Positions 1 to 16,125 of a DNA stretch of 16,125 nt are shown in pieces; positions within the stretch are counted from its first letter, which is position 1; each line of letters begins with the position of its first letter. The stretch is from Fidelibacterota bacterium. GTDB taxonomy: Bacteria > Fidelibacterota > UBA2242. The DNA lies in NCBI GenBank assembly GCA_049975265.1, contig JBNGDF010000013.1, positions 26,831-42,955 of the forward strand. The letters are read 5' to 3'. Both the position numbers and the translations under genes were made by a program. The notes beneath the pieces are model-generated. The model was not told the origin of the DNA and did not search any database. It was given only the letters and a program-made list of their open reading frames with translations.

Positions 1-78
1 TGAATTACCACTGAATTACCACTGAATTACCATTGAATTACCACTGAATTACCACTGAATTACCACTGAATTTACCAT
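1..78. repeat. 11-bp tandem repeat (TGAATTACCAC)n, truncated at the window start
   Basis: Units at 1-11, 12-22, 23-33 (ends CAT), 34-44, 45-55 and 56-66, plus a degenerate 12-nt unit at 67-78 (TGAATTTACCAT). It lies just downstream of the ugd stop codon. Confidence 0.97.
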
Positions 79-85
79 CGAATCA

Positions 86-1396
86 CTACCGAACTTTTTT
101 TCCAATACAATCATATTGAAATCCTTTCTGAATCATCAGGTCCGGTTCATAAATATTGCGCGCATCTATTAGAATCGGTTTCTTCATTACAGATTTGATA
201 TAATCCAGATCCATATTCCGAAATTCGTTCCATTCGGTCAAAATGATCAGCGCATCGACATCTTTGACCGCATCGTCCGACGCAGCTACATAAGTAATCT
301 GCGGAAAGTGCTTACGCATTTCGTTCATCGCCTCCGGATCATACGCCTTGATACTTCCGCCGCGTTTCAGAATTTCTTCTATCACCAGCAGTGCCGGAGC
401 ATCGCGGACATCATCGGTATTCGGTTTAAATGCCAGACCCAGCAGACCGATAGTCTTGCCCTTCAATTTCGGTAAAAATTTCTGTAGTTTCTCGACCACT
501 CGCCTTTTCTGCCGCTCATTGACGGCAATAACCGCTTCCACAATGGTGGCTTTCAATCCCACCTGCTCGGCGATTTTCGTGAACGCCAGTGTATCTTTCG
601 GAAAGCAGGAACCGCCGTAGCCCGGTCCGGCATGCAAAAATTTCGGCGAAATCCGCCCGTCCAGTCCCATTGCCTTGGCAACTGTCTGTGCATTGGCACC
701 AACCTCTTCGCAGACGTTTGCCACCTCATTAATAAAGGAAATTTTCGTCGCCAGAAAGGCATTGGAGGCATATTTGATCATCTCGGCAGTGCGGATATCC
801 GTCGCCACTATTGGCGTCTCGATCAAATACAGCGATTTGTAGATGCCTTTCATAATCTCAAGTGCCTTCTGGGAGCTGGTGCCCAACACGACCCGATCGG
901 GACGCATGAAATCGCCCACTGCAGAACCTTCCCGTAAAAATTCAGGATTGGAGACGATATCGAACATATCTTCGGAAACGCCCCGCGCCAGCATTCTTTC
1001 ACGGATTTTATCACCTGTCCCCACAGCAACGGTGCTTTTCGTGACAATGATCTTGTAACTGTCGATTACATCCGCCAATTTATCCACTACATTAAACACA
1101 TAGCTGAGATCTACCTCACCATTCTCTGCCGAGGGCGTCGGCACCGCCGAAAAAATGACTCTCGAATTCTGGATTGCATACTCCAGATCCGTCGTAAAAG
1201 TCAGGCGCCCCTTCGACACATTTTTTTGTACCAGCTCCAGTAAGCCGGGCTCGTAAATCGGCAGAACATCCTTTTTCAAATTTTCAATCTTTTCGGTATC
1301 AATATCGACGCAGATGACCTCGTTGCCGAAATCAGCCAGTCCGGTACCCGATACCAAACCAACATAACCTACCCCAACCATTGCTATTTTTTCCAT
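86..1396 (-). CDS. ugd: UDP-glucose/GDP-mannose dehydrogenase family protein (UDP-glucose 6-dehydrogenase)
   Basis: 436 aa. Rossmann GVGYVG, PIYEPGL, KSTV, SNPEFLREGSA, KYASNAFLATKISFINE, catalytic GYGGSCFPKD, GLAFKPNTDD. RBS AAGGAG at about 1402-1407. Confidence 0.95.
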   Translation of the reverse strand: MEKIAMVGVGYVGLVSGTGLADFGNEVICVDIDTEKIENLKKDVLPIYEPGLLELVQKNVSKGRLTFTTDLEYAIQNSRVIFSAVPTPSAENGEVDLSYVFNVVDKLADVIDSYKIIVTKSTVAVGTGDKIRERMLARGVSEDMFDIVSNPEFLREGSAVGDFMRPDRVVLGTSSQKALEIMKGIYKSLYLIETPIVATDIRTAEMIKYASNAFLATKISFINEVANVCEEVGANAQTVAKAMGLDGRISPKFLHAGPGYGGSCFPKDTLAFTKIAEQVGLKATIVEAVIAVNERQKRRVVEKLQKFLPKLKGKTIGLLGLAFKPNTDDVRDAPALLVIEEILKRGGSIKAYDPEAMNEMRKHFPQITYVAASDDAVKDVDALIILTEWNEFRNMDLDYIKSVMKKPILIDARNIYEPDLMIQKGFQYDCIGKKVR

Positions 1397-1559
1397 TAAA
1401 TCTCCTTCAATTTACGGGAATTTATCGTTGTAACGAGTGCTTATCGGTACCAGTTGTCAGTCTGTGGTTAGCAAATCTACTAATCAAGCCTCTTTCATTT
1501 GTATCGACGATAACATGCCGAAAATTTGGACATAGGGAAACAAAATCGCAAGGTTTTTT

Positions 1560-3683
1560 TTATTGATAACCGGAGATTCGCCGGACGATCCATTCGGAAG
1601 TCGCCACCAATAGTAATATTATAAATATACCCGGCCATCGCCAAAGTCTGACTTTCTGTGAGATTGTAACACGTTCTTTTTCATAAGAGATATAATCTGC
1701 AATGCCCATATAATTTTCAACCGTAAAATAGCGTCCTCCCGTCTTGTTGGCGATTCCCTTCAGTGTCTCCACATTCTGACGGATAATCTGATGTTCAACG
1801 GAATTCGGCAGCACCTCCAGCGCCATCTGTAACTCGCCCAGCACCTGATCTCCCTGCGAGGCGTGGATGCGAATTCGGTGATTTCCTTCATTTTCAAGCT
1901 GAACATTTCCTCTGTATTTCGTACCGTCCCATTGAATGAGGAAGTTGGCAGAATTGTTCCGTTCATCAAGCAACTCTGCTTCCAAAACCGCATCCGGGAT
2001 AATCCCGCCGTTCACATCGGTCACAATGCCCGACACCTCTGCCAGTTCGCCTTTCAGAAAAATATCCTTACTCAGAGAAAACTGGAGGCTGGAAGTACTT
2101 AAAGTGTCGGTCAGCCAGCTGATCAATGCCTGGGTTAAACCACTGTAAATATAATGATTTTCTGCACCGACGGTCATCATTTTCCAGCGCCATAAATCCG
2201 TTCCGGTAATTAAAATCCGACGTTTTCCTTCCGATTCACAAAGCGATACTATCGGCAGACCTCTGGAATCATCCGTAACAATGAGCGGGCGGTAACAATC
2301 ATCCAGCCGAATCTCCCGAAATGGCATTCCGACCGGCGGCAGATTAGCCCAGTCATTTTTATATCCACTGACCGCAAGCAAATTCATCAGAACCGGATGA
2401 CGGCGCTGAGACTCACTGATAATGGCTGGAACCTCACCATTTCTCTGACGGACAAATGCAAAGTTCTGCACCGGTTTATCCATCATCAAATTTAATTTTT
2501 CAATGTCCAGCCCCGGCACATATTGAACATAGAGTGCCGGTTTGTCCCGTCGGATTTTATCGGATACCATCTGGAACTGGCTTTGGGAAACACCATCCGC
2601 CGGAAATCCGAAAAGGGCGAGAGCGTCCCATTTCATCTGAAACGGCTGATCTACACCCGGAGAATGCCATCGCTCCTCATGAGGAAACAGCATCAGCGGT
2701 TCCAGATCCTTCAAAGACCTCAACGCATGGCTGAAATAGCGGCTATCAAAATTTGGGTGATTCTGGATAATAACCAGACGTTTCGACTTTTGGGAAACCC
2801 GGAGCAGCCCTTTCCGCAAATTATTCGCCGGGTTTCGATCCTCCGCCGTATCGATCATAACACTGTATTCATGGATACCGGCGTCCTTGGGAATCAAAAG
2901 GAATGAAACCGTTTCGATCAGAGACTGTGGAGAGCTGGAAATCGTCTTTTTCTGAGAAATTTGATCACCCTTTTTCATCCAGACCGTGATTGGCTCTCCG
3001 AATCCCAGCGGCAATACCCGCGCTTCCAGGAGCAGGCTGTCGCCTGCCGTCGCGGTAGCCGGGAGTGTCATATCCATAACCGCCGGATCCATAATCATGA
3101 GGCTGTCGCCGATTCCAACAGTATGAACAGGATACGACGAAAGATTCCTGACCAGCAGGGGGTCCTCTCCCGCGGTGGAGACACCATCGCTGATCAGGAT
3201 TGCTGCCCGGATTGGACGGTTTTCATCGCCATCATTGTAGTCGTATATCGCTGATATATCGGTACCGGCATTGTTAAAATTCAATTCAGCCGAACCACCG
3301 ACCTCCTTTTCGACGTCCAGACCGAATGGGAATAATCTGACCTGTCCGCCGCGACTTTCGATCTGCTTTTTTATTTCAGTGATAAGCACTCGGACCGAAT
3401 CGGCAGAAACGTTTTTCTGGGCGGTGATACTCTGAGAATTATCCGCAAATATGAGGATAACCGGCTTTCGTTCCCTGACCGTCTGCCAGCTGATGATCGG
3501 TTGAATCAACAGGATGAAGATTCCAAGAATCAGGAGACAGCGCAATGTCAGAAGCACTATCCAGACAGACCCGGTACGATGGTGCCTCCCAAAATAACTG
3601 GTGTATACTATCACCACCGCCGCAAAAACCGCCGGCAGCAGCCAGTATGAAGCATTTTGGAATTGAATGGAAAAGGATTGCAT
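1560..3683 (-). CDS. Membrane-anchored vWA (MIDAS) domain protein
   Basis: 707 aa. Two N-terminal hydrophobic helices, a MIDAS-like DNSQS, ILISDG and VHTVGIG, an Ig/CARDB-like segment ending in DRNPANN, and a C-terminal TM helix with EWIVRR. Confidence 0.75.
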   Translation of the reverse strand: MQSFSIQFQNASYWLLPAVFAAVVIVYTSYFGRHHRTGSVWIVLLTLRCLLILGIFILLIQPIISWQTVRERKPVILIFADNSQSITAQKNVSADSVRVLITEIKKQIESRGGQVRLFPFGLDVEKEVGGSAELNFNNAGTDISAIYDYNDGDENRPIRAAILISDGVSTAGEDPLLVRNLSSYPVHTVGIGDSLMIMDPAVMDMTLPATATAGDSLLLEARVLPLGFGEPITVWMKKGDQISQKKTISSSPQSLIETVSFLLIPKDAGIHEYSVMIDTAEDRNPANNLRKGLLRVSQKSKRLVIIQNHPNFDSRYFSHALRSLKDLEPLMLFPHEERWHSPGVDQPFQMKWDALALFGFPADGVSQSQFQMVSDKIRRDKPALYVQYVPGLDIEKLNLMMDKPVQNFAFVRQRNGEVPAIISESQRRHPVLMNLLAVSGYKNDWANLPPVGMPFREIRLDDCYRPLIVTDDSRGLPIVSLCESEGKRRILITGTDLWRWKMMTVGAENHYIYSGLTQALISWLTDTLSTSSLQFSLSKDIFLKGELAEVSGIVTDVNGGIIPDAVLEAELLDERNNSANFLIQWDGTKYRGNVQLENEGNHRIRIHASQGDQVLGELQMALEVLPNSVEHQIIRQNVETLKGIANKTGGRYFTVENYMGIADYISYEKERVTISQKVRLWRWPGIFIILLLVATSEWIVRRISGYQ

Positions 3684-3686
3684 GAA

Positions 3687-4694
3687 TTAACGATCGTTTT
3701 CCAGGGATAAATTCGGAACCGCTGGGATGGTACTCGAAGCAAACTGACGGCGGGCATACAATTCACAGCCGGTACGGGCGACCATCGCCGCATTATCGGT
3801 ACAGTATGTCAGTGACGGAAAGAAGACAGCGAGCCCCTTCTCTTCGGCTGTCCGGCGCATGCGTTCCCGCAGACGGGAATTTGCCGCTACTCCGCCAGCC
3901 AGTACCAGAGTCCGGCACCCCTTGACATCCACCGTTGCTATCGTATTATCGATCAAAACATCCACGATAGCTTCCTGATAGGAAGCACAGAGCTGCGCTC
4001 TGTTCTCCGCCGCCCATTCATCTCCCTTTTCTCTCACCAGATACAACAGGGCTGTCTTGAGTCCGCTAAAACTGAAATTAAGCGGATTGTCTTTGATTGC
4101 AGCCCGCGGAAAATGGTAAAAATTGGGATCACCGGCTTTAGCGATTCTGTCGATAACCGGTCCACCGGGATAACCAAGATTCAGAATCCGGGCTGCTTTG
4201 TCAAAAGCTTCACCTGCCGCATCGTCAATACTTTTACCGATAATTGAATATTTGTGAAATGCTTCCACATACACAATCTGCGTGTGACCACCGGACACGA
4301 GCAAACATAAAAAGGGGTATTCCAACTGCGGATGGTCCAGAAAATTCGCCATGATATGACCCTCCACATGATTGACGCCCAAGAGCGGCTTCCCCGTCGC
4401 AAACGCCAGCCCCTTGGCAAAACTCAGACCTACCAGCAGCGCTCCCATTAATCCGGGTCCACGGGTCACGGCAATCCCGTCAATATTCGCCAGAACCAGA
4501 TGCGTCTCGCTCAGCACCTGATCCACCAGCTTTTCAAGAATCCGCATATGCTCCCGGGAAGCCAGCTCAGGAACCACACCGCCGTATTGCTGATGCAGCA
4601 CCTGGGAGCTGACCAGATTCGCCAACACCGCATGCTCATTCACAACGGCGACCGATGTCTCATCACAGGATGTTTCGATACCCAGTATGTTCAT
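3687..4694 (-). CDS. tsaD: tRNA N6-adenosine threonylcarbamoyltransferase TsaD
   Basis: 335 aa. LGIETSCDET, GGVVPELASREH, GPGL, metal-binding HVEGH, LLVSGGHT, DDAAGEAFDK, FSFSGLKT, GGVAAN, CTDNAAM. Confidence 0.97.
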   Translation of the reverse strand: MNILGIETSCDETSVAVVNEHAVLANLVSSQVLHQQYGGVVPELASREHMRILEKLVDQVLSETHLVLANIDGIAVTRGPGLMGALLVGLSFAKGLAFATGKPLLGVNHVEGHIMANFLDHPQLEYPFLCLLVSGGHTQIVYVEAFHKYSIIGKSIDDAAGEAFDKAARILNLGYPGGPVIDRIAKAGDPNFYHFPRAAIKDNPLNFSFSGLKTALLYLVREKGDEWAAENRAQLCASYQEAIVDVLIDNTIATVDVKGCRTLVLAGGVAANSRLRERMRRTAEEKGLAVFFPSLTYCTDNAAMVARTGCELYARRQFASSTIPAVPNLSLENDR

Positions 4695-5693
4695 CTATCT
4701 GTTTCGGATGACCCGTACTTCAATACGCCGCGGCGTCATATTGCTCCAGCTCAGAACCCCTTCCGGCAGTTCAACACTCGGAACATAGTAATTTTCATCA
4801 TACTTCCAGTTTTCCCGGAAATTAAAATAGACATTGATGTCCGCTGGCTGAATCTTTGCCAGCTGACTAACGGCAGCCGAGACGGTCAGCGATATTTCCG
4901 AAGGACTCAATTCCACATTCGTGTGACTGGGAACACCCACCAGACGCACCGGAATGTTTGAAATCGGCTGCTCACCAATCTGCTCAATCAACTGGATAAA
5001 ATGGACTTTGTATACATTTGATTGAATATTCTCGTGAACCGGAATTTCCAGCTGAAGATCCGTCTCAATCGGTCCCATAACATCAGTCAGCTTCAAGGAC
5101 TCGGTAAATACCTCCTTGTACTTTTTCATATAGGTTCTGGGACCGCTCAGCAATACACTGTCGGGCGAAACCGACGGTTCCTTTACGGTGGTATATCCCG
5201 GCGCCGTCTTGATATCGGTACGCAGGCGCACCGGCACCCGCAACATATCCAGCCGGTCCAGCTCGATCCGGAGTGATTCGGGGTAGACTATGTGATTGAA
5301 GGTCACATTTACGTTGCGCGGGATAACGATCTTTTCAGCATTATTTGAAAAGTAATCATTTAAATTGTACATATAATACCAGCGAATGGATTCCACATCA
5401 ATGACAAATTTAAAGGCATATTTACGGGTAATTAATAAATAGAAAAGATCGATACCTCGTCCGGAAAAATTTGCCTGAACGCGGCTCGGTATCTTTTCCT
5501 TCAGCGTTTTCCCCTCTTCAATATTGACCACTTCAAGGGGAGTGCTGATCGTATAGGAATATTCATTCCCAAGAACAATAATAAACCAGATAACAACGAC
5601 AAATAAAAGGATGCCGATCTTTATTTTGGTATCTTTCAGAAACCAATTGATGAAACTTTGGCTGATTTTTGAGAAGACCGAACCTTTAGCCAT
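4695..5693 (-). CDS. YbbR-like domain (CdaR family) single-pass membrane protein
   Basis: N-terminal TM helix (KIGILLFVVVIWFIIV) followed by beta-rich repeats with YbbR-like PDSVLLSGP and PSEISLTV. The ATG at 5693 has AGGA upstream and is preferred over the TTG at 5708. The stop codon abuts the tsaD start (TAGATG). Confidence 0.75.
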   Translation of the reverse strand: MAKGSVFSKISQSFINWFLKDTKIKIGILLFVVVIWFIIVLGNEYSYTISTPLEVVNIEEGKTLKEKIPSRVQANFSGRGIDLFYLLITRKYAFKFVIDVESIRWYYMYNLNDYFSNNAEKIVIPRNVNVTFNHIVYPESLRIELDRLDMLRVPVRLRTDIKTAPGYTTVKEPSVSPDSVLLSGPRTYMKKYKEVFTESLKLTDVMGPIETDLQLEIPVHENIQSNVYKVHFIQLIEQIGEQPISNIPVRLVGVPSHTNVELSPSEISLTVSAAVSQLAKIQPADINVYFNFRENWKYDENYYVPSVELPEGVLSWSNMTPRRIEVRVIRNR

Positions 5694-5732
5694 ATTTTTC
5701 CTATCCAATCTTAAAACAGTCTTACGAAAGTA

Positions 5733-5765
5733 CTAAAGGGGCTGATTAATTTCAAGCCCCTTTAG
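5733..5765 (-). terminator. Probable intrinsic terminator after rpsA
   Basis: Perfect 11-bp inverted repeat CTAAAGGGGCT (5733-5743) / AGCCCCTTTAG (5755-5765). On the minus strand the GC stem is followed by TTTAGTACTTT. Confidence 0.75.
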
Positions 5766-5802
5766 ATGATTTTACCGTCAAATATGGAGAAAGAACTTCA
5801 GT

Positions 5803-8145
5803 TTACTCGGATTCCTCTGCTTTTTCCGGTTCATTTTTTTCTGTGGTTTTCTTTGTGGTTTTCTTTTTGGAACTGCTCTTTTTTACCGCTTTTTTCTTGG
5901 TTGTCATTGCACCGGTTTCCGAGTCCTCTTCGGCTTTTGCTTTTTTTGTGCTTTTTGCAGACTTTGCCTTCGGTTTTTTCTCGGACTCTGGTTCGGGTTC
6001 CGGCTTGGGCTCGGTTTTCTTCGCCCTGGTGGTTTTCTTCCGGGTGGTTTTCGCCGGTTTTTCCGCCTCTGTTTCGGCTTCCGGGGCTTTCTTGTCAGTC
6101 TCGGATTTGGCTATTTTTTTCCGAATCTCATCGGGAATTTTGATCTTATCGGTCAAATCCGATTCGTGCACCAGATAAGCCTCCACGCCCTCTTTCTCCT
6201 CTTTCGGAATCGCCTGCTCCCTGGAGAGTACGATACGCTTTTCGCTCCGGTTTACTTCCAGAACCTTCAGCTGCAGCTTTTCTCCGACGCTGATGGCTTT
6301 GCTGACATCTGCCCGATCTTTTTTTGGCATCTGACCGATCGGGACAATACCATCCACACCGTAATCTAGGTCCACTACAATAACCTTATCGGTAATCTTG
6401 GCAACCGTACCTTCGACAATGGCGCCCTCGGTATAGATGCCTTCGATCATCGGCCATGGATCCTCTTCCACCTGTTTGACACCCAAATTGATTTTCCGGT
6501 TCTCTTTGGATACCTCCAGCACCTTCACCTCAATCTCGTCGCCCCGTTTGACAACTTCCCGTGGGTGGCGGATTTTGCGTGTCCAGGACAGATCGGAAAT
6601 ATGCACAAATCCATCGATGCCTTCCTGCAACTCCACAAAAACACCATAAGGTGTCAGATTGCGGACGATGCCTTTATAAACCGAACCGGGAACATAGGTC
6701 TGTTCGATAGTTTCCCAGGGATCCGGTTCCAGCTGCTTGTATCCGAGCGATATTTTGCGCTCCTCCGTATCGATATTCAGGACCTTGGCTTCGATCTCTT
6801 CACCCAGGCTAAACACCTCGGAGGGATGCTTGATATGCTGTGTCCAGGAAATTTCCGAAATATGGATCAGTCCTTCGACACCGGTCTCCAATTCCACAAA
6901 AACACCGTAATTGGCAATATTGACCACCTTGCCTTTGACGACCGAGTCGACCGGGTAGCGTTCTTCGATGCCTTCCCATGGATGGGGTGTCAGCTGTTTC
7001 AAACCAAGAGACACCCGCTGCTTTTCAGGATCGTAATCAATCACCTTTACCGTCAGCTCTTCATCCATATTGACCATTTCCCTGGGATGGTTAATCCGTC
7101 CCCAGGAAAGGTCTGTAATGTGCAGCAACCCGTCCAGACCGCCCAGATCAATAAAGACACCAAAATCGGTGATATTTTTGACGCGTCCTTTGAGGACATC
7201 ACCCACCTTGATTTTCGAGAGCAGGTCTTCCCGTTTTTCCTTCAGACTCTCTTCGAGAATTTCCTTGCGGCTTAAGACTACATTTTTACGCAGTTCATTG
7301 AGCTTGACGATTTTGAACTCATAGGTCTTTCCGACATAGGAATCGAAATCGGTGACCGGACGGATATCGATCTGCGATCCCGGCAGGAAGGCGTCGATGC
7401 CCATAATGTCGACCACCATACCGCCTTTGATCCGGCTGGTAATCCGCCCTTCGATGGTCTCACCGCTATCATATATTTGCCGGACCCGTTCCCAGACCCG
7501 CATAAAATCAGCCTTTTTCTTGGAGAGAATCATCTGTCCGTTTTCATCTTCCAGAACATCTACAAATACTTCAATCTGATCACCGACCTTTGGGCTCTCT
7601 CCCTCTTCAAATTCATCCCGCGAGATAACGCCCTCGGATTTAAAACCGACATCCATCAGGATTTCGTTCTCGCTGACCGAAACCACGGTGCCGATCACCC
7701 GCTGTTCCTGGGATATATCACGAAGCGTGCTTTCGTAAATTTTTCGCTTGTCGGAATCTTCCTCCTGTTCGGGAATCCTGTCAAGATCATGCAGATTAAA
7801 TACCCGAATCTCTTCCGATAATGGACCGCTTTTGACGGTTTCGGTTTTATAATTTGTTTTGCTTTGAGCTGCCTCATCAGCAATGGCTGGAGGTTCTTTC
7901 AGGCTGACTGCGTCCGGTGCTTCGGCGGTTTCTTCTTCCGGCTCCACCTGATTCGGACGGTCATCGGTTGCAGTATTGTCTGTTTTCTCCGTTTCATCAA
8001 CGGTGGTACCTTCATTCTCTGTTACATCCTCGGATGCGGTTGCTTCCACCGGTTTTTCGTTTACTTGGGAGGCTTCTTCGGATTCGGTTTTATCTTCAAC
8101 TTTTTCCGAAGGGTTAGGGGTTAATTGTTTTTCTTCTTCTGTCAT
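5803..8145 (-). CDS. rpsA: 30S ribosomal protein S1 with long low-complexity N- and C-terminal extensions
   Basis: 780 aa. Six S1-type repeats (DVGFKSEG, AFLPGSQID, FGVFIDLGGLDGLLHITDLSW, YGVFVELETGVEGLIHISEISW, GFVHISDLSW, DGIVPIGQM). Directly downstream of cmk, with a GAGG RBS. Confidence 0.97.
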   Translation of the reverse strand: MTEEEKQLTPNPSEKVEDKTESEEASQVNEKPVEATASEDVTENEGTTVDETEKTDNTATDDRPNQVEPEEETAEAPDAVSLKEPPAIADEAAQSKTNYKTETVKSGPLSEEIRVFNLHDLDRIPEQEEDSDKRKIYESTLRDISQEQRVIGTVVSVSENEILMDVGFKSEGVISRDEFEEGESPKVGDQIEVFVDVLEDENGQMILSKKKADFMRVWERVRQIYDSGETIEGRITSRIKGGMVVDIMGIDAFLPGSQIDIRPVTDFDSYVGKTYEFKIVKLNELRKNVVLSRKEILEESLKEKREDLLSKIKVGDVLKGRVKNITDFGVFIDLGGLDGLLHITDLSWGRINHPREMVNMDEELTVKVIDYDPEKQRVSLGLKQLTPHPWEGIEERYPVDSVVKGKVVNIANYGVFVELETGVEGLIHISEISWTQHIKHPSEVFSLGEEIEAKVLNIDTEERKISLGYKQLEPDPWETIEQTYVPGSVYKGIVRNLTPYGVFVELQEGIDGFVHISDLSWTRKIRHPREVVKRGDEIEVKVLEVSKENRKINLGVKQVEEDPWPMIEGIYTEGAIVEGTVAKITDKVIVVDLDYGVDGIVPIGQMPKKDRADVSKAISVGEKLQLKVLEVNRSEKRIVLSREQAIPKEEKEGVEAYLVHESDLTDKIKIPDEIRKKIAKSETDKKAPEAETEAEKPAKTTRKKTTRAKKTEPKPEPEPESEKKPKAKSAKSTKKAKAEEDSETGAMTTKKKAVKKSSSKKKTTKKTTEKNEPEKAEESE

Positions 8146-8162
8146 GGAACGAATTCCTCAGG

Positions 8163-8861
8163 TTAAGGGTTATTGATTGACGAATTATTTGTCAAATTAA
8201 GTTTTTTCTGAACAATCCCGACGATTTTCGCCACCTGCTCTTCAAAACTTAGATGAGTCGTGTCGATAACAATGGCATCTTCGGCTTTTTTCAGCGGTGA
8301 ATGGGTGCGGGATGAATCGATTTGATCCCGTTTGCGCAGCTCCCCGGCAATTTCATCCAGCGATAACGATTGACCGATTTTCTGATAATCCCGACTCCGG
8401 CGCTGAGCCCGGACATGCAGGTCGGCATTCATATAAAATTTCAAATCGGCATCGGGAAACACATTGGTGCCGATATCTCTTCCTTCCATCACAATATTGC
8501 TCATCCTGGCAAATGCCCGCTGCTGCTCCGCCATAACGATCCGGACACCCGGAATTGCGCTGACCGGACTCACCAATTCCGCCACCTCCGACATTCGAAT
8601 CGCTGCAGTCACATCCTCATCACCGATAAAGGTGTGATGGACATTATCAATCCAGCGAAAGCGTATATCCAGATTGCGTGCGGCAGCAACGATTTTTTCC
8701 GTAGCATGAATATCAATCCCTTGTCGAATGACCAGAAGAGTGACGGCACGGTACATGGCGCCCGTATCGACATAGGTAAAATTCAGCCGTCGGGCAACCT
8801 CCTTGGCGGTGCTGCTCTTACCGGAACCCGCCGGTCCATCAATTGCGATGACTATTCCCAT
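8163..8861 (-). CDS. cmk: Cytidylate kinase
   Basis: 232 aa. IAIDGPAGSGKSS P-loop, DTGAMYRA, MEGRDIGTNVFPDA, RDQIDSSRTHSPL. Confidence 0.96.
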   Translation of the reverse strand: MGIVIAIDGPAGSGKSSTAKEVARRLNFTYVDTGAMYRAVTLLVIRQGIDIHATEKIVAAARNLDIRFRWIDNVHHTFIGDEDVTAAIRMSEVAELVSPVSAIPGVRIVMAEQQRAFARMSNIVMEGRDIGTNVFPDADLKFYMNADLHVRAQRRSRDYQKIGQSLSLDEIAGELRKRDQIDSSRTHSPLKKAEDAIVIDTTHLSFEEQVAKIVGIVQKKLNLTNNSSINNP

Positions 8862-8929
8862 AATCCACCTTTCAAAAAGCCTGTAAATTTAACTGATCAT
8901 CTGGTAAAAACAAATAAATGCTTCTCCTG

Positions 8930-9655
8930 TCAGACCATTTCGCAGAGACGATGCAACTTCCGAATCTCCGCCGCCCGCAGAAAACGCCACCGGCCCTGCG
9001 GAAGCGATCCGGCATGAATTCCCGCAAAACTGCTCCGCTCCAACATCACCACCCGATAGCCCAGCACTTTAAACATACGATGAATTTCCCGATTCAAGCC
9101 CTCCCGCAGTTCAATGGTCAGCAATGAGTGCTGCTTTGTCAGTCGGCTGTCGAGAATCCTGCCCCGGGCGGTTTCCCGCTGATTGAGACGGACCCCATCG
9201 GCGATGACACTCACCAGCTGATCATCAAAGGGTTTGTCCAGTTCCACCCGGTACACCCGGGGAATCCGGTATTTCGGGTGCGTCAGGCGGTAATGTAGCT
9301 CGCCGTCATTGGTACACAACAGTACTCCGGTGGTATCTTTATCCAAACGACCAACCGGTTTAACGACGGGAGATTTCGGTAAAAGCATGCCGACGTGCTT
9401 TCGATTCCGCTCGTCCTGTAGAGTCGTGATGTATCCGGCTGGTTTGTTCAACAACAGATACACCACGGTTTGTGGGGAGATCTTTCCGCCGTCCATGGTC
9501 ACGGTGTCCTGGTCCTGTACATAGACGGAAAAATCGGTGACAACTGTTCCGTTGATGGCGATCCGCCCCTCGCGGATCAATTCTTCACATTTCCGGCGTG
9601 AGGCAATCCCACAATGGGCTAAGTATCTATTCAGGCGCATCCCCGGCGGATTCAT
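8930..9655 (-). CDS. rluB: rRNA pseudouridine synthase, RsuA/RluB family
   Basis: N-terminal S4 domain (MRLNRYLAHCGIASRR), LNKPAGY, catalytic GRLDKDTTG, EGLNREIHRM. Conserved scpA-scpB-rluB-cmk order. The start is uncertain (ATG at 9640, 9655 or 9667). Confidence 0.88.
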   Translation of the reverse strand: MNPPGMRLNRYLAHCGIASRRKCEELIREGRIAINGTVVTDFSVYVQDQDTVTMDGGKISPQTVVYLLLNKPAGYITTLQDERNRKHVGMLLPKSPVVKPVGRLDKDTTGVLLCTNDGELHYRLTHPKYRIPRVYRVELDKPFDDQLVSVIADGVRLNQRETARGRILDSRLTKQHSLLTIELREGLNREIHRMFKVLGYRVVMLERSSFAGIHAGSLPQGRWRFLRAAEIRKLHRLCEMV

Positions 9656-10193
9656 CCTCGTCACCATTTTCAATCTTCACACTCATCAGCTCTTCTATCT
9701 CGGTCAGTTTGGGCAGGTCCTGCAGACTGTCAAGTCCAAAATATTCAAGAAAATGATCCGTTGTGCCGTACAACAGCGGTCGACCGGGTCCTTCCTGCCG
9801 ACCCTTAATCTCAATCAGATTTTTCTCCAGTAAGGATTTTAGATAGGAACTTACTCCCCGGATCGCATCGATCTCGCTGCGGGTTATAGGCTGCTTATAG
9901 GCAATAATCGAAAGCGTCTCCAGCGCCGATTTCGACAGCCTGACATTTCCCTGATGCTGATATAGTCGCCGAATCCAGGGCTCATACTCTTCGCGGGTCA
10001 TCAACCGGTAACCCCGGGCTATTTTCTGAATCCGGACCGGCAACCCTTCCTGATCGAGATAGTCATTGATCTCCACGATCAGTTCATCCAGCTCCACCAC
10101 TTCTGCCAGGCACAACTCCGCCTGTTCCCTCGTCAACGGTTTTTCAGCGGTAAAGAGCAACGCCAAAACGACTCTATGTGTCTGCGATAACAT
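9627..10193 (-). CDS. scpB: SMC-Scp complex subunit ScpB
   Basis: 188 aa. LSKSALETLSIIAYKQPITRSEIDAIRGV, GRPLLYGTT, FLEYFGLDSLQDLP. Confidence 0.96.
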   Translation of the reverse strand: MLSQTHRVVLALLFTAEKPLTREQAELCLAEVVELDELIVEINDYLDQEGLPVRIQKIARGYRLMTREEYEPWIRRLYQHQGNVRLSKSALETLSIIAYKQPITRSEIDAIRGVSSYLKSLLEKNLIEIKGRQEGPGRPLLYGTTDHFLEYFGLDSLQDLPKLTEIEELMSVKIENGDEDESAGDAPE

Positions 10194-10914
10194 CGGTTTC
10201 CTTTAATTCCAGTTTGGAAAGATATATATCACCAAAAATGTCTTTCTGGGAAACCCGGACCTCTTCGGATTTGACCATTTCGAGAATAGCCAGAAAGGTG
10301 ACCACCACCTCGATCCGGTTTTTCAATGTTGCGGCAATCGTGGAGAATTTAATCCGCTTTTTTCCCTGAAACATCCGGCGCAGAACCTGAGCCTGCTGGT
10401 TGACAGTGGTTTTATAGGTTTCAATTTCATAATATTTTGGTTTTGGCATCGCTTCCAATAACTGTTTGAAAGCCATCCCCAAATCAATCAGGTGGACATC
10501 CGCCAGAAACAGACCGGGGTCCCAGGCGATATCGTCTGTTCCGATTTTGACCGGATAGAGTTTTTGCTGACGATCCTCCAGATTTCGAAAAATCTCGCTG
10601 GCGGTTTGATATTTCTGGTACTCCAAAAGCATTTGGACCAATTCGGTCCGCGGATCTTCGATCACCTCTTCATCGTCAACCTGCTCGCGGGGCAGGAGCA
10701 TCTGGACTTTAATCCGCATCAGCAAAGCCGCCATGACGATAAATTCACCTGCCCGATGAAGGTTCAAACGCTGCATAATATTAAGATAATCAAGATACTC
10801 CTGAGTAATGTAGGCAATCGGGATGTCATAGATGTTGATCTCATCTCTTTTAATAAAAAAGAGCAGCAGGTCCAGAGGACCCTCGAATACCTCCAATTTG
10901 ACATTGTAGCTCAT
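10174..10914 (-). CDS. scpA: Segregation and condensation protein A (kleisin)
   Basis: 246 aa. FEGPLDLLL, IYDIPIAYITQEYL, GEFIVMAALLMRIK, DPRTELV, VVTFLAILE. Confidence 0.96.
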   Translation of the reverse strand: MSYNVKLEVFEGPLDLLLFFIKRDEINIYDIPIAYITQEYLDYLNIMQRLNLHRAGEFIVMAALLMRIKVQMLLPREQVDDEEVIEDPRTELVQMLLEYQKYQTASEIFRNLEDRQQKLYPVKIGTDDIAWDPGLFLADVHLIDLGMAFKQLLEAMPKPKYYEIETYKTTVNQQAQVLRRMFQGKKRIKFSTIAATLKNRIEVVVTFLAILEMVKSEEVRVSQKDIFGDIYLSKLELKETDVIADT

Positions 10915-10917
10915 GCA

Positions 10918-11904
10918 CTATCCCAGCGACATGGCGTCGCGGACATCCTTCATTGTATTTTCGGCGACCCGTCGAGCGCGCGCCTCGCCGTCCCGGATAA
11001 TGTCCAGCACCCGACCCATATTCGCAGCATACTCCCGACGCTTTTCCCGAAAGGGCTCAATCGTTTCGGAAATAGCCCCGGCACACCTCTGTTTACACTC
11101 TACGCATCCCAGGGCACCGCTGGTACATCCCGCATAAATCTCTTCAGTCGCCCCGGCATTGAAACGTTTATGATAGGTGTAGATCAGACAGATTTCGGGG
11201 CGTCCGGGATCACCGCGACGGATTTTCTGCGGATCGGTCACAGCTTTGCGGACCTTCTGTCCGATTTCCTCTTCACTATCAGATAACAGAATGGTGTTAC
11301 CGACCGATTTACTCATCTTGTTTCCGTCGAGACCGGGCAACCGGGCAAAAGTCGTCAGCCTGGTTTTCGGAATCGGAAAAACGTGTCCATAGGTGGTATT
11401 GAATTTACGGGCAATTTCCCGGGTGATTTCCACATGCGGCGCCTGATCTTCGCCTACCGGGACGACGTTTGCCTTGTACAGCAAAATATCCGCTGCCTGC
11501 AACACCGGATAGCCCAGATGACCGTAAACAATCGTCTCCATATTCAGGTCCCGAATCTGCTCTTTCAGAGTCGGATTTCTCTCCAGTCGGGCAGTGGTGA
11601 TCAGCATGGAAAAAATCAGATGCAGTTCCGCGTGTTCCTTCACCTGGCTCTGACGAAAAATCGGGCTCTTTTGGGGATCAATTCCCACCGCCAGCCAATC
11701 CGCCACCATTTCCAGCGTATTCTCCAGAATATCCTCGGTGCTCAAATTGGTCGTAAGGGCATGATAATCAGCAATCAGATGGTAATTTTCATAGCTACCC
11801 TGCATTGCCACCCAGTTTTCCAGCGCTCCGACATAATTGCCCAGATGCATCTTGCCGGTGGGTCGCATACCGCTTAAAATTCGTCCTTTTTTCTTTACAT
11901 TCAT
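10918..11904 (-). CDS. trpS: Tryptophan--tRNA ligase
   Basis: 328 aa. SGMRPTGKMHLGN (HIGH-like), YPVLQAADIL, VPVGEDQ, KMSKS. Confidence 0.97.
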   Translation of the reverse strand: MNVKKKGRILSGMRPTGKMHLGNYVGALENWVAMQGSYENYHLIADYHALTTNLSTEDILENTLEMVADWLAVGIDPQKSPIFRQSQVKEHAELHLIFSMLITTARLERNPTLKEQIRDLNMETIVYGHLGYPVLQAADILLYKANVVPVGEDQAPHVEITREIARKFNTTYGHVFPIPKTRLTTFARLPGLDGNKMSKSVGNTILLSDSEEEIGQKVRKAVTDPQKIRRGDPGRPEICLIYTYHKRFNAGATEEIYAGCTSGALGCVECKQRCAGAISETIEPFREKRREYAANMGRVLDIIRDGEARARRVAENTMKDVRDAMSLG

Positions 11905-11914
11905 GGTTTTCTTT

Positions 11915-12439
11915 CTAATCTAAATACAGATAGGGTCGCCATTCTTCCAGAGGTGCACTCAGGAAGCGCTGCAGCGTATGCAGCTTATGCGGTCGCTTTG
12001 GTTTTGATCGCAACGTCATTCCGGTCAGTTCCAGCAGTCGGTCACCTTTTTTATTATTACATCGAATGCACGCCGCCACCAGGTTTTCCCAGGTATCCTG
12101 ACCACCCATCACCTTCGGGATAACATGATCGATGGTCAGCGGTACGTTGGTTGCACCGCAATACTGACAGGTGTAATTATCACGCCTCAGAATATTGGCT
12201 TTGTTTAAGACCGCATACCAGTTACGCACCCGCACATAATGATTGATCCGAATAATCGTGGGCACCGGAAACTCACTGCTGGCAGAATAGATCACCAAGT
12301 GTTGGACATTTTTGACCAAGCTGGCTTTCTTTTCAATCAACAACACAATCGCCCGCTTTACGTCGCAGATATGCAGCGGTTCGTAAGTCTGGTTTAACAC
12401 CAGTACCGAGCGATTAATTATGGCGCCATTTCCTGTCAT
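11915..12439 (-). CDS. HNH endonuclease (McrA/HNH_5-like)
   Basis: 174 aa. N-terminal VLVLNQTYEPL, RRDNYTCQYCG, TIDHVIPKVMGGQDTWENLVAACIRCNNKKG, WRPYL. Overlaps the murE stop codon by 4 nt (ATGA). Confidence 0.92.
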   Translation of the reverse strand: MTGNGAIINRSVLVLNQTYEPLHICDVKRAIVLLIEKKASLVKNVQHLVIYSASSEFPVPTIIRINHYVRVRNWYAVLNKANILRRDNYTCQYCGATNVPLTIDHVIPKVMGGQDTWENLVAACIRCNNKKGDRLLELTGMTLRSKPKRPHKLHTLQRFLSAPLEEWRPYLYLD

Positions 12440-13938
12440 TTTACTGTCTGTTTGAATACTCCGCTTCTTTTCTTCAAAATCTCATCCGCCACTTCGACGT
12501 CATTAAAATGGATCGTGCGGTCTTTCAGTGCCTGGGTCGTTTCATGACCCTTTCCGGCAATTAATACCAGATCATCCGGTTGGGCAATCTCCATCCCGCG
12601 TTCAATTGCCCGGTACCGATCGTGAATGACCTCATAGTCGAAACCATCCCGCCCCTTGATGCCTGCCACAATCTGTTCCACAATCCGTTCAGGATCTTCG
12701 GTACGCGGATTGTCATCGGTAATAATCGCTATATCACTCAACTCTTCAGCGACAGCCGCCATTTTGGGACGTTTATCGGGATCACGGTCGCCGCCGCAGC
12801 CAAAGACCGTGATGATCCGCCGGGGATTCATGGATCTGGCGGCATTCAGCACCTTTATCAGTCCGTCAGGGGTATGGGCATAATCGACGATGACCGTAAA
12901 ATTCTGTCCTTGATTAATCGACTGAAAACGACCAGCGACGATAATATTCTGCTCGAGCCCAGTCTTGATCTCCGCTAAGCTCAAGTCATGCTCCAACACC
13001 GCCGCCACCGCCGCCAGCATATTGTAGAGGTTGAACATCCCGCGCAGTCTGGCATGGACCTCGATTTCACCGACCGGTGTCACAAGCGTAAATGTCGTCC
13101 CGCTGCCATCCATTTGGATATTCCGGGCTGAAACGTCGGCACTGTTTTCAATGCCATACCGCACAACTTTCGCTTTGGCTGCTTCAATAAAATACGATAC
13201 CGATGGATCGTCAACATTGACCACAACATTCTTGTCCTCTCCGAGGCTCCCGAACCAGCGCAATTTGGCAGCCCGGTATGCCTCCATGGTCTTATGCCAA
13301 TCCAGGTGATCCTGGGTAAAATTCGTCCAGATTCCGGTTTCATACTCAATCCCGGCAACCCGGTGAAAATCCACACCGTGTGACGAGACTTCCATGACAC
13401 AATATTCCACACCCTCGTTTTTCATCCGTGTAAATATCTCTTGCAGGTCAGGCGGTTCGGGCGTTGTGTCTTTGGACTGATATATTTTCCCGTTAATTTT
13501 ATAATACAGGGTCCCGATCAGACCGGTGCGATATTTCTGTGATAAAAGACTCTCCACCACATGCGCGGTGGTCGTCTTGCCGTTCGTTCCGGTGATGCCA
13601 ATCAGGTTGAACGATCGCGCCGGATGCCGGTAAAATTCACCCGCCACCAGCGCCAGAGCGAGTCGGGAGTCCGGCACGATAATCTTCGCAACATTCTCCG
13701 GCACATCCACATCTTTTTCGACAATCACCGCCACTGCACCGGCTTTGATGGCATCGCCGACAAAGGGGTGACCGTCCGGCAGCTCGATTTTGTCCAATTG
13801 GGTATAAATATTGATCGCCACATATAAAAATCCGGTTTTGACACGCAGAGGATCGTAGACAACGCCCCTGATATCCGGATTCCGGTTCCCCACCACCCTT
13901 TTTTCCGGAAGAATGTTTAATAGCTGCTCAAGTTTCAT
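12436..13938 (-). CDS. murE: UDP-N-acetylmuramoyl-L-alanyl-D-glutamate--2,6-diaminopimelate ligase
   Basis: 500 aa. GITGTNGKTTT, TTPE, MEVSSH, QDHLD.H, VDYAHTPDG, FGCGGDRD..KRP, DNPR (meso-DAP specificity motif), GKGHE. Confidence 0.93.
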   Translation of the reverse strand: MKLEQLLNILPEKRVVGNRNPDIRGVVYDPLRVKTGFLYVAINIYTQLDKIELPDGHPFVGDAIKAGAVAVIVEKDVDVPENVAKIIVPDSRLALALVAGEFYRHPARSFNLIGITGTNGKTTTAHVVESLLSQKYRTGLIGTLYYKINGKIYQSKDTTPEPPDLQEIFTRMKNEGVEYCVMEVSSHGVDFHRVAGIEYETGIWTNFTQDHLDWHKTMEAYRAAKLRWFGSLGEDKNVVVNVDDPSVSYFIEAAKAKVVRYGIENSADVSARNIQMDGSGTTFTLVTPVGEIEVHARLRGMFNLYNMLAAVAAVLEHDLSLAEIKTGLEQNIIVAGRFQSINQGQNFTVIVDYAHTPDGLIKVLNAARSMNPRRIITVFGCGGDRDPDKRPKMAAVAEELSDIAIITDDNPRTEDPERIVEQIVAGIKGRDGFDYEVIHDRYRAIERGMEIAQPDDLVLIAGKGHETTQALKDRTIHFNDVEVADEILKKRSGVFKQTVK

Positions 13939-13973
13939 ATTACCCTTTCAATGTACAACAATTTCGACTTCGG

Positions 13974-15203
13974 TTATATCGTCAGAATCCGGCTCATATA
14001 ATCATCAAAGGTCTCCCGCCGGGTAATTAGTTTAGCCGTTCCGTCTGCAATCGCAACTTCCGCCGGTCGGAAACGCAGATTATAGGGCATCGCCATGACG
14101 CTGCCGTAGGCGCCAGCCTGAGTGAAAACCAACAGATCACCCTCCTGGACTTCAGGCAGCTGCCGGTCTTTGGTAAAAATGTCGGTATTCTCACAAATCT
14201 GCCCGCAAATATCCACTATCATCGTCACTTTTTGATCCTCTTTACTATCGACATAAATGGGGTGCTGGGCACCGTAGAGCGCCGAACGGATCAGGGTATT
14301 GAAACCGGCGTCAATGCCCACAAACGTCCGGTATCCGCGCTTAATGCCGTTTACCCGGCTGATCATCCAGCCCGCGTCACCGACCAGATAACGTCCCGGC
14401 TCCAGCGCCAGTCTCGGGTTCCCCAGATCCAGATCCCGGACCTTCTGTTTAAAAACCTTCATCGTCGATCGGGCGACCTTATCAATATCAAGCTCCCTGT
14501 TGTCGCCAAAGTACGGTATTCCCAGACCACCGCCCATATCAATAAATTCGAAATTGATATCCAACTCCTTTTTAATCTCACCCAGCTCGTTCAGAAAGAG
14601 TTCCAGCATTGCCGGAAAATGCTCTTCGTCCAGTACGCCGGAGCCGGTCATCATGTGGGCACCGAAACGGGTGATGCCCGCCTCGAGTGCATTGCGGTAG
14701 GCGATGACCGCTTTTTCAAAAGGCACCCCGAATTTTGCCTTATCGCCGCCGGTGGTAATCTGCTCGTACTTCCCGCGCCCTTTTCCCGGATTAATTCGGT
14801 ACGCAATCAATTCCGGTTTGCCGATTCGCAAGAGTCGCTCCAGAGACGAAATATCATCCAGATTGATTTTCGCACCGGCGTCGAACGCGGCTTTCAGGTC
14901 GGCAGGACTTTCATAATTGCCAGTATACAGAATATTTCTGCCATCAATGCCGAGATTCAATGCCAGCTGCACTTCGCCCGGACTGACGCAATCCAAACCG
15001 AATCCCGACTCGATAAAAATCCGCACAATTTCAGGATGACAGTTGGCTTTCATGGCGTAATAAAAATCCACTGTTTCCCCTTCGGCAGTGAATGCCGCTT
15101 TCAGGCGTCGGGCATTTTCCTGAATTCTCGAAAAATCGTAGACATACAGCGGCGTGCCATATTCCTCAGCCAGTTGCCGGACAGAAACTCCAGAAATATC
15201 CAT
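13974..15203 (-). CDS. lysA: Diaminopimelate decarboxylase (fold-type III PLP enzyme)
   Basis: 409 aa. YGTPLYVYD, YAMKAN (PLP lysine), DCVSPGE, RINPG..KFG, DMGGGLG, EPGRYLV, GQICENTD, GAYG..M...YNLR.RPAEV. Confidence 0.9.
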   Translation of the reverse strand: MDISGVSVRQLAEEYGTPLYVYDFSRIQENARRLKAAFTAEGETVDFYYAMKANCHPEIVRIFIESGFGLDCVSPGEVQLALNLGIDGRNILYTGNYESPADLKAAFDAGAKINLDDISSLERLLRIGKPELIAYRINPGKGRGKYEQITTGGDKAKFGVPFEKAVIAYRNALEAGITRFGAHMMTGSGVLDEEHFPAMLELFLNELGEIKKELDINFEFIDMGGGLGIPYFGDNRELDIDKVARSTMKVFKQKVRDLDLGNPRLALEPGRYLVGDAGWMISRVNGIKRGYRTFVGIDAGFNTLIRSALYGAQHPIYVDSKEDQKVTMIVDICGQICENTDIFTKDRQLPEVQEGDLLVFTQAGAYGSVMAMPYNLRFRPAEVAIADGTAKLITRRETFDDYMSRILTI

Positions 15204-15278
15204 AATTCACTTTCCTTAGTTTTAATGAACAGTATGATTGCTCATTCCGGGGAGCCGTCGGTGACTCGAACAATCACT

Positions 15279-15743
15279 TTACATAATTACTTTGACAAAA
15301 TCCTCATCAATCCGCAGCTGCAGTGCCTCAAAACTCTCTATTTTCAGGGTATGGTCAAAGCAGCCCTTCCGCAAACATCCGGAAACCTCGCCTTCATTCG
15401 GCAAAACCAGCGTAAATACCGGCGCTGAACAGGTTCTGCAGGTCTCGGTCTCATCGACCAGAGAAACTCCGCAATGCGGGCACGAAAAGCGGACAATCTC
15501 ACCGTCCGGTACATCCAGCTCCGAAATATGTTCGTAACTGCCAAACTCCGGATCGAGATAGATGAAACCCTCCTGATCGTTGTAGTGAATTTTCACACAG
15601 ATTGAATTAAGGTCCCGAATTTTGACCTTTTCACACATCAAATCACAACCGTTCGGGCAGTGAGCGGATTGAATGTAAACCATCCTGACCTGTTCGCTCA
15701 CTGATGTTTTCGAAAGGTGTACATCTTTCAGCCTCTCACCCAT
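15279..15743 (-). CDS. Cys-rich hypothetical protein, putative metal (Zn/Fe) binding
   Basis: The ATG at 15743 has AAAGGA upstream and gives 154 aa; the longer 203-aa ORF extends into AT-rich intergenic DNA. Motifs CPNGC, CPHC, CRTC, CLRKGCFDH. Confidence 0.75.
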   Translation of the reverse strand: MGERLKDVHLSKTSVSEQVRMVYIQSAHCPNGCDLMCEKVKIRDLNSICVKIHYNDQEGFIYLDPEFGSYEHISELDVPDGEIVRFSCPHCGVSLVDETETCRTCSAPVFTLVLPNEGEVSGCLRKGCFDHTLKIESFEALQLRIDEDFVKVIM

Positions 15744-15870
15744 GATATTTCCTTTCAAATATTCAGTTTGTAAGTTAAGAAATTTCCGGTAAATAAAACA
15801 AAGGTGAATTTCTATATCTGGCACCACGCAAAAAATTTTATACCGAATATTGTCGGTTAAAAATCTAATC

Positions 15871-15899
15871 TTGATTATTGACAACGGCAATTGTAACTT
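15871..15899 (+). promoter_or_regulatory. Putative sigma70-type promoter for tRNA-Ala
   Basis: TTGATT (15871-15876), 17-bp spacer, TAACTT (15894-15899), then a GC-rich discriminator-like GTCCGC. The tRNA starts 16 nt after the -10 box. Confidence 0.5.
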
Positions 15900-15915
15900 A
15901 GTCCGCTTTTTTAAA

Positions 15916-15978
<63 letters not shown>

Positions 15979-15988
<10 letters not shown>

Positions 15989-16125
15989 CAAATCCAAAAC
16001 AAATCTGCGCACCAAGCAGGAGAGCGTCACGATGCAATCGGGAAGGTCGTCGGTTTCCCGATACTCGGGATCCAGCTCCACAAATCCAAAACAAATCTGC
16101 GCACCAAGCAGGAGAGCGTCACGAT
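15979..16125 (+). repeat. 92-bp-period tandem repeat downstream of tRNA-Ala, truncated at the window end
   Basis: 15979-16033 is identical to 16071-16125 (55 bp). AGGTCGTCGGTT occurs at 15959-15970 and 16044-16055. GGAGAGCG occurs at 15934, 16019 and 16111. Confidence 0.95.
16019..16080 (+). pseudogene. tRNA-Ala-derived remnant (D-loop to discriminator) with substituted anticodon arm and T-loop
   Basis: Colinear blocks GGAGAGCG, AGGTCGTCGGTT and TCCAGCTCCA are identical to the upstream tRNA. The 5' acceptor strand is absent and the intervening segments are replaced by hairpins. Confidence 0.8.

Follow-up and report, generated by a model that had tools for sequence, protein, structure and literature searches.

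Segments of tRNA genes in a Fidelibacterota bacterium, in its relatives and in other phyla have been exchanged for short hairpins at fixed junctions, and the stretches lost in this way have complementary ends. The hairpin is associated with one clade of very small GIY-YIG nucleases, whose genes lie beside tRNA genes on the same strand. The exchange is real and widespread and apparently unpublished, and the hairpin-nuclease cassette is apparently an undescribed kind of selfish DNA.

The locus lies at the end of the window, the whole analyzed stretch of 16,125 nucleotides, where an intact tRNA-Ala(GGC) gene is followed by a tandem array of 92-bp units:

15916..15989, + strand: intact tRNA-Ala(GGC) gene, template of the copies (ARAGORN; Rfam RF00005, 62.5 bits)
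15942..15958, + strand: anticodon arm, tRNA nt 27-43, exchanged for hairpin 1 in the copies (from the sequence)
15971..15978, + strand: tRNA nt 56-63, 8 nt with 2-bp complementary ends; hairpin 2 takes its place in the copies
15979..16070, + strand: full 92-bp repeat unit, consisting of tRNA nt 64-74, spacer, nt 19-26, hairpin 1, nt 44-55 and hairpin 2
15990..16018, + strand: 29-nt spacer; relatives have a GIY-YIG gene at the corresponding place
16019..16026, + strand: copied tRNA nt 19-26 (from the sequence)
16027..16043, no strand: hairpin 1, replacing nt 27-43; 7-bp stem with one mismatch, 3-nt loop (DNA fold -2.8 kcal/mol)
16044..16055, + strand: copied tRNA nt 44-55
16056..16070, no strand: hairpin 2, replacing nt 56-63; perfect 6-bp stem, 3-nt loop (DNA fold -5.0 kcal/mol)
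16071..16125, + strand: beginning of the second unit up to the window edge, matching bases 1-55 of the first unit exactly (nt 64-74, spacer, nt 19-26 and the initial part of hairpin 1)

The preliminary description had read the first copy of this array as a swap of two tRNA pieces for related palindromes between unchanged tRNA blocks, and its coordinates proved exact: nt 27-43 (15942-15958) give way to the 17-nt hairpin at 16027-16043, whose one mismatch is A-G, nt 56-63 (15971-15978) give way to the perfect hairpin at 16056-16070, and nt 19-26, 44-55 and 64-74 are identical to the gene. Its statement that both hairpins stand at tRNA stem-loop positions was correct for the anticodon arm but not for nt 56-63, a piece of 8 nt, distinct from the T stem-loop, whose ends pair over 2 bp and which has no fold by itself. 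The array enters a 100-N gap at the window end, beyond which lies one more unit with a decayed second hairpin. The hairpin-bearing unit is present on contigs from three public runs of two studies, and since these runs are independent it is not an assembly artefact. Read depth on the unit was ~4-8 times that of the flank in the three runs (contigs only, with depth summed over organisms). An Rfam search with the hairpin copy gave no family, and no GIY-YIG gene was found on the window's own contig, which has no PF01541 match. At locus L051, the tandem unit combines a full-length tRNA-Ala, in which the hairpin stands instead of the anticodon arm, and an 84-aa GIY-YIG gene behind it; because the spacer of the window occupies the place of that gene, we infer that the window locus is a gene-less derivative of a tRNA-Ala cassette, likely amplified recently. 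Such a derivative would be served in trans, if at all, by nuclease genes at tRNA-Pro or tRNA-Asn.

Across the whole source genome (G000), the motif TCCCGA-N2-8-TCGGGA occurs in 16 exact copies against 4.76 expected (3.4-fold, P 4e-5), an enrichment that ranks third among 2261 occurring hexamer palindromes and is not significant after correction for that many tests. The genome-wide over-representation anticipated earlier was found in this modest form only, and the bare motif count is weak taken alone; placement and junction recurrence carry the case. Eleven of the 16 copies, each site having been read, lie within tRNA- or RNase P-derived DNA: Ala, Pro (three), a second Pro 5' fragment, Asn (two, on overlapping contig ends and probably one locus), fMet, the variable arm of an intact tRNA-SeC, and RNase P RNA (two). 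The other five, in coding DNA, correspond to the chance level. The expected mapping onto tRNA fragments was thus confirmed, the motif recurring in other tRNA fragments of the genome and of the phylum. In G000, hairpins of several types interrupt partial copies at no fewer than 12 tRNA loci, and the TCCCGA hairpin is borne by partial copies of tRNA-Pro, tRNA-Asn and fMet.

At the tRNA-Ala(GGC) locus of 22 parsed relatives, read by eye, 13 had a hairpin copy, either intact or decayed, on the 5' or 3' flank, seven had none and two were cut by contig ends. The comparison of filled and empty sites that had been proposed therefore found both states, the sites of G004 and G011 being filled. The anticodon-arm junction pattern, defined as the hairpin flanked by tRNA bases, four at one end and three at the opposite end, was detected in 38 of 301 genomes of the phylum, against one for the reversed control. 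Among 30 such loci that were read, 22 had an ARAGORN tRNA and eight had tRNA-type flanks by eye, the types being Ala, Ile, Asp, Val, Arg, Thr and Pro, so that the anticodon-arm swap occurs at seven or more tRNA types across the phylum. The 27-43 junction was also seen at other loci of Ala, Pro, Val, Ile, Asp, Arg and Met, as well as Thr by eye, and the same junctions occur in other phyla. A GIY-YIG gene was present in nine of the 30 loci, all nine at a tRNA-Ala gene or its hairpin copy. At the tRNA-Ala locus of G008 (L038), the hairpin copy is like the tRNA-Ala allele of other genomes and unlike the adjacent intact gene, suggesting that the event is old or that the tRNA gene has been replaced; its hairpin 1 has the same mismatch as that of the window. 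Hairpin-bearing copies can also inflate tRNA counts. ARAGORN calls such a copy at L470 tRNA-Tyr(ATA), and a tRNA-Leu call in G000 (C1:39700-39789) looks spurious.

The replacing hairpin is 15-21 nt long, with the form TCCCG...CGGGA, and is known in 86 distinct versions whose seventh stem pair covaries (66/82 versus 32 shuffled). When hairpins were mapped onto tRNA coordinates, the TCCCGA class was found to replace 6-17 nt, whereas other hairpin classes insert without loss, mostly at 56/57, 57/58 and 35/36. The replaced stretches are 13-18, 23-33, 25-34, 27-43, 36-46, 38-47, 38-49, 50-57, 50-64, 56-63, 57-64 and 58-63, most of them not cloverleaf arms, and at least 11 junction classes have unlike flanks drawn from the local tRNA. 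Complementary ends were observed in 12 of 12 non-arm classes against 3.4 expected, these classes having been hand-picked from 53 mapped rows with the omission of anticodon arms, intact Ser/SeC/Val/Pro self-matches, zero-length and other-class inserts, and duplicate library matches. Sliding the junctions of these 12 classes by 1-3 nt reduced the summed pairing from 28 to 1-7, and the base pair immediately outside the junction was non-Watson-Crick in 11 of them. A fixed-rule count, using own tRNAs only and the worst case per class, gave complementary ends in 21 of 22 junction classes among 242 earlier loci (null 6.15), the single miss being Asn 38-47, which has unpaired ends in the locus's own tRNA and had been dropped from the hand-picked set. 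The same count gave 8 of 9 classes among 78 new metagenome loci (null 2.44), a figure that includes one hairpin copy miscalled by ARAGORN and one class of 2 bp whose boundary is ambiguous, and that is not independent because the metagenome classes mostly repeat earlier junctions. Without the 27-43 arm, the counts were 12/13 for the earlier loci and 6/6 for the metagenome loci. Several replaced pieces pair by only 1-2 bp and have no fold alone. Since the first removed bases vary between classes, a rule of structure fits better than a rule of sequence. Judged from the sequences, the removal pattern points to cutting at the foot of DNA stem-loops, and the complementary-ends rule strengthens the reading of these events as swaps.

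Small GIY-YIG genes start at most ~20 bases past the 3' end of tRNA-Pro, tRNA-Asn, tRNA-Ser(TGA) and tRNA-Ser(GCT) in G000, and one follows tmRNA. The dedicated enzyme encoded elsewhere, as supposed in the preliminary description, consequently has candidates right behind tRNA-Pro and tRNA-Asn, which may write the hairpins. The cassette behind tmRNA (L001, C10:44450-44900) has its own repeat, and related cassettes of relatives form one clade with it. A tRNA-Ser(GCT)/Ser(TGA) cassette region is found on both C6:1-2300 and C30:26700-29542, probably through assembly overlap at repeats. A GTDB scan gave 75 homolog loci in Bacteroidota, Ignavibacteriota, Cloacimonadota, Calditrichota, Patescibacteria and others; among the 74 with a long match, a tRNA lay within 500 nt on the same strand in 52 and on the opposite strand in none, while seven had a split fragment only and 15 had neither. 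Viral contigs contributed three loci only, outside the hairpin-associated clade and with no tRNA near, the phage collection gave 19 phage records only, each with less than 60% identity, and the plasmid collection gave only distant matches, also below 60%. The proteins are 80-85 aa long (PF01541 matches), typically ~82 aa, and end ~15 aa past the GIY-YIG domain, with no separate DNA-binding domain. Residues Y6, Y17, R27, H31 and E63 are invariant, Y6, Y17 and E63 being present in 14/14. The predicted fold is a bare GIY-YIG domain (model pLDDT 85.6), for which the top 13 Foldseek matches were UPF0213, Slx1 and HIGLE, with E < 0.001 only for the first, and none of five G000 GIY-YIG proteins matched an NCBIfam family above cut-off.

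The hairpin also follows nuclease relationships. A quick tree of 165 proteins and 89 columns, from a set to which 60 stretches around family matches had been added, placed 44 of 47 hairpin-labelled rows in a single clade of 68 rows (SH-aLRT 82, or 89 when one row is removed), and the hairpin label changed 20 times on the tree versus 38.4 when shuffled; kin share labels. The search query had been built from the hairpin-associated clade itself. Counted without tRNA mapping, the hairpin lies within 300 nt of 52 of the 68 clade rows versus 9 of the 97 others, in agreement with the link to GIY-YIG genes that had been suggested at the outset. The TCCCGA hairpin is associated with this one, weakly supported, clade. 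Sixteen of the 68 rows have no TCCCGW hairpin nearby, some of them having a TCCCGC form; other hairpin types occur in other nuclease clades, and subclades follow tRNA type. Wherever another hairpin type comes with a labelled nuclease, it occupies a clade of its own. These other types are found as clean insertions at the G000 loci of tRNA-Val(TAC), Ser(GCT), Ser(GGA), fMet, Ser(CGA), Ser(TGA), Leu(TAA), Gln and Met, and comprise double or triple CCCGC hairpins at 57/58, 22-nt double mini-hairpins at 56/57 and 35/36, and hybrids. Members of a further GIY-YIG clade (L211, L227, L231, L232, L239 and L183) are located at a distance from tRNAs and have an inverted repeat at their two ends; the surrounding DNA looks like protein-coding sequence that has been duplicated, an arrangement reminiscent of a minimal insertion sequence. 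Two observations in G000 concern other elements. A second palindrome, AACCTT-C(G/C/T)G-AAGGTT, is the most enriched hairpin of the genome, with 24 matches versus 0.86 expected; it is often paired ~52 bp apart, is not near the Y1 transposase, and occurs on contigs C2, C4, C10, C11, C12, C38, C41, C42 and C44. The window also encodes, at 11915-12439 on the - strand, a 174-aa HNH protein between murE and trpS, whose HNH part matches IscB and Cas9d models far below cut-off.

Hairpins of the same type are found in working RNAs. In 11 of 26 genomes of the source genome's family, intact tRNA-Ser has the TCCCGA hairpin as its variable arm; the hairpin is also present on other tRNA-Ser backbones in other families, relatives having unrelated arms at that place. 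A search outside the family that was conditioned on the family-type flank found the arm in 0 of 125, yet G052, G157 and G026 have it. In RNase P RNA, 17 of 20 family genomes have between one and four peripheral helices made of the hairpin, the corresponding counts being 1/7, 0/5, 0/3 and 0/2 for families f7, f8, f12 and f15, respectively; P3 was left out because its conserved flank fixes its ends. Across families, no clean association between the RNase P hairpin and nuclease presence was observed (5 of 58 loci were not parsed). Two of three genomes in family f9, as well as G037 and G029, have such helices and no nuclease match, and the motif may thus in part be native to the RNA. As far as the sequences tell, hairpins in working RNAs fit tolerated overwriting, with native origin as the alternative. 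In G004, G008, G015, G018 and G051, P19 of RNase P RNA has a TCCGGCA...TGCCGGA variant, which also replaces tRNA-Asn nt 25-34 beside a separate small nuclease clade (L169 and L204), hinting at repeated overwriting of one helix.

Comparable arrangements are known from mobile DNA. Fungal mitochondrial double-hairpin elements are small GC-rich hairpins in variable RNA regions of an organelle, and GIY-YIG mobile ORFs that duplicate part of their host gene place the nuclease ORF, which encodes a larger enzyme, between the intact gene and a displaced fragment. The cassettes resemble these in their GC-rich hairpins and in a nuclease ORF amid an intact gene and a gene fragment. Ssn nucleases with NTS/SRM hairpin repeats (cd10448; Chenal et al. 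2025, PMC11893778) are, in the available text of that source, likewise single-domain GIY-YIG proteins (80-95 aa) flanked by a cognate short hairpin, with different enzymes paired with different hairpins; catalytic positions are shared, Y6, Y17 and E63 here being the positions that SsnA needs (Y6, Y17 and E64), and 80-85 aa lies below the ~150 aa limit for single-domain members. A further trait of Ssn enzymes is sequence-specific cleavage of single-stranded DNA adjacent to their hairpin. However, the hairpin described here is not an SRM, as G000 has 15 or 11 SRM matches under two motif readings, of which none overlaps the TCCCGA hairpins and none lies in the array. Two SRM-flanked proxies for cd10448 showed ~33% identity and a branch length of 1.64 and were nested with weak support, and their NPxW tail was present in 0 of the 165 proteins. 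The hairpin also differs in replacing host sequence in tRNA genes and in its low copy number, and the word 'tRNA' is absent from the main text of PMC11893778 as available.

SegB, a free-standing GIY-YIG homing endonuclease of T4/T6 (PMC2330249), is similar in that its gene adjoins tRNA genes, is aimed at tRNA sequence and is linked to tandem amplification of tRNA segments, according to the accessible parts of PMC2330249 and PMC13096335; a free-standing gene beside a tRNA is likewise the arrangement at 52 of the 74 GTDB loci. In those sources, however, SegB comes from phages and cleaves double-stranded DNA at a site of 27 bp, with no described companion hairpin, whereas the proteins here are bare catalytic domains on bacterial chromosomes: they lack the separate DNA-binding domain expected of such an enzyme (PMC11893778, in part), and they are not phage-encoded, the three viral-contig loci falling outside the clade. 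The nearest solved sequences and, by the predicted model, folds are those of UPF0213 proteins and Slx1 (PDB 1zg2, 1ywl, 6seh and 4xlg), consistent with a UPF0213/Slx1-type GIY-YIG fold in Foldseek. Slx1 cuts branched DNA (5' flaps and Holliday junctions) near the junction (PMC8287910, in part), and the position of the junctions at the foot of complementary ends would be indirect evidence for similar branch-point cleavage. On the other hand, Slx1 is a repair enzyme that requires Slx4 and has no mobile hairpin, and no tie of UPF0213 proteins to tRNA appeared among the present results. REP/RAYT systems share short GC-rich palindromes with variable loops beside a small enzyme gene (PMC3733652; see also PMC2817692), but their HUH transposase, GTAG or CGTC tails and high intergenic copy number are not features of the TCCCGA hairpin, which has 16 exact copies, 11 of them in structured-RNA DNA. 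The term 'REP-like' used in the preliminary description holds as a resemblance only, since the one Y1 transposase of G000 has other flanks. No description of a tRNA-hairpin-nuclease cassette was found in the open literature of PMC and bioRxiv.

The most likely reading, with a probability of roughly 55%, is that the nuclease nicks the feet of tRNA stem-loops in single-stranded DNA, that host repair inserts the cognate hairpin, that only events which duplicate sequence or affect a dispensable helix survive, and that the hairpins then drive amplification and spread. The nuclease would act on tRNA DNA that is transiently single-stranded, in a transcription bubble or on the lagging strand, cutting the gene at the base of a stem-loop, after which repair by the host would fill in the nuclease's own hairpin instead of the stem-loop removed. 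Such a swap would kill the tRNA, so survivors would be those in which repair also duplicated part of the gene or in which the arm was dispensable. The hairpins could then serve as binding or cutting sites that trigger tandem amplification, and could allow the cassette of nuclease and tRNA to enter the tRNA genes of other cells by recombination. It counts against this route that a hydrolytic nuclease alone cannot finish a swap and that the cassette has no ligase or integrase. A bolder version, which is tentative and would need to be held with more doubt than belief, takes the 82-residue nuclease for a find-and-replace system for DNA stem-loops that also covers the overwritten RNA helices and the insertions of sister clades. 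It would read the structure and not the sequence of its target, excise any small stem-loop in full, its outermost paired bases included, and have its own 16-nt hairpin go in instead. Dispensable helices, such as the variable arms of tRNA-Ser and tRNA-SeC and P19 and other peripheral helices of RNase P, would be overwritten repeatedly, parts of essential RNAs would be fossils of mobile hairpins, and sister clades would act alike with other hairpins as clean insertions. If true, this would be a mode of mobility without transposase, integrase or reverse transcriptase.

Among other explanations, a SegB-like homing nuclease that cuts intact duplex tRNA genes is unlikely, although it is the most probable of them. 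The hairpins would then be resistance marks of few origins, perhaps descended from variable arms native to tRNA-Ser/SeC or from helices of RNase P, spread by microhomology gene conversion. SegB is reported to cut a tRNA T-loop motif and to home (PMC2330249, in part) and to amplify tRNA segments (PMC13096335, in part), the flanks of the 27-43 arm are common to many tRNAs, the presence of the motif in the tRNA-Ser arms of 11/26 family genomes and in RNase P helices would supply a source, and the copy in G008 resembles an allele other than its own intact tRNA. Gene conversion, however, predicts no complementary ends of the lost stretch, and at least 11 junction classes have unlike flanks that come from the local tRNA. 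The gene would moreover adjoin an intact target, the 80-85 aa protein has no DNA-binding domain, and viral contigs have only the three matches outside the clade and without tRNA. Still less probable is that the hairpin copies are transcribed functional RNAs, acting as tRNA decoys or as an RNA partner that restrains the nuclease in a domesticated defence or toxin-antitoxin module. Covariation of the stem, the location of the nuclease on the tRNA strand in all 52 cases with a near tRNA, the full-length hairpin-tRNAs of L051 and L470 and a layout kept across phyla would suit such a role; but the hairpins occur at many unrelated positions (D, anticodon, variable and T arms), the copies are 5' or 3' fragments, often decayed and variable in number, with frequent loss or truncation of the gene, and SsnA, the nearest tested analogue, binds no RNA according to PMC11893778. 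The stretch was present in no RNA run, three of which showed shares of 0.04-0.06, and this counts neither for nor against such a role.

Very improbable is spread of the hairpin as a REP by an HUH (RAYT/IS200) transposase, with the GIY-YIG genes as bystanders at tRNA integration sites. HUH enzymes do act on single-stranded DNA hairpins (PMC11893778, in part) and G000 has one Y1 transposase, but this sole gene is flanked by different repeats without the TCCCGA hairpin, on which ground the route was rejected; the low copy number (16) and the tracking of GIY-YIG clades by hairpin types also speak against it. Decay by chance after a tandem duplication of the tRNA, or an artefact of assembly, has a negligible probability. 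The N gap inside the array and the merely 3.4-fold enrichment of the bare motif could be cited for it, but it is refuted by the recurrence of identical junctions in 38/301 genomes and in other phyla, and by the independent public runs, in line with the earlier argument that the array is not random decay.

The partnership recently found in Ssn/SRM, in which a minimal GIY-YIG nuclease has a hairpin of its own, is hereby extended to a second lineage, located in tRNA genes of several phyla. How such hairpins spread is posed as an open question in PMC11893778, and the junctions mapped here offer a direct test of it, since they specify exactly where short oligonucleotides should be cut. If the swap is enzyme-driven, it would represent a very small sequence-replacement tool and a source of structured-RNA variation. 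The finding also accounts for tRNA fragments, tandem arrays and assembly gaps at the tRNA genes of uncultured bacteria, and for occasional false tRNA calls.
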